Shown here: in pieces, positions 1 through 64,000 of the stretch
How positions within the stretch are numbered: the first letter of the stretch is position 1
Layout: each line of letters starts with the position of its first letter
NCBI GenBank assembly: GCA_041690595.1
Contig: JAWLHB010000003.1
Span: forward strand, 124,001 to 188,000
Direction of reading: 5' to 3'
DNA: 64,000 bases
DNA from: Lentisphaeria bacterium
GTDB lineage: Bacteria; Verrucomicrobiota; Lentisphaeria; JABSQK01; JAWLHB01
Translations under genes and position numbers: made by a program
Notes under the pieces: generated by a model
What the model was told of the DNA's origin: nothing
What the model saw: only the letters and a program-made list of their open reading frames with translations
Database searches by the model: none

Positions 1-1
1 G

Positions 2-2083
2 TGCGACGCGGACATCATGCGCCGCCTCAAGGACGAGCACAAGCTCATCCACAAGAGCACCACCCGACACAACTATCCCCACTGCTGGCGTTGTGATGCC
101 CCCCTGCTCAACCGTGCCGTCGCCACCTGGTTTGTCAACGTCGAGCAGCTCAAGGAAAAGATGCTGGCAGCCAACAGCCAGATCCGCTGGGTGCCCGGTC
201 ATATCAAGGAAGGCCGTTTCGGCAAGTGGCTGGCCAACGCCCGCGACTGGGCCATCTCGCGCAATCGTTACTGGGGATGCCCCCTGCCTATCTGGCGCAA
301 TGCCGACACCGGCGAAATCCGTTGCGTCGGCTCCGTCCATGAACTCGAGGAACTCACCGGCGCCAGCGTTCACGATCTTCACAAGCACTTCGTCGACAAG
401 CTGGAGATCCCCGGCGCTAGTGGCGGCACCTTGAAACGCGTCCCTGAAGTACTCGACTGCTGGTTCGAAAGCGGCTCCATGCCCTATGCCCAGCACCATT
501 ACCCCTTCCAGGACAAGAACTGGGTCGAATCCCATTTCCCCGCCGACTTCATCGCCGAAGGACAGGACCAGACTCGCGGCTGGTTCTACACGCTCATCGT
601 CATCGGCGCCGCCCTCTTCGACAAGCCCCCTTTCAAGAACGTCATCGTCAATGGCCTGGTCCTGGCCGAAGATGGCTTCAAGATGTCCAAGCGGCTCAAG
701 AACTATCCCGACCCCATGTACATCATGGACACCTACGGCGCCGATGCCATGCGCCTGTACCTGCTCTCCAGCGCCGTCGTCCGCGGCGAGGATATGCGCT
801 TCAGCGAAGAGCAGGGCGTGAAGATTATCGACGGCAAGGAGGTGCAGACCCCACCCGGCGTCCGCGACACCATGCGCAGCGTCCTTCTGCCCCTCTGGAA
901 CGCCTACAGCTTCTTTGTCACCTACGCCTTGGTCGACAAGTGGCAGCCTTCCGAAGATGCACTGCCCGACAAGCTCGCCAACCCGCTCGACCAGTGGATC
1001 GTTTCCCGCCTCGAAGGGATGGTCGAGGATGTGCGCGCCAGCATGGATGCGTATGAACTGCAGCCCGCCGCCACCCGTTTCACCGAGTTCATCGACCAGC
1101 TCACCAACTGGTACATCCGTCGCAGCCGCCGGCGCTTCTGGAAGAGCCTCAATGACGGCGACAAGGCGCAGGCCTACGCTACCCTCTACCACGTCCTCAT
1201 CACCTTCGCCAGGACTGCCGCTCCCTTCATCCCCTTCATCACTGAGTCCATCTACCGCAACCTGCGCACCCCCAATATGCCGGAATCGGTCCACCTCTGC
1301 GACTTCCCGGAGGCACTCGTCAAATACCGCAACGAGCAACTGGATCGTCGTATGGCACGCGCCATGACCGCCGTCTCGCTCGGTCGTTACCTGCGCAGCC
1401 AGGCTCAACTGCGCACGCGTCAACCCTTGCGCGCCGTCTACCTCGTTTCGCTCAACGAGCAGGCCCGCCAGGATCTCGCCGTCATGCAGGATGTCATCAG
1501 CGAAGAACTCAATGTCCGCCAGGTCATCATCCAGGCAGACGAAGAGGAACTGGTCCACCTGAGCGCCAAAGCCAACTACAAGAAGCTCGGCCGTCAGCTC
1601 GGCAAGCAGATGAAGGCAGCTGCCGGCGCCATCGAAAAACTTGACGATAAGAGCATCCACCTTCTCCGTGAAGGCGGCTCCTGCACGATCGAGCTTGACG
1701 ACGCCCAGACCGTTGATATCACCATCGAGGACATCGATATCCGGCGCGAGGAGAAGGCCGGCCTCGCCGTTGCCAACGAAGGCGACATCACGGTGGCCCT
1801 TGACACCGCCCTCGACCCGCAACTGGAGCGCGAAGGGCTTGCCCGCGAAGTCGTCCACGTCATTCAGCAATTGCGCAAGGATGCCGATTTCGATGTCTCA
1901 GACCGCATTGTTGTCCATTATCATGCTCCCCTGCAAGTTGGGGAGGCAATCGAGCAGTTCAAGGAGTATATTGCAGGCGAAACCCTGGCGCGTGATGTTA
2001 TCGCCCAGGCAACCGCGGAAGGCAAGCAGGCTGCACAGGTCGTGGAGCATGCCTGCCATTTTGCCGTGACAACCTGCACGTAG
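2..2083 (+). CDS. ileS: Isoleucyl-tRNA synthetase, type 2 (IleRS2), 5'-truncated at the window edge
   Basis: Motifs HNYPHCWRC, RDWAISRNRYWG, VLDCWFESGSMPYAQ, FIAEGQDQTRGWFY, KMSKR, LTNWYIRRSRRRFW; long C-terminal extension typical of IleRS2; frame stays open upstream of ATG 17. Confidence 0.97.
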   Translation, partial: CDADIMRRLKDEHKLIHKSTTRHNYPHCWRCDAPLLNRAVATWFVNVEQLKEKMLAANSQIRWVPGHIKEGRFGKWLANARDWAISRNRYWGCPLPIWRNADTGEIRCVGSVHELEELTGASVHDLHKHFVDKLEIPGASGGTLKRVPEVLDCWFESGSMPYAQHHYPFQDKNWVESHFPADFIAEGQDQTRGWFYTLIVIGAALFDKPPFKNVIVNGLVLAEDGFKMSKRLKNYPDPMYIMDTYGADAMRLYLLSSAVVRGEDMRFSEEQGVKIIDGKEVQTPPGVRDTMRSVLLPLWNAYSFFVTYALVDKWQPSEDALPDKLANPLDQWIVSRLEGMVEDVRASMDAYELQPAATRFTEFIDQLTNWYIRRSRRRFWKSLNDGDKAQAYATLYHVLITFARTAAPFIPFITESIYRNLRTPNMPESVHLCDFPEALVKYRNEQLDRRMARAMTAVSLGRYLRSQAQLRTRQPLRAVYLVSLNEQARQDLAVMQDVISEELNVRQVIIQADEEELVHLSAKANYKKLGRQLGKQMKAAAGAIEKLDDKSIHLLREGGSCTIELDDAQTVDITIEDIDIRREEKAGLAVANEGDITVALDTALDPQLEREGLAREVVHVIQQLRKDADFDVSDRIVVHYHAPLQVGEAIEQFKEYIAGETLARDVIAQATAEGKQAAQVVEHACHFAVTTCT

Positions 2084-2092
2084 GCGAGCAAC

Positions 2093-3583
2093 ATGGCTCA
2101 CAACGAGGTCTGCCCAAATTGCAGCAACGACATCGTCATACCCGATGGTGTACGGGAATTTACCTGCCCCCACTGCAAAGTCACCTTGGAGTTCGATCCT
2201 CCCAAGCCTGAGCCTGCCTCGCTGCCGCCACGGCCCGTACCCGCCCGCTCTCGCGACCGCAAACACCGGGCCGAGCAGACGCTGAGAGACTTCTACCGCC
2301 AGACCGAAACGGAAAGCATCTCCTTTGTTCAGCGTCCTGCTTCCAGCCGCGTCCCCGTCAGTCGCGGCCATGTTAACTTCCCCTATCTTCCGCAATTACC
2401 GCTCCCGGATGTCGGCGCCATCGAGGTCAAGGCGCGTAAGCGCAGCACCCTCAAGGTCGCCATGCCTGTCGATACCGATATCCTTTCCGGACTTCGTCGC
2501 CGTCAGAACGACCCCGGCGGCAAGAGCCTCCTCGACACGACACCGCCAGACCTCAACAAGGACTCCTCCGGCGAACTGCCCGCTGCCGCGACCGCCCCCG
2601 GTGAAGAGCGCAGGCGTACACCGTCCGTTGACGACATGCAGCGCGTCACACCGGCCGAGGGCATTCGCCCCGCCCGCATGAGAGCCGATACGCCCCGCTC
2701 TGAAGACCTCGCTGACGTGCCCCGCGCGGAACCGTCCAACGTCCAGGAACAGGCCGCCAGAATTCGCGCCAACGCGCGCCAGAAAGCCGCGGATACCGGC
2801 TCGAAGATACGCGAGGAAGCGCGCCTCAAGGCAGAAGAGTGGAAGCGCCAGGAATTGGCCCGAATCAATGCCGAGCAACGCCAGCGTGAAGAGTCACGAC
2901 GTGCCACGGAAGAGACCCGGCTCCGAGCCGCCGAGGAAGCACGCAAAGCCCGCCAGGAAGCCGAAGAGCAGGCACAGGAGCAGATCGCCCGCGCTGCCGA
3001 GGAAGCCCGTTTGGCTGCCCAGGAAGAGATTCGCAAAGCACACGAAGAAGCCCGCCGCATGGCGGAAGAAGAGCGAAAGCATCAAGCCAGGGAAGTGGCC
3101 GAGGCGAAGCAACGCGCCGCGGCCGAAGCCAAAGCCAGAAAAGCCGCCGAGGACGCCAGGAAGTTGGCCGAAGAAGCCGCCCGCCAAAAGGCCGAAGAGG
3201 CCGCCAGGAAGTTGGCCGAAGAGGCCGCCCGCGAAAAGGTACGCCAGCAGGCCGAGGACGCTGCCAGGCAGAAAGCGCAGGAGGAAGCTCGCGAGAACGC
3301 CATGCGGAAAGCACGGGAAGCAGCGCGCCTGAAGGCCATCGAGCAGGCTCGCCAAAATGCCCATGAGGAGATCCGCCGCAAAGCCATCGAGGAAGCCAGG
3401 CGAAAGGCAACCGAAGAGAAGAAGCAGGAGCTGATCGAGCAGGCAAAGCTGAAGGCCAGGGAAAGAGCCATGGAGCATGCCCGCCTGCAGAAGGAAAAGG
3501 AGCTCCGCATGAATGCGTACGAAGAAGAGGCCCGCCGAAAGCTCGAAGAAGAGCTGAAAAAACTGGAAGATGAGGCCCAATGA
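2093..3583 (+). CDS. Hypothetical protein: N-terminal zinc ribbon, Pro-rich linker, long Ala/Glu/Arg/Lys coiled coil (TolA-like composition)
   Basis: CPNC...CPHC at N-terminus; about 270 aa EEARRKA-type helix; starts 9 bp after ileS stop. Confidence 0.75.
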   Translation: MAHNEVCPNCSNDIVIPDGVREFTCPHCKVTLEFDPPKPEPASLPPRPVPARSRDRKHRAEQTLRDFYRQTETESISFVQRPASSRVPVSRGHVNFPYLPQLPLPDVGAIEVKARKRSTLKVAMPVDTDILSGLRRRQNDPGGKSLLDTTPPDLNKDSSGELPAAATAPGEERRRTPSVDDMQRVTPAEGIRPARMRADTPRSEDLADVPRAEPSNVQEQAARIRANARQKAADTGSKIREEARLKAEEWKRQELARINAEQRQREESRRATEETRLRAAEEARKARQEAEEQAQEQIARAAEEARLAAQEEIRKAHEEARRMAEEERKHQAREVAEAKQRAAAEAKARKAAEDARKLAEEAARQKAEEAARKLAEEAAREKVRQQAEDAARQKAQEEARENAMRKAREAARLKAIEQARQNAHEEIRRKAIEEARRKATEEKKQELIEQAKLKARERAMEHARLQKEKELRMNAYEEEARRKLEEELKKLEDEAQ

Positions 3584-3623
3584 TCGTACCCACAACCACC
3601 AATTTGAAAATGGATATAGCGTG

Positions 3624-4718
3624 ATGAGCGACGCTGAGAAAGAGAAAGAAGAAGCGAAGGATGCGGGAAAGATACAGCCCGAGCCTGCAAACGCCCCCCC
3701 TGAACAGCCCCCTGCCCCTGAACAGCCCCCTGCCCCTGAACAGCCCCCTGCCCCTGAACAGCCCCCTGCCCCTGAACAGCCCCCTGCCCCTGAACAGCCC
3801 TCCACCCCGGATCCCGTTGCCGAGCGCCGCGCCAAGCTCGAAGCCGAAATCCGCCTTCGCCTCCAGGACGAGTTGACCGAGCGTCACGGTGAAGAAGTTG
3901 CCGTGCTCAGCACCGAGGAGCGCCCTGTCCAAAAAGAAGATCGAAAAGCCGGCAAGAAGTCGCGCCCCGTGAAGCCGCGCGCCCGCACCGAGCAGGAAAA
4001 ACAGGCTGCCCTCATGGCTTCCGGTAAAGCCGCTATCGATTCCCGCCTCCGCAAGATGCAGACCATTGCCTACATCGTCATCAGCGTTGTCTGCCTGGCC
4101 GTCTTCGGTTTCTGGGTTCTGCGCGAGGAAAAAAAACCGGCTCCACCCACGTCAACCGCGCCTCAAGTTCCGTTTGTCGCTGAGGCCCCGACGCGCAGCA
4201 ATACCCAGCAACTTGCCGATCAGCGGCGCCCGGAACGGCAGCGCTCCCTCGCCAACTCCCGCTGGCAACGCAAGAAGAAGGACGTCGCCGGCTACATCGA
4301 ACACGAGAACTACATGGAGGCCATTCGCGTCCTGCAGGATCATGCCCGAGATTATCCCGATGACGAAAGCCTGGTTCTTGCGGAGATTGCCCGTATTCAG
4401 GAGGAACACCCACTCGCCACCGGTCAGGGATCGGCATGGTTGCGACTCCAGCCCACCATCGACAAGCTCGTCGCCACCGGCAAGCCCGAGAATCTCGAGG
4501 AAGCCGTCGAAAAACTTGTCGCCTTCAAGATCAAGCACCCGACCGAATCACAGGTCGCCACTTTCAAGATCCGCGATATCCAGCGCATTTACCAGCAGAT
4601 CACCGGTCAGCTCCTCATCTATGAGGACCCCACCGAAAAAGCCGCGGAAGCCGTGAATGATTGGGGCGATTGGGGTGGCGGTGGCGGTGGCGGCGGCGAC
4701 GGCGGCGACGACTTCTGA
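3624..4718 (+). CDS. Single-pass membrane hypothetical protein with PEQPPA repeats and Gly/Asp-rich tail
   Basis: ORF 3570..4718, likely ATG at 3624; TM segment IAYIVISVVCLAVFGFWVL; ends DWGGGGGGGGDGGDDF. Confidence 0.7.
   Translation: MSDAEKEKEEAKDAGKIQPEPANAPPEQPPAPEQPPAPEQPPAPEQPPAPEQPPAPEQPSTPDPVAERRAKLEAEIRLRLQDELTERHGEEVAVLSTEERPVQKEDRKAGKKSRPVKPRARTEQEKQAALMASGKAAIDSRLRKMQTIAYIVISVVCLAVFGFWVLREEKKPAPPTSTAPQVPFVAEAPTRSNTQQLADQRRPERQRSLANSRWQRKKKDVAGYIEHENYMEAIRVLQDHARDYPDDESLVLAEIARIQEEHPLATGQGSAWLRLQPTIDKLVATGKPENLEEAVEKLVAFKIKHPTESQVATFKIRDIQRIYQQITGQLLIYEDPTEKAAEAVNDWGDWGGGGGGGGDGGDDF
3699..3800 (+). repeat. Perfect 18-bp tandem repeat CCTGAACAGCCCCCTGCC (5 full copies + 12 bp) encoding PEQPPA
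   Basis: Read directly from the sequence. Confidence 0.97.
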
Positions 4719-4814
4719 ACTGCCGGCTCCTGTCATGACACCTTGCCTGCGACCGGCACAACTCCATATTCATTCCTTTTTCATTTACCGCAACCATGCG
4801 AGAGGGGCAACCAG

Positions 4815-6047
4815 ATGACTGATAGCGTCGATTACCTCATCATCGGGGGAGGACTGGCCGCCAAGGAAGCCGTCCGAAATCTCCGCAAACAGGACCCGAA
4901 CGGCACGCTTCTCATGGTCTCCGAAGAGACTCATCTGCCCTATGACCGGCCGCCTCTCACCAAGGCCTACATGCTGGGCAAGAAGCTCCGTGACGAACTC
5001 TTCTTCGAAAACGAAGCCTACTACGCTGACAACCGTATCGACGTCGCTCTGGGCAACAGCGTCACGGCCCTCCAGCCGTCCGAGCACACCGCCACCCTGG
5101 CGGATGGCCGCACCGTGCGCTATGGCAAAGCTCTTCTGGCCACTGGCGGACGCGCCGTCCGCCTCCCCATTCCCGGTAATGATCTTCAGGGGGTCCATTA
5201 TCTGCGCACCCTCGACGACTGCGACGCCATCCGCAAGGATGCCGGCCTGGGGAAACGCGCCGTCATCATCGGCGCCGGTTTCATCGGCCTCGAACTCGCC
5301 GCCTCCCTCACCGCCCACGGCTGCCACGTTCATGTCCTCGAAATGGCCGCTCACATCTGGCCCCGCTTCGCCGACGACATCCTGGCGGCGTACTTTCAAC
5401 GCTACTGTGAAGAACGAGGCGTCACCTTCCACTGCAACGAGCGCGTCAGTGAGCTGCTCGGCGAGCACGGGCGCGTCACCGCCGTCCGCACTGCCGCCGG
5501 CACCGTCCTCGACGCCGATTTTGTCTGCATCGGTGTCGGTATCCGCCCCAATGTCGAGTTGGCGAAGGAAGCAGGACTTGCTGTGGACAATGGCATCGTC
5601 GTCGATCAATACCTCCGCACCAGCGATCCCGATATCCATGCCGCCGGCGACGTCATCAACTATCCCGATGTCTACTCCGGCCGCCGCCGTCGTGTCGAGC
5701 ACTGGACCCACGCCAACATGGGCGGCCGTGTGGCGGCCCTCAACATGGCCGGTAAGCCAACCCCATACGAAGCCCTCTCCTTTGTCTGGTCCGACATCTT
5801 CGATCTCGAACTCAAGTTCCTCGGGGACGAGCACGAACACGAACGCACCATCATGCGCGGCGCCATTGACAGCCATTCCTTTGCCATCCTCTACATCACT
5901 CAGGGGCACATCATCGCCTGCTTCGTCGTCAACGGGGATCCACGCGAGTTCTCCACCATGCGAAGGCTCATCCAGAGCAAGGTCAATGTCATCGGCAGAG
6001 AAGATGTGCTGACCGATCCGGCCGGCGACCTGAAGTCGCTGCTTTGA
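4815..6047 (+). CDS. FAD/NAD(P)-dependent oxidoreductase, ferredoxin reductase-like (Pyr_redox_2 + Reductase_C)
   Basis: IIGGGLAA, PYDRPPLTK, LLATGG, IIGAGFIGLE, TSDPDIHAAGDV, RVEHW, FVWSD; AGAGGGG RBS before ATG 4815. Confidence 0.9.
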   Translation: MTDSVDYLIIGGGLAAKEAVRNLRKQDPNGTLLMVSEETHLPYDRPPLTKAYMLGKKLRDELFFENEAYYADNRIDVALGNSVTALQPSEHTATLADGRTVRYGKALLATGGRAVRLPIPGNDLQGVHYLRTLDDCDAIRKDAGLGKRAVIIGAGFIGLELAASLTAHGCHVHVLEMAAHIWPRFADDILAAYFQRYCEERGVTFHCNERVSELLGEHGRVTAVRTAAGTVLDADFVCIGVGIRPNVELAKEAGLAVDNGIVVDQYLRTSDPDIHAAGDVINYPDVYSGRRRRVEHWTHANMGGRVAALNMAGKPTPYEALSFVWSDIFDLELKFLGDEHEHERTIMRGAIDSHSFAILYITQGHIIACFVVNGDPREFSTMRRLIQSKVNVIGREDVLTDPAGDLKSLL

Positions 6048-6096
6048 ACAAGGCCGGGCCAAAGGACAGCATGTATTCAGCGATGGATTTGACCAG

Positions 6097-7668
6097 ATGA
6101 GCATACTCAGCGAAAGAATATGGTTCGGCAGCGTCTATCGCGGCGATGAAGCACCCGTCGACCTGCGCCGCCCGCTGGCGATCGCCGTCACCTTCATCCT
6201 GCTTGTGATCTTCCGCCTCCTGCTGCCATTTCGCAGCCATCCCTCGATGCTCGTCTACGAGGAGGTTGTGTGGGGGTTGATGAATCAGGACAACTGGGCC
6301 CGCCAGGCCCTCGTTGCCGCCATCGAATATCCACCGGTGCCAACCATTGCCCTGCTCCTGCTGCGGACGCTGCAACGTCCATTCGTGGCCATGGGGATGG
6401 GCGGCGCTTCTCTCGTCACCGTGCCCACCCTCATGGTTGCCATCTGTCAGGTCTGGAGCTTCTTCTACCTGGTCCGCCTCGCCGACCTCTATCACAGCCG
6501 CAAGCTGCGCTACCCTCTGGCCGCGCTGCTGATGCTCTGCCTCTTCCTCGGCAGCGGTGCACTCGATGCCAATCCCTTCTGGGTCTATGTGGTCATGCTC
6601 TGCAGTATCGTCTTTCATCTATGCCGCTGGGAGATCAGCGATTCCCTGCGGGACCTGGTTGTCGTCGCTCTCAACTGCGGACTCCTCATGTTTGGCGGGC
6701 CGATCGGCATGCTCTTCAGCCTCATCATTGCCCTCACCCTGGGGCTGCGCGGCAGTCGCACCCTTCTCCGCCGCCAGGGAGGTGCCATGCTCCTCTGGAT
6801 GCCCATTCTCTATTCCCTTCTCCTCTATCCCCTCTTCAACTGGCTGGTCATGGGCAACGCCTTCTTCTGGCTCAAGCGCTTCTTCTCCAGCTTCGAACAT
6901 CGCGGTCTCCTCGCCAATCTCGCGGACGCGCCCACCTCCGACCTCCACCTGCTTCTGGCCATCACCGTCCTCGCCCTGCTCATCATGCTCCTGCCAAGGG
7001 TGCCCCTCTACACCCGCCTCGGCATCAATCTCGCCTGGGCGTGCGGCCTGATTGCCGTCGTCCGCTCCGGGTCCAACATCTACATCGGTGGCGAATACCT
7101 CCTCACCAGCTTCACCATCATTCCACTCCTGCTCTTCTTCCTCTACTACGAAGACTCGCCTGTACGCCGCGTCCTCCCCACCCTCGCGCTCATGGGAATC
7201 ATTGTCCTCGCGGTGGCCGCCTGCATACAGTTCCGCGGTACCTCCCGCTACAACGAGACTTTCGCCTCCAATCCCCCCCCTCCACCGCCTCAGGAGATCC
7301 TCGACGTCGTCAATAGTGTCTGGTCGCGTCGCGGGCGCGTCCTCATCTACGATCTGCACTCCGCCGCCCTCTATGTCAGGCCCCGCGATGGCGACAGCGA
7401 CAGCGATCGCCGACGATTCCTCGCCCGACTCGACTATGACGCGCGGCAGCTTCGGCGCGAACTGGCCACCACCGATGAGGTCTTCCACCTCCTGATTCCC
7501 CCCGACAACAACCGCTTCTACTCCCGTGGGCGCAGCCCTTTGGCCGATATCCAGCAGGGTGGCCAGTCCGGCTGGCTGATGCTGGAGAAAAAGTGGCCGG
7601 GTGGGTGGCAGCTCTTCCGTTGCGTCATCGCCCAGGCAAAGCCCTCACCGGCAACGTCCACACCGTAG
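6097..7668 (+). CDS. Polytopic membrane protein, possibly GT-C glycosyltransferase-like
   Basis: About 10-12 hydrophobic segments, EYPP motif after the first loop, soluble C-terminal domain; family assignment tentative. Confidence 0.55.
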   Translation: MSILSERIWFGSVYRGDEAPVDLRRPLAIAVTFILLVIFRLLLPFRSHPSMLVYEEVVWGLMNQDNWARQALVAAIEYPPVPTIALLLLRTLQRPFVAMGMGGASLVTVPTLMVAICQVWSFFYLVRLADLYHSRKLRYPLAALLMLCLFLGSGALDANPFWVYVVMLCSIVFHLCRWEISDSLRDLVVVALNCGLLMFGGPIGMLFSLIIALTLGLRGSRTLLRRQGGAMLLWMPILYSLLLYPLFNWLVMGNAFFWLKRFFSSFEHRGLLANLADAPTSDLHLLLAITVLALLIMLLPRVPLYTRLGINLAWACGLIAVVRSGSNIYIGGEYLLTSFTIIPLLLFFLYYEDSPVRRVLPTLALMGIIVLAVAACIQFRGTSRYNETFASNPPPPPPQEILDVVNSVWSRRGRVLIYDLHSAALYVRPRDGDSDSDRRRFLARLDYDARQLRRELATTDEVFHLLIPPDNNRFYSRGRSPLADIQQGGQSGWLMLEKKWPGGWQLFRCVIAQAKPSPATSTP

Positions 7669-7791
7669 CCGGATCTCGCCTTCCAGGGCCCTGCATCAGT
7701 GCATGTTTACTTCACCGGCAACTTGATCTACTGTATGGACCATGCTCGCGCGATGCTCATCCATTGACAAGACTGCGGCAAAAAGTACCAC

Positions 7792-8679
7792 ATGCGGAAT
7801 CTGGCAACAACCTGTGCATACCTTTGCGCCGGGGTATGGCTGCTTTTCACGGCAACTGGCCGTGGCGCCGAACCTCTGATTGTGCGCGTGCCCGCAAGCG
7901 GCTGCCATGACGCCGATCTCTACTTCGTTGAACTTCTCCACCTCGCACTGAAAGGCACCGTCGATACCCACGGTCCCTACAGGATCGTCACCGCGGATAT
8001 CGATGTCCCCGTCCCTGAACGCGGCATGCGGCTGCTGCGCGATGGCCACGGCATCGACGTTGCCTGGCTCCAGACGGATCCGGAGTTGGAGAAGCAACTG
8101 CAGGTCATCCGGATTCCCCTCCTGCGCGGCCTGAGCGGCTGTCGTCTGCTCCTCATACGTAAGGAATCTCAGGAGAGCTTCGCCGCCATCGACCAGCTTG
8201 CCGCGCTTCAGGACATGCGCGCCGGCCACATGGCGGGCGATCCGCAAGGCGCCATCCTGCGCGCCAACAGCATCGAAGTCGCCGACGGTCGCGACCTGCA
8301 AAGCCTCCTCTCCATGCTGCGGAAGGACCGCTTCGATTTCCTGCCGCTGAGCATCTGTTCGCCGCTGCTTGTCACGAAGACTGACGGCTTTGTTGTCGAG
8401 CAGCACCTCCTGCTCTGGTACCCAACCGCCATCTACTACTTCCTCCCTCCCCAGCATGCCGAGCTGGCTGAACGCCTCTCCGCGGGCCTGACCGGAGCCA
8501 TCTCCGATGGCTCCTTCGAAGAGCTCTTCCTGCGGCATCACGGCGACTACTGCAAGGAACTGCTGACTGGCAAACGCAACGTCATACGTCTGCGGAACCC
8601 CCGCCTACCGGAAGCCACTCCACTGCACGATAACTCCCTTTGGATAAACCCCGAGGCGGGACTCGCTTTCCGTGAATGA
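7792..8679 (+). CDS. Extracytoplasmic solute-binding protein (SBP family 3-like)
   Basis: Signal peptide; IRIPLLRGLSGCRLLLI, MLRKDRFDFLP, ISDGSFEELF, IRLRNPRLP typical of stand-alone SBPs. Confidence 0.75.
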   Translation: MRNLATTCAYLCAGVWLLFTATGRGAEPLIVRVPASGCHDADLYFVELLHLALKGTVDTHGPYRIVTADIDVPVPERGMRLLRDGHGIDVAWLQTDPELEKQLQVIRIPLLRGLSGCRLLLIRKESQESFAAIDQLAALQDMRAGHMAGDPQGAILRANSIEVADGRDLQSLLSMLRKDRFDFLPLSICSPLLVTKTDGFVVEQHLLLWYPTAIYYFLPPQHAELAERLSAGLTGAISDGSFEELFLRHHGDYCKELLTGKRNVIRLRNPRLPEATPLHDNSLWINPEAGLAFRE

Positions 8680-10381
8680 CGAGCGCAGCAGCACGGATAA
8701 GGCATTGAGCACACTGTCCAACCTCAGACGACGAGTTGGCGTCCATGACGGCGGGCGCCTCGTCTTCATCCTCGTCGCCCTGCTCGCGGCAGGAACCTTC
8801 ATCGTCTATCAGGAAGCAGTCAGCCGCAGTCAGGCGCGCCATCGCGTCGTCGGCTACAGTCGGTGGTTTGATAAGCCTCTCTGGCAGGTCGATCGCCTGG
8901 GCGCCGACGAGTTTCTCAGCCTCTTTGTCGGCCAGGATGGCATGGAGGAGATCTCCATTTATCACAATGACGGGGAGCTCTTTGCCCGCCGCCAGCAACC
9001 TCGGCGGGACGGCAGACTCGCGAAAGCGTTTCACTTCCTTGGGCTGATTCGCCAGGAGTGGCTCCAAGCCCACGTCATCCACGAGGGTCAGCGTATCGGC
9101 TATATCGAGGCCGTCTGGCTCAACCACAACATTTACATCTACATGGGCATGCTGCTCCTCATGTCTGTCGCCTACGGCGGCTTCATCACCCTGCGCCACC
9201 TGATCGCCACCATCGGCCGCGGTCGCCGCAGCGAATGGCGACTCGAACGTGAAATCACCGCCCGGCGAAAAGCCCAGGAAGCCCTCAGCCACAATCAGGA
9301 GATGCTCGAATCCATCGTTGCCGGCGCCCCCCTGATCCTCTTTGCTCTCGACCACAATGCCCGCTTCACCCTCTGCCGCGGCCGGGGCATCGAACGCTTC
9401 GGTATTCAGTCCGATCAGCTGATCGGCGCCCCGCTCGACATCCTCTTTCCAGATACGGACACCGCGCGTGATTGCTTCCAGCGCGCCATCGGCGGCCGCA
9501 CCTTCAGTTCCACTCTCGCCATGCGCCACCTCATCTGCGATTGCTGGTTTTCACCCTTCCGCAACCGCGGCAGCGACATCGTCGGCGTCATCGGCGTCGC
9601 CACCGACATCACCGCCATCAAGTCGGCGGAACAGGAATTGATCAAGGCCAAAGAGATCGCGGAGGCCGCCAACCGCACCAAGAGCATCTTCCTCGCCAAG
9701 ATGAGCCACGAGCTGCGCACCCCCCTCAACGCCATCATCGGCTTCGCCCTCATCCTCCAGAAGAATGACGAAGGAAACCTCCTGCCTGAACAGCATCACT
9801 TCATCGAACGTATCGGCGACAATGGCCGGCACCTCCTCGCCATCATCAATCAGATTCTGGATCTCTCCAAGGTCGAGGCCGGCCGCATGGACATCGAACT
9901 CTCTCCTGTCGACCTGCATGAACTCACCGATGAGATCATGGATAGCTTCTGCGCCCTGGCCACCCAACGCCGCATTCTGCTCCGCAGCGTCGTCCCCGAG
10001 ACGCTCCAGCCCCTCCTGACCGATGTGGAGAAGCTGCGGCAGGTACTCATCAACCTCGTCAGCAATGCGCTCAAATTCACCTGCCAGGGCGCCATCACTA
10101 TCGAAGTCGACACGACCCCAGATGGCTCTGTCCGCCGCATCAGCGTCGCCGATACAGGTGTGGGTATACCCCGGGACAAACTCGACGTCGTCTTCGAAGC
10201 CTTTCAACAGGTCGACGATCACACCAGTCGCCGCTATGACGGCACCGGCCTGGGCCTCACCATCTCCCGCTCCCTGTGCGAGTTGCTTGGCTATCGCCTG
10301 GACGTCCAGAGCCAGGAGGGGCGCGGCTCTGTTTTCTCAGTTATTGTAAGTCATGATCCCGTCAGCCTACCTGTTACTTGA
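8672..10381 (+). CDS. Membrane sensor histidine kinase (2 TM, PAS, HisKA, HATPase)
   Basis: FLAKMSHELRTPLNAIIG, QVLINLVSNALKFT, DTGVGI, FQQVD, GTGLGL; GTG start overlaps the SBP stop. Confidence 0.93.
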   Translation: MNDERSSTDKALSTLSNLRRRVGVHDGGRLVFILVALLAAGTFIVYQEAVSRSQARHRVVGYSRWFDKPLWQVDRLGADEFLSLFVGQDGMEEISIYHNDGELFARRQQPRRDGRLAKAFHFLGLIRQEWLQAHVIHEGQRIGYIEAVWLNHNIYIYMGMLLLMSVAYGGFITLRHLIATIGRGRRSEWRLEREITARRKAQEALSHNQEMLESIVAGAPLILFALDHNARFTLCRGRGIERFGIQSDQLIGAPLDILFPDTDTARDCFQRAIGGRTFSSTLAMRHLICDCWFSPFRNRGSDIVGVIGVATDITAIKSAEQELIKAKEIAEAANRTKSIFLAKMSHELRTPLNAIIGFALILQKNDEGNLLPEQHHFIERIGDNGRHLLAIINQILDLSKVEAGRMDIELSPVDLHELTDEIMDSFCALATQRRILLRSVVPETLQPLLTDVEKLRQVLINLVSNALKFTCQGAITIEVDTTPDGSVRRISVADTGVGIPRDKLDVVFEAFQQVDDHTSRRYDGTGLGLTISRSLCELLGYRLDVQSQEGRGSVFSVIVSHDPVSLPVT

Positions 10382-10781
10382 AGCACCACCCAACGTCGTC
10401 TGCCTCCAGCGCGCTCCCCGGAATGAGGAGCGACCGCGGGACGCCACCGACACACGCCGCACTCCCGCACATTCGCGGAACATCCTCTGCGCCAGTTGTC
10501 TCCATCAGGTGACTACCCGCGATCAGCGCACCGAGCGCGGCGGCAGCTTCATGCATCACGTTACCAATCCGCTGGGAGTTCACTTTCACATTGGCTGTTT
10601 CGTCGGCGCTCCAGGATGCCGCCTCGACGGACAGGCCACCCCGGAATGGTCCTGGTTCCCCGGTTACAGCTGGTCGTTGGCTCTCTGCGGCAGTTGCGGC
10701 ATCCAACTCGGCTGGCATTATTCCGGCGCCGACACCTTCTACGGACTCATCCTCTCCAGGCTCGTCAACGCCCCCACGTGA
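10353..10781 (+). CDS. Cereblon-like single-domain protein (CULT / thalidomide-binding domain)
   Basis: CASC and CGSC zinc pairs, TNPLG, SWFPGYSW, LGWHY, FYGLI. Confidence 0.9.
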   Translation: MIPSAYLLLEAPPNVVCLQRAPRNEERPRDATDTRRTPAHSRNILCASCLHQVTTRDQRTERGGSFMHHVTNPLGVHFHIGCFVGAPGCRLDGQATPEWSWFPGYSWSLALCGSCGIQLGWHYSGADTFYGLILSRLVNAPT

Positions 10782-12190
10782 GCTTCAGGGAAGAGACTTT
10801 CCAGGTAGGCCATCCCATCCTCCTCTCGCATCCGCAGCATCCCCATCCCATAGGCCAGGTTGCCGTGGGTCACGACCACGTAGCCGGTCCCCGTGCAACT
10901 GGACGCCTGTTCAGGACGCAACACCACATCTTCCCGCCCAACATACGAGACCGCCTGCTCCTCATCGAGCTCAAGCCGGTTCTGGCCGGCTTCCAGGCCG
11001 ATGCGTTGCGCCACGGCCGTCGTCAACTTCGGGAAGCGCCCCTTGCGACGCAACAGCAGAATACCCGCACTGATCGCCAGGGGAAACTCCGGCGGCGTCA
11101 ACTCCGCCGACACCAGCGCCAGAAACTTGCGGTTCGGACTGACAACGGTATGCCGCGTGAAAAGCTCCGGCGGAAAGGACAGCCGCTCCTGCAACGGCGC
11201 CAGCCACCGGTCCGCATCCTCGGCACGTACCATCGGCTGAGGGGTCGCGGCAGCCGCACTGCTCGGCGCCAGCTTCTCCAACACCGCCACGAAGAAGCCG
11301 CCGGTATCGTTGTGGTGCGGCCAGAGACGCATGGTTCCGGCCAGCTCCGGCGGCAGCGTCTGCCCCTGCCAGGCCGTCAGCCCATCCACCACCTTCAAGC
11401 CCCGCGGACGCAGTGGCAGGATACGAAAGCTATCGTCGCCGAACTCCGCCAGCGCCCGCGCAATCACCAGCTCGTTCTCCTCGGGAGCATATGTGCAGGT
11501 CGAATAGACAACCCGACCGCCCGACCGGCAGACCGCCAGCGCCCGACGCAGGATCGCCAGTTGCAGCTCCTGCAGCCTCACGGAAGTCGCCACCCCCTCG
11601 TACCGTTCCGCGGCTTCAGACTTGCGGCTCGTGCCCAGACAGCTGCACGGCACGTCCGCCAGCACACGATCGAAGCTTCCGGCCCGATTTGGCCAATGGG
11701 CCGCGTTGTGCCGGGTCAGCACCACGTTGACCAGCCCCAACCGATCCAGGTGTGCCCGAATCGCTCGCACCCGCTGATAACTGACATCGTTGGCCACCAC
11801 GGTTCCCCTTCCCTTCATGGCCAGCGCCAGGTGCACCGTCTTGCTGCCGGGAGCGGCACATAGATCGAGCACCCGTTCCCCCGGTTGCGCATCCAGCAGC
11901 AGCGTCGGCAACAGCGAGGCCTCCTCCTGCATCTGGCACAGCCCCAGCACGTAGTCGATCTGTCTGCCTAACTGCACCTCAGACGCAAGCAGCCGCAGCG
12001 CGCCCGGGCGCCATCCCAGCGGGCGCGTCACGATCCCCTGCCCCGCCAGCCGCTGCTCCAGCGCCTCGGCGCTGATTCGGCTTTCATTCGCCAGCAGGCT
12101 GCTCGGCAGCGGTCGCTCCAGCGCCTCGGCAAAGGCGCTCCAATCATCGATGATGGGCCGAAAACGCTCCAGGGCAGCTGGCGGCCTCAT
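10739..12190 (-). CDS. RsmB/RsmF/NOP2-family SAM-dependent RNA m5C methyltransferase
   Basis: QEEASLLP, VLDLCAAPGSKT, DVPCS, VYSTCT, PEENE, GGFFVA. Confidence 0.92.
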   Translation of the reverse strand: MRPPAALERFRPIIDDWSAFAEALERPLPSSLLANESRISAEALEQRLAGQGIVTRPLGWRPGALRLLASEVQLGRQIDYVLGLCQMQEEASLLPTLLLDAQPGERVLDLCAAPGSKTVHLALAMKGRGTVVANDVSYQRVRAIRAHLDRLGLVNVVLTRHNAAHWPNRAGSFDRVLADVPCSCLGTSRKSEAAERYEGVATSVRLQELQLAILRRALAVCRSGGRVVYSTCTYAPEENELVIARALAEFGDDSFRILPLRPRGLKVVDGLTAWQGQTLPPELAGTMRLWPHHNDTGGFFVAVLEKLAPSSAAAATPQPMVRAEDADRWLAPLQERLSFPPELFTRHTVVSPNRKFLALVSAELTPPEFPLAISAGILLLRRKGRFPKLTTAVAQRIGLEAGQNRLELDEEQAVSYVGREDVVLRPEQASSCTGTGYVVVTHGNLAYGMGMLRMREEDGMAYLESLFPEAHVGALTSLERMSP

Positions 12191-13077
12191 AAAGCATCCA
12201 GCGCGCGCCGCAGATCCTCGCCCCCGAACAGATACGCCTCATTGCAGAAGTGGCAGCGGATCGTAATCGTCTCTCCGTCAACGATTGCCTGACGCAGCTC
12301 CGCCTCCCCCATGGCCTGAAGCACGCGCAAGGTCTTCTCCCGGCTGCAACCGCAATCATAGGTCGGCCCTTCACACTCATGCACGGTGGGCGGGGACGCG
12401 GTCTCGCCGCTGAGCGTCTCAAGCGCCTGAACGAGCCGCTCGATGTGGTTGTCCGCGCTCGGCGGCGTCGCCAGCAAGGCACGGAAGCTCTCTTCCTGCA
12501 TCGCCCGTCTCAGGCGATCGAAACGCTCCAGATTGCAGCCGGGCAACGCCTGCAGCAACATCCCCTGGCACAGGGAGACCGGCTTCTCCACATCCGGTGA
12601 AAAGCCGATCAGCACCGTCATCCCCGTCTCGTTTTGGTCGGACGTCGAAAAGAAGAAGGCGAGATCTTCGACGACATCGAGCAATCCCGCCGCAACGGTC
12701 CCGGTATTGAGCTGCCGTGTCGGCAACGAGCGGATGACGCTGACCGTCCCCTCCGTCCCATAAATCTGGCTTTCGTTTTCGATCTTGTCGATCAGGTGCG
12801 GCTCGCCGATCAGGCAACGCGCATCCGCGGCGGCTCCCAACTCCACGATGATGTTCCGGAAAGCCCCGTTATAGCGCCAGTACAGAGAGAAGCGCTCATC
12901 CTCACTCAGCAAGGGCGCAGCCAGCACCCCAGCCGTCAACGCCCGGCAGAGCAGATGAGCCGCTACCGGGTCACACTCATGCACGAGAACCGCATGATTG
13001 GAGATCCCGGTCGTCAGCGCATACGAGAAGCGGATGTCCTGCCCAGCCAGCAGGCCGCGATAAAGAAAGTCGTTCAC
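12187..13077 (-). CDS. hslO: Hsp33 redox-regulated chaperone
   Basis: C-terminal CGCSREK...CHFC zinc switch, GMLLQALPG; GTG start overlaps the upstream stop (GTGA). Confidence 0.88.
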   Translation of the reverse strand: MNDFLYRGLLAGQDIRFSYALTTGISNHAVLVHECDPVAAHLLCRALTAGVLAAPLLSEDERFSLYWRYNGAFRNIIVELGAAADARCLIGEPHLIDKIENESQIYGTEGTVSVIRSLPTRQLNTGTVAAGLLDVVEDLAFFFSTSDQNETGMTVLIGFSPDVEKPVSLCQGMLLQALPGCNLERFDRLRRAMQEESFRALLATPPSADNHIERLVQALETLSGETASPPTVHECEGPTYDCGCSREKTLRVLQAMGEAELRQAIVDGETITIRCHFCNEAYLFGGEDLRRALDAL

Positions 13078-13676
13078 GATGAAAAAGAAAGCCTGCTTGG
13101 GGTGAGCGGAATATCCAGTTCGGGCAACGGTTGTCCAGTGCAATCGCTGAAGGCGCGCCAGGCGCGCTGATCGGAGGCATCACGAAGGCGCGGTCGGAAG
13201 CCGGCACTCAGGTATAACCGGATGGCGGGAATGCGCGCCGTATCGGTACTCAGGTATACCCGGTCGTGCCGCAACTGGTGCAGCCGCCGCAGGACCGTCA
13301 TCAGCAAAGCCTTGCCCAGGCCCATCGCCTGGTACTCTGGCGCCAGCGCGATCCAGTGCACGCGACCGTAGCGCTGCCCCTCGAAGCATGGGTTGAACCA
13401 CGCGGTCGCCGTGCCGATCGGGCTCCCTCCCGGTGCGCACAAATAGTACTGGCGTTCCGCGAGCAGACGATCGGTCAGCCCGAACGACTGCTCGAAGTGC
13501 CACTGGCTCACCTCCTGCAATTCATCCGCCAACTGATGGATGCGCACCCAGTCGGCGCTGTCCCCGGGACGATAGCGACGCATGCTGAAACCGGCCGGCA
13601 ATGGCGCCGCCCCCTGACAAGCCGGCAACGGATCCAAAACCATCCGCACTGGAAAATGTACAGTTTGACAGATCAT
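13074..13676 (-). CDS. GNAT family N-acetyltransferase
   Basis: VHWIALAPEYQAMGLGKAL acetyl-CoA motif, AIRLYLSAGF; ATGA overlap with nagB stop. Confidence 0.85.
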   Translation of the reverse strand: MICQTVHFPVRMVLDPLPACQGAAPLPAGFSMRRYRPGDSADWVRIHQLADELQEVSQWHFEQSFGLTDRLLAERQYYLCAPGGSPIGTATAWFNPCFEGQRYGRVHWIALAPEYQAMGLGKALLMTVLRRLHQLRHDRVYLSTDTARIPAIRLYLSAGFRPRLRDASDQRAWRAFSDCTGQPLPELDIPLTPSRLSFSS

Positions 13677-14464
13677 TCGTCCTGATACTCTTCCCATTCC
13701 GGCTCGTTGTCGAAGATCCACCGATAATACTCTTTCTCCTCCAGGCGCGATGCCGCCCCCTCATCCACGATCACCGTGCAATGCGTGTGCAACTGCAGTG
13801 CGCTCGCCGAGATCATCGAGGTGATTGGACCCTCCACTGCCTTGGCCAGAACTTCCGCTTTCGATTCGCCCGTTACCACCAGCAGAATCCGCTCCGCCTC
13901 CAGGATCGTTCCAACCCCCATCGTCAGCGCCCGCGTGGGCATTGTCGAGGGCGGGTCGAACAAAGGGCCGTTCTGCTCGATCGTCATTGGCGTCAACGCC
14001 TTCTGACGCGTGCGCGAACGCAACGCGGAAAGCGGCTCGTTGAAGCCGATATGCCCCGAACGGCCGATCCCCAACAACTGCAGGTCGATCCCCCCGAATT
14101 CTCGGATCGTCTCTTCATAGCGGATGCACGCCGCCGCCAGGTCGCTCGCCATGCCATCCGGCAGATAAGTATTCCGCTTGTCGATGTTCACCAGATTGAA
14201 GAGGTGATGATTCATGTAGTAGCGGTAAGAATGGCGATCCGTTACTGGCAACCCTACATACTCATCAAGATTGAAGGTCCGGCAGAGGGAAAAATCCAGT
14301 GCCTCCTCGCGGTGCTGCTTCACCATATAGTAATAGATGCGTTCCATCGTGCGGCCGGTGGCCAGCCCCATTACCAAGTGAGGCTTCTCGCGAATGGCCT
14401 TGCCGATCAGCTTCGCGGCAAGATGTTCAGCAGAGTCTTTGGTCGGGCGAATGATGACTTCCAT
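13673..14464 (-). CDS. nagB: Glucosamine-6-phosphate deaminase
   Basis: MGLATGRT, TFNLDEYVGL, GGIDLQLLGIGRSGHIGFNEP, ALTMGVGTI, ASALQLH. Confidence 0.96.
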   Translation of the reverse strand: MEVIIRPTKDSAEHLAAKLIGKAIREKPHLVMGLATGRTMERIYYYMVKQHREEALDFSLCRTFNLDEYVGLPVTDRHSYRYYMNHHLFNLVNIDKRNTYLPDGMASDLAAACIRYEETIREFGGIDLQLLGIGRSGHIGFNEPLSALRSRTRQKALTPMTIEQNGPLFDPPSTMPTRALTMGVGTILEAERILLVVTGESKAEVLAKAVEGPITSMISASALQLHTHCTVIVDEGAASRLEEKEYYRWIFDNEPEWEEYQDE

Positions 14465-14506
14465 GGGCTCTCGATCGGTCTGAAGGTTGGCTCTAGGGCA
14501 AAAGGC

Positions 14507-14515
14507 AATATAGCA
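14507..14515 (-). promoter_or_regulatory. Possible extended -10 promoter (TGcTATATT) for the nagB operon
   Basis: Motif lies about 43 bp upstream of the nagB ATG; no clear -35. Confidence 0.35.
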
Positions 14516-14775
14516 CACCATCCCCTCTGCGTGCGCCGCTCCCACACCTTTTTTGCCACCCCGAAACCGAATCGAACTTCCCAAAAATCAAGACTGATCC
14601 CCCATGGCCAGAAGAGGCACTGGACCAGCCCAACGCCAGCGCGTGCGCTCCAACCGGGGGTGACCAAACCGCCAAACGCGGAGAAACTCCCACCGCGCGA
14701 CAGTCACCGTTCATCACCTGATCTAACCGGATCGTGCTCTGCAAACCTGCACATGAAAAGACCATTATCAAGGAA

Positions 14776-15351
14776 TCAGGAACTCCATTGATTGAAACAT
14801 TCTTCAAGGAGCATGGGCACTTCTCCATTCCACTTCCAGAGGTGATCGCCGCCGCGACCGAAAAGAGGACCACAAACCGTGCCCTCCCTGTGGAGCCAGT
14901 AATTCTCTCCCTCCAAGAGAGGGTACCTTGCCGCACGTTGCAGCGTTACTGCATCGAGGGCGGCAAAGAAAGACCAGGTATGAACATGCCACCGAAAGTC
15001 AATGTCAGGATGGCTTGTGGCCCAACTCGAGAACTCATCGGCATACATGAAGGCCATGGTGGATATCGAGCCCGCCAGAATCTCGTTGGCCGCGATCAAA
15101 CCTGCTTCCTCGGACGTGAATATGACAAATGGCTCCTTCTCCCAGCCTTGGTGTGCAGCCAACACCGATCGCTCCTGCAAGAGGCGAGGGCCGTAAGTAT
15201 TCAGCCATCCGATCAGGCTGCCCCCAATGATGCGACACTGCATCTCCTCGACCAACGAGAGAGAGTCACGGCAAGCAAAGGACCGATGTCTCCGGCATTC
15301 CGACACGTGCGACTTCAGGTCGTCAAACCATTTGGTTCCTGCTTCGTTCAT
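14776..15351 (-). CDS. Hypothetical protein (191 aa, Trp-rich)
   Basis: ATGA overlap with the sulfatase stop; no recognisable motif. Confidence 0.55.
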   Translation of the reverse strand: MNEAGTKWFDDLKSHVSECRRHRSFACRDSLSLVEEMQCRIIGGSLIGWLNTYGPRLLQERSVLAAHQGWEKEPFVIFTSEEAGLIAANEILAGSISTMAFMYADEFSSWATSHPDIDFRWHVHTWSFFAALDAVTLQRAARYPLLEGENYWLHREGTVCGPLFGRGGDHLWKWNGEVPMLLEECFNQWSS

Positions 15352-16832
15352 CTTGACGCCTCAGCGTCCGCGGTATATTGCGTGGTTTGGCTCGCTGACC
15401 GACGCGTTGGCGGGGCTCCCTTCTCATACTTATCCCAGAATCCTCCCGGAACGACAGGGTCGGCATACGCGTCCCGCATGCGGTAAAGCAACGCCTCCAA
15501 GCGCTTGATAGTGTCAGCGTGAGCTGGATCGTCTGCGAGATTGTCACGTTCCATGGGGTCTTCCGTCATGTCGAAAAGGAACTTATGTAGTATGATCGCG
15601 TCGTTCGCCTCATCCTTCCCTGTGTAGATCAGGAAACGATAGCGGCCATCGTAGACCGCCCGCCAGTTCTGGACATAGGCATGATAGAGCGCCTCTCTGC
15701 CCGATTTCTCGCATTCCTGCAGCATCGGCATCAGGCTGCGGCCCTCTATGGAATCCGGCGGCTTCAGGCCCGTAAGGTCGCAAAGGGTGGGGAAAAGGTC
15801 GTACAGATAGATCATGCTGTCGCGGGCCTGTCCGCGGGGGATGCCCGGTCCTGCCATGATCAGCGGCACATGCGCGTCATGGTCATGGGAGGTTTGCTTG
15901 TGGTAACAACCATGCCTCCCCATGGCGATGCCGTTATCGCTGGCGAAGACAACTATCGTGTTGCTCCACTCGCCAGTCTTCTCGAGCCGGTGCCGGATGC
16001 GTCCGACTTGCTCATCCAGATGCGTAATCATCGCGTAGTACCCGGCTACCAACGTGCGCATGTCTGCCTCCACGATGGGCCACTTGTGGTACCTTACCAC
16101 CGCATCGGCCTCGCATTCATCACAGCTTTGCATCGGCCGCACATGATCGCCGTCTGGACTGACATCAACAGGGTGCGATGGCTGAAATGTAGGATGCAAT
16201 CGAATCGAATCCGGATCGTAAAGGGACATGCACTCCTTCGGGGCCATGATCGGATCGTGCGGCACGGTGTAGGCGAGGTACGCAAAAAATGGTGCATCCC
16301 GACGATCCTGCTCCAGAAAGTCCAACGCTGCATCGGTAAACATCTCGCTGGAGTACTGGGGCACGACTCTGCCCTGTTGCTGATCGTACTGACCAGTCGG
16401 ATCGAAATCATGGACTTTCAAGTGCATATGATGGCCCATGCCAGCAAAGAGCAGCTTTCCCGCATCCGTGAAGCCCCGGCAGACCGCCCCGGCGCCATTG
16501 TGTTGCTTTCCTGTAGCGAACGTTCGGTATCCGGCCTTCCGAAAGGTCTCGGCCATCGTCTCGACCTCTGCCGGTATCCGACCGCATGAATCACAGCCCG
16601 TACGGTATAGAGATCTGCCCGTGTGGATCATGGCCCGGCTGGGACAGCAGACGGCTGGCTGGTTACCGCCCATGATATACGCCCGCGAGAACGTTACCCC
16701 TTCTGTGACGAGCCGATCGAGCTCGGGCGTGTGGACCTGGTCATTGCCAAGAGCCCCGATGGCGTCGAATTGCTGATCATCGGTGAGGATGAACAACACA
16801 TTGATCCTTCTTTGTGTCTGCATATCGCACAT
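15348..16832 (-). CDS. Cys-type sulfatase (S1, choline/arylsulfatase-like), no signal peptide
   Basis: NVLFILTDDQ, VCCPSRAMIHTG (CxPxR), TGKQH, PHDP, ASDNG, HVPLIMAGPGI, DPMERDNLA. Confidence 0.93.
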   Translation of the reverse strand: MCDMQTQRRINVLFILTDDQQFDAIGALGNDQVHTPELDRLVTEGVTFSRAYIMGGNQPAVCCPSRAMIHTGRSLYRTGCDSCGRIPAEVETMAETFRKAGYRTFATGKQHNGAGAVCRGFTDAGKLLFAGMGHHMHLKVHDFDPTGQYDQQQGRVVPQYSSEMFTDAALDFLEQDRRDAPFFAYLAYTVPHDPIMAPKECMSLYDPDSIRLHPTFQPSHPVDVSPDGDHVRPMQSCDECEADAVVRYHKWPIVEADMRTLVAGYYAMITHLDEQVGRIRHRLEKTGEWSNTIVVFASDNGIAMGRHGCYHKQTSHDHDAHVPLIMAGPGIPRGQARDSMIYLYDLFPTLCDLTGLKPPDSIEGRSLMPMLQECEKSGREALYHAYVQNWRAVYDGRYRFLIYTGKDEANDAIILHKFLFDMTEDPMERDNLADDPAHADTIKRLEALLYRMRDAYADPVVPGGFWDKYEKGAPPTRRSASQTTQYTADAEASR

Positions 16833-16881
16833 AAACCATCGAGTCTCGCGCTCAACAGCTCGAGTTGCCCGACCCGAGAGT

Positions 16882-16919
16882 TTTCCCCCGGCGCCGGGGT
16901 GGTCCGGAGCCGGGGGAAA
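16882..16919. other. Strong GC-rich hairpin just downstream of the Gfo/Idh/MocA stop
   Basis: TTTCCCCCGGC-G-CCGG-GGTGGT-CCGG-A-GCCGGGGGAAA; no U-tract follows on the minus strand, so it may stabilise mRNA rather than terminate. Confidence 0.65.
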
Positions 16920-16925
16920 GGATCT

Positions 16926-17987
16926 TCAGGCGTGATATTCGCAAGTGCTTTCAGGGAAGGAAAGGATGTGATCCTTCACCACCTTCTTGCGCAACTCGGC
17001 GATCTCGTCCATGCCACTGGTGAGGGGAAGCTTAACCTGTCCACCTTCAAGAACCGACCGATAGAGGCCAGCCATAATCTCGAAGCCGGCAAAGGCGTTG
17101 GCAAAGGCGCAGGGATGCGCACTGCCGCCATCGAGCCATTCCGCCATCTCCTGGATGTACTGCGGCATATCCTGATCGTAATCCATCTTGCCGGGCCCTT
17201 CCTCGTAGCCACGGCTCTTGGTGACGGCACGCCATCCCCCGCCGGTCAGAACCTCGGCAAAACCTTCGGTGCCCTGCGCGCCAATGCGATTCTTGTGGAA
17301 CCACTTGCCCACTTCCGGCACGTCCGGCGCTCCGCAGCCGACTTCGATGCTGCCGTGTACGCCGTTGGCGTAGTGGATGAAGCCCGCAACATAGTCCGGC
17401 GAGGCATGAATGTCGGCCAGCTTCTCCTGCCCCGCCGCCTGCGCAATCACCCATTCGGCCCGTTCATAACCGTTGTACCAGGTCGCGTAATCGATCATAT
17501 GACTCATCATGTGAGCTGCCCAACCCACCGCGCTGGCGTAGACGGTGTTGAGCCGGCCAAGGGCGCCGCTGGCGATCAGCTCTTTGACCGCCTGGTAATG
17601 GGGGCCATAGCGATGCTGATGGCTCACCACTGCTTTGACACCCGCTGCATCGAGCATCGCCTTTACCTTCAGGCCCTCAGCGCTGCTGAGCGCAATCGGC
17701 TTCTCGAAGGCAATCAGCTTGGCGCCGGATTCAATGCCGAGCTGAACCATCTCCGCCCGTAGATTGGGCAGGGTGCAGAAACAGAAAACATCGGGCTTGA
17801 TCGAACCGGCCAGAGCGGCCGCATTGGTGCTGATCTCCGGATTACCGAGACCCGCCGCCGCCTTCTGCAGGCGGCCCTCGTCGATGTCGCAGATGCCCGC
17901 GACCTCGAAGTTGGGGTTCGCATGGAAATGCGCGGCATGATGTCCACCGCGCTTGCCCATGCCGACAACAACGACTTTGTAAGCCAT
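16926..17987 (-). CDS. Gfo/Idh/MocA family NAD-dependent oxidoreductase
   Basis: VVVVGMGKRG Rossmann motif, AFEKPIA, VSHQHRY, ASGALG. Confidence 0.9.
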   Translation of the reverse strand: MAYKVVVVGMGKRGGHHAAHFHANPNFEVAGICDIDEGRLQKAAAGLGNPEISTNAAALAGSIKPDVFCFCTLPNLRAEMVQLGIESGAKLIAFEKPIALSSAEGLKVKAMLDAAGVKAVVSHQHRYGPHYQAVKELIASGALGRLNTVYASAVGWAAHMMSHMIDYATWYNGYERAEWVIAQAAGQEKLADIHASPDYVAGFIHYANGVHGSIEVGCGAPDVPEVGKWFHKNRIGAQGTEGFAEVLTGGGWRAVTKSRGYEEGPGKMDYDQDMPQYIQEMAEWLDGGSAHPCAFANAFAGFEIMAGLYRSVLEGGQVKLPLTSGMDEIAELRKKVVKDHILSFPESTCEYHA

Positions 17988-18025
17988 GGTAGCAAGACTC
18001 CCGAGCGTTAGGTCAGAAAGTTGGT

Positions 18026-18059
18026 AAAAAAAAGCCCGCGGCCCGATGGACCGCGGGCT
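18026..18059 (-). terminator. Rho-independent terminator after the DegT gene
   Basis: Minus strand: AGCCCGCGG-TCCATCGGG-CCGCGGGCT running into a T8 tract, 9 bp after the stop. Confidence 0.85.
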
Positions 18060-18068
18060 GGTAAACTA

Positions 18069-19214
18069 TCAGCCGCAGCAGCACTTGGGACCGCAGTTCG
18101 CCTTGTCCCACTCGAGAACCTTCTCGATGGTGTAGGCGACCTGCTCTTCGGTCAGTTCCGGGAACATGGGCAGGCTGACGCAGGAGGCGGCATTGCGCTC
18201 CGCGTTGCTCAGATCGCCGGCGATCCGACAAGACTTGCCCCACGGGAAGCCTTCCTGCTTGTGAATGGCGATCGAGTAATGCGTCTTCGCATCCACCCCG
18301 TTCTCCACCAGGAACTTCACCAGCGCATCGCGACATTCGGGCTTCTTCGTCTCGATGACATAGAGGTGGTAGACGTGGCGATAGCCGGGCGTGGCGTACG
18401 GCAGCGTCACGTTCTTGACTCCTGCCAGCCCCGCATCGTACTGGGCTGCATGCTTGCGGCGAAGGTCGTTCCATTTGTCGATGTGCTTCAGCTTCGCGCT
18501 CAACACCCCGGCATGGATATCGTCAAGGCGGCTGTTGAAGCCGAAACTGTGGTGATCGCGCTGCAGCGAACCGTGGTTGCGCAGCTTGCGCACGATCTGA
18601 TCCACTTCCGGATTGTTCGTCACGACCGCGCCGCCGTCACCGAAGGTACCCAGATTCTTCTGGATGATGAAGGACGTCGTCGTCGCATCGCTCAGCTCGG
18701 CAACCTTGAAGCCGTCGCCCGCGGAACCGACCGACTGGGCATTGTCTTCCACCATAACCAGATTGTGCTTCTTCGCAATCGCCTGGAGCGCCTTCATGTC
18801 CGCGGTCTGACCATACAGATGAACCGGGACGATGGCCTTGGTCTTGGGGGTGATGGCCGCCTCGGCCGCCTTCGGGCAGATGCACTTCGTCTTCGGGTCG
18901 CAATCGACCAGAACGGCGGTCGCACCGGTCGTCCAGATGGCTTCGGCCGTGGCAAAGAAGGTATTCGCATTGGTGATGACTTCATCACCTTGGCCAATCC
19001 CCAGTGCCATCAGCGACAGCCAGATAGCATCCGTGCCATTACCCACACCAACGCAGTACTTGGTCCCGCTGTAGGCAGCAAATTCCTGCTCGAACTGCTT
19101 CAACATCGGTCCCATGACGTAGTTGCCGCTCTCGAGCACCGTCTGCATGTTCGCGTCGATCTCGGCCTTGATATTGTGATACTGCTGGACGTGTCCGTAG
19201 AAGGGTACCTTCAT
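18069..19214 (-). CDS. DegT/DnrJ/EryC1/StrS PLP-dependent sugar aminotransferase
   Basis: VGNGTDAI, TFFATAEAI, PVHLYGQ, EDNAQ, SFIIQKNLGTFGDGG (PLP Lys), GFNSRLD, SLPMFPEL. Confidence 0.94.
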   Translation of the reverse strand: MKVPFYGHVQQYHNIKAEIDANMQTVLESGNYVMGPMLKQFEQEFAAYSGTKYCVGVGNGTDAIWLSLMALGIGQGDEVITNANTFFATAEAIWTTGATAVLVDCDPKTKCICPKAAEAAITPKTKAIVPVHLYGQTADMKALQAIAKKHNLVMVEDNAQSVGSAGDGFKVAELSDATTTSFIIQKNLGTFGDGGAVVTNNPEVDQIVRKLRNHGSLQRDHHSFGFNSRLDDIHAGVLSAKLKHIDKWNDLRRKHAAQYDAGLAGVKNVTLPYATPGYRHVYHLYVIETKKPECRDALVKFLVENGVDAKTHYSIAIHKQEGFPWGKSCRIAGDLSNAERNAASCVSLPMFPELTEEQVAYTIEKVLEWDKANCGPKCCCG

Positions 19215-19279
19215 CTGCGATCTCCATAGACTAAGTAGGTGGGAAATGGACGATTCCGTTGATCTTACCACACATGAGC

Positions 19280-19297
19280 TGCGAAAACGCTTACGCA
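19280..19297. promoter_or_regulatory. LacI-type palindromic operator candidate TGCGAAAACGCTTACGCA
   Basis: 14/18 self-complementary with central CG; TGCGAAAACGC recurs at 19431-19441 in the same divergent region. Confidence 0.5.
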
Positions 19298-19500
19298 CTT
19301 TGAAACCGAAACTCCCCGCGCCCCACGCCTCCGCCGCTTGTGTGACTGTGCACAATAGAGGGAAGTAGCCCTTTTTCAAGGGCAGATGCATCAACGTGCC
19401 GCCATAAAGAGCTTTCGAACGGACTCGAATTGCGAAAACGCCCTTGCTTTTCATCACCAACTATGCTAACTCTATGAGCAGGTATAGATGGAGAATAGAA

Positions 19501-20649
19501 ATGGACATCCTGGAAGAGTTGAAGCATAGCATATCGGCGGAATCGGCTATTCCCCTGTTCCAGCAGATCGAGCAGGTACTGGAACAGGCAATCCGCAGCC
19601 GCCGTCTGCAGCCTGGCGATCCTCTGCCCGGTGACGGGCCTATCAGCCATGCGCTGGCCGTGAATCATCTGACCGTACGGAAGGCGCTGAACCAACTGGT
19701 GCAAAAGGGGTTGATCATGCGTAAGCGTGGGGTCGGCACCTTTGTGCAGGAACGCCCCATCCTTCGTTCCGCCAGTATCGGCTACCTCTATCTGCGCATT
19801 GACGAGGTACGCAAGCTGGTCGTCGCACAGGGTGCTCAGAGCTTCCTCGCAGATCATGGATTCGACCTCAAACTCATCGGCATGGACGTTGACTTTTACG
19901 ACAGCTTCGATGCTCTCGGCGAGATGGAGCGCATGGACCTCGTCGGCATGATCATGCCGACGGTTGACGGCGAGGCATGCCTCCGGACTCTGCGCGACAT
20001 GGAAGAGCGTCGCATCCCCCACGTTCGCGTCGGCGGCATCACCCATGCCAGCCGGCTCACCTACCCACTCATCCGCACCAACCTGCCGCAAGCCAGCCGC
20101 GACGCCCTCCACCACCTTCACCAACTCGGCCATCAGCACATCGGCCTCCTCTACTTCTCGATGACCGCCGAACCGGCGGATGCCTTTCGCACCTTCTGCC
20201 GGCAGTATCCCGCGACCGATCCGCATGCGGTGCTCCGCATTCCGTTCGGGCAGATGGGCGGCTCCTGGGAAGCCTTCCGCGAAGGGCCGCTCCTCCTGCG
20301 CGGCTTTCTCGAAACGCATCCCAGCCTGACCGCCATCGTCGTCGAGCATCCTACCTTCGCACTGGAGCTGCTTCACCAATGCCGACTGACCGGGCGGCGT
20401 GTACCGGAGGATCTGGCCATCCTCTCTCTCTTCGATCATCCAGTCCTCGAAGGCTCATTCCCGAAAATCAGTGCCTATCGAACTCAGTTGGAAGCAATGG
20501 GCCGCCAAACCGCCGAGCGCCTGCTTCAACGCCTGCGCGACGAACCCCTGCAGTCCGGCCTCATCGACATGATCGATCATACCCTTGTTGAACGTGAATC
20601 CACCGGCAGCTTGTCGATCTCGGAACCGGCCGCTGCTAACCTGAACTGA
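19501..20649 (+). CDS. GntR-family regulator with LacI-type sugar-binding domain (AraR-like)
   Basis: PLFQQIEQ...LQPGDPLP...TVRKALNQL...RGVGTFV wHTH; HLHQLGHQHIG, VPEDLAI, LVEREST. Confidence 0.9.
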   Translation: MDILEELKHSISAESAIPLFQQIEQVLEQAIRSRRLQPGDPLPGDGPISHALAVNHLTVRKALNQLVQKGLIMRKRGVGTFVQERPILRSASIGYLYLRIDEVRKLVVAQGAQSFLADHGFDLKLIGMDVDFYDSFDALGEMERMDLVGMIMPTVDGEACLRTLRDMEERRIPHVRVGGITHASRLTYPLIRTNLPQASRDALHHLHQLGHQHIGLLYFSMTAEPADAFRTFCRQYPATDPHAVLRIPFGQMGGSWEAFREGPLLLRGFLETHPSLTAIVVEHPTFALELLHQCRLTGRRVPEDLAILSLFDHPVLEGSFPKISAYRTQLEAMGRQTAERLLQRLRDEPLQSGLIDMIDHTLVERESTGSLSISEPAAANLN

Positions 20650-21363
20650 ATGGAGACTACCATGCGCTTATCAAATCGTCGTCGCTCAACATTCACGCTC
20701 ATCGAGCTGCTGGTCGTCGTGGCGATAATCGGCATCCTCGCGAGCATGCTGCTGCCCGCCCTCAGTCAGGCGCGCGAGAAGGCCCGTCAGGCCAGTTGCC
20801 AGAACAACCTCAAGCAGATCGGCACCGGCTGGCACATGTACGTGGACGACTTTGACGATCGCTGCATCCCATTCTGGTTCGAAGACGTGAACGCGGCCGT
20901 CTGGAATTGGGCGTGGTCGCTGCGAAATGAGGGCTATCTGCCTTCCGGAAAGACCTGGGTCTGCCCGACCGCCAGCGCCACTCTCACCTCGCCTTCGACC
21001 AGCGGTAGCGACAGCATCCTCGTCCTCGATCAGGCCTCGCGTTATCAGCACATCGCCTATGGCTATAACTACTTCCATGTCGGCGGCAGCTACCGGTATG
21101 GTGGTGCCACGACGATGTTTGTCGCTCCGAAACGGGTGGAATTCCTCAATCCCGTGGAAACCTTGCTGATAGCTGACACTTGGAAGTTTGCCAGCAATAT
21201 CGGCAGCCATGTGCTCAGGGACGACCGCCATACGACTCAGCAGGTTCTGCACGACCGCCACAGCGGCGCGGCCGCCATCGTCTGGATGGACGGGCACGTC
21301 GAGCCGCGCAAGAACGCCTACGGCACCGTCTCCGGCATCGCCAGATGGTGGGACCGCAAGTAA
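20650..21363 (+). CDS. Prepilin-type N-terminal cleavage/methylation protein with H-X9-DG motif (DUF1559-like)
   Basis: [64 protein letters not shown]. Confidence 0.93.
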
Positions 21364-24239
21364 TGAACAAGCCCCTCTTTGGCCTTATCGCCATACTGGT
21401 TGGTTTCATCAGTCATGGCGCCAATCCCTGGTTTGGCGATGTAGAGCTACGGGAACCCAAAGCTGGCCGCACCCTCGTCTTCTGCCGCGGCCAGATGAAG
21501 TACGGACTCGACGAGAATTACCTGGATCGCTGGACAGATCGCCCCCTCTTCCAGGATTCCAGCTTGCGTGTCGAAAAACGGCAATGGGTCATGGGTCAGC
21601 CCAGTTATGATCGCATGATCCGCATTGCCGCTGCTTATGAGCTGGATGGCTTCGCCTTTCTCGGCGAAACCAGCGGGCGGATCGGCATCTTCGACCTAAC
21701 CGAATCGAGCGGCATCGATCCCTCCTTCAAGCTGCTGCCGGAGCTGGTGAGCTGGCCGGAGCTGGGCCCCAAGGAAGCGATGCTCGAACGCGCCATCGCC
21801 TCCCCATTCAGCATCAGGATCAACGACCGCATTGCCATCACCTCCTATCGAGCCGACGCGCTGCCGCTGGAGACCTGGGTGGAGTATCTGGAAGGCTTTC
21901 GCGAGAAGTATGGCCGCGACACCTTCATCTTCCTGCCCGACATCACCGGCCTCATTTCGCGCTTCCACGAGCCTTTCCACAAGGGCGAGATCAAGCAGGA
22001 AGAGGTCGAGGAGCTGAAAACGGAGTTGCGTCGATGGGCCACCGTCTGGGATGGCCTCTACCTGGCCGGAGCCGCCGCCATGAAGCACGACCGGCTCTTC
22101 GATGGCCCATTCTATGCCGACTTCGCCGCCCCTGCCCTCCAGAGCGTCATGGCCGAGAAGGCGATGGCCGACAAATATTGGGGGCTCAGCGCCGGCATCG
22201 GCCATGAGAACTGCACACGCCTCGGCTATACGCTCAGTCACGATGGCACCAGGACGTTGCGTTACGGTCTCGACATCGCGCTGGCTGCCAAACCCGATCT
22301 TCTCGTTCTGCCCGAGTGGGATGAACAGAACGAGAACACCAGCATCCGCCCGACCGTTTACAATGGCACCACCACCCAGCGCATCGTCCGCCATGCCATG
22401 CAGAAGCTGAAAGGCGTCCCCGTCTCCCCAATCGTGGGCGACAATACCGCCGTGCCCAACCTCATGATCAGCTACCGGAGAATCCTGATTCTTGGCGAGA
22501 AGCTGCAGATCGAACTCCTGAATGTCCCCGATGGCAGCAGCACCGAACCCGCCACCGTACGTCTGCAGCTCGATGACGCGGCAGGCAAACGCGTCTGGCT
22601 GAGCGATCCCATCGTGCTTCCGGCGGCCACTCTCACCGAGCAGAGGATCGAGCTGCCCAGCGAGGATTTTGCGGCGCACGCCCTCCTGCGCCCAAGGCTG
22701 CTTATCGAGCGCGGAGCACAACGGCTGGAGATCGCGGACGGTCTCCACCATATCCGCCTGCGCGCTACCTGGAACTGGGACTATAAATGGGTCAAGGCGG
22801 CCCTCCGCGACATCGTCATCCCCACCCGCAACGAGATCGCCTGGCAGCCCGCTCCGGACGGCATGTTGGCAGTCACTGCCCAACTCGACTTCCCTGAGCC
22901 GCTCGCTTCGCTTGAAGTCGTCGACGAGGATCAGACCGTCTTCGCCGTCAGCCCCACCGGCGATTCGCTCCGCGAACGCCAGCAGAGCGCGCTCTTCGCG
23001 GTCGAGATGCGCGCTTTCAACCGACGCACCATGTTCGGCGGCCTGAGCGTGACTGGGGCAGAGGCCCAGTGGCAGCCCAATCAGGTACTCAATGCCACCG
23101 TTCAGGATGGCGCCTTGCGCTTTGGCTCCAACCTTGACTGGACCCGCCGGATCGCCTTCCTCGGCATTCCCACCGAGCAGCTGAACGATGCTACCCTCAA
23201 GATCGATCTCGATGTGGCCAAGCTGGAGATTCCCTTCGCCAAGGTCGAGGAGTTGGGCATCTGGTCACAGACCATCGAGGATATGACCTTCACCGTCTCT
23301 CGCTACTGGCTGCAGCCGGATCATCCCGCGCATCTGAAACGCACGGACGTTTCCTTCAATGCTTTCGTCAAGCCGGCTCTGCGCGACTCCGTTCTCCACC
23401 TGCGCGCCATCGCCAAGAGCGGGCGCATATACCGCTCCGCTCCCCACGCCGTCGCCTATCCGACGGATGAGAGCCGCCAGGTCATCACCTGGTCGGATTC
23501 CATTTCCGCGCCTGTTACGTCACGTGTCAACGCTGCCCGCGTCCCTGAACTCGACTACCGGTTCGACTCCGCTCGTGGATCCGTCTTCCATGCCGGCTAT
23601 ACACGCCTGCTGCGAGGCCATCTCGGCGGCTACACCGATTCCGTCACCAATCGTGGCGGAGATGGCGGCCTCGATGGGAGCCCCTTCGTGCGGCGCACCA
23701 CCTACCCGGAAGGCGTGACCAAACTGGCGCCGACATGGGCCGAGGAGGATGGACGGACCGTCCTGCGCTTCGACGGGATCGGCACCTACGTCAGCTTGCC
23801 GCAGGGCGTATTGCCCCGGCGCAGCGGTTTCACCATGACCATGCAGCTGAAGCCAGAGGATGTCCGCAAGCCGCAGGTGCTGCTAATCCATCACGGCAAC
23901 TATATCGGTTCCATCAGCCTGCGCCTCGAGAACGGCACCATCCGCATCTCGCACGTCAACGACCAGATGGAGCATTTCCGCCATGACACCGGGCTGGCCA
24001 TGCGCCCCATGGAGTGGCAGCGCCTCGAACTGGAGTGGGACCTCTCGATGCTACGTGTACGTCTCGATGACCAGGAAGCGGGCCCCTACCCTGCTTCCCG
24101 CCCCGGACTCTACGACTGTACCACCGTCATTGGCGGCTTTGGTAGAATCCCGGGGCAGGATCAGGAGTTCATCGGCAACGTCGGCTGGTTTGGCGGATGG
24201 CTCCGCGCCTTCCGGATGGTTCACGGTCAAGCGCGGTAG
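21363..24239 (+). CDS. Large secreted protein: GH71/GH99-like domain plus C-terminal LamG/ConA domain
   Basis: Signal peptide; IRIAAAYELDGFAF and LPEWDEQNENTSIRP resemble GH71/99 barrel motifs; LRFDG...WQRLELEWD...FGGWLR jelly roll; TAATG overlap with the prepilin gene. Confidence 0.65.
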   Translation: MNKPLFGLIAILVGFISHGANPWFGDVELREPKAGRTLVFCRGQMKYGLDENYLDRWTDRPLFQDSSLRVEKRQWVMGQPSYDRMIRIAAAYELDGFAFLGETSGRIGIFDLTESSGIDPSFKLLPELVSWPELGPKEAMLERAIASPFSIRINDRIAITSYRADALPLETWVEYLEGFREKYGRDTFIFLPDITGLISRFHEPFHKGEIKQEEVEELKTELRRWATVWDGLYLAGAAAMKHDRLFDGPFYADFAAPALQSVMAEKAMADKYWGLSAGIGHENCTRLGYTLSHDGTRTLRYGLDIALAAKPDLLVLPEWDEQNENTSIRPTVYNGTTTQRIVRHAMQKLKGVPVSPIVGDNTAVPNLMISYRRILILGEKLQIELLNVPDGSSTEPATVRLQLDDAAGKRVWLSDPIVLPAATLTEQRIELPSEDFAAHALLRPRLLIERGAQRLEIADGLHHIRLRATWNWDYKWVKAALRDIVIPTRNEIAWQPAPDGMLAVTAQLDFPEPLASLEVVDEDQTVFAVSPTGDSLRERQQSALFAVEMRAFNRRTMFGGLSVTGAEAQWQPNQVLNATVQDGALRFGSNLDWTRRIAFLGIPTEQLNDATLKIDLDVAKLEIPFAKVEELGIWSQTIEDMTFTVSRYWLQPDHPAHLKRTDVSFNAFVKPALRDSVLHLRAIAKSGRIYRSAPHAVAYPTDESRQVITWSDSISAPVTSRVNAARVPELDYRFDSARGSVFHAGYTRLLRGHLGGYTDSVTNRGGDGGLDGSPFVRRTTYPEGVTKLAPTWAEEDGRTVLRFDGIGTYVSLPQGVLPRRSGFTMTMQLKPEDVRKPQVLLIHHGNYIGSISLRLENGTIRISHVNDQMEHFRHDTGLAMRPMEWQRLELEWDLSMLRVRLDDQEAGPYPASRPGLYDCTTVIGGFGRIPGQDQEFIGNVGWFGGWLRAFRMVHGQAR

Positions 24240-24254
24240 CCACCGCCCAGTACC

Positions 24255-25103
24255 TCAGCTGAACTTGGCGATGCGGTCGGCAACATCCTGGCGGAATCTC
24301 TCGATATAATCTGCCACAAAGGCACTCGTATCGGGAGCGTCGTCAGCCACCAGCGGTGTCAGATCCATGGCGAAGGTCATGCCTTCGCAGGAATCGACGC
24401 CGTGGGAAGCATGGTAGGTGGCGTGGGCGCGACGGCGGCCCATCGAGGCAAGATCATAACGCTTGCCGCCGGCGATCTGGGAATCGAAGACGCCGAGCAG
24501 CGCCGCGGCCAGGTTCTCGTGGGTGTCCGTGCGCAGGCACTGCTTGTCCGCGTCGACAAGCCAGTCCAGATCACGCCAGACTTCGACACCAAGCACCTGC
24601 TTGGGCCGCTGATCAGCCGGCATACGGCGGATGGCGGCCAGGGTACGCAAAGCGGTGGCGACGTGGGTGTCGTGCTTGTCCGCCAGATTGTGGGTGTAGA
24701 CGACTTCCGGGGTGCTTGCCTGCAAGATGGCCAGGATGTCATTGATGACATCGGGGTTCCGGCCATCTTTGACAGCAGAGCTGGAGAAGTCCAACAGCAT
24801 CTGGGCGCCATATTCGCCAACGTAGGCCGCCTTCTTCTGCTCACGCTTGCGCACCTCGCGCATCTCTTCGTCGGTATACCTGGCATAGATATTGTCACGC
24901 GGCGAACCACTGCCATTGGTGACCACGACACCCGCAAACCAGCGGTCCGATTGACCGAAACATTCGACAATGGGCGTAAAGGCCAGAATCTCCAGATCGT
25001 CCTGGTGGGCGGCAATGCCGATGGTGGTGGTGCGCGCAAGCGCCGTTTTCGCCTCTGTACCGTCGGGGACAAAGAGTTCGGCGCCGGGATTCGTAAAGGT
25101 CAT
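24255..25103 (-). CDS. PIG-L/LmbE family N-deacetylase
   Basis: IAAHQDDLE, VVTNG, RKREQKKAA, YTHNLADKHDTH. Confidence 0.88.
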   Translation of the reverse strand: MTFTNPGAELFVPDGTEAKTALARTTTIGIAAHQDDLEILAFTPIVECFGQSDRWFAGVVVTNGSGSPRDNIYARYTDEEMREVRKREQKKAAYVGEYGAQMLLDFSSSAVKDGRNPDVINDILAILQASTPEVVYTHNLADKHDTHVATALRTLAAIRRMPADQRPKQVLGVEVWRDLDWLVDADKQCLRTDTHENLAAALLGVFDSQIAGGKRYDLASMGRRRAHATYHASHGVDSCEGMTFAMDLTPLVADDAPDTSAFVADYIERFRQDVADRIAKFS

Positions 25104-25209
25104 GGAAAGACTCCTGAATAGGTGGAAGTGAAACAGCAAAGATAAAGGGCGGCGGCTCCATTCGCAACGGCTGCTGCTCATTTTCCTTCAGGATAGTGTC
25201 GCTCGCAAG

Positions 25210-25238
25210 GTGAATTCCCCGCGTCTTCACAATATAAT
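25210..25238 (+). promoter_or_regulatory. Possible sigma70 promoter GTGAAT-N17-TATAAT for the ECF operon; an ECF-like AAT-N17-CGTTAA element overlaps it
   Basis: Perfect TATAAT at 25233-25238, about 38 bp upstream of the sigma ATG. Confidence 0.4.
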
Positions 25239-25275
25239 AGAGTCCAGCTGCGTTAAATGGGATGGAGACTCCGAT

Positions 25276-25830
25276 ATGCCATTGAGTGACCGCTCCGACA
25301 AGAACCTTATTCAGGCTTACCTGGACGGCGATTCATCCAGCTTCGACAGCCTCTACGAACGGTATCGGCGTCCCCTCTACGCCTACCTCAACAAGATGCT
25401 TCCCGGTCAATCCGCCACCGTCGACGACCTCTTTCAAAAGACATGGATAAAAGCTATCAACAGCCTTCACCGCTACCAGGACCGCCAGACCTTTCACGCC
25501 TGGCTCGTCCGCATTGCCCACAATGCCGCGGTCGATCACTTCCGCAGCGAAGGCAAACACCAGGCAGTCGACATCAGCGAGCTGCGGATCGCCAGCGAGA
25601 ATGCCGTGGAGCCATGGTCGCGGCTGGCGGAGAAGGAGTTCAACGCCGCCTTGGAGCAGGCCATTTCGGAGCTTCCGCCCGACCAGCGGGAGGTCTTGCT
25701 CCTGCGCCGCGGTGGCGTTCCCTTCAAGGAGATAGCCGCTACCCAGAAGAGCTCTATCAATACCGTGCTCGGCCGTATGCACTACGCCATCAACAAGCTT
25801 CGCCAGCTCCTCCGCGAAGAGGCCACCTAA
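25276..25830 (+). CDS. ECF RNA polymerase sigma factor
   Basis: LYERYRRPLY, DDLFQKTWIK, WLVRIAHNAAVDHFR, LPPDQREVLLLR, FKEIA, TVLGRMHYA. Confidence 0.94.
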   Translation: MPLSDRSDKNLIQAYLDGDSSSFDSLYERYRRPLYAYLNKMLPGQSATVDDLFQKTWIKAINSLHRYQDRQTFHAWLVRIAHNAAVDHFRSEGKHQAVDISELRIASENAVEPWSRLAEKEFNAALEQAISELPPDQREVLLLRRGGVPFKEIAATQKSSINTVLGRMHYAINKLRQLLREEAT

Positions 25831-25846
25831 CCGGGAGAACAATCCG

Positions 25847-26326
25847 ATGAACCACTCATGCTCCGACATTCAGCAGTGGCTGCTGACGGATGAGCGTCCC
25901 GACGAGGTACGGAACCACCTTCGTCAGTGCGACGACTGCCGCGACTTTGCCGCCTTCTGCGCCACCATCGCCGAACCACCCGCTGCCTTGGACGCACAGG
26001 TTCGCGCCCACGCCCATGCCCGGCCGGTCGAAGCTCCCCGGCCCCGCCTGCTCATGTGGCAGCCCATCGCCGCGGCCGCCGCGTTCGCGCTGCTGATTGG
26101 CGTCAGCATTCTTCTCACCCGCACGCCCCCACAGCCGCCAACCAACGCTGCCCCCCCTGCCGAGATCGAGGCGCCCGCGGTCCCTGCCGAGGAACTGCTG
26201 GCATGGGAGTTCGAACTCCTCGATGACGCCTTTCTACGGCTCGAAACAAACCTTGTGCTGATGGAAAACGTAGTCAACGCGGAAGCACCTTTCGAAGCCC
26301 TCATCGAGGAGAATCCCGGATCATGA
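25847..26326 (+). CDS. Zinc-binding (ZAS) transmembrane anti-sigma factor
   Basis: HLRQCDDC (HxxxCxxC), one TM helix, directly after the ECF sigma. Confidence 0.8.
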   Translation: MNHSCSDIQQWLLTDERPDEVRNHLRQCDDCRDFAAFCATIAEPPAALDAQVRAHAHARPVEAPRPRLLMWQPIAAAAAFALLIGVSILLTRTPPQPPTNAAPPAEIEAPAVPAEELLAWEFELLDDAFLRLETNLVLMENVVNAEAPFEALIEENPGS

Positions 26327-27081
26327 AACGACTCCTGCCGTTGCGGTCACTTTGCGTGGTTATCCTTCTGACTGGCCTGCTCTCCGCCCAGGAGCCGGGG
26401 GGGGATCGTGATGATCCAGCTCGCGGCCGCATGCGCCATGCCGCGGTGGAAGCCTACATGCGTCACCTCAACGAGCATGATGCCGAGGAACATGACCGCC
26501 TTGCTACCCTCCGCAAGTCAGATCCCCGAGCCTTCGAGGCCGCCGCCCTCGCCTCCATGAAAGCCAAAGACTGGCGCCCCGGTCCTGGCGGACCTCCCGC
26601 GGGCGCTCCGGGAGCGCAGCATCGCGGCGGGATGGCGGAAAAGGCCCTCGAGCGTCTGCGCCAGGAAGATCCGGCAAAATATGAGGAGCTGCGGGACTTG
26701 CGTCAACGGGATCCGCAGGCTTTTCGCGAGGAAATCCGCAAACTCTTTGCCGGCAGGCAGCGCGACTTCTACAAGCAGAACGAACAGCTCGACATCACCG
26801 CTTTCGAGAGAGAAATACGCGAGCTCGTTCGCGATTACCAGGCAGCCGCCAGCGATGACGATCGCTACCGGACGCGAGCCAAGCTGGAGATTGCGATCGG
26901 ACGCATGCTGGATGCCATGACCCAAGCAGAAGAAGCAAAGCTCGAGCAGCTTGAGAAGGAGCTGGATCGCATGCGCATCCTCCTGGAAAAGCGGCAGGAA
27001 CTGCGGGAGCGCATCATCGAGCGGCGCCTCGACCAACTACTGAAGAATGCGGCGGAAGGAGCTGGTCTTGATGCGCCTTGA
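26323..27081 (+). CDS. Secreted helical/coiled-coil protein (loosely Spy/CpxP-like) in the ECF operon
   Basis: Signal peptide; internally repeated LRxxDPxxF motif; charged helices; ATGA overlap. Confidence 0.6.
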   Translation: MKRLLPLRSLCVVILLTGLLSAQEPGGDRDDPARGRMRHAAVEAYMRHLNEHDAEEHDRLATLRKSDPRAFEAAALASMKAKDWRPGPGGPPAGAPGAQHRGGMAEKALERLRQEDPAKYEELRDLRQRDPQAFREEIRKLFAGRQRDFYKQNEQLDITAFEREIRELVRDYQAAASDDDRYRTRAKLEIAIGRMLDAMTQAEEAKLEQLEKELDRMRILLEKRQELRERIIERRLDQLLKNAAEGAGLDAP

Positions 27082-28387
27082 CCATTGGCTTCCAGCCGTA
27101 CTCATCATGTGCTGTGGCTTGGCAGGTGCCCAGGAGAGCGCCCCCGCGTGGGGAGACTCGCAACGCGGCCTCCGCGCCGGACTGTCGGTTGCCGACACCC
27201 CGCGAATGCTCGGCCCCCTCACCAGTGTGCCACGGCTCCAGCGCACCATTGCGGAGCCATGGCCGGCAGCGATGATCCATCAGGCCACCAGCTATATGCT
27301 TATCGCGCAGAACCAGCGCGTCTGGTTCACCGAGAAACTCCCTCTGCAGCCGCGTCAGGATCCCGCCAACCTCACTGTGGATGCTCTTCTGGACTACGAA
27401 CCGGTAGACATCGGCAACCGGCTTGCTTATCCCTATCAGCAGGGCGGCGCTATCGCACAGGGATACCCGCTGCTTGACGAGCAGGCGACGGGCCGCAGCG
27501 TGAATGAAATCGTTCAACTGGGCACCGCCATTCTGGTCTGGGTGGTCTGGCTGCCGGGCGGCAGTGACGGGGTGCTGCTCCGCTCCAACTCACTTCAGGT
27601 CGAAATCGGCCCACCTCTCCTCTCCACGCTTTCCGAAGCACGGCGCCAGGAGGTCACCGACGGAATCCTCAACGGCTTTCGGCAGCATGCCGCGGCGGCG
27701 CAGACAGCCCACGCCATGGCGACTGCCATCGGCAGTGAACTGGCCGACGCGCTGACCGGGCTTTACGCCTCGGAACTGCCCGAGCACGGGCGCATGTGGC
27801 TGGCCAACGCCTTGATCGACATCGGTGGCGAGAAAACGATACGCCTGATCACGGATCAGCTTCCCAGCTCTCGCGGAGGCCTCGCCCATGTGATCGCTTT
27901 CCATGGGCCCAAAGCTGGCGATTCATCCCTCGATGCCGCCATCGCTGCCGCCGCCATGGAGAGCGACGACCCGCTGCTTACCGCTTGGGCACTGCGTGGA
28001 TTCAGCACCTTCGCCGGCACGATACCAGCATCCCTGCTCCAGCATGCCATGGTCCACCAGGAGCCTCGCCTGCGCGCCACCGCCATCGACGGAATCGTGC
28101 TCAAACCATCCGACGACGCCAGAGCACAACTGCTGACCCTCCTGAAAGACGACCATCCAAAGGTCGCCGGTGCAGCCGCCACCGCACTCGTCAAGCTCAA
28201 CTTCGATGACGAGGAGATTCGTCGCACCATGATACAACGCCTCGATCTGGAGGACGACGAAGCTCGCGAACGGCTCACCCAAGCCCTCTCCGACCTGACA
28301 GGCCGGCAGCTCATTCATGATGCCGAAGCATCGCCAGAGGAACAGGCCCGGCTCCTCGATGCATGGCGCAACAGCCTGCACAAATGA
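27071..28387 (+). CDS. Secreted HEAT-repeat protein
   Basis: Signal peptide; HEAT-like units (QEPRLRATA, LLKDDHPKVAGAAATAL, ALSDLTG). Confidence 0.65.
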   Translation: MRLDHWLPAVLIMCCGLAGAQESAPAWGDSQRGLRAGLSVADTPRMLGPLTSVPRLQRTIAEPWPAAMIHQATSYMLIAQNQRVWFTEKLPLQPRQDPANLTVDALLDYEPVDIGNRLAYPYQQGGAIAQGYPLLDEQATGRSVNEIVQLGTAILVWVVWLPGGSDGVLLRSNSLQVEIGPPLLSTLSEARRQEVTDGILNGFRQHAAAAQTAHAMATAIGSELADALTGLYASELPEHGRMWLANALIDIGGEKTIRLITDQLPSSRGGLAHVIAFHGPKAGDSSLDAAIAAAAMESDDPLLTAWALRGFSTFAGTIPASLLQHAMVHQEPRLRATAIDGIVLKPSDDARAQLLTLLKDDHPKVAGAAATALVKLNFDDEEIRRTMIQRLDLEDDEARERLTQALSDLTGRQLIHDAEASPEEQARLLDAWRNSLHK

Positions 28388-28399
28388 TCCGACGTCCGG

Positions 28400-28786
28400 T
28401 CAGGCGCCTTCGTGCTGAGCTTCTTCCATGCCGGGAATCAGGCGACGGCCGCGATACCCCGCGTTTACCCCGTGGTAGTACATGACCCGAGGCTCGTCAC
28501 TGCGCCAGCACAGCAGCACCTCTTCGCCATCGATGATGGCGGGAAAATCCACCAGGCCAATCTCGTAGTTCCAGTCGCGGAACGAGCAGCCGATGGCTTC
28601 GAGTTCCTTCATCAGTTCATCGAGGTTCTTCATCGCTTTGTCGAACTCGGGGACTTCGCGCGAAGCCAAGGCGTGCTTCTCCGCTATATCCTTGGCGAGT
28701 TTTCCCGTAGCCAGGATATCCTCGACGATGCGGCGAACCAGAGGCAGTGTCTCATTTGCCTCATCTGGCGTAAAGAGTCTTTCCAT
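28400..28786 (-). CDS. DUF2203 family protein
   Basis: FTPDEANETLPLV, GLVDFPA, VLLCWRSDE, GYRGRR. Confidence 0.85.
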   Translation of the reverse strand: MERLFTPDEANETLPLVRRIVEDILATGKLAKDIAEKHALASREVPEFDKAMKNLDELMKELEAIGCSFRDWNYEIGLVDFPAIIDGEEVLLCWRSDEPRVMYYHGVNAGYRGRRLIPGMEEAQHEGA

Positions 28787-28796
28787 GTTGACCATC

Positions 28797-30293
28797 CTAT
28801 CGTTCCGGCAGCCGCATGAGGCTGGGCAATCGGTAAAGCTGCTGAATCTGTTGATTCTCCACCTCCAGATCCGCCGCCTTCAGATAGACCTTCTGACGGT
28901 TCGTCTGGAAGACGATTTCGTGAAAGCCTCCCACCGGAAAACGGAAGGCATCGCGCACGTCGTGAAGCCCGTAGACGCGCCGGCCGTTGACGCTCATCAC
29001 CACCTCGTTATTGATCCCGTCATACCCGATATTGCTGGCCGCCGGCAGAATGTAGCTGACAATCACCAGGCGCTGGTTCGGCTTCAGAAACTTGTACTGG
29101 TGGTCTTTGTAGTAGATCAGGCGACGGGGCGCCCGTGTCCGCCAGTTCGCGCCCCAAGCCGCCAGAAACTCGCCGCTCAGCTCCGTGAAGACCAAGCCGC
29201 CCTCGATCAGATAGGAAGGTGCCTGATCCTTCAGGAAAGGAGGAATCGGTTCGAGATATGGATTGTGTACACCAAGGGTCACGTCGATGATCTCGGTATT
29301 TCCCTGACGAACCACCCGCAACTGCCGCACGTCACCGGCAAATGAGCGAGTCGAAATCAGGTGCGATATGGAGGTCCGACCGAAGTCGGGATCGATGTAC
29401 TCTCCATTGCGGTCCAGCGTATGGTTGTCGACGGCAATGAGCACATCTCCTTCCTTCACGCCAGCCTCCGCCGCCGCGCTCCACGGCTGCAGCTCGGAGA
29501 TGTAGACTCCGCTCTGAGCACTCATCTCAAGGTATCGCCGGAACTGCGGATCATCGAGAAAGGCAAAGGAAATACCGAGATTTGGAAAGCCCTGGTATTC
29601 GCCGTCGCGCCAATCCTGCACAAAATGCTCGATCACAGGCGTCGAGACCACGGTCATGATGCGCGTGTTCGAGTCGTACTGCATAAGCACCCCGATCAAC
29701 TTCCCATCGCTGATCATCGGGATCACGTAAGAACTGGTCAGGCGTGACAACGAGATCTCGACCCGATACACAAGCAAGCTTCGTTCCGCGTACGGATAGG
29801 GAGCCGTCTCGATGGCGCGAATGACACCGTCAGTCAGGAACGGCGTACCATTCTCCTCGAACTGCCAGGCGGTTACCCCGGCTCCGATTGCGGCCGGTGG
29901 CGCCAGTCCCAGGGGCCTCAACTCCTTCAAAAACTCCTCACTGGTGCATTCGAGCAGGGCGAGGTTGGCGGTATAATCCACTACGACCACCCGCGCGGGT
30001 GCCTGTTGCCCACTGTCCATGCGTTCCAACTCGACCAGCACCGCATCCTCCACCAGCGTCGCCGTCACCAGAAAATGGTTGTCGTCGATCAACGCACCCA
30101 GCCCCACCCTGGAGCTTCGTCCACTACGCTGCCATGGCCGGTATACGTCGTACCCCTGACTGGTCACGGTGACGCGCACGACCGAGCGTTCGGGACGAGC
30201 CACCTCTTCCTCCTGTGCCGGCAGCATTGCAACCATGATCATGAACGTAAGAGTCGAGATCAGAGACTTCAGACGCAGGGCGGGGACACTCAT
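28797..30293 (-). CDS. Deg/HtrA (Deg2-type) protease paralogue with PDZ domains, catalytic triad absent
   Basis: Collinear with its neighbour (SVVRV, PVIEHF, ERSF-like GDV, YLIEGGLVF) but VTATL, ANLAL and SSYVIP replace TNAHV, SDLAM and GNSGGP. Confidence 0.8.
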   Translation of the reverse strand: MSVPALRLKSLISTLTFMIMVAMLPAQEEEVARPERSVVRVTVTSQGYDVYRPWQRSGRSSRVGLGALIDDNHFLVTATLVEDAVLVELERMDSGQQAPARVVVVDYTANLALLECTSEEFLKELRPLGLAPPAAIGAGVTAWQFEENGTPFLTDGVIRAIETAPYPYAERSLLVYRVEISLSRLTSSYVIPMISDGKLIGVLMQYDSNTRIMTVVSTPVIEHFVQDWRDGEYQGFPNLGISFAFLDDPQFRRYLEMSAQSGVYISELQPWSAAAEAGVKEGDVLIAVDNHTLDRNGEYIDPDFGRTSISHLISTRSFAGDVRQLRVVRQGNTEIIDVTLGVHNPYLEPIPPFLKDQAPSYLIEGGLVFTELSGEFLAAWGANWRTRAPRRLIYYKDHQYKFLKPNQRLVIVSYILPAASNIGYDGINNEVVMSVNGRRVYGLHDVRDAFRFPVGGFHEIVFQTNRQKVYLKAADLEVENQQIQQLYRLPSLMRLPER

Positions 30294-31816
30294 TGGGCAG
30301 TCTCCTCCAGCGTCGGTGGGCCGAGATAGAGATCCTGAAGCACGCCATAGTTCCTCTTGATCCGCTCATGCGCATCCGCCAGCGCTTCCGCGTAAAGGAC
30401 GATGGGGCGAGATTGGTTCAGCAGCTGGATCACATAGCGTTCTTCCGGCTTGCTCAGCGCCTCTGCCAAATCTGACAATCTGCTGATGGTGACACCATTG
30501 ACCTTATCGACAATCGACTGGCTCATGTGGCGGACATGGGCATTGATGCCATCCGGGAGGATGCTGGTCAGGATAACGGGCTCGGGCCGCTCCCTGTACA
30601 GCTCGTCCAGTACGAAATACGTATACCAGTAGAGGATGTCCATGTCCTTGGTTTCGAAAGCGTCAACGACGTTTCTCTCGAGCGGCTGGAAGACCAGACC
30701 ACCAAACATGATGTAATGCGGCTGGCGGTCGTAAGATCGCGCGAAGATGCGGTACGGCCATGCAGATTTCAGCGTCACCTCCACCTCCTGCTCCCTGCCG
30801 TCGCGCAGAATCTTGAAACGCACCACATCCCCATGGAACTTGCGCTCGACGATCTCTTCCATCTGGGTATTCTCGCCACCAAGCCGAATATGGCCATCAC
30901 TGTAGATGGGATGCTCGTCAATCGCCAGCAGAATGTCACCTTCCCGCAGTTTCCCCGCGGCCGAACCGATCTTCAGCACGTCGTTCACCACCACGCCCAG
31001 ATCATTGTCGGGCAAGCCCAGTACCTCACGATGATCGTCGTTGGTCAGGGGCTGATAGTATACGGCCAGTTCAGCGTACCCATCGTAGGTGTCGTCTTCA
31101 ACATCCTTGAGGAAACGCTCGACTACGGGCGTCGGAATCATATAGCCGATATTCTGCGCCACGGTTCCGCTGAAGCCCTGAAACACGACCCCCACAACCT
31201 TGTTGCCCTGTAACACGGGGCCGCCACTGTTGCCGGGATTGATGGCCGCATCGATCTGAACGGTCAGGTGCGAGTCGAGAGCCGAATGGCTGTAGGTGCG
31301 AAATTCTATGCGCGATACCACCCCGCGGGTGACACTCATGCGCGCCCCACCGATCGGGTATCCGTACACGCCGACCGTGGAATCCAGCTTGGGAAGCGGC
31401 CCGAACTCAAGCGCCGCCATACCGTCGAAAAAGCCTTCGTCTTCGGGCGCCAGCATGGCCAGATCGCTGTCATGGGCTACATGCAGCACCTTCGCCGGAT
31501 ACTTGCGCGGATCGCCGTCACGCTCCAGCAGGATTATCCGGGCATCGCTCACCACATGGGCATTCGTCATGATGCGCTTTCCGGCAATAACGAAACCACT
31601 GCCGACTCCACCGCTGACGGCTCCCCCCTTCCAAGGCTCTGCATAGCTCGGACTCTGGGTCGTCACATGGATACGCACGAGGCTGCGCCCGATCTGCTCG
31701 ATGTCGGGCGGCCGCTCCTCAGGCAACGACACACATCCAGCGAGGGCAGCCAGGAGTCCGCCAAGCAGCGTCAGCCAAACGGTCCCTCTCCAGATGTGCA
31801 TCGTTGTATTCCTCAT
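30290..31816 (-). CDS. Deg/HtrA (Deg2/Deg9-type) serine protease lipoprotein with two PDZ domains
   Basis: Lipobox LAALAGC; TNAHV, DSDLAML, INPGNSGGP; YIMFGGLVFQPL second PDZ. Confidence 0.93.
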   Translation of the reverse strand: MRNTTMHIWRGTVWLTLLGGLLAALAGCVSLPEERPPDIEQIGRSLVRIHVTTQSPSYAEPWKGGAVSGGVGSGFVIAGKRIMTNAHVVSDARIILLERDGDPRKYPAKVLHVAHDSDLAMLAPEDEGFFDGMAALEFGPLPKLDSTVGVYGYPIGGARMSVTRGVVSRIEFRTYSHSALDSHLTVQIDAAINPGNSGGPVLQGNKVVGVVFQGFSGTVAQNIGYMIPTPVVERFLKDVEDDTYDGYAELAVYYQPLTNDDHREVLGLPDNDLGVVVNDVLKIGSAAGKLREGDILLAIDEHPIYSDGHIRLGGENTQMEEIVERKFHGDVVRFKILRDGREQEVEVTLKSAWPYRIFARSYDRQPHYIMFGGLVFQPLERNVVDAFETKDMDILYWYTYFVLDELYRERPEPVILTSILPDGINAHVRHMSQSIVDKVNGVTISRLSDLAEALSKPEERYVIQLLNQSRPIVLYAEALADAHERIKRNYGVLQDLYLGPPTLEETAQ

Positions 31817-31838
31817 GGACGTACTATAAACCCTTTCC

Positions 31839-33092
31839 TCAACTGCCGAAATCGTCGAATCGAATCATTTCCGGCTCGACACCAAGATCGTCCAGCATTT
31901 TCAGCACGGCACTGAGCATCATGGGCGGACCGCAGAGGTAATACTCGATGTCCTCGGGGGCTTCGTGATCCTTCAGATAGTGATCCCGCACGACACTGTG
32001 AATGAAACCCACAGGGCCTGTCCAGTTGTCTTCAGGCAGTGGTTCCGAGAGCGCGATGTGGAAGGTGAAGTTGGGGAACTCCTTCTCGATGGCGCGGAAA
32101 TGGTCTTCATAGAAGAGCTCGCGCATGGAGCGGGCGCCATACCAGTACGACACCCTGCGCCCGGTCTTGAGCGTATGGAAGAGGTGGAAGATATGCGAGC
32201 GCAACGGGGCCATACCCGCGCCACCACCGATGTAGACCATCTCCCGTTCCGTCTCCTGGATGAAGAACTCACCGTAGGGACCCGAAATGGTGACCTTGTC
32301 TCCAGGCTTACGCGTGAAGATGTAGCTCGACATGATGCCCGGCGGCACATCCTTCCAGCCGCCCTTTTCGCGATCTGGAGGCGGTGTCGCTACGCGCACG
32401 TTGAGCATGATAATGTTGCCCTCCGCCGGATGGTTCGCCATGGAGTAGGCGCGTACCACGGTCTCGTCGTTGCGCGCTTTGAGGGACCAGACATCGTACT
32501 TGTCCCAGTCTTCGCGGAACTTGTCCTGTACTTCGATATCCTTGTAGGCCACGTCGTACGGAGGCGCCTCGATCTGGATATAGCCGCCGGACTCGAAGTG
32601 CAGGCGCTCCCCCTCGGGCAGGCGCACCACGAACTCCTTGATGAAGGTCGCCACGTTGTTGTTCGACACAACCTCACATTCCCACTTGTTGATGGCGAAG
32701 ACTTCTGCCGGAACTTCGATCCGCATGTTCTCCTTCACCTTCACCTGACAGGAAAGGCGCCAGTGATTGCGCGCATCCGCTCGGCTGATGTGCCCCTCTT
32801 CCGTCGGCAGCAACTCGCCGCCGCCTTCAAGAACCCGGCATCGGCAGACGCCGCAGGATCCGCCGCCACCGCACGCGGAGGGAAGCAGGATGTCGTTGCT
32901 GGAGAGCGTATTGAGCAGCGTCGAGCCGGCCTGCGTCTCGATGCTCTTGCTCTCATCGTCATTGATGGTGATACGAACATTGCCCTTGTTGACCAGCTTC
33001 GCTTCGGCTGCAAGAATAGCGGCCGTCAGTGTCAGGATGATGATCAGGAAGACCAGAATCCCGGCTGTGATGATGATGATAGTTGGATCCAT
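31839..33092 (-). CDS. nqrF: Na+-NQR subunit F
   Basis: [12 protein letters not shown]...RLSCQ 2Fe-2[36 protein letters not shown]. Confidence 0.97.
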
Positions 33093-33142
33093 CCGATAAA
33101 ACTCTGGGAGTTGAAGGTTCTACTCTGAAAGTTGAGACTTGC

Positions 33143-33757
<615 letters not shown>

Positions 33758-33768
33758 AATCGGTTCCT

Positions 33769-34410
33769 CTAGTCCTCTACATAACCGGAAAGGGTTCGCT
33801 GTATCCAGATGATCAGGCCAAGCAGGATGAAGGCGCCGGGCGCCAGCACCATCAGGCCATTGTCCATATACCCGAGCCTGTAAGCAGACTCCGGCAGCAA
33901 TTGAAAGCCCAGCAACGATCCCGAACCGAAGAGCTCGCGGAAGAAGCCGACTATCGCGATCACCACGGCATACCCCAGGGCATTGCCGACGCCGTCAAGC
34001 AGGGATGGCCACACCTTGTTGCCCATGGCGAAGGCTTCCAGCCGTCCCATCACGATACAATTCGTGATGATCAGCCCGACGAAGATCGAAAGCTGCTTCG
34101 AAACATCGTACGCATACGCTTTGAGCACCTGATCGACGAGGATCACCAACGACGCCACCACCACCATTTCAGCAATGATGCGTACGCGGTTGGGGATCAG
34201 CTTGCGGATCAGGGAAATGGTCACATTGGAACCACCCATCACCACCATCACGGCGATCCCCATGACCAGGGAAGGCTTGAGCAGTGCCGTTACCGCCAGG
34301 GCGGAACATATGCCCAGCACCTGAACGGTGATCGGATTATTGTCACTGAACGGATCCGTGAAGATCTTGCGGTTCTTCTTCGAGAAGAGTCCTTCGTTAT
34401 CGCCGGCCAT
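33769..34410 (-). CDS. nqrD: Na+-NQR subunit D
   Basis: [36 protein letters not shown]. Confidence 0.97.
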
Positions 34411-34411
34411 C

Positions 34412-35179
34412 TTATTCGCCTCCTGCAGCGCGCAGTCTGCTGAAGTAAGGTTTGTACATTTCCAGATCCTGGACGAGCATGTTGGTGACACCGTTGCTGG
34501 TCAGGGTGGCGCCGCTGATACCATCGACATAGTGCTGCAGGGCATCGCCGCTGTAACGATCGGCGGCCTTGCCCTTCACGACCCTCACCGCAACCAGCTC
34601 TCCACCGTCATTGTAGATCTTCTTGCCGACGAAGTTCTCCTGGAACCACTCCGCGTCGATCTCACCTCCCAGCCCCGGCGTCTCGCCGTGCTTGTAGAAG
34701 GTGATGCCGCGAACCGTATTCAGGTCACTTTCGAGCGAGAAGTAGCCGTAGAGAGTCGACCACAGGCCTTTGCCGATTACTGGTATGGCGTAGGCAATCG
34801 GCTCGCCACCATCTCCCTTCAGGATATAGACCGGCTGATGCCGCACGGCATCGGGATTGGCCTCCAGATCCTTCGCACGCTCGTCCTCGAGCTTCAGCTT
34901 GGCAACGTCGACGCCTTCGATCTCTTCGCCATGCTGGTTGACTGCAATAGCCGTCACCCGTGAGGCGAAGACATCCTCCACCTCCTGATCCGTCGATTCT
35001 TCCGTCAGGCCCAACGACTCGAGGCCAAAGGACTTCAAGACGTTGCGTTTCTGATCGAGCACCACGTTTCGTTCCTGCTTTTCCCTCAGCATGGATGCAG
35101 CCATGGAAAGCAAGGCAGCGAATATCACTGCCAGAACAGCGACAAAGACGACAGTATACGCATTATTATGCTTTGGCAC
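34412..35179 (-). CDS. nqrC: Na+-NQR subunit C
   Basis: [27 protein letters not shown] flavinylation motif. Confidence 0.96.
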
Positions 35180-36380
35180 GTTTGAGCCTCCTTGCCATGT
35201 GCTGCTGGATGACGAAGTAGTCGATCAGCGGAGCAAAGGCATTCATGAAAAGAATTGCCAGCATCACCCCTTCCGGATACGCGGGATTGATGGTGCGGAT
35301 CAGCACCGTCAACACCCCGATCAGGAACCCATAGATGTACTTGCCGATATTCGTGGCGGACCCCGATACAGGATCCGTGGCCATGAAGACCACGCCGAAG
35401 GCAAAACCACCCAGAACCAAGTGATAGAGCGGCGGCAACGCAACAAAAGCGGCATCCGATGGTGCGGCCAGATTGCAGATGAAAGCCATGACCACTGCGC
35501 CAACCACGCAGGAGATCATGATTCGCCAGCTGGCCACCCCGGCGGCAATCAGAATGATCGCGCCGAGCAGAATGGCTAGTGTCGACGTTTCGCCGATCGA
35601 TCCGGGGATCAGACCGAGGAAGCTGTTCCACAGGCTGTAATCCGCCACCTGCATCGTCTCCGCGCCAAAACTTCTGACCGCTTCAACGACAGGGCCGGTG
35701 GTGTTGTTTGCGGCCACGAGCAATGGAGTGGCACCGTTATAGCCGTCCGCCAACCCGCTTGCCGGCAACGCCGACCAGACGCGATCGCCGCTGATCTGAG
35801 CCGGATAGGCAAAGAAGAGAAAGGCGCGTGCGACCAGCGCGGGATTGAAAACGTTCATCCCGGTTCCACCAAAGACCTCCTTGCCGATCACTACCCCGAA
35901 CGATACCCCCACGGCCACCTGCCAGAGCGGAATGGTGGGAGGAACGATCAACGGCAGCAACATGCCCGTCACCAGGAATCCTTCATTGATCTCGTGCTTG
36001 CGGATGACTGAGAAGATCACCTCCCAGATGCCGCCGACACCATAGCTGACGATGATGATCGGCACCACGTAACGAAGGCCGATCCAGACTCGCGGCATGA
36101 AGCCGTTGTCCGCCAGAACCCCGGCGCCCTGCGCCGCATAGAACTGGTAGCCGACGTTGTAGATGCCAAAAAGCAGCGCCGGCAGCAACCCCAGGATGAC
36201 AATCGACATGAGCCGTTTGGTATCCATCGGGTCGCGGATATGCGAGCCTTCATGAGTCCGATGATGCGAGACAAAAAGGAAGGTCTCCTGCGCCTCGAAG
36301 AGCGGGTAAAGCTTTTCCAGCTTTCCCCCCTTCTCGAACATCGGGCGCATCTTATCAAACTGTTTACGAATCAGATTCAA
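35166..36380 (-). CDS. nqrB: Na+-NQR subunit B
   Basis: HIRD..DTKR, HEINEGFLVT, GKEVFGGTG, FFAYPAQISGD, GSIGETS, MATDPVS; likely TTG start at 36380 after AAGGAGG. Confidence 0.96.
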   Translation of the reverse strand: MNLIRKQFDKMRPMFEKGGKLEKLYPLFEAQETFLFVSHHRTHEGSHIRDPMDTKRLMSIVILGLLPALLFGIYNVGYQFYAAQGAGVLADNGFMPRVWIGLRYVVPIIIVSYGVGGIWEVIFSVIRKHEINEGFLVTGMLLPLIVPPTIPLWQVAVGVSFGVVIGKEVFGGTGMNVFNPALVARAFLFFAYPAQISGDRVWSALPASGLADGYNGATPLLVAANNTTGPVVEAVRSFGAETMQVADYSLWNSFLGLIPGSIGETSTLAILLGAIILIAAGVASWRIMISCVVGAVVMAFICNLAAPSDAAFVALPPLYHLVLGGFAFGVVFMATDPVSGSATNIGKYIYGFLIGVLTVLIRTINPAYPEGVMLAILFMNAFAPLIDYFVIQQHMARRLKRAKA

Positions 36381-36382
36381 GG

Positions 36383-37744
36383 TCAGCCCTCCTTCTCGAT
36401 CATGGCGATCCCCTGACGCAGGATGCTCTGCATCTCCGTCTTCGAGGGGCAAATGTATTCGCACAGGGCTATGTCTTCTTCCAGCAACTCGTAGATCCCC
36501 AGCCCCTCCATCTCGTCAAAGTCTTCAGCCAGTATGCTTTTCACCAGGAACTGCGGATACACATCCATGGGCAGGACTTCTTCATAATACCCGGTGGCGA
36601 CCATGGCCCGATGACCGCCGCCCAGTCGGGTATCCGCCCGAAAGCGCTTGCCCGGGATCAAATGACCGACATAGGCACGGTGGAAGCTTTCCTTGTTCAT
36701 GCCAGGCAGCATCCAGCCGATGAATTCCGGCTCGGTAGCCTCGGGAATCACCGTGACCATCAGGTCATGGTAGCCCACGAACCCGTCGGCGGGTTGCTTG
36801 CGACCGGAGAGCACGTCGCCGGTGATGTACCGCACTGGAGCATCGATGACCTTACCTTCCAAGAGGCTCGCCAATGGCGCTCCAAGCTGCGTCTTATAGT
36901 ACTTGCGCGACGTGGCGCCGCTACCCGCAACCGCTACGATGCGGTTCGGATTGACCCGTCCCTCCAGGAAGAGATAACCAAGGAGGATCATGTCCTGCAC
37001 ATTAGCGGTCCACACTTTGTCGTTGCGCCCGCGGATCGCATCGATGTGGTGGATCTGCACTCCCACGTTGCCGGCGGGATGAGGGCCGATAAAGGAATGG
37101 TTCCGCACCTTCTCGTGATCGACGAAGAAGGCGGAAAGATCGCGCCCCTTGCCGTGCAGGCCCAAGTGCACCTTGCCACTGGTCAGGCAGGTCGCCGCCA
37201 GGATTCCAGCCTTAAAGGCATTGGCATGCTCGCCCACCATGACCCGCGTATTCGGCGCCAGCGGTGCTGACGAAAAGCCGCTCACGAAGATATCCCGCGG
37301 CGTCACCTCGGGATTCGGCAAGGTACCGAATGGCCGCTGCGTAAAGAGCGCCAGGATTCCGGCGTCGCAGATCTGCTTCAATACCGTCTGACGATCCAGA
37401 CCCGCCAGTTGCGATAGCTCATAGCTGGGGAACGAAAGTGCCTCGTTCTTGCCGTCCGGCTCGATCACGATGCTTTCCAACACCCGGCGTTTGCCGCGAT
37501 TGATCGCGCTCACCCGCCCCGACGCCGGCGCTGAAATCGTTAATGCTTCATTGTTCTTGTGATGGACAAGCGGAGTGCCGATGCGTACCGCATCACCCTC
37601 CCTGACCAGTAACCGCGGCTTCAATCCGCGAAACTCATTCGGCTTGATCGCCACTCGCTCCGGAGTTGCCGCCTGGACGATTTCCTCGTCCGGCTGCCCC
37701 TCGAGACGAATGTCGTAGCCTCTTCTCAGTCTGTACTCTGCCAT
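36383..37744 (-). CDS. nqrA: Na+-NQR subunit A
   Basis: GYDIRLEG, GLKPRLLV, GPHPAGNVGVQIHH, ELLEEDIALCEYICPSK. Confidence 0.96.
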   Translation of the reverse strand: MAEYRLRRGYDIRLEGQPDEEIVQAATPERVAIKPNEFRGLKPRLLVREGDAVRIGTPLVHHKNNEALTISAPASGRVSAINRGKRRVLESIVIEPDGKNEALSFPSYELSQLAGLDRQTVLKQICDAGILALFTQRPFGTLPNPEVTPRDIFVSGFSSAPLAPNTRVMVGEHANAFKAGILAATCLTSGKVHLGLHGKGRDLSAFFVDHEKVRNHSFIGPHPAGNVGVQIHHIDAIRGRNDKVWTANVQDMILLGYLFLEGRVNPNRIVAVAGSGATSRKYYKTQLGAPLASLLEGKVIDAPVRYITGDVLSGRKQPADGFVGYHDLMVTVIPEATEPEFIGWMLPGMNKESFHRAYVGHLIPGKRFRADTRLGGGHRAMVATGYYEEVLPMDVYPQFLVKSILAEDFDEMEGLGIYELLEEDIALCEYICPSKTEMQSILRQGIAMIEKEG

Positions 37745-37764
37745 TGTGCTACTGCAACTAAAGG

Positions 37765-37992
37765 TTAATGCTCGTCCGCGTCGTGATGATGGTGCTCGTG
37801 ATCGGGATTATCCCGATTCGGGCACTCATCTTCAGGACGACGACCACATGCACACGTGCCACCCGTTTGGCCAAAAGGACTGTTGGTACTGCAGGTTCCG
37901 CGAAATTGCCCGTCCGGCTTCATCAGGATTCGGATCGACAAGAGGGCTATTCCCGCTGCAAGCACCAGCAACGTTACGATAAAGGCGATCAT
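37765..37992 (-). CDS. nqrM: NqrM-like (DUF539) small membrane maturation protein with His-rich tail
   Basis: 75 aa; N-terminal TM helix, GTCS...CACG...EC (4 Cys), tail DHEHHHHDADEH; adjacent to nqrA. Confidence 0.7.
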   Translation of the reverse strand: MIAFIVTLLVLAAGIALLSIRILMKPDGQFRGTCSTNSPFGQTGGTCACGRRPEDECPNRDNPDHEHHHHDADEH

Positions 37993-38699
37993 GGCTGCGT
38001 CTCCGGCTTGTTCTGAGTTTGCTCCAGCAACTCTGGTGTCAACTGATCGGCAGCTACATTCTGACTGAGTTGGAGGGCGCGCACGTAGGCGACAATGGCC
38101 CAACGGTCTATCACCTCAATCTGATGACGGTAACTGGGCATGTTGCGCACGCCATTGGTGATGGCGTCATAAATCTGGCCGTCCGGCATATCGAGAATGC
38201 GTTGTTCATGGAGGTTGGTTGGCATGATGGGAAGGCCTCGTCCTTTCTCGCGGCGTACGATCATGCCGCGCCCATCGCCAACATCACTGTGGCAGACAGC
38301 GCAATAGATTGCATAACGTTCCTGACCGCGCTTGAGCAATTCCATGCTGTAGGGAACCGGGGACTTGGCAACGAACTCCTCCGTGTTACCTTCGGCGGGA
38401 CGGCCCGTGAAGAACTGATGGCGAGCGACTCCGTCAAGTGCTGGCGTGGCATAGCCGGTCTCGACGGCATTCGCCGAGTGCTCACGCAACTTTCCACGGG
38501 CGACGGTTCCATCAACCAGGGGACGCATGCTCATCTCGTCCGCGAAGAAACTGTTACTCGATTGGGGCAGGACCTTGCCCTGATCATCCATATTGGGATT
38601 CGGATGAATGGGCGGTTTGGGCGACGGTCGGCCACGATAGCAGCCGGTAACGGCGAGAAGCACCGTCAACAGCAGAAGGGTATGTCGTACGAAGGTCAT
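37989..38699 (-). CDS. actE: Alternative complex III subunit E (monoheme c lipoprotein)
   Basis: Lipobox LAVTGC, PNMDDQ, GTVARG, CAVCH, MPSY, DRWAIVAYVRALQ. Confidence 0.92.
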   Translation of the reverse strand: MTFVRHTLLLLTVLLAVTGCYRGRPSPKPPIHPNPNMDDQGKVLPQSSNSFFADEMSMRPLVDGTVARGKLREHSANAVETGYATPALDGVARHQFFTGRPAEGNTEEFVAKSPVPYSMELLKRGQERYAIYCAVCHSDVGDGRGMIVRREKGRGLPIMPTNLHEQRILDMPDGQIYDAITNGVRNMPSYRHQIEVIDRWAIVAYVRALQLSQNVAADQLTPELLEQTQNKPETQP

Positions 38700-38703
38700 C
38701 AAT

Positions 38704-39288
38704 CTATTCCTTTTCATCGTCGGGATGAAGCAGTTCAATATTCTTGCCGCCAATAGAGTTCAGATACTCCGGCGTATTGGTGACGCTGAATAGCGGATCG
38801 CTGGATTCAATACTGATAAAGAAGCCATCATCGGTAATCTTGCCGAAGCGATCCGAGTAGAAGACAGGATGATGAAAGCGAGGCAACTGATTGAAGGCAA
38901 ACATCCCGAAGACGGCGCCAAAGGCCGCCCCGAGGATGGTCAGCTCAAAGGCCACTGGAATAAAGGCTGGTAGACTGAAGAAGGGTTTGCCGGAAATGAT
39001 CACGGGGTAGTCGACCGCACTGACAAACCACTCCAGCAACAGGCCGCCACCACCGCCGAGACAGGCAGCGAGAAAAACGACCCAGCCGAGTCGAGACGGC
39101 GGCAACGCCATCGCATCATCCATGCCGTGAATGGGAAACGGTGAATGACTGTCGTACCGGGTGAAGCCCCGTTCGTGCAGTTTCCGGGCGGCGGCGAGCA
39201 GGGGGCCTGGTCCATCGAACTCGGCAAGGACCCCTTTGGCGCCGGCATGCGGCTTCTTCAAGCCTATTGATTCAAGCAGGTAATCCAT
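38704..39288 (-). CDS. actD: Alternative complex III subunit D (DUF3341)
   Basis: HSPFPIHGMDDAM, DYPVIISGKP, AFIPVAFELTIL. Confidence 0.93.
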   Translation of the reverse strand: MDYLLESIGLKKPHAGAKGVLAEFDGPGPLLAAARKLHERGFTRYDSHSPFPIHGMDDAMALPPSRLGWVVFLAACLGGGGGLLLEWFVSAVDYPVIISGKPFFSLPAFIPVAFELTILGAAFGAVFGMFAFNQLPRFHHPVFYSDRFGKITDDGFFISIESSDPLFSVTNTPEYLNSIGGKNIELLHPDDEKE

Positions 39289-39289
39289 A

Positions 39290-40669
39290 TCAGTGCTCTC
39301 CTCCGTGGTGTGGATTAGCCTGCGGCAACACGCCCTTCACCTCGGATATGGCAATCGCCGGCAGGAATCTGAGGAATAACAGGAAGAAGGTGAAAAACAG
39401 CCCGAAGGAGCCGACAAAAATGCCAATGTCGAAGATCGTCGGACGGAAGTAGTCCCAGCTGGAGGGGAGATAATCCTGCGCCAGTGAGGTCACGGTGATG
39501 ACGAAGCGTTCGAACCACATGCCGATATTGATGAGGATCGAGGCCACGAACATCCAGGGTATGCAGCGCCGCGCTTTTTTCCACCAGAACGCCTGGGGAA
39601 CAACGACGTTACAGAAGATCATTGTCCAATAAGCCCACGCATACGGCCCGAAAGCCCGGTTGATGAAAATCGCCGTCTCGTAGATGTTTCCCGAATAGGC
39701 AGCCACGAAGAATTCGCAGCCATAGGCATAGCCGACCAGCATGCCGGTCAGCAGCATCACCTTGTTCATCGTTTCCAGGTGCCGCAACGTGATGAAGTCT
39801 TCCAAGTGATAGATTTTTCGCGCGATGATACCCAGCGTCATCACCATGGCAAAGCCACTGAATACCGCGCCAGCCACAAAGTACGGGGGAAAGATCGTCG
39901 TGTGCCAGCCGGGAACGATGCTGACGGCAAAGTCGAAGCTGACCACCGTATGGACCGAGAGGACCAGCGGGGTCGAGATGCCGGCCAGAATCAGGTAGGC
40001 CTTCTCGTAATGCTGCCATTGGCGATTGCCGCCGCGCCAGCCGAAGGCGAAGAAACCATAGATGAAGCGGCGGATCTTACCCGTCGAACGATCGCGCAAC
40101 GTGGCCAGATCGGGAATCAGCCCCACGAACCAGAAGAGACAGGAGACGGTGAAGTAGGTACCCACGGCGAAGACGTCCCACAGTAGTGGGCTGCGGAAGT
40201 TCGGCCACATCTGCATCTGATTCGGCAACGGGAACATCCAGTACGCGACCCACACGCGGCCTATGTGAATGCCGGGGAAGACCAGCGCACACATCACCGC
40301 AAAGATCGTCATCGCTTCCGCGAAGCGATTGATCGAGGTCCGCCACTTCTGCCTGAAGAGGAAGAGGATCGCCGAAATGAGCGTACCAGCGTGACCGATA
40401 CCCACCCACCAGACAAAGTTCACGATAGCCCATCCCCAGCCGACCGGATTGTTCAGACCCCAGATGCCGGTGCCTTCCCAGATCAGGTAGAGGATGAGTG
40501 TCTTCATCATGAAGAGCAAGCCCAGTGCGGCGAGAAAACAGACCCACCAACCTTTGTTGGGCTGCTTGCCTTCGGTAAGCTCGCTGATTCGCTGCGTGAC
40601 CGAGGCAAAGGTGGGATTGCCTGTCACCAGCGGCTCCAACTGCGTATTCAATTCCTTAATCGCGCTCAT
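39290..40669 (-). CDS. actC: Alternative complex III subunit C (NrfD/PsrC family)
   Basis: [58 protein letters not shown]. Confidence 0.96.
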
Positions 40670-40674
40670 TAATG

Positions 40675-43600
40675 TCAGTGACCCTCATGTCCATTGGCGG
40701 CCGAATCGTCAGGCGCCAGATGCTCGTTCGAATTCCGCATCCTTCCGAGGTAGGAGGTGCGCGGCCGTGTGTTGATCTCTTGCAGGATCTGGTAATTGCG
40801 CGGGTTGCGCTTGAGGGCCGTCACCCGCTCCTTTTCATTATTGATATTGCCGAAACTGATGGCGTTGACGGGGCATGCCTGCTGGCAGGCTGTCTGTACA
40901 TCGCCCGCGCGGATCTCCCGGCCATCCACCTTGGAGGTGATGCGCGCCTGGTTGATCCGCTGGGTGCAGTAGGTGCATTTTTCCATGACCCCCCGGAAGC
41001 GCACGGTCACGTCCGGATTCATCGCCATCTGAACGGTTTCAGGGATGTCCTTCGTATAATTGAAGAAATTGAAGCGGCGAACTTTGTAGGGGCAATTATT
41101 GGAGCAGTACCGGGTACCGATGCAGCGATTGTAGACCATGGTGTTGAGCCCCTCATGGTCATGCGTGGTCGCGGTCACCGGACAGACCTGCTCGCAGGGC
41201 GCATTCTCGCAATGTTGGCAGGGTACCGGCTGCATGACAACGCCTTGCGGATCCTCGATCGGTCCCTTGTAGTACCGGTCGACGCGAATCCAGTGCATTT
41301 CACGCCCCTTTCCAACCTGCGTCTTTCCAATCACCGGAATATTGTTTTCGCTCTGGCAGGCGATCGTGCAGGCGCTGCAGCCGGTGCAACGATTCAGGTC
41401 GATTGTCATCCCCCACTGATAGCCCTTGCTGTAATCCACGGGAGGCTCCCACAATTGATGGGGCTCATGATAATGGGCTTCGGGATAGAGCTTGCCGTTC
41501 TCCTTGAAGGCGGTCAGTTCCGCTTCGCGCACCAGCGGGCGCCCCTCCATGCTGTGGTGATCCTGAGTGATCGCCAGCTCATAGGTGCCAATGCTCTTGC
41601 GGACTTCCACGCTCGGCACGATGTGCGCTGCATCCGTCGTCCGCAGCAGGTAGGTGTTGAAGCCGACGCCGTGACCAACGCTCAGCACCGCTTCCGCTTC
41701 CGGTCGACCGTACCCCAGCGCCAGGCTGATGCAGTTGTCCGCATGTCCGGGCTGAATGTAAAGAGCGAGAGCCAGGCTGGCGCCACCGATGCTGATATCG
41801 ATCATATCGAATTTCAGCTCGCCAAGCTTGTTGAGCTTGCGCATGGCACCGAGCTTGCGCGCCGTGGTCGGGCTGACGATGGCCGCGTTGTCCCATGTGA
41901 TCTTCGTAATCGGATCCGGCACTTCCTGCAGCCAGCCATTGTTGGCGAAGCGACCATCATGAAGCGCGGTGCTGGGCCCGAAGACAACCTCGATGGCCTC
42001 TTCGTTCGTCGTCAAATCCAGCGTGGTCACAGCCTGCCGGATGCCATCGGCACTGATGGTGACCTGGGCCGGACGATAGCTGCTGTTCTTCAGAACCCCG
42101 TCATGCAGGAGCCGTTTCCAGTTGGTCTCGAAGCCGACGGCGCCATCAAAACGTTCCGCCCAGCTTTCGCGAACCAAGTCATGGGCGGTCGCTTCTTCGC
42201 CGGTGGCAATAAGGTTGAGAATGGTCAAGTCGCTGTGGCTGTCGGCGTGGAGCGGTGCAATCAGCGGCTGAACGAGGCTGAGCGTTCCATCGAGTGCCCG
42301 CGCATCGCCCCAACTCTCAAGGAAGTTTGTGCGGGAGATGTGCCATAGGCATCGCTCCGAAGTCGCGTCGTACAACTCGGAGAGATGTGCCGTAAACCCG
42401 ACTTCACCGAGCGCTTTGCCAAAGTCAAGGTCGGCCGGAGCATTGTAAACAGGATTGCCGCCAAGAATGAAGAGCGTGCTGATCTTCTTGTCCGCCATGT
42501 CGGCGGTCAGATCCCGCAAGGCCTTCATGTCGGAGCGGATCGTATCGAGCGGCTCCACATAGGTAACGGCGGTGCCGATGCTTCCCAGCCGGTGGTTGAT
42601 TGCCGCCACCAGCGCATGGACCGCGGCCGGTTGCCGCCGCCCTGCCACCACCAGACCGTGGCTACCCGCGCGGCGAAGATCCTCGACCGCATTCTCGATC
42701 CAGACAGGATCCAGCTCACCCGCGGGCGCCTCCAGATCCGTCACGCCGTTCACGCCCAGCGCTTTCGCCACGGCCACCGCTACAGCGGCGATACGTGAAG
42801 CCTTCAGGCGCAGGCGGTGATCGGCCATGCCGCCGGTAACGGTGTAAGCCGGTTCCGCGACATAGAGGCGGTTCATCGTGCTCTTGTTGGCCGGCATGTC
42901 CGGGTCGCGGCGATTGGCAAAATCGTACGAATTGCGAATCGCGTTCTCCTCGGTCATGAGAAAATCGGCATCCAGCGCAAGGATCGTGTCGGCCTTGTCG
43001 AAATGAGGCAAGGGACGCAGGGAGGTACCGGTAGCAAGAGCGGTGCCCTCATGTGCATTCTCCGAACCGAGCGCTTCATAGGCCACCCAGCGAAGCTTTG
43101 GATACTTCTGCTCGATGGCACGCTTCAGGCGCGCAACGGTGGGTGAGGAGGTTGCCTCCGAGAGGACGGCCAGCCCATCGCCGCCCGTCTCCCCCAGCCC
43201 TGAGGTCAGGCTGGTGAGCGCTTCGGCAAAGTCCTTCCACTCGGCCGGCTGACCGCCGCGCAAAGTGCGCGGTGAGCGGTTGGGATCATAAAGACCCAGG
43301 ATGCTTGCCTGCACCTGCATGCTCGACTTGCCCAGCGTAGCCGGATGATCGGGATTACCCTCGATCTTGGTCGGCCGGCCTTCATGCGATTCCACGACAA
43401 GACCAAACGCCTCTTCGCCGAATGGCATCGTGGTCGCATAATATAGCGGTACGCCTGGGATAACATCCTCGGGTGGACGCACGTAGGGCACGATATGGTT
43501 CACCGGTCGGCGGCAGGCGGTCAAACCGCCCAAAGCCATCGACGCGGACATCAGTTGCAGAAACTGTCGGCGGTTCACGCTGCCGGTTGCCGTTTCCTCA

Positions 43601-43716
43601 TCGAGATAAGGAAACTCGCGCTCGACATAGCGCTGGAATTCGGGAGTCCCCTCCAGCTCGTTGACGCTGCGCCAGTAGGGATTGTGAGATTCAGGTTCTT
43701 TATTTACCGATGACAT
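40675..43716 (-). CDS. actB: Alternative complex III subunit B (molybdopterin-oxidoreductase-like + 4Fe-4S domains)
   Basis: YWRS, NRRQFLQ Tat motif then [65 protein letters not shown]. Confidence 0.96.
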
Positions 43717-44357
43717 GCTGAGCAGTCCGTTCGCGGATTGATGTTCTTCTTCTCCATGATCTCTTTGGCGAACGCGAGCTGGTTTTCCCCCGGCTGCCAT
43801 TCCATATCCGTGACGGACGTAGCCGTCAGGTCGCGCAGGTGGGGGGTCGGATCGCGATGGCAATCCAGGCACCAGCCCATGCTTAATGATTTCTTCAGCG
43901 TAACGACTTCCATCTGGTCGACCCGGTCATGACAACTGGCGCAACCAACGCCTGCGGCCAGATGGACGGAATGGTCGAAGTAGGCGTAGTCCGGAATCTT
44001 GTGAACGCGGATCCATTCCATCGGTTTGCCGCTCTGCCAACTCTGTCGGATGGGGGCGAGCTGTTCACTCTCGGGCAGGACAAGTTGATGGCAGTTCATG
44101 CAGGTCTGAGTCGGCGGCACATTGGCCTCATGCGACTGATCGACGAAGTTGTGGCAGTAACGACAGTCCATGCCGAGATCGCCCACGTGCATTTTGTGGC
44201 TGAACGGCACCGGTTGCACCGGTTGATATCCGACATCGGTATATTCGGGAGAACCGTAATACCAGATGAACCCAACCGTCAGCAGGCCAGCCATGGCAGC
44301 TCCGGCTCCCGCCACGAAATGCAACAGATTAAACCATTTTGGGAATATCTGCGCCAA
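43704..44357 (-). CDS. actA: Alternative complex III subunit A (pentaheme cytochrome c)
   Basis: TM helix then QPVPFSH; CRYCH, CMNCH, CASCH, CLDCH, CSACH; TTG start after AAGGAAG. Confidence 0.95.
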   Translation of the reverse strand: MAQIFPKWFNLLHFVAGAGAAMAGLLTVGFIWYYGSPEYTDVGYQPVQPVPFSHKMHVGDLGMDCRYCHNFVDQSHEANVPPTQTCMNCHQLVLPESEQLAPIRQSWQSGKPMEWIRVHKIPDYAYFDHSVHLAAGVGCASCHDRVDQMEVVTLKKSLSMGWCLDCHRDPTPHLRDLTATSVTDMEWQPGENQLAFAKEIMEKKNINPRTDCSACHR

Positions 44358-44413
44358 TGTAATTCACTTCCTTGACTAGACGTTTCAACTAAGGTAAGCC
44401 GGCAAAAAGGCGC

Positions 44414-44442
44414 AATATAACGCCGTTCGCCAAGCACTACAA
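44414..44442 (-). promoter_or_regulatory. Possible internal sigma70 promoter TTGTAG-N17-TATATT before actA, overlapping a weak hairpin + T5
   Basis: Read on the minus strand in the ctaB-actA gap. Confidence 0.3.
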
Positions 44443-45327
44443 CGTGACCAGGGGAAATCCGAAAAGGCCTTCCAGTATCACCACGAAAAAGAGGGCCAGA
44501 AGATAGATGATGGAAAACTTGAACAAGCTGAACTCCGCCTGGCGTGTCCGGCACTTGAGCGCCGAAAAGGCCTTCCGCATGAAGAAGATGCCAAGCAATA
44601 CGGCGCTGACCAGGTAGAGCCAGCCAGTGCCGAAAGCGCCGAGAACGAGCGTTACGAAGACCATGGCGAGAGTATAGAACCACATCTGGCGAAGCGTGGC
44701 CAGATCGCCCCGTATAACCGGCATCATCGGCAGCTTCACCTTGCGGTAATCGTCCTGCAGATAGAGGGCCAGCGCCCAGAAGTGGGGAGGAGTCCAGAGA
44801 AAGATGATCAGAAACATCAGCCAGGCCGCAATACCGACAGTATTGGCTGCCGCTGCCCAGGCGATGACCGGCCCCATCGCACCGGCTGCGCCGCCTATCA
44901 CAATGTTGTGCACGGTGTTCGGCTTCAACCAGAGCGTGTAGAAAAGGCCATAGAAGAGAATTGTCCCCAAGCTCAGCAGCGCACTCAGCCAGTTGAAGAG
45001 GACGGCAAAAATAACGACCCCGATGATGCCGATACCAATGGCGAAGGCCAGCGCGCTGCCGGGCCGAACCTGCTTCATCGGGAGGGGACGCCGGCTTCGG
45101 GTGCGCGACATCTGCGCATCGATATCGCGTTCGAAGTACTGGTTCAACGCGTTCGCCGAACCACCCGAACAGAAGAGGCCGAACAAGACCAGCAGGAACG
45201 CCAGAGGGCGCCCAAGCAGACTCCCTTCCACGACAAGGCCGGCGGCACCAGTCACCACCACCAGCAACATGATGGTCGGCTTTGTCAGCTTCAAATAGGC
45301 CCTGACTTGTGGAATGAGCTTTACCAT
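44437..45327 (-). CDS. ctaB: Heme O synthase (protoheme IX farnesyltransferase)
   Basis: LTKP, NQYFERDIDAQMSRTRSRRPLP, NIVIGGAAGA, WTPPHFWALA, DDYRKVKLPMMP. Confidence 0.96.
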   Translation of the reverse strand: MVKLIPQVRAYLKLTKPTIMLLVVVTGAAGLVVEGSLLGRPLAFLLVLFGLFCSGGSANALNQYFERDIDAQMSRTRSRRPLPMKQVRPGSALAFAIGIGIIGVVIFAVLFNWLSALLSLGTILFYGLFYTLWLKPNTVHNIVIGGAAGAMGPVIAWAAAANTVGIAAWLMFLIIFLWTPPHFWALALYLQDDYRKVKLPMMPVIRGDLATLRQMWFYTLAMVFVTLVLGAFGTGWLYLVSAVLLGIFFMRKAFSALKCRTRQAEFSLFKFSIIYLLALFFVVILEGLFGFPLVTL

Positions 45328-45652
45328 GAATGAAGTCGCAGCCGCCTATCGTGACATGTTGCATGATTTCCGAGCCAAGAATACCGACTCCGCATAGAGC
45401 CGCCCAAAAATCAGAATCATTTAATGTATGTATACTTTCAGGCTTTTTCCATGGCCTAAGTAAACTTTTTCCGCGAAATCTTTCGGCTTTCCAGAGCGCT
45501 GGCGGTAGCCCCTTCAACAACCATAGGCGCGACGCGCGCGCCTCCTTCGCGAAAACGCGCCTACTATAGCGTCAGTCACTGCCAAGGCGGCAATCTATCG
45601 TGCAATTTTCCACGGACGTACCCTCTGTTGTGGCGGAAAAGCAGCGACCTTT

Positions 45653-45681
45653 TTGACTCCCGAGCCATTGTATGCTACAAT
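45653..45681 (+). promoter_or_regulatory. Near-consensus sigma70 promoter TTGACT-N17-TACAAT with TG extension
   Basis: 57 bp upstream of ATG 45739. Confidence 0.7.
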
Positions 45682-45738
45682 TCATTATACCTGCGGCAGG
45701 GAATGACTCCTGTCGTTTTACTCGGTGGTGAAAACAGC

Positions 45739-48700
45739 ATGCAGATCCGCATACTCGCTCTTGGTCTGGCCGCGTTCATAATGAATCTGGCGCTCCCCCT
45801 TTCGGCAGCCGACCAATCAGCTGTCGACAACGGCATCATCTTTCACCTGACCTTCCAGGAAGATGGCATTGCCCGGCTGGCGGGCGGCCTTGGCCATCCC
45901 CTGACGCTGGAGGCAGGCTCCATGGAGACCGGCTTCGAAGACTCAGCCTACCGCTTCGAACCGCCCTATCGCAACTACTTGCCCGCCTCGCTGGCAACGC
46001 CATCGCCTTCGCTACACGGCTTCACCGCCGGCGATGGCGTCGCCCTCGTCGTCAAGCCGGATGGCTGGCAGCGGACTCCGGCGATTGTAGCCAACGGCCC
46101 TGCCGGCATGCTCTGGCGGACGGATCCCACGGAGCTTACAGGTATTCGCCACCCGCACCGGAACACCAAGACGCTGATTGGCTCCGTCTATCTGCGGGCC
46201 GGCGTGTCAGGCATTCGTGTACGACTCACCCTGCGCGATGAAATTGACGGGACAGAGTGGCAGACGGCCATCGCGGAAGCCAATGCTGCGGCGCTGGAGA
46301 AGGACGCCGAGGCCAATATCGTCTCGCCTATTGCCACCCAGCATCATGACCAGGAGTTGGAGTTGAGCGAGGAATGGCAGCGGGTGATCGTGCGAATCAC
46401 CGTTGACGCGAGGCGTCCGGTGCAGCGGCTCTCTCTCCAGTTGACACGTCTCGATGGCGACGGAGCAGTGGAGACAAGCGCCCTTCAGCTGGAGCAGGGC
46501 GCACAATATCCGGACCAGAAGACGCATGCCGCCCCGTGGATTCCCGGAGGGGAGGTACGGGCAGGAAATTCCTTGTCTCTTCCTTTGTCGACCGTTGGTC
46601 TGAATGCCGATGCGGGGACGATGGCGGCCTGGTATCGGCTGCCCGAACCCGAAGGAGGCGGCACCCGGCAGGGGTACCTCGTCTGTGCCGGTGGCGGATG
46701 GTGGCAACCAATCTGGGAGCTGCGCGACGGCCTCGCTTACATGGGCGATCCCGGTGCCGAGAAGTACAGCGGCGGTGGCAGAATTCCATTCCGCAGCACG
46801 ACGCACGATGGCGAGTGGCATCACCTGGCCATGACATGGCAGGAGAATGAGTGCGTCGTCTACCTCGACGGTCAGGAAAAGGGGCGTAACGCCTATCCCA
46901 AAGCCGAACCCTCGCCGACGGCCAGGCTGCTGATCGGCGCAACCTCACTTTCTGGAGCCACCAGCTCGGCCATCGTCGATGAGGTGGTCATCTGGAACCG
47001 CGCCCTGAGCGCGGAAGAGCTGGCGGCGCTGGCGAGCCGGAGCGTATCTCCAAAACTGGCGCCTGAGCTGTCGCTGGCCGCGCCCCCTCGGACGATTTTT
47101 CATCGCGGTGAAGCTTCCGCGACTTTGCCGCTGCGAGTACTGGCCGGGGCCGAGGGCGGGCCGCGCCAGGTGACGGTTGTCTCACCCGAGTTGGCGCTGA
47201 ACGAGGAGATCACCCTGTCGGAGAGTGGGATTGGCGAACTTCGGCTTCACCCTTGGAAAGCTACCGCGGGCCGTCACACCATCGGTGCCAGCAGCACGGA
47301 CGGTCGAATCGATGCAATACTGACCATCGAGGTGGTTGCGTCCCTGCCGGTAACGGATTTCCAGACGGTCGGCTGGGGGGACTGGGAAGCATCACTCGAC
47401 TATCCATTCACCAGCGCCATGGCGCCGCTTCCGGCCATGTCACCGATACTCCGCAATGGTCGCCATGCCTCCCTGCGCATCGATGAACGGGCTACCCACC
47501 CTCTCGATCCGATCCGCTATCCTGCCAACCTGGAGGGTGCGCGGCGGCAGGCCGTCGAGGCAGCGCCGTGGCCGCACATCGGCATGGTGCTGCTCAACAC
47601 CGAGGTCGGCATGGGGGCGTTCCCCACGGACGAATGGTTCCAGGAGTGGATGCAGGCCGAGATTGGCCTCACCGAGATACCTGCCAGCGTCAAGCTTGGG
47701 CCGCTGCGGGTAGCGGATCCAGAGACGCCACCAGTGCTGCCATTGGACGATCCAGCCTTGCGCTTCGTCCGCTGGATGAATGGCCCGGGAAAGGGATGGC
47801 CGCGTTTCAATCACGAGTTGGCTGAAGTCATGCGCGATGCTGGCATGGAGGAGAGTCTATTCTATACGGATCAGCCACACGTCGTCGATGATGTGCGCGG
47901 CCATGACATGGTCGAGTACTGGCACTATCCGCATGTACCCGGCGGCTTTGTCACCGATGTGAACCGGGTAGCTAACGTGGCGCGCCTGGCGGGAGTCAAG
48001 CTGATGGTGACCCCCGGCAGCATCTTCTGGGATCCCTGGGATCTGAAGGTAGACGGCAAGACCGTCTGCATGCCGCCGGACATGATGCGTCTCTACCTGT
48101 GGATCGCTGCCGCCAATCCTGTCGACCACCTTGGCTTCTGGGGCTTTGGCAATCTCAAGAACAACGATTTCGGGGCGGCGGGGACCATTGCCGCCTTGAA
48201 GGAGACGCTGCCGGCCATCCAGCCAATTGGCTTGCTGACCGGAGGCCTGCCGACGGCGTCGGCCCGGGTCGCCTATCTGCAGACGGACGGCCAGTCGTGG
48301 ATTGGCCCTGGGGATAATCAGTGGGGCATCTGGTGGTTCAATCGCATGGCAACACGCTCACTGGCCGAAGCGCATCTGCCCTTCGACTGGATCGGAGACG
48401 AACACGTGGCGGCTGGCTGGTTGTCACGCTACGACGTCGTCTTCATGCCAGGCGGCTGGACAGTGCCACAGGATACCTTCCAGGCGCTGGTTGACTACGC
48501 GCGCCAGGGAGGGAAGGTGGTGGTCGACACCCGCTGCCGGGCGGAGATTCCGGGCGCGGAGGTGCTGGACATCGGCAGCCAGAAAGGTCGGTCCGCCGGC
48601 ACGGATCACGTCGAGACTCTGCAGAACTGGGCGCGCACCATGCGGGATGCCTATCCGGTCACGACGCGAGTTCGCGGCGAGGACCTTGCCTGGATCTACG

Positions 48701-49284
48701 AGAAGATCGAGGGCGACGCCCGCTTTATCTTCGTGCTCAACGACAGCTTCGAGCCGGGCGTGCTCGCCGAGCACGGGGTCTCGGCCAATCTTGGCACCCG
48801 TACTGGCGCTCCGCACGACAAGGGTCTGCCTCAGGAGGTTGTTCTGACCCTGCCGCGGCCTGCCGGCGCGCTACTCTACGATGCCCGTTCCGGCGCCGAA
48901 CTCTCGCTGGAGAACGACACCGTATCCCTGGCGCTTCCTGCCGGCGATGCCGCGGTCCTGGCGCTGGTTCCGGAGCGCATTGTCAGTCTGAATGCAGAGG
49001 CCCCGAAGCTACTTCTCCCCGGCGATGAAGGCCTCTTGAGTATCCGTATCGAGGGTGCCACGGGCACCCCGATCGTCCATCGCGATGTGCTCACCGTCAC
49101 CGGAAGCTACGCAGATGGCACCCCCATCGATATGCCCGCCATGTATCGCGTGAACAACGGCCAACTGACCATCCCCCTGCGCCTCCCGCTGAACGCCCCA
49201 GCCGGCCCCTTGCGCATCTCGCTGACAGAGCAGCTGGCCGGCCTGCAACAGTCGATCGTCGTCACCGTCACCACACCACGGTAA
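45739..49284 (+). CDS. Large secreted protein with LamG domain and GH42-like/trimerisation-type domains
   Basis: Signal peptide; HDGEWHHLAMTW...VYLDG...DEVVIWNRALS (LamG); LSRYDVVFMPG...LVDYARQGGKVV (GH42 trimerisation-like). Confidence 0.7.
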   Translation: MQIRILALGLAAFIMNLALPLSAADQSAVDNGIIFHLTFQEDGIARLAGGLGHPLTLEAGSMETGFEDSAYRFEPPYRNYLPASLATPSPSLHGFTAGDGVALVVKPDGWQRTPAIVANGPAGMLWRTDPTELTGIRHPHRNTKTLIGSVYLRAGVSGIRVRLTLRDEIDGTEWQTAIAEANAAALEKDAEANIVSPIATQHHDQELELSEEWQRVIVRITVDARRPVQRLSLQLTRLDGDGAVETSALQLEQGAQYPDQKTHAAPWIPGGEVRAGNSLSLPLSTVGLNADAGTMAAWYRLPEPEGGGTRQGYLVCAGGGWWQPIWELRDGLAYMGDPGAEKYSGGGRIPFRSTTHDGEWHHLAMTWQENECVVYLDGQEKGRNAYPKAEPSPTARLLIGATSLSGATSSAIVDEVVIWNRALSAEELAALASRSVSPKLAPELSLAAPPRTIFHRGEASATLPLRVLAGAEGGPRQVTVVSPELALNEEITLSESGIGELRLHPWKATAGRHTIGASSTDGRIDAILTIEVVASLPVTDFQTVGWGDWEASLDYPFTSAMAPLPAMSPILRNGRHASLRIDERATHPLDPIRYPANLEGARRQAVEAAPWPHIGMVLLNTEVGMGAFPTDEWFQEWMQAEIGLTEIPASVKLGPLRVADPETPPVLPLDDPALRFVRWMNGPGKGWPRFNHELAEVMRDAGMEESLFYTDQPHVVDDVRGHDMVEYWHYPHVPGGFVTDVNRVANVARLAGVKLMVTPGSIFWDPWDLKVDGKTVCMPPDMMRLYLWIAAANPVDHLGFWGFGNLKNNDFGAAGTIAALKETLPAIQPIGLLTGGLPTASARVAYLQTDGQSWIGPGDNQWGIWWFNRMATRSLAEAHLPFDWIGDEHVAAGWLSRYDVVFMPGGWTVPQDTFQALVDYARQGGKVVVDTRCRAEIPGAEVLDIGSQKGRSAGTDHVETLQNWARTMRDAYPVTTRVRGEDLAWIYEKIEGDARFIFVLNDSFEPGVLAEHGVSANLGTRTGAPHDKGLPQEVVLTLPRPAGALLYDARSGAELSLENDTVSLALPAGDAAVLALVPERIVSLNAEAPKLLLPGDEGLLSIRIEGATGTPIVHRDVLTVTGSYADGTPIDMPAMYRVNNGQLTIPLRLPLNAPAGPLRISLTEQLAGLQQSIVVTVTTPR

Positions 49285-49287
49285 ACT

Positions 49288-51828
49288 TTATTGAGCGTCG
49301 GCGGTGACGACTTCGCGAGGGAGAAGGAGATGGTCACCGCTTGGGGCGAGATAGGGGGGAACCGTCATCAGCATGCGCGGGCCAACGGAGTTCGCAAAGG
49401 TCCACAGCTTGCCGTCCTGCCCGGGTGGCACGTCGACGCGGAAATAACCGGCGGCATCCATATCGGCGAAATCGAAGATCTGGTTGCCGTTTCCATCGAG
49501 CATCAGACCGAGGTTGGAACCGGCGTATCCGCCGACGACCTTCGTCCCTCGAGGCACATAGAAGGAGAGCGTCCAGCGGCCGTTGGGGCGCATGGGATCC
49601 TCGAGGGTCGAGCGGACGGTGAAGGGGAGATCTTCAGGGAAAATGACGCGGGTCATATCACTCCCATCGTTCCATTCCAGTGTATGCAAGCCAGTGTAGG
49701 GGGTGCGAAGCTGGACAATGCGTTCGACCCCATCGGGCGGGACGCTTTCATCTTCGGCAACGGGCTCGAGAGTGGCCTCCTGCTCGGCATACAGGGTGAT
49801 CTTGACATTGCCGCGATCCCGATAGCCGACAATCAGGCCACCCGTAACCTTCAGCTCGATGCTTTCCCGCCCCTCGGGCAGCCAGGTATGAAAGCGCTGA
49901 CGCCCCCGATGTGGCGCGCCGAAGCTGCCGAGTTTCACGGGCGAGAGGGCGAGCCGGGAGGCAGGGACCAGCTCCTCACTGTACCCGACGAGATCGAAGT
50001 CGAGGACCGTCGGCTGGTTGGCGGCAAGTCCCGCGGTCAGAATGGCGGCTATCTCCTCGGTACCGAAAGGTTTGCCGCTCTTCCAGGGGTTCGCCTCCTC
50101 GGGGACACTCCAATGCGCCTCCTCGGGAACGGCGATGGACTTGTCGCGGTAGGCGCGACCGCGATGGCAGATGGCGACGGTGGAGAGCATCATCCGGTCG
50201 CGCATGCGATAGGCATGGCGCCAGACCTGCTCGAAGTTGTGCTGACGGGCCTCACCGCTGGCCTGACGATAAGCATGATAAAGCTCCGTGTAGCGAGTGT
50301 AGAGGATCAAGTCGTCGAGGCGGGCGAGAACCCGCGGATCCGTGGTCGCCTGACGTGCATCATCCAGATGACGGTACATTCGGGCGACGACATCTTCGGT
50401 GGAACGAACAGACTGATGGTCCCGGTTGATCAGGACATAGAAATCGCGCATGGGATTGGCGGCGGCCCCGAAGGCGTTGGTCAGGAAATCCTCTACAAGG
50501 GAGTCCACCTCGTCGACGGCGTCGACATCCCAGAGAAGGCGCGGCGTGAGCCAGTAGCCCAGGCCATTGGCGCCCCAGCTGTCGGCGTTTTCCGAGTTCA
50601 TGAAGCGGGCACCCTGCTGATGAAAGTAAGGGATGGTGCGCGTGAGGTAGGCGAGATTGCCGCCGCGCGCCCGGCGAGGCAGATCATGGCTCCAGGTGAA
50701 GACATCATGATAGTCGCGAATACCCAGGATAGGCCCCTTGGCGCGCCAGCCTTCGACAAGCTCCTCGATGGTGTAGCCGCCGCGGATAAAGCTGGTGGCG
50801 ACGCTGATGACCACGTTCGGGTGCGACTCGATGGCTGGCGGCGGGCTGTGCTGGTTGTAGCCATACATGCCAACATACCTGGAGCCAAGACCGAGTTCGT
50901 TGATCGCCTCGGCCACATCGTTGGCCAACGTCAGGGCGCGGTCGGTTACGCTGCCCATGGCGGCGCAGTTGTCGCACTCGCACCAGTTGCCGCCATCCGA
51001 GGGATCCATGGAGACGCTGACCTGAGCGGGATTCTTGCGCAACTGACGAACTGCGTAGTCGACGACAAGCTGGCGCAGTCCGGGGTTGCTGATGCAGAAT
51101 TTTGGGTTGGAGATGGTGGTCTTGCGTTCGCCGTCGATCAAAGCGAAGAAATCGGGATTGGCATCGAATGCGGCGCGATTGTGGCGGATGATGGTGTCGT
51201 AAGCGTGGCCGGTGCTGAGGGCAAAGGAGGCGGTGATACGGTTGCGCAGGCGCCAGCGCTGCCAGAGTTCGCGATTGGTCCATGGAGCACCGCGAGGGGC
51301 ATCACGGGTGACGTAGTCAGGCCGCTCGACCACATCGACGGCGACCTTCAGCTCCGGGCGTTCGGGAACGATCTCCCAGGTATCGGTGAGGAAATAGAGC
51401 CGGTATCCCAAGCGGTGCAGGAGATCCCATACAGCCAGGTGAGCGGCCAACTCGCTGGCTCCTGTCAGGTGAAGCCCCCCGGTATGGGAGCGGAGAAGGT
51501 AGTCATCCTGGCGGAAGGGTTCGTCCGGCTGGAAGTTCGAGGCAAGATCCAGTCCTGGAAAATCGGTGAATGGACCGATGGCCAGACCACGACTGCCATC
51601 TCCGGTTTCGACCACAAATGGGGCGCCCGTGATGCGTTCGAGGTAGTCGGCAAGTTCGTCGGCGGCCTGTCGCGTACGCTCTCCGGCAGTTGGCGCGACG
51701 ATGATCGGGTGAAGCGCCTGGCCCTTCTCCGCCAGCGTAATCTCGACAGCGGCCGAGGCGGAGAAGGAGAAAATGGCGCTGCCAATGAGTAGGGACAGGA
51801 TAACGTTGTACACGGCAGATTCCCTCAA
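49288..51828 (-). CDS. DUF4838 domain secreted protein (GH-like)
   Basis: AADELADYLERITG, GHAY, FFALIDGER, FCISNPG, SMDPSDG..WCECDNC, YNQHSPPP. Confidence 0.8.
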   Translation of the reverse strand: MRESAVYNVILSLLIGSAIFSFSASAAVEITLAEKGQALHPIIVAPTAGERTRQAADELADYLERITGAPFVVETGDGSRGLAIGPFTDFPGLDLASNFQPDEPFRQDDYLLRSHTGGLHLTGASELAAHLAVWDLLHRLGYRLYFLTDTWEIVPERPELKVAVDVVERPDYVTRDAPRGAPWTNRELWQRWRLRNRITASFALSTGHAYDTIIRHNRAAFDANPDFFALIDGERKTTISNPKFCISNPGLRQLVVDYAVRQLRKNPAQVSVSMDPSDGGNWCECDNCAAMGSVTDRALTLANDVAEAINELGLGSRYVGMYGYNQHSPPPAIESHPNVVISVATSFIRGGYTIEELVEGWRAKGPILGIRDYHDVFTWSHDLPRRARGGNLAYLTRTIPYFHQQGARFMNSENADSWGANGLGYWLTPRLLWDVDAVDEVDSLVEDFLTNAFGAAANPMRDFYVLINRDHQSVRSTEDVVARMYRHLDDARQATTDPRVLARLDDLILYTRYTELYHAYRQASGEARQHNFEQVWRHAYRMRDRMMLSTVAICHRGRAYRDKSIAVPEEAHWSVPEEANPWKSGKPFGTEEIAAILTAGLAANQPTVLDFDLVGYSEELVPASRLALSPVKLGSFGAPHRGRQRFHTWLPEGRESIELKVTGGLIVGYRDRGNVKITLYAEQEATLEPVAEDESVPPDGVERIVQLRTPYTGLHTLEWNDGSDMTRVIFPEDLPFTVRSTLEDPMRPNGRWTLSFYVPRGTKVVGGYAGSNLGLMLDGNGNQIFDFADMDAAGYFRVDVPPGQDGKLWTFANSVGPRMLMTVPPYLAPSGDHLLLPREVVTADAQ

Positions 51829-51930
51829 TACGAGTTGCGGTCAATACTGGCTCCAGTACTGTACAAGCGTCCGCGGCGTTCCGCAACGGCGGTTCAACGC
51901 GACCAGACATCGTCCGCCCCATGTGAAGAA

Positions 51931-52323
51931 TCAGGACGGATCGGATTGTAGAGCGCGGCGGATGTAGCCCCGCAACTCGAAGATGTCAAAGGGCTTGGGC
52001 AGGCATGCGGTCACGCCGTACTTATTCGCTTCCTCAACCAACTCGGCATCATAGCTGCCGGTGAAGAAGATGAAGGGAAGCGACTTGGTCTCCTCCGCTG
52101 TACGGAGAACCTTCAGCAGCTGCAACCCATTCATACCCGGCATCTTGCGATCACAGATGATGAGATCGGGGCGCGTCTGTCCGAGGACCTCGAGTGCCTG
52201 TTCGGCGGACGCGACAGCGATGGGCTGACTTCCGTCTCCCTCCAGCAGGTCCGAAAGCAGACAGCGAATGCTGGGCTCGTCATCGACAATGAGTATGATG
52301 GGGCTTGGCGTGTTCATGGTCAT
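51931..52323 (-). CDS. Single-domain response regulator (receiver only)
   Basis: LIVDDE, ICDRKMPGMNG, FFTG, PKPF. Confidence 0.92.
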   Translation of the reverse strand: MTMNTPSPIILIVDDEPSIRCLLSDLLEGDGSQPIAVASAEQALEVLGQTRPDLIICDRKMPGMNGLQLLKVLRTAEETKSLPFIFFTGSYDAELVEEANKYGVTACLPKPFDIFELRGYIRRALQSDPS

Positions 52324-52399
52324 GCGGGGTATGCAACTATGGGCAATGGGAAGCAGAACATACGATCAAAAGGTGTGTGGTCAATCGCTGACACGAAGA

Positions 52400-54007
52400 T
52401 CAGCAGAGATTATAGCGTCCGGGCGCTATGATGTGGTCAGGATCGAGGACGGATTTCAGATCTCGAACGGTCTGCCAGAAGGTATCGTCGGGGTTCATGA
52501 TCTGATGCATGGACTGAATGCCAATGCGATACGGATACCAGCCTTCCCGCATGTAAGCATCCTGCAAGTCCTGGACGCAGGCATGAGCCCGTTCCGCTTC
52601 CTGCGCGTCGTCTCGCCTGAAAGCCAGGTTGATGACGACCTCCATGGAACGAACGTCGGCAACATTGAGGGTCGTATAGGGAGTGAAGCCGTAGCGGCCG
52701 AAGATGGTCTCGCAGAGTTGAGCCGTCCTGGCGGCAGCCGTGCCGGAAAGTGGGATGTACGGCAGGCAGTAAAGAAGGCCGCTTCGGCCATGGTCAGGGT
52801 TGCCGCTGGCGGGCGCCTCGTCTTCGAGGGGCCAGTAGACGCTGTCCAGCGCCGCATCGGTCGGAATGCCCTGGGTCAGCCCGAAGAATGGCTGGATGGC
52901 CTGCGCAAGCGCGAGCCTCCGGCGAAAAGCAGAGAAGCAGGAGAAGCGCTTGGCTATGCGGCTGAGCGAAGCCAGCCTGTCAGCCGTGAGGATGGTAAGC
53001 TTGGCAATGCCCTTGAGTTCGCGGGCGATCTCCCGCCGAGCAACTCGCACCTGAGCATCCGTACCCATCAGGCCGGTGACCGCACTCCAGGCGCCAAAGC
53101 CGCCGCCGTGAAAGATCTTCAGCGCTTCCTGGCGAGCGTCGGCCCGCGACATGCCTTGAGCGACGAGATTGTTGGCGATGACCGGTGTGATGGAGATCTC
53201 GCTTCGGGCTTGATTGGCAATATGCACAATGGTGGTCACGCTGCCATTCCGGCGAAGCCTGGCGAGCGCATCGACGAGATCCGGAAGACGAGCGGCATCT
53301 GTGATGCTGGCGATCATCGTGGCCTGCACGGCGGGACGGTGCATCAGGCTGATCCCCGCAGCGGTGACAATCCCATAGTTGGACTGGGCAAAGAGACCGT
53401 CGAGAGAGGGGCCGATGCCGAAGCGATACAGGTGGGTGGTGGCAGCCTGATCGTAATGACCGAATCCCGTAGTCGTGATCTTGCCATTGCCGAGCACGAC
53501 TTCTATCCCGCTCAACGTGTCCACCCGCTTGTCGAAATAGCCAACGCCGCGGTCGAGGGCATTGCCGATCAGGCTGGTATCCTTGCTGGAGCCGATGACG
53601 TTGAGCATCAGAGGAGCGCCGGACTTCCGGATCTCCTCATGGAGCTGCTGCTGCGAGACACCGGGTTCGACTACGGCATAGGCGTGCTCGATATTCAGCT
53701 CGCGGATGCGCTTCATGCCGCTGAGATCGACCACCACATTACCGTTCTCCACCGGCAGGCGGGAGCCCATCCCCCAGTTCTTGCCAGTGCTGATGGGATA
53801 GAGGGGGACACGATGTTCGCGCGCCACCGCCACGATCTGCTGAACCTGCACCGTGGTCGTCGGGCGCAGAACAGCGCCAATGGATCGGGACAAGCCGCTG
53901 ACATTCGCCTCATACGGCTGGAGTTCCGGGGCGTCGGCGAGCACTGCCTCTTTACCCAAGACCGCTTCCCAGCCTTCGAGAGCCGCAATGCGTGCAGAAT
54001 CGGACAT
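52400..54007 (-). CDS. VAO/PCMH-family FAD-linked oxidase (p-cresol methylhydroxylase flavoprotein-like)
   Basis: YPISTGKNWGMGS, VVEPGVSQ, GNALDRGVG, GPSLDGLFAQSNYGIVT, YPYR, DPDHIIAPGRY. Confidence 0.9.
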   Translation of the reverse strand: MSDSARIAALEGWEAVLGKEAVLADAPELQPYEANVSGLSRSIGAVLRPTTTVQVQQIVAVAREHRVPLYPISTGKNWGMGSRLPVENGNVVVDLSGMKRIRELNIEHAYAVVEPGVSQQQLHEEIRKSGAPLMLNVIGSSKDTSLIGNALDRGVGYFDKRVDTLSGIEVVLGNGKITTTGFGHYDQAATTHLYRFGIGPSLDGLFAQSNYGIVTAAGISLMHRPAVQATMIASITDAARLPDLVDALARLRRNGSVTTIVHIANQARSEISITPVIANNLVAQGMSRADARQEALKIFHGGGFGAWSAVTGLMGTDAQVRVARREIARELKGIAKLTILTADRLASLSRIAKRFSCFSAFRRRLALAQAIQPFFGLTQGIPTDAALDSVYWPLEDEAPASGNPDHGRSGLLYCLPYIPLSGTAAARTAQLCETIFGRYGFTPYTTLNVADVRSMEVVINLAFRRDDAQEAERAHACVQDLQDAYMREGWYPYRIGIQSMHQIMNPDDTFWQTVRDLKSVLDPDHIIAPGRYNLC

Positions 54008-54041
54008 GATGATATCCCCCCCGATGAAAGATGACTCAGAT

Positions 54042-55217
54042 TCAGACGTCGTCAGCCGGTGTGTAGCGCGGCAGGGTTACACAGAAGGTCGTGCCCTGGC
54101 CGACGGTGCTCTTGACCTGGATTGTCCCATTGTAGGCTTCTATGATCTTCCTGACGATATAAAGCCCCAACCCGGTGCCGGTTTCTTTGGTGCTGACATT
54201 GGGCGCAAAAATGTGTTCGAGCATGTCCTCGGGAATGCCGGTTCCGTCGTCCGCGATGCTGACAATGGCATTCCTGTCGTCCTTGGCCAGGGAAAGGTTG
54301 ATCGCGCCACCGCGCTTCTCAGTGGCTTGCAGAGCATTGACGAGGATATTGCTGAAGGCGCGACGCAGCTGCAGGGAGCTGCCCCAGACGGAGATGGTGT
54401 CAGCATCGGGGACAAAGTTGCAGTCGACAACGGTGTCGCTGTCAACCTCACTTGTAGCCGTTTCAATGACCTCGTTGAGCAAGGAGACCAGCGGGACCCG
54501 GCGCCGCCCCTGATCACCGCCAATGCCGCGCCAGAGATCGGCCAGTTCCTTGCAGTGCTCGAGGCCGGTATTCACCCGCGCCAGGTAGCTGGCCATACGG
54601 TCAGCCGGCAGGGCTTTGACACCGTGGCGAACATTGTCGAGCATCAGCTGCGTATACCCGTAGGCAACGCTGAGGGGATTGGAGAGGTCGTGCAGCATCT
54701 CGCGGGTATTCTGCCCCATGGCGACGAGGCCCTCCTGCTCGATCAACTGATGACGCAACTGGTCATTGAGGTTGGACAGCTTGTCGACCGCCTGATCCCG
54801 CAGCCTGCGCAAGCGACTTTCGGCAACATGATGCTTGACTTTGCTCTTGAGGGTATCGACGTCAAACGGCTTGGTCAGATACTCATTAGCGCCGAGGCGG
54901 ACGGCATCGGCAGCGGTATCGACGGAAGCATATCCGGTGAGGATGATGACGGCGACGTTCCGATCGCGTTGGCGTATGGCTTCAAGCCCTTCTATGCCGG
55001 TCATGCCGGGCATGCGCAGGTCGAGCAGGACGACATCGATCTCCTGCTCGTCAAGGATGGCAAGTCCTTTGGCCGCGGAGTCGACGCAGTGGACGATGTT
55101 CAGACCGCTCAGGGCAAATCGCATGCTCTCGCGCGGCCCGAGTTCATCATCGATCACCAGAACGCGTCCCCGTTCGGTCGTTCTGGCAGGCGGGTTGTCC
55201 TTTTCGCTCATTGTCAT
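54042..55217 (-). CDS. Cytoplasmic hybrid kinase REC-HisKA-HATPase
   Basis: VIDDE, LLDLRMP, LTGY, TKPF; HDLSNPL, NILVNALQA, DDGTGI, GTGLGL. Confidence 0.92.
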   Translation of the reverse strand: MTMSEKDNPPARTTERGRVLVIDDELGPRESMRFALSGLNIVHCVDSAAKGLAILDEQEIDVVLLDLRMPGMTGIEGLEAIRQRDRNVAVIILTGYASVDTAADAVRLGANEYLTKPFDVDTLKSKVKHHVAESRLRRLRDQAVDKLSNLNDQLRHQLIEQEGLVAMGQNTREMLHDLSNPLSVAYGYTQLMLDNVRHGVKALPADRMASYLARVNTGLEHCKELADLWRGIGGDQGRRRVPLVSLLNEVIETATSEVDSDTVVDCNFVPDADTISVWGSSLQLRRAFSNILVNALQATEKRGGAINLSLAKDDRNAIVSIADDGTGIPEDMLEHIFAPNVSTKETGTGLGLYIVRKIIEAYNGTIQVKSTVGQGTTFCVTLPRYTPADDV

Positions 55218-55242
55218 CCGGTTTCCAGAGGTGATCATAAAG

Positions 55243-56484
55243 TCAGAACGTGAAACCATAGCTGAAGACCAACAAGCTGGCCTGCAGATGCCACTCGGCA
55301 TCGTACGCAGGATTGTCTGCATTGGTCACGGTGCGATTCTCGAAGAAGCTGTGAGCGTAGGTGACATCCAGGGAATGTTGGCCAAAGCGGTAGCCCACGC
55401 CGACGCTGACGATATGGCGGTCGGCGTCGGGAATGATGGGCGCATGCGTGGAGTCCGGGATCGGCGAGGGAAGGTAATCATAGCCGCCGCGCAGAGACCA
55501 GTCGGGGCGCACCTGCCATTCGCAGCCAAGGCCGACGGTCACGATATCGTTCCAATCCTGCGAGATGGTGTTCGCCGGCAGTAGTGCGTCATTCTCCCCC
55601 GCCTTCAACTTCAACTGCTCATATCGGGAAAACTCCACCCACTCGACCTGCACGCCCAGCTTCACCTCGGGCTTCACCTGCCAGGCATAGCCGGCGGCGA
55701 CAACAGTGGGAAAGTCGATGGTGGTTTCGAAGTCGCTCCTGGCACTGCCCGGCAGGGGGCTCGGCTTGTTGGAGACCTCCATGTCACCGTCATACGTGAC
55801 ACGCACGGGTGAGCGATACGTAAGAGCGAAGTGATGCTGCGCGACAGGATTCCAGGCGAGTCCGAGATTGAAGCCAAGGCCATAGCCTTTGCCGTAGAAG
55901 TCGAACTTGCCGTCGGGAGAGCCGGGGATTACGCTCGACCATGGCACCTGTTGCTTGAAGGAGAGATCGGATAGGAAAATGTCGAGTCCGAGACCAATGG
56001 CCAGTTCATCCGTCAGCCGCCAGGCATAGGTAGGATTGATGTTGACCAGGCGCATCTCGGCGAAATAAGGCGCCTGATACTGGAAAACGCTATCCTTGTC
56101 CCAGACGGTGGATTGCCCATAGGGAGTCGTGACGCCCAGACCGATGACGCCATCATGCCAGGGTGCGGCAATGAAGAAATTGGGCAACATCTTGAGGTTC
56201 TCGGTGGTGGACGATTTGGCACCGCCGGGCACCTGGGCTTCATGACGGCTGTAGCCGAAGGTGAGCGAGTAAAGCAGCTCCGGCACCTCCAACTGCATCA
56301 GGTTGGCGGGATTGTGGGCTATGGCACTTGCATCGTCGATCATCACGGATCGCGCGCCGAGCGCAAGGGCCCGCGCGCCCTCGGGGGGATTTCGGAAGCC
56401 ATTGCCCGACACCGGATGTGCGATCAGCAGCGTGGAGATGAGTACGGAGAGTGAAAGTAATCGCGACGCCGTTGCCATTCGCAT
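55243..56484 (-). CDS. FadL/OmpP1/TodX outer-membrane channel for hydrophobic compounds
   Basis: Signal peptide; DDASAIAHNPANL (NPA plug), GVTTPYG, NINPT, LRGGY, PDADR; C-terminal Phe. Confidence 0.9.
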   Translation of the reverse strand: MRMATASRLLSLSVLISTLLIAHPVSGNGFRNPPEGARALALGARSVMIDDASAIAHNPANLMQLEVPELLYSLTFGYSRHEAQVPGGAKSSTTENLKMLPNFFIAAPWHDGVIGLGVTTPYGQSTVWDKDSVFQYQAPYFAEMRLVNINPTYAWRLTDELAIGLGLDIFLSDLSFKQQVPWSSVIPGSPDGKFDFYGKGYGLGFNLGLAWNPVAQHHFALTYRSPVRVTYDGDMEVSNKPSPLPGSARSDFETTIDFPTVVAAGYAWQVKPEVKLGVQVEWVEFSRYEQLKLKAGENDALLPANTISQDWNDIVTVGLGCEWQVRPDWSLRGGYDYLPSPIPDSTHAPIIPDADRHIVSVGVGYRFGQHSLDVTYAHSFFENRTVTNADNPAYDAEWHLQASLLVFSYGFTF

Positions 56485-56818
56485 GTTCTCTGTTCTATTA
56501 AGTGCTGGAGTTGAAGGGGGGCCCACTGCTCTTCGTGGCGGCCGCGACAAGCGTAAATCTACCCCTGGAAGAGTACTGCCACGCCGAGAGAGTCAGGCAG
56601 CAACTATACCGCCTTCCTGCCGAAAAACCAGCGAAAGTATGTTTGAGCCGTTGAAAGGGGAGCTTCAGCTGTGCATACTTGTCTTGGTTCAGTATCTTCG
56701 CTCTGGCGCTTGCAGGTATTGGGAAGCAGAAGCGGTACAGCGGCAACCTCCTCCGAAGATCACCCGGTAGGTTTTTTTTCAGACAAGGACGATGACACGT
56801 GGCATGGGAGTTTGAGAT

Positions 56819-58054
56819 TTGATCAAGGTTTGCATCACGGGAATCGGGATACTTGCCGCCAATGGCAACAGCAAGGACGCGTACTGGGAAAGCCTGGTCG
56901 CCGGGCGCAGCGGGATAGCACCCGTGACGCTTTTCGACGCAAGCGCCCTCACCTCGCGCATCGCGGGTGAGGTCAAGAATTTTGAGCCAAAGGAGTATTC
57001 CCTGGCGCCATCGAATGTGGGAAGGGAAGCTCGCAACACCCAGTTGTCTCTTGCCGCGGCCAGTCTGGCCCTGGAGGACGGAAAGCTGACCCCGGCGCAA
57101 CTGCGCGGGCGAGTCCCCGTACTGATCGCGATGGGAGTCAGCACCAGCTCGGTGGATATCATCGAGGCAGCGATTCGCCGCAACGTGAAGCGCGGGACCG
57201 AGAATGCCACACCACACATGCTCACGACCTCGGGCATCCAGATGCCGGCCAACCTGATTGCCGCCAACCTGGGCGTCCCGTGTGAAACGCATACTCTGTC
57301 GTCGGCCTGCGCTGCCGGTCAGGATGCCATTGCGTTTGCCGCCAATGCCATCCGCACGGGGCGGGTGGACATCGCCATCGCGGGTGGCGCTGACGCGCCG
57401 CTCAGTCCCGCTCTCTTTGGTGGCTTTTGCGCCAGCAAGATGGTTTCGCTGCGCAATAACGATCCAGCCCGGGCGAGCTGCCCCTTCGACCTCACGCGGG
57501 ATGGCGGCGTGGTGGCGGAAGGGGCTGCCGTGGTCATCCTCGAGAGCCTTTCCCATGCTCGCTCCAGAGGGGTCGTGCCGTATGCCGAGATCGCTTCAAG
57601 CTCGGTGCGAACTGATGTGCGGGGAGACGTACACGGGGCAGGGCTGTTGCAGAGCATGCGCATGGCACTCGCGGATGCCGGCTGCCTGCCCTCGGAGATT
57701 GACTACATCTGCGCGCATGGCCCAAGCGACCAGGATCTGGATCGCAATGAGACGGAGGCCATCAAAAGCCTCTTCGGCAAGCACGCGTATCGGCTGTCGG
57801 TCAGTTCAGTGAAAGGCGTGACCGGCAATCCTCTCGCCGCAGCCGGGTCGATCCAGATTGCCACGGCCGCCCTGGCCATACGGCATCAACTGGTGCCCAT
57901 GACCGCCAATTACCGCTACCGTGACCCTCTGTGCGATCTGGACTATGTCGGCGAAGCGTCACGGCACCAGCGTGTCAATCACGTGTTGGTGAACAACCAT
58001 GGCATTACTGGCGGCAACAGCAGCACCGTCGTGCGGCGCACGGACTTGACTTAA
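56819..58054 (+). CDS. Stand-alone FabF-like beta-ketoacyl synthase with non-canonical active site
   Basis: ITGIG, SGIAP, SSACAAG, AGGADAP, PFD..RDG...EG, AHGPS, KGVTGNPLAAAG, NNHGITGGN; TTG start after GGGAG. Confidence 0.9.
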   Translation: MIKVCITGIGILAANGNSKDAYWESLVAGRSGIAPVTLFDASALTSRIAGEVKNFEPKEYSLAPSNVGREARNTQLSLAAASLALEDGKLTPAQLRGRVPVLIAMGVSTSSVDIIEAAIRRNVKRGTENATPHMLTTSGIQMPANLIAANLGVPCETHTLSSACAAGQDAIAFAANAIRTGRVDIAIAGGADAPLSPALFGGFCASKMVSLRNNDPARASCPFDLTRDGGVVAEGAAVVILESLSHARSRGVVPYAEIASSSVRTDVRGDVHGAGLLQSMRMALADAGCLPSEIDYICAHGPSDQDLDRNETEAIKSLFGKHAYRLSVSSVKGVTGNPLAAAGSIQIATAALAIRHQLVPMTANYRYRDPLCDLDYVGEASRHQRVNHVLVNNHGITGGNSSTVVRRTDLT

Positions 58055-58055
58055 C

Positions 58056-60533
58056 ATGACACCGCGTGACCTGACCCTGTGGATTTCAGTCCTGGCAATT
58101 GCCATCCTTGGTGGAATGGTCTACACGACCAATCCCCGCCGCACGGTCAATCAACACTACGTCACCACCACCGCCTTCATCCTTGGATGGATGCTCTGCC
58201 TGGCGTACGGCTTTCAGGCAGAGACAGGAAAACAGGGAGCTTTCTGGATCCGTCAGGCAAGCGCCGTCGGCTCCTGTATCGCCCTGGCGTTCAACATGCT
58301 GCGACTCTCCCTTATCCATCCTCAGGACGGTTACTGGAGAATCATCGGGAGAATGCGCTGGTGGTGCATCGGCCATATAGCCATCATCTATCTGTGCCAG
58401 ACGACCTTCTTCATGCGCGGCGCGACCCTGCCGTCAACGCCGAATGCGGTGGCCGAGCCAATCTATGGACCCGGTTTCACCATCTATGCACTCTACATGC
58501 TGGGCAGCCATGCGATTATCTGGTCGCTCTACCTGCGCGACATGAAACGCAGCCGGGGCATGCGACGAGCCGAGCTGCAGTACATCCTGCTGGCCTGTTT
58601 CAGCTTTCTGCTGATCGGCGGACTGGCTGCCATCTTCATCCCGTGGATCACCGGCACCTCGCAGTCCGTCCAGTTCAGCTTCCTCAATGCGATCCTCCTG
58701 GAGGGGGTGATTGCCTACGGCATCGCCACGCGGCGCATTCTCAGCATGGCCGTCCTCTTCCGCATGATTACGGCGTACACCCTTCTGCTGATCTATTTGA
58801 CGGTCCTCTACCTGGGTATCTTTGCCGTCAGCGCGTTACTGACGGAGAACATTCTCATCGCCCACCTGCTGGCGGCCCTTGTTACCGCCTTTTCCATGGC
58901 TCCCGCCCATACGCTGCTGCAACGTGTTGCCCGGCGCCTCTTCATCCACCATCAGGCCATCGATACTCAGTACACCGTTCAGGAAGCAACGGAAGTACTC
59001 CAGTCCATCACCACGATCCCGCGCCTGCTCATGAGCTTCACGGACATTATCCGCAAAGCGGTAGGCACCAATCGTGCTTTCGTTCTGCTGCGGGATCGCA
59101 TGGAGTTCTTTCCCGTCAATGCCGGCGCTCATGAGCCTGTCCTCTCCTCCGCTGATGCTCTGGTTGAGGCCGTGCAGGTGGAGAACATGCTGATTCGGGA
59201 CCAGTTGGAGCGCTCCACTGTGCTGAGTTCGGCGCAAACCCAACAGGTCATCGAGCGTCTCGATGAGTTGGAACTGGAGTTGGTGTTCGGCATTCGAATC
59301 CGCAACGAACTGGCGGGCATCCTGTGCCTTGGGCCGCGCGTGTCCGGGCGCTTCTACAGTCGTACGGAACAGGAGGCACTGGGCCTGCTCTGCACACAGT
59401 TGGCCGTCTCGATGGAAAACGCCCAACTCTACACCCTGGCCCAGAACAGCCGCATCTACAACGAGATCCTCCTGGATCGCCTGCTGAGCGGAGTCATCGC
59501 GGTAGATCCCGATGGGAACATCACCGTCTTCAATCGGGAAGCAGAACAGGTGCTGAGCCAATCCAGCCAGGAGGCGCTGCACAACCCCTACCTGCTTCTG
59601 CCGGAAGCCCTGTCGCGCCAGATCGAGCAGACGATGAAAACGGGAGAAGTAACTCGTGACGTGGAACTGTGGCTGCCGCGCAATGGTCACGTGCAGGGGG
59701 TGCCCATTCGGCTGAGTTGTACGCCTGTTGCCAGCCACGACGGCACGATGCGCGGTGCGCTCCTGGTCTTTCACGACCTGACGGCAATCAAGCGACTCGA
59801 GTTTCAGGTTCAGCACAACGATCGGCTGGCAAGCATTGGCCGGCTCAGTGCCGGCATGGCCCACGAGATCAAGAATCCACTCGTCACCCTCAAAACCTTC
59901 ACCCAGCTTCTTCCGGATTGCTATCAAGATGAAGATTTCCGAAATACCTTCACGAAGCTTGTAGGAAGTGAAGTGGAACGCATCGACTCCACTGTGCGCC
60001 AACTGCTCCAGTTCGCCCGCCCACCCGCGCCGACCCTCAGACAGCTTCACCTGCACACAATCCTTGCTGATGCCGTTCACATGATCAGATTTCAGGCGGA
60101 AAATGAATCCATCTCGATTGAAGCCAAGCTCGAAGCCGAGTATGACCTTATCCGAGCGGACAACGATCAGTGCAAGCAGGCGATCCTCAATCTCCTCCTC
60201 AATGCCATTGAAGCCATGAAAGCCAGGGGCAGCATCACCGTGCTGACCGACACCTGCGGCAGCAATGACCTTCCTCTCCCCGCGGCCAAGCCGGACCAGC
60301 CTCGCTGGATCCGCCTCATGGTAACGGATTCCGGCTGCGGTATCGCGCCGGATGTGATCAACACCATCTTCGATCCCTTCTATACCACAAAGGCGAGCGG
60401 CACCGGCCTCGGACTCAGCGTCGTCCATGGCATCATCAAGGAACATGACGGACAACTCGATGTAAGCAGCACGCCCGGCGTTGGCACCACCTTTTATGTC
60501 TATCTACCGTTGCTTGAAGAGGAAACACCATGA
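58056..60533 (+). CDS. Membrane histidine kinase: about 9 TM (HisKA_7TM-like), GAF, PAS, HisKA, HATPase
   Basis: N-terminal hydrophobic helices; LGPRVSGRFYS...ENAQLY (GAF); GVIAVD..FNREAE (PAS); AHEIKNPL, NAIEA, DSGCGI, GTGLGL. Confidence 0.92.
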   Translation: MTPRDLTLWISVLAIAILGGMVYTTNPRRTVNQHYVTTTAFILGWMLCLAYGFQAETGKQGAFWIRQASAVGSCIALAFNMLRLSLIHPQDGYWRIIGRMRWWCIGHIAIIYLCQTTFFMRGATLPSTPNAVAEPIYGPGFTIYALYMLGSHAIIWSLYLRDMKRSRGMRRAELQYILLACFSFLLIGGLAAIFIPWITGTSQSVQFSFLNAILLEGVIAYGIATRRILSMAVLFRMITAYTLLLIYLTVLYLGIFAVSALLTENILIAHLLAALVTAFSMAPAHTLLQRVARRLFIHHQAIDTQYTVQEATEVLQSITTIPRLLMSFTDIIRKAVGTNRAFVLLRDRMEFFPVNAGAHEPVLSSADALVEAVQVENMLIRDQLERSTVLSSAQTQQVIERLDELELELVFGIRIRNELAGILCLGPRVSGRFYSRTEQEALGLLCTQLAVSMENAQLYTLAQNSRIYNEILLDRLLSGVIAVDPDGNITVFNREAEQVLSQSSQEALHNPYLLLPEALSRQIEQTMKTGEVTRDVELWLPRNGHVQGVPIRLSCTPVASHDGTMRGALLVFHDLTAIKRLEFQVQHNDRLASIGRLSAGMAHEIKNPLVTLKTFTQLLPDCYQDEDFRNTFTKLVGSEVERIDSTVRQLLQFARPPAPTLRQLHLHTILADAVHMIRFQAENESISIEAKLEAEYDLIRADNDQCKQAILNLLLNAIEAMKARGSITVLTDTCGSNDLPLPAAKPDQPRWIRLMVTDSGCGIAPDVINTIFDPFYTTKASGTGLGLSVVHGIIKEHDGQLDVSSTPGVGTTFYVYLPLLEEETP

Positions 60534-62536
60534 CGGATAGGGTCACCTGCATCATCTTTACCCGCGACACCATGCTGCTGGAGCGTGTCATGGGTCAGTG
60601 GACGGACCTGGCCAACCTGCGCCACGCCGATACCATCAATCAGCTCCATGTTCTCATCGGCCAGATGGGTGCCTGCCTTCTGGCCATCGACCTGCGTCAT
60701 CCACGCGCTACTGACATGCTGACCGACATCGCCCGCCACGCACCCGAGTGCGTCGTCATCGCCCTCGGCGTGATCGGTTCACAGCCCTTGATTGCCGCGG
60801 AGCAGTCCTCCGCCTTTGAAGTGGCCGACATCGAAGCGGACCATCATCAGTTGCTGAGTATGCTGAGGCGCGCATTGACCCATCTGCGCGTCAAACAGGA
60901 ACTGCGCCTGGTTCGCGAGGAATCGCGCCTGGACGAGCATCGCAACCAGCCATCGCTCGGGCTGCCCCTCAACGAGTCACCGTCACTTCTGCTGCCCCTG
61001 CGCGACCTGTCGCGCGCCTTCCGTCACTTCCAGCAGTTGGACGTTCTGTATGAGTACATCGTGGAAGGACTGGCCGGCGCCATGAAACTGGCCCGCGTGG
61101 GTCTCTTTGCCAAAGACGCGCAGAGCGGCGAATACATCCTGCGTACCGGCGTCCGGACCTTGCCCGAGACCAATGAGCTGCGCTACGCTGAGGACGATGC
61201 GCTCATCAGCTGGATGAAGATGTACGGCCATCTGATCAGTCGCGCCGCTCTGCACCACGAGGATCAGGCGAACGACCGCTACCTCCTCAAGCAGGCGCTT
61301 TCCGTCATGGGCGCCGAGGTCATCATGCCGTTGCACGCGCGCGGACAGCTCTTTGGATGGGTCTTTCTGGGCCGGCGAGCTGCTGGATATCCCTTTGAGA
61401 CCGGAGACCTCGACGACCTCAGCCTGGTGGCCGATCATATTTCGGTCATCATCGAAAATGCCCTTCTGCATCGCGAGACGAACATGCAGAAGATCCTCGC
61501 CGAAACCATGCTCGACGCCATTCCCACGGGCATCATCGCCGTTGACGAGAACGGCCGCACGCTCTGGTTCAACGACGCCACGACCGCCATTCTCGAGTTG
61601 GAGGACTCCACCGCTCCGCTACATCGGCCGATAGACGAGATCGACCGGCATCTGGGGCATTTGCTGCGCGAGACCCTGCGGGCCGATGGCGACCTCCAGG
61701 AGCAGGAGTGGCGCGAGCCCGCTACCCAGCGATTGCTCTCCATCCAGACGCGCCGCCTTGGCAGTCGCCAGCAATGCCTTGGCGCTGTCGCCTTTGTTCG
61801 CGATTTGACCGAGGAACGCCTGCTGCAGGAACGCCAGGCGGAACTGGAGCGCGCCAAGTTCTGGGCGGAGCTTGCCGCCAGCATGGCGCATGAGATCCGC
61901 AATCCGCTGGTCAGCATAAAAGCCTTTGCGCAGCTCCTGCCAGAACATTATGAAGATCCGGAATTTCGCGAGCGCTTTACCGAGCTGGTCCCGAAGGAAG
62001 TGGACCGCCTGGACAACATCGTCAATCAGATCCACACCTTTGCCAATCCCCCGGAATTGAGCTTTACCAAGATCGCTCCACGCGAGCTGGTTGAACGAGC
62101 CAGCCGCGAGCTGAGCAGCATGTGCAAGTCCATGAATGCCGAAATTACCATCGAGCCCAAACTGGGGGAGCTGCCCCCCATCTACGGAGATCCCGCCCTG
62201 CTTCAGGATGCCATCGGCCACTTGCTGCGCAACGCCCTCGAAGCCTCGCAACACAGCAAACCGCCCAGGATCACCATCACGCTCTCCACCAAAGCCGAAG
62301 CCGTCGGCAACGCCAGCTTCCTGATCACCATTGACGACAATGGTCAAGGCATACCCGCCGATCGCTTGCAACGCGTCTTCTCACCCTTCAACACGACGAA
62401 GACGCAAGGCATGGGACTCGGTCTCCCCATTGCCAGACGCACCGTTCTCGATCATGGCGGCTGGATCGTCATCGAGCCCCTCCCCGAGGGTACCCGCGTC
62501 CTGATCTCCCTGCCACGCTCCCCAAAGCACTCCTGA
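60530..62536 (+). CDS. Cytoplasmic histidine kinase: degenerate REC-like domain, GAF, PAS, HisKA, HATPase
   Basis: LAIDLRHP REC-like without DD pair; LGRRAAGYPF...IENALLH; AHEIRNPL, DNGQGI, GMGLGL; ATGA overlap. Confidence 0.9.
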   Translation: MTDRVTCIIFTRDTMLLERVMGQWTDLANLRHADTINQLHVLIGQMGACLLAIDLRHPRATDMLTDIARHAPECVVIALGVIGSQPLIAAEQSSAFEVADIEADHHQLLSMLRRALTHLRVKQELRLVREESRLDEHRNQPSLGLPLNESPSLLLPLRDLSRAFRHFQQLDVLYEYIVEGLAGAMKLARVGLFAKDAQSGEYILRTGVRTLPETNELRYAEDDALISWMKMYGHLISRAALHHEDQANDRYLLKQALSVMGAEVIMPLHARGQLFGWVFLGRRAAGYPFETGDLDDLSLVADHISVIIENALLHRETNMQKILAETMLDAIPTGIIAVDENGRTLWFNDATTAILELEDSTAPLHRPIDEIDRHLGHLLRETLRADGDLQEQEWREPATQRLLSIQTRRLGSRQQCLGAVAFVRDLTEERLLQERQAELERAKFWAELAASMAHEIRNPLVSIKAFAQLLPEHYEDPEFRERFTELVPKEVDRLDNIVNQIHTFANPPELSFTKIAPRELVERASRELSSMCKSMNAEITIEPKLGELPPIYGDPALLQDAIGHLLRNALEASQHSKPPRITITLSTKAEAVGNASFLITIDDNGQGIPADRLQRVFSPFNTTKTQGMGLGLPIARRTVLDHGGWIVIEPLPEGTRVLISLPRSPKHS

Positions 62537-62599
62537 ACGACGCGCTTCGCCCTGACTCACCCTTAGCGTCCCAGTCGGCGGAGAGCTTCGCCGCAACCA

Positions 62600-62812
62600 G
62601 AAGTTGCTGGCGACCACTCCCTGCCGTTGGTGCGCTGCGGATTCGATCTGCATCAGCAGAATGTTGCAACTCCAGCCGCTTTCGATGGCTGCCTGCATGT
62701 ACTACTGGCGCGTGGTCAGATCTTTGACTCTGGCCATAAACACACCATGATGACCCCAAGGGATAGACAGCACCAAGTCGCCTGGAAAAAGTGCAACAAG
62801 CTGTTGCACTTT
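62600..62812 (-). pseudogene. Internal fragment of YhcG/DUF1016 family gene with nonsense mutation
   Basis: VQQLVA...IPWGHH...VKDLTTRQ*YMQAAIESGWSCNILLMQIESAAHQRQG..SNF; TAG at 62702-62704 where Trp is usual. Confidence 0.8.
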
Positions 62813-62860
62813 TGGCCCGTTCTCAATTTCCTGTATCGTCTCCATAGAGTTCTCGGGGTG

Positions 62861-62890
62861 GCGCCACTCGCGCTGGATAGGATCAGACAT
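62861..62890 (-). pseudogene. N-terminal stub of HEPN (DUF86) toxin gene
   Basis: MSDPIQREWR overlapping the MNT stop, the usual MNT-HEPN arrangement; only 10 codons remain. Confidence 0.5.
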
Positions 62891-63082
62891 TGACCAATGC
62901 CGGATCGACATGGGGACGCAGCTTGGGCCGCAGTGCGTTTTTGGCGACCAGGCCGACCGGGCAGCCGAGCAACTCCTCCAAGCAAAACTGGCGCCAAACA
63001 GGGCCTTCCGGATCACGCCGAAACGGTCTCGTAACTCCGGCTTGGCGCGGGTCAGCAGCTTGAGAGCACGCTCTCAGTTCAC
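62883..63082 (-). pseudogene. Decayed minimal nucleotidyltransferase (MNT antitoxin) gene
   Basis: CAGGAGG RBS, GTG-AAC-TGA then ERALKLLTRAKPELRDRFGVIRKALFG; frameshift/deletion; QFCLEELLGCPVGLVAKNALRPKLRPHVDPALVNV. Confidence 0.75.
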
Positions 63083-63143
63083 ACTTAGCCTCCTGCAGTT
63101 GATTTCGCACCTGAAACCGCTGGACGAGGTTGCCTAAAGAAGA

Positions 63144-63502
63144 TGGTGGAGGCGGGGGGAGTCGAACCCCCGTCCTAAGCAAGCATGACGATAACTTCTA
63201 CACGTTTAGTCTGCCTTTAATTGCTTATCGTCTCTCCACCTGTCAGCAGACGGGGCCAGCTTTGAGACTAGGTTTCTGTTGTTTTGCCTGTCACCCCGAA
63301 ACCGTGAGTGTCAGACTATCCCGATGAAAAACGCCTCTATCCCATATCGGGCGTCAAAGTAGAGGCGTCGCTGCAACGTTAGGCAGCGAGTGCGAGTTCA
63401 GTGTTCGCAGTTACTTGTTCGGCCGACTGATTAACGAGGCCAACGACCATCCTCGACGTGCCACTATCGCATCACTCACCCAGTCGAAGCCATTTCGCCC
63501 CC
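63144..63502 (-). ncRNA. ssrA: tmRNA (359 nt), tag (A)ANTELALAA
   Basis: 5' GGGGGCGAAATGGCTTCGAC; 3' GGGGGTTCGACTCCCCCCGCCTCCACCA with G3-U acceptor pair; tag frame 63408..63379 after TAACT. Confidence 0.97.
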
Positions 63503-63536
63503 ACATGAGATAAGCAAAGCTGAAAGTCTGTGCTAT

Positions 63537-63566
63537 AGTATACACCTGCCGCGGGCATAAGTTCAA
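63537..63566 (-). promoter_or_regulatory. Probable ssrA promoter TTGAAC-N18-TATACT
   Basis: About 35 bp upstream of the mature tmRNA 5' end. Confidence 0.5.
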
Positions 63567-63675
63567 TCCGTGGCGTGGATAATTGGCACTTTCCGGATGA
63601 AGGAGAGGGGCTCAAGGGAGCGGGAGGGGACTTGGGAGGTCACAATCGGGTGCTTCAGGCATAGGGTTAGAGGCT

Positions 63676-64000
63676 ATGACAGAGAAGAATTTCCAGGTAA
63701 TGTTCAGTATCAAGTGGAAGATGTTGATCTTGATGCTGATCGTCTATTTCCTTCCGCTGACCCTCTTCTGGCTGGAAGCGCCGGGCTGGCTGATCGCGCT
63801 TGCGGGGATCATGTTGAGCCTGGTGGTGACTTGGTGGTGGCACTCGCGGGTGGTGGCGACGCGACAGCGGCTGGAACGACTGGAGTCGAAGCTGCCACAG
63901 TCCGCGGCCAAGCCCCTGCGCAGTTCGGCCTTTGCCGATGAGTTGACGGCACTGGTACATACCTACGATCGCTTCCTGACCAATCTCGAAGAAACCTTCA
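63676..64000 (+). CDS. Membrane sensor N-terminus (2 TM + HAMP-like; possibly a chemoreceptor or kinase), 3'-truncated
   Basis: Not in the ORF track because it runs off the window; my translation MTEKNFQVMFSIKWKMLILMLIVYFLPL...DELTALVHTYDRFLTNLEETF. Confidence 0.65.
   Translation, partial: MTEKNFQVMFSIKWKMLILMLIVYFLPLTLFWLEAPGWLIALAGIMLSLVVTWWWHSRVVATRQRLERLESKLPQSAAKPLRSSAFADELTALVHTYDRFLTNLEETF

Follow-up and report, generated by a model that had tools for sequence, protein, structure and literature searches.

A FabF-fold ketosynthase coupled to a remotely LuxN-related membrane kinase suggests fatty-acid-derived signalling in a Lentisphaeria bacterium

The locus occupies positions 51931..62536 of the window, i.e. 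the whole 64,000-nucleotide stretch of DNA that was analysed. All seven open reading frames were confirmed at their coordinates, and the layout drawn in the first-pass annotation holds throughout: two divergent arms around a 334-bp gap, a spacing of 1 bp between the ketosynthase (KS) gene and that of the first kinase (HK1), and an overlap of 4 bp between the latter and the gene of the second kinase (HK2). The features are:

51931..52323, minus strand: stand-alone REC protein, with intact acidic pocket, Asp, Thr and Lys motifs; peripheral
52400..54007, minus strand: VAO/PCMH-family flavoprotein (FAD_binding_4); predicted accessory tailoring or turnover enzyme
54042..55217, minus strand: REC-HisKA-HATPase hybrid without sensor or DNA-binding domain; core
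55243..56484, minus strand: FadL/TodX outer-membrane channel (barrel); core
56485..56818, no strand: divergent promoter gap of 334 bp, between the fadL ATG (56484) and the KS start (56819)
56819..58054, plus strand: kinase-linked FabF-fold ketosynthase; candidate signal synthase
58056..60533, plus strand: HK1, 9TM-GAF-PAS-HisKA-HATPase membrane kinase of the HisKA_7TM family; candidate receptor
60530..62536, plus strand: HK2, soluble pseudo-receiver-GAF-PAS-HisKA-HATPase kinase; core

The REC-HisKA-HATPase gene likely starts at the ATG at 55217 or at 55211. HK2 begins with a degenerate receiver domain, and the GAF domains of the two kinases are related. In the AF2 model of the HK1 N-terminus, nine long helices precede the GAF domain, in line with the ca. 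nine trans-membrane segments noted earlier. None of the seven ORFs encodes an ACP, a reductase or a DNA-binding protein, as had been remarked; this part of the description is not carried over to the wider family, where a sigma-54 DNA-binding activator accompanies 16 of 40 homologous loci. An island integrated at the neighbouring tmRNA is not supported: the contig carries no duplicated tmRNA 3' end, and the GC content of the locus resembles that of its flanks. No plasmid match was found for the locus, and no RNA holder is listed for it.

By its fold the kinase-linked KS is a FabF: the AF2 model (pLDDT 95) reaches a TM score of 0.95 against FabF structures, and the protein gives no match to ACP_syn_III (FabH-type). 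It scores 344 bits against TIGR03150, the cut-off being 494. The HGPS and GNPLAA motifs singled out by the first-pass annotation are both present. The triad is Cys164-His300-Asn337 and not the Cys-His-His of FabF (KAS II); His394 occupies the position of FabF Phe398, an Ile stands at the Phe400 gate, and HGITGG replaces the FGFGG motif, the GFGG gate with Phe400 being absent. The roles of the catalytic and gate residues of FabF are those given in PMC7138838, which describes a F400A mutant that produces triacetic acid lactone. The same genome encodes a separate canonical FabF beside an ACP, and in a quick tree the kinase-linked KSs form one clade separate from housekeeping FabF (95% SH-aLRT). 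Two chemistries fit the enzyme about equally. A few ungated condensations could lead to an alkyl-pyrone or resorcinol-type ring, which fits the Cys-His-Asn triad and the loss of the Phe400 gate. Alternatively, the acyl chain could be transferred to an amine or alcohol, which fits because the first histidine is also lost in many relatives: a Tyr takes the place of His300 in 62 of the 119 close homologues, and condensation is therefore not required family-wide. A KS domain capable of amide bond formation is described in PMC10006239, and the kinase-linked KS itself could act as the acyltransferase of an N-acyl-tyrosine-type chemistry.

The cysteine is invariant among the homologues (50/50), though the two catalytic histidines vary, as does the gate. 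Such a pattern would also suit a partner protein that binds acyl groups without condensing them: it would sample acyl-ACP, or imported fatty acid, through a thioester on its cysteine and report lipid status to the kinase inside the cell, with no diffusible self-signal. The translational coupling of the KS to HK1, which is nearly universal in the homologous loci, and the absence of an ACP or release enzyme from most of these loci argue in the same direction; we nonetheless judge this explanation unlikely on evidence given below. A search for KS-kinase fusions among 8000 longer candidates yielded none, which is weak evidence.

Homologues of the kinase-linked KS keep their place beside HK1 across phyla, and did not turn up as independent genes without synteny. 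Of the signature KSs, 77 could be followed for 700 bp or more downstream; all 77 have an HK1 homologue within 1.3 kb (75 are directly adjacent), versus 3 of 142 other KSs, and a strong HK1 match occurs in 40/40 of the KS-bearing genomes of the phylum (401 searched), these being related genomes and thus not independent observations. In the 40 related loci, whose genomes are likewise related, the core consists of HK2 (38/40), the divergent REC-kinase (37/40) and FadL (34/40); the conservation of the latter speaks against a purely intracellular acyl sensor. Conservation of the cassette extends over several phyla that have been little studied. A strong HK1 without upstream KS was seen in two of six extra genomes examined, and the HK1-type sensor family is widespread with other neighbours, occurring in 100 of 121 Omnitrophota genomes, often in several copies. 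The correlations given by mirror trees of the KS and HK1 domains (r 0.51-0.68) were accorded no evidential weight, since related organisms have a common history. One neighbourhood cluster (C62), an antisense overlap with the oxidase gene, was dropped as a shadow ORF.

The synthase slot itself is exchangeable. In two loci (L383 and L384) the FadL/REC-HK/HK2/HK1 cassette carries a fusion of a LuxD-like acyltransferase/thioesterase with a SAM methyltransferase instead of the KS; other occupants are methyltransferases, a PLP acyl-condensing enzyme and canonical Cys-His-His KSs. That plainly catalytic enzymes hold this position argues against a non-condensing acyl-binding protein. In Omnitrophota, 23 upstream genes (30 loci) code for small-molecule or lipid enzymes. 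The slot and accessory enzymes further include B12 radical SAM, ICMT/PEMT methyltransferase, desaturase-like and serine-palmitoyltransferase-like proteins. ICMT-type methyltransferases are linked to alkyl-pyrone/resorcinol pathways; ICMT genes are absent from the window's genome and from most homologous loci. An enzyme set of this kind, to which the anammox loci add an ACP and a KS pair, might equally build a structural membrane or envelope lipid, the kinases monitoring the lipid of their own membrane (homeostasis, not cell-cell communication); a resident lipid could indeed bind an intramembrane sensor. To this we assign quite a low probability: the cassette in its smallest form contains just one enzyme, which is also the pattern of signal synthases, FadL points to movement across the outer membrane, and the layout mirrors luxM-luxN.

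The flavoprotein oxidase is a swappable accessory and not part of the core, being present in 17 of the 40 homologous loci and replaced by methyltransferases elsewhere. A small REC protein lies near it in 3 of the 17 oxidase-bearing loci, in opposite orientation, and a FeeM-PLP fusion lies near the oxidase in 4 of the 40. Its closest solved relative is the flavoprotein of p-cresol methylhydroxylase (PCMH; E 1e-66), and the FadL gene matches Pfam Toluene_X, a family that includes aromatic-hydrocarbon channels. Together these matches would suit a catabolic or eavesdropping module, in which an alkylphenol from the environment, or a foreign signal such as an AHL, enters through FadL, the kinases sense the compound, the flavoprotein oxidises it and the KS has a side role. 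LuxN binds AHLs, as described in PMC5007282, and genome-wide searches for AHL synthases (PF17327, PF00765), run without a positive control, were empty. We think this most improbable, however, given the patchy occurrence of the oxidase, the lack of recurring downstream catabolic genes in the neighbourhood clusters and the fact that the invariant partner of HK1 is the KS, not the oxidase.

At the profile level, the 9-helix and GAF sensor of HK1 is a remote homologue of Vibrio LuxN. The HK1 sensor alignment matched that of four LuxN N-termini with hhalign (probability 98%, E 2.9e-13, 414 columns), while the CqsS control was negative (0.1%). The HK1 HMM recovered three of the four LuxNs among 43,415 sequences (E 2e-11 to 5e-10), reversed and locally shuffled LuxN being absent among the matches listed, and in the reverse search 22 of 23 matches were members of the HK1 family. 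As a single sequence, the window's HK1 matches the LuxN profile weakly (probability 2.5%). At a sensor identity of ca. 12%, the two could differ in the class of ligand they bind. The sensor resembles LuxN in its membrane domain, for which a periplasmic hairpin is predicted, and this again disfavours a KS that reports inside the cell; fold searches with the AF2 model of the sensor returned generic 7TM-bundle and GAF matches only. HK1 does not attain the cut-off of the LuxN family NF041945, which matched 1 of 35 sensor regions (E 3e-4). The sensor family is also related to PrsK, TIGR02916 matching 7 of 35 members (best E 2.7e-15), and to the Leptospira LIC10906 proteins. An AHL synthase gene lies immediately upstream of luxN in three of four luxN loci, and the KS gene holds the position beside HK1 that LuxM/AinS holds beside luxN.

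The sigma-54 activator of related loci is absent from the window, and elsewhere in the genome no clear orthologue was found (best ca. 40% identity). The gap of the window contains a degenerate sigma-54-like box (56599-56615) facing fadL, with a score of 5.5 against our own threshold of 8.5. Clear boxes toward the fadL arm were found in 13 of 45 gaps scanned (shuffle mean 0.5), compared with 3 of 46 control upstream regions; the 13 include 10 of the 17 activator-bearing loci. Sigma-70 and terminator scans and a repeat search of the 334-bp gap gave nothing above chance. Anammox and Desulfobacterota versions of the cassette have REC-HD-GYP outputs.

The reading that we consider probable is that the kinase-linked KS is the synthase of an acyl-ACP-derived self-signal read by the LuxN-type receptor HK1, on the plan of luxMN. 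The enzyme would take its acyl chain from the acyl-ACP normally present in the cell, bind it to the conserved cysteine and release a small amphiphilic product rather than elongate a fatty acid. The product, matured or inactivated by the exchangeable flavoprotein, would pass the outer membrane via FadL and, judging from homology, bind the membrane domain of HK1 like an autoinducer on LuxN. HK1, HK2 and the REC-kinase may then relay phosphate to a receiver output, in many homologous loci the sigma-54 activator, which probably controls the arm of fadL, REC-kinase and accessory enzyme and so closes a feedback; the response would be expected to depend on cell density. The fatty-acid-signal module proposed by the first-pass annotation is partly supported: the synteny, the LuxN-like sensor and the exchange of lipid enzymes in the slot favour its core, while the PpyS/DarB and acyl-tyrosine analogies do not match in their details. 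Its emphasis on kinases rather than LuxR is borne out: no LuxR-type binding domain (PF03472) was found in the 97%-complete genome, the E. coli control being matched.

Knowledge of quorum sensing is scant for PVC bacteria, Omnitrophota and many Desulfobacterota, in part owing to the low yield of LuxI/LuxR searches. Here the cassette supplies a candidate synthase, receptor, channel and output, and suggests an undescribed fatty-acid-derived cell-to-cell signalling, a new variant of quorum sensing by synthase plus membrane kinase. If it makes a signal, the KS would represent a new kind of signal enzyme on a FabF scaffold with a Cys-His-Asn triad, and the LuxN sensor family would reach far outside the Vibrionaceae. 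Anammox activity depends on cell density according to PMC7734396, where the receptor gene is described as missing; the KS-HK1 pair, present in 24 Brocadiaceae-type loci, is a specific candidate. More tentatively, LuxN may belong, as a single branch, to a large group of receptors for lipid autoinducers that spans Verrucomicrobiota, anammox Planctomycetota, Armatimonadota, Desulfobacterota and Omnitrophota and whose partners are exchangeable synthases working from acyl-ACP. The most frequent of these partners would be a dedicated FabF-derived clade, as the source of a new chemical class of quorum signal, and the receptor missing in anammox bacteria would be the Brocadiaceae copy. The anammox KS is not kuste2802 of the ladderane cluster that has been proposed, as had been supposed: in the supplement of PMC4790861 that gene is entered as a short AcpS.

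Several known systems invite comparison. PrsK/PrsR (PEP-CTERM/exosortase) has a related TM and GAF sensor and a sigma-54 partner, but the window's HK1 remains at 90.6 bits below the TIGR02916 cut-off of 300, no exosortase (PF09721) was found in the genome, and we know of no PrsK locus with a KS. FeeG and CndG, oxidative decarboxylases according to PMC11959600, share the VAO/PCMH family with the window's flavoprotein; the acyl-tyrosine analogy drawn earlier does not match in its details: the oxidase is an accessory, and no FeeM-type acyl-tyrosine synthase (PF21926) was found in the window's genome. For this genome, an interpretation along PEP-CTERM/FeeM lines was discarded, neither an exosortase nor such a synthase having been found. 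In Photorhabdus, PpyS/PluR and DarABC/PauR combine FabH-type ketosynthases with LuxR receptors. A stand-alone ketosynthase as candidate signal synthase, with a pyrone or resorcinol among the candidate products, is common to both, but the earlier analogy fails on the enzyme, FabF-type here, and on the LuxR-type receptor.

Membrane kinases that sense lipid signals have precedents in LuxN, CqsS and RpfC, the last reportedly a fatty-acid receptor (PMC5391125). In Xanthomonas RpfF/RpfC/RpfG, an acyl-ACP-derived DSF signal is read by a multi-TM kinase; the proposed origin of the signal, the multi-TM kinase and, in some cassettes, the REC-HD-GYP outputs would be analogous, whereas the synthase fold differs and the sensor here is of the LuxN/HisKA_7TM kind. 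The Ralstonia PhcB/PhcS/PhcR/PhcQ system has a fatty-acid-derived signal, a synthase beside a membrane kinase and a REC-plus-kinase protein without DNA-binding domain. The resemblance, by architecture alone, lies in such a protein beside a membrane kinase, and in the thioesterase-methyltransferase of some sister cassettes; in the window the candidate synthase is a KS, none of the seven ORFs is a PhcB-type methyltransferase, and the divergent two-arm layout includes FadL. With LuxM/LuxN (AinS/AinR) the cassette shares a homologous 9TM and GAF sensor, the gene of an acyl-donor-using synthase, here a candidate, directly upstream of the receptor gene and, in many homologous loci, a presumed output through a sigma-54 activator as with LuxO, whose role in the LuxN pathway is described in PMC5007282 and whose sigma-54 class is taken from its NCBIfam family name. 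It differs in that the synthase is a FabF-fold KS and not a GNAT-type AHL synthase, in that HK1 has a PAS domain and ends after the HATPase without the C-terminal receiver of the hybrid LuxN, no HPt protein recurring in the homologous loci, and in that the cassette adds two kinases, FadL and a tailoring enzyme.

The cassette around the kinase-linked ketosynthase (KS) is a real, widely conserved synthase-receptor unit. In the window, our ORF and domain analysis agrees with the first-pass annotation on its seven ORFs, their domains and their spacings:

51931-52323, left arm: single receiver (REC)
52400-54007, left arm: VAO/PCMH-family flavoprotein (oxidase)
54042-55217, left arm: REC-HisKA-HATPase hybrid (REC-kinase)
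55243-56484, left arm: FadL
334 bp: gap between the arms
56819-58054, right arm: KS
58056-60533, right arm: HK1, 9TM-GAF-PAS-HisKA-HATPase membrane kinase and candidate receptor
60530-62536, right arm: HK2, soluble pseudo-receiver-GAF-PAS kinase
63144-63502, minus strand: tmRNA gene (tag peptide ANTELALAA), 607 bp past HK2

The genome (8.1 Mb, 97% complete) contains one copy each of the KS, FadL, the oxidase and the kinase N-termini, and encodes a canonical FabF elsewhere, adjoining an ACP. A search of the contig for a duplicated tmRNA 3' end found none. Positions 3697-3800 and 3134-3339 of the window hold an 18-nt tandem repeat of 5.8 perfect copies and coding-type repeats of 24, 36 and 48 nt, in a region of strong AT skew.

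The window's KS, which carries the motifs HGPS and GNPLAA, and its family are here called KS*. In L001-L220, homologous loci gathered by KS similarity and not by kinase, from genomes many of which are related, an HK1 homologue lies at most 1.3 kb downstream of 77/77 signature KSs vs. 3/142 other KSs; this count excludes three duplicate loci and KSs below 250 bits, with a gapped motif or with less than 700 bp downstream, and one chain-length-factor-like protein was placed by hand among the others. KS* is present in 40 of the 401 genomes of the window's phylum; its named close homologues are from Verrucomicrobiota, and Brocadiaceae and Armatimonadia carry it as well. Forty loci, each from a different genome and seven of them near contig ends, contain HK1 (40), HK2 (38), the divergent REC-kinase (37), FadL (34), the oxidase (17), a sigma-54 activator (16), a UbiE-type methyltransferase (8), a B12 radical SAM protein (4), a FeeM-PLP fusion (4), an O-methyltransferase (3) and a LanB-like protein (2). 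Of the composition first proposed, the kinases and FadL are kept; the oxidase and single REC count as accessory. In the reverse direction, strong HK1 matches (E <1e-70) occur in 47/401 genomes, including all 40 with KS*; six of the remaining seven were inspected, revealing one full KS*, two KS fragments at contig ends, one locus cut off, and two with no KS upstream. On these counts, the KS* homologues do not occur independently of a conserved neighbourhood, the outcome that the first-pass annotation had named as its counter-case.

The KS* model has a confident FabF fold (pLDDT 95; TM 0.95), with Cys164-His300-Asn337 where FabF has Cys-His-His, HGPSD for HGTST, HGITGG for FGFGG, and a shortened loop 2. 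An alignment of 50 family members shows an invariant Cys. At the second His position Asn (34) and Gln (10) predominate, the Phe398 position is occupied by His in 43 members and by Arg in 7, and the Phe400 gate, still Phe in 9, is in most cases an aliphatic residue. Of the closest 119 database homologues, 62 carry Cys-Tyr-Asn and 55 Cys-His-Asn. A quick IQ-TREE phylogeny of 63 rows (SH-aLRT support, no bootstrap) places the window KS, all 25 signature KSs and all 11 KSs that immediately precede the kinase in other phyla in one clade apart from housekeeping FabF (95% SH-aLRT). The clade also takes in two of three KSs near the kinase and two canonical-motif KSs, one with the kinase directly downstream, and its basal members retain Cys-His-His and GFGG. 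KS* is thus a kinase-linked KS lineage with a drifted malonyl pocket and gate.

FabH and type III PKS have a Cys-His-Asn triad. Together with the loss of the gate, this triad suggests a short run of iterative condensations that yields a pyrone or resorcinol; phenol-type oxidases and methyltransferases are the accessory enzymes beside KS*. Triacetic acid lactone is a product of a FabF F400A mutant (PMC7138838). The Cys-Tyr-Asn members argue for acyl transfer instead of condensation, with a precedent in an amide-forming KS, though that enzyme requires both histidines (PMC10006239).

Structure modelling gives the first 460 residues of HK1 nine helices, the fourth and fifth separated by a beta-hairpin, and then the GAF domain. 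Its family (n=35) matches Pfam HisKA_7TM (27), LIC10906 (25), PrsK (7) and, weakly, LuxN (1). We compared it with four LuxN-like proteins, the best of which is above the family cut-off and has 7/9 checked positions of a LuxN review at the same numbers. Profile-profile alignment of the HK1 sensor family with LuxN covers 414 columns (probability 98%, E 2.9e-13; CqsS control, 0.1%). An HK1 HMM searched against 43,415 sequences, including all genome ORFs, ranks the LuxNs first over the transmembrane region (E 2e-11, 3e-10, 5e-10 and 3e-3); reversed, locally shuffled LuxN and CqsS controls were absent among the 22 top matches, and 22/23 matches of the reverse search were family members. The window's HK1 alone is too diverged to show the match (probability 2.5%, register unchanged). 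LuxN is described as a protein of nine helices that binds its autoinducer between the fourth and the seventh (PMC5007282). In three of the four LuxN loci luxN is immediately preceded by an AHL synthase gene, which thus has the position that KS* has before HK1.

This position is a synthase slot. In two homologous loci (L383, L384) a LuxD-like acyltransferase/thioesterase-methyltransferase fusion stands amid the same REC-kinase, FadL, HK2 and HK1. The sensor is found in 50/201 genomes of the phylum of a Desulfatiglans genome (KS directly upstream in 12 of the top 30 loci), in 23/251 of Planctomycetota (KS* upstream in all 9 strongest) and in 100/121 of Omnitrophota. There, the upstream genes of the top 30 loci encode methyltransferases (9), HAD hydrolases (4), acyl-ACP-reductase-like (2) and desaturase-like (2) proteins, single cases of a KS, a serine-palmitoyltransferase-like protein, a thioester reductase, an ICMT, a radical SAM protein and an alpha/beta-hydrolase, and signalling proteins (4); three are without class. 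One Omnitrophota locus (L340:5868-12388), in which FadL, ACP, acyl-AMP ligase and a serine-palmitoyltransferase-like enzyme immediately precede this sensor kinase, resembles a CqsA-type or sphingoid signal pathway. At L382:9257-10456 and L385:10565-11776, a further KS variant precedes a more distant TM kinase; this KS has a double cysteine and lacks the usual His motifs.

Several variants of the cassette were seen. Brocadiaceae loci (L002-L052, e.g. L010:2889-13815) hold an anammox version with a B12 radical SAM gene directly upstream of KS* (21/24 loci), an ACP plus a KS/non-canonical-KS pair (about 7-8 loci), REC-HD-GYP with FadL on the opposite arm, and, after HK1, a multi-haem cytochrome gene (8 loci) and a protoglobin kinase (8). 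Chthoniobacterales-type loci (L001:1180-3198, L105:6335-8395, L181, L182) are without FadL; most of their KS* enzymes combine Cys-Tyr-Asn with an Arg in the Phe398 position, and the accessory slot holds a 660-810-aa protein (lantibiotic-dehydratase N-terminal match) and a ParA-type ATPase. Four loci (L195:2655-4340, L183, L194, L211) carry a FeeM-type N-acyltransferase-class V aminotransferase fusion and a PlsY-like gene, adjoining the oxidase. At L376:4144-7329, where the oxidase and REC-kinase are present and KS and FadL absent, the ORF behind HK1 is 1061 aa long and gives a match to the sigma-54 activator; it may be a fusion of HK2 with the activator.

The N-terminal receiver of HK2 is without the acidic pair and lysine, and the GAF of HK2 matches that of HK1 (E 1e-15). 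Sigma-54 boxes, scored by our own scheme with the -24/-12 consensus and a threshold fixed after a first look, face the fadL arm in 13/45 gaps and KS in 5/45 (shuffles: mean 0.5, maximum 3; other upstream regions: 3/46). Boxes facing the fadL arm occur in 10/17 loci with the activator vs. 3/28 without. In the window the activator has been lost and only a degenerate box is left, so that output here may go through the single REC or through an activator that is not linked; about 22 strong sigma-54 activator matches occur in the genome.

These components could be those of an intracellular sensor of acyl status, which we hold to be unlikely, or serve the homeostasis of a structural lipid, a doubtful reading too; eavesdropping on, or catabolism of, foreign compounds seems highly improbable. 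The best reading, and a reasonably probable one, is that KS* would make a diffusible acyl-ACP-derived signal, which FadL would pass and HK1 would read in the membrane, with a kinase relay leading to sigma-54 output and feedback on uptake and tailoring.

The single KS clade, the LuxN homology with its controls, the direct slot swap and the sigma-54 boxes are additions of the present analysis. A full-text search of largely open-access literature found no description of the cassette, which is apparently uncharacterised. It falls outside every known family tested for membership: HK1 is under the PrsK cut-off, and no exosortase was found in the genome; the cassette is not of the FabH/LuxR type; and it differs from LuxM/LuxN by having neither an AHL synthase nor a hybrid receiver. 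A signalling function is strongly suggested by homology and context, and in this proposed function the cassette would work like LuxM/LuxN, PhcB/PhcS, CqsA/CqsS and RpfF/RpfC.
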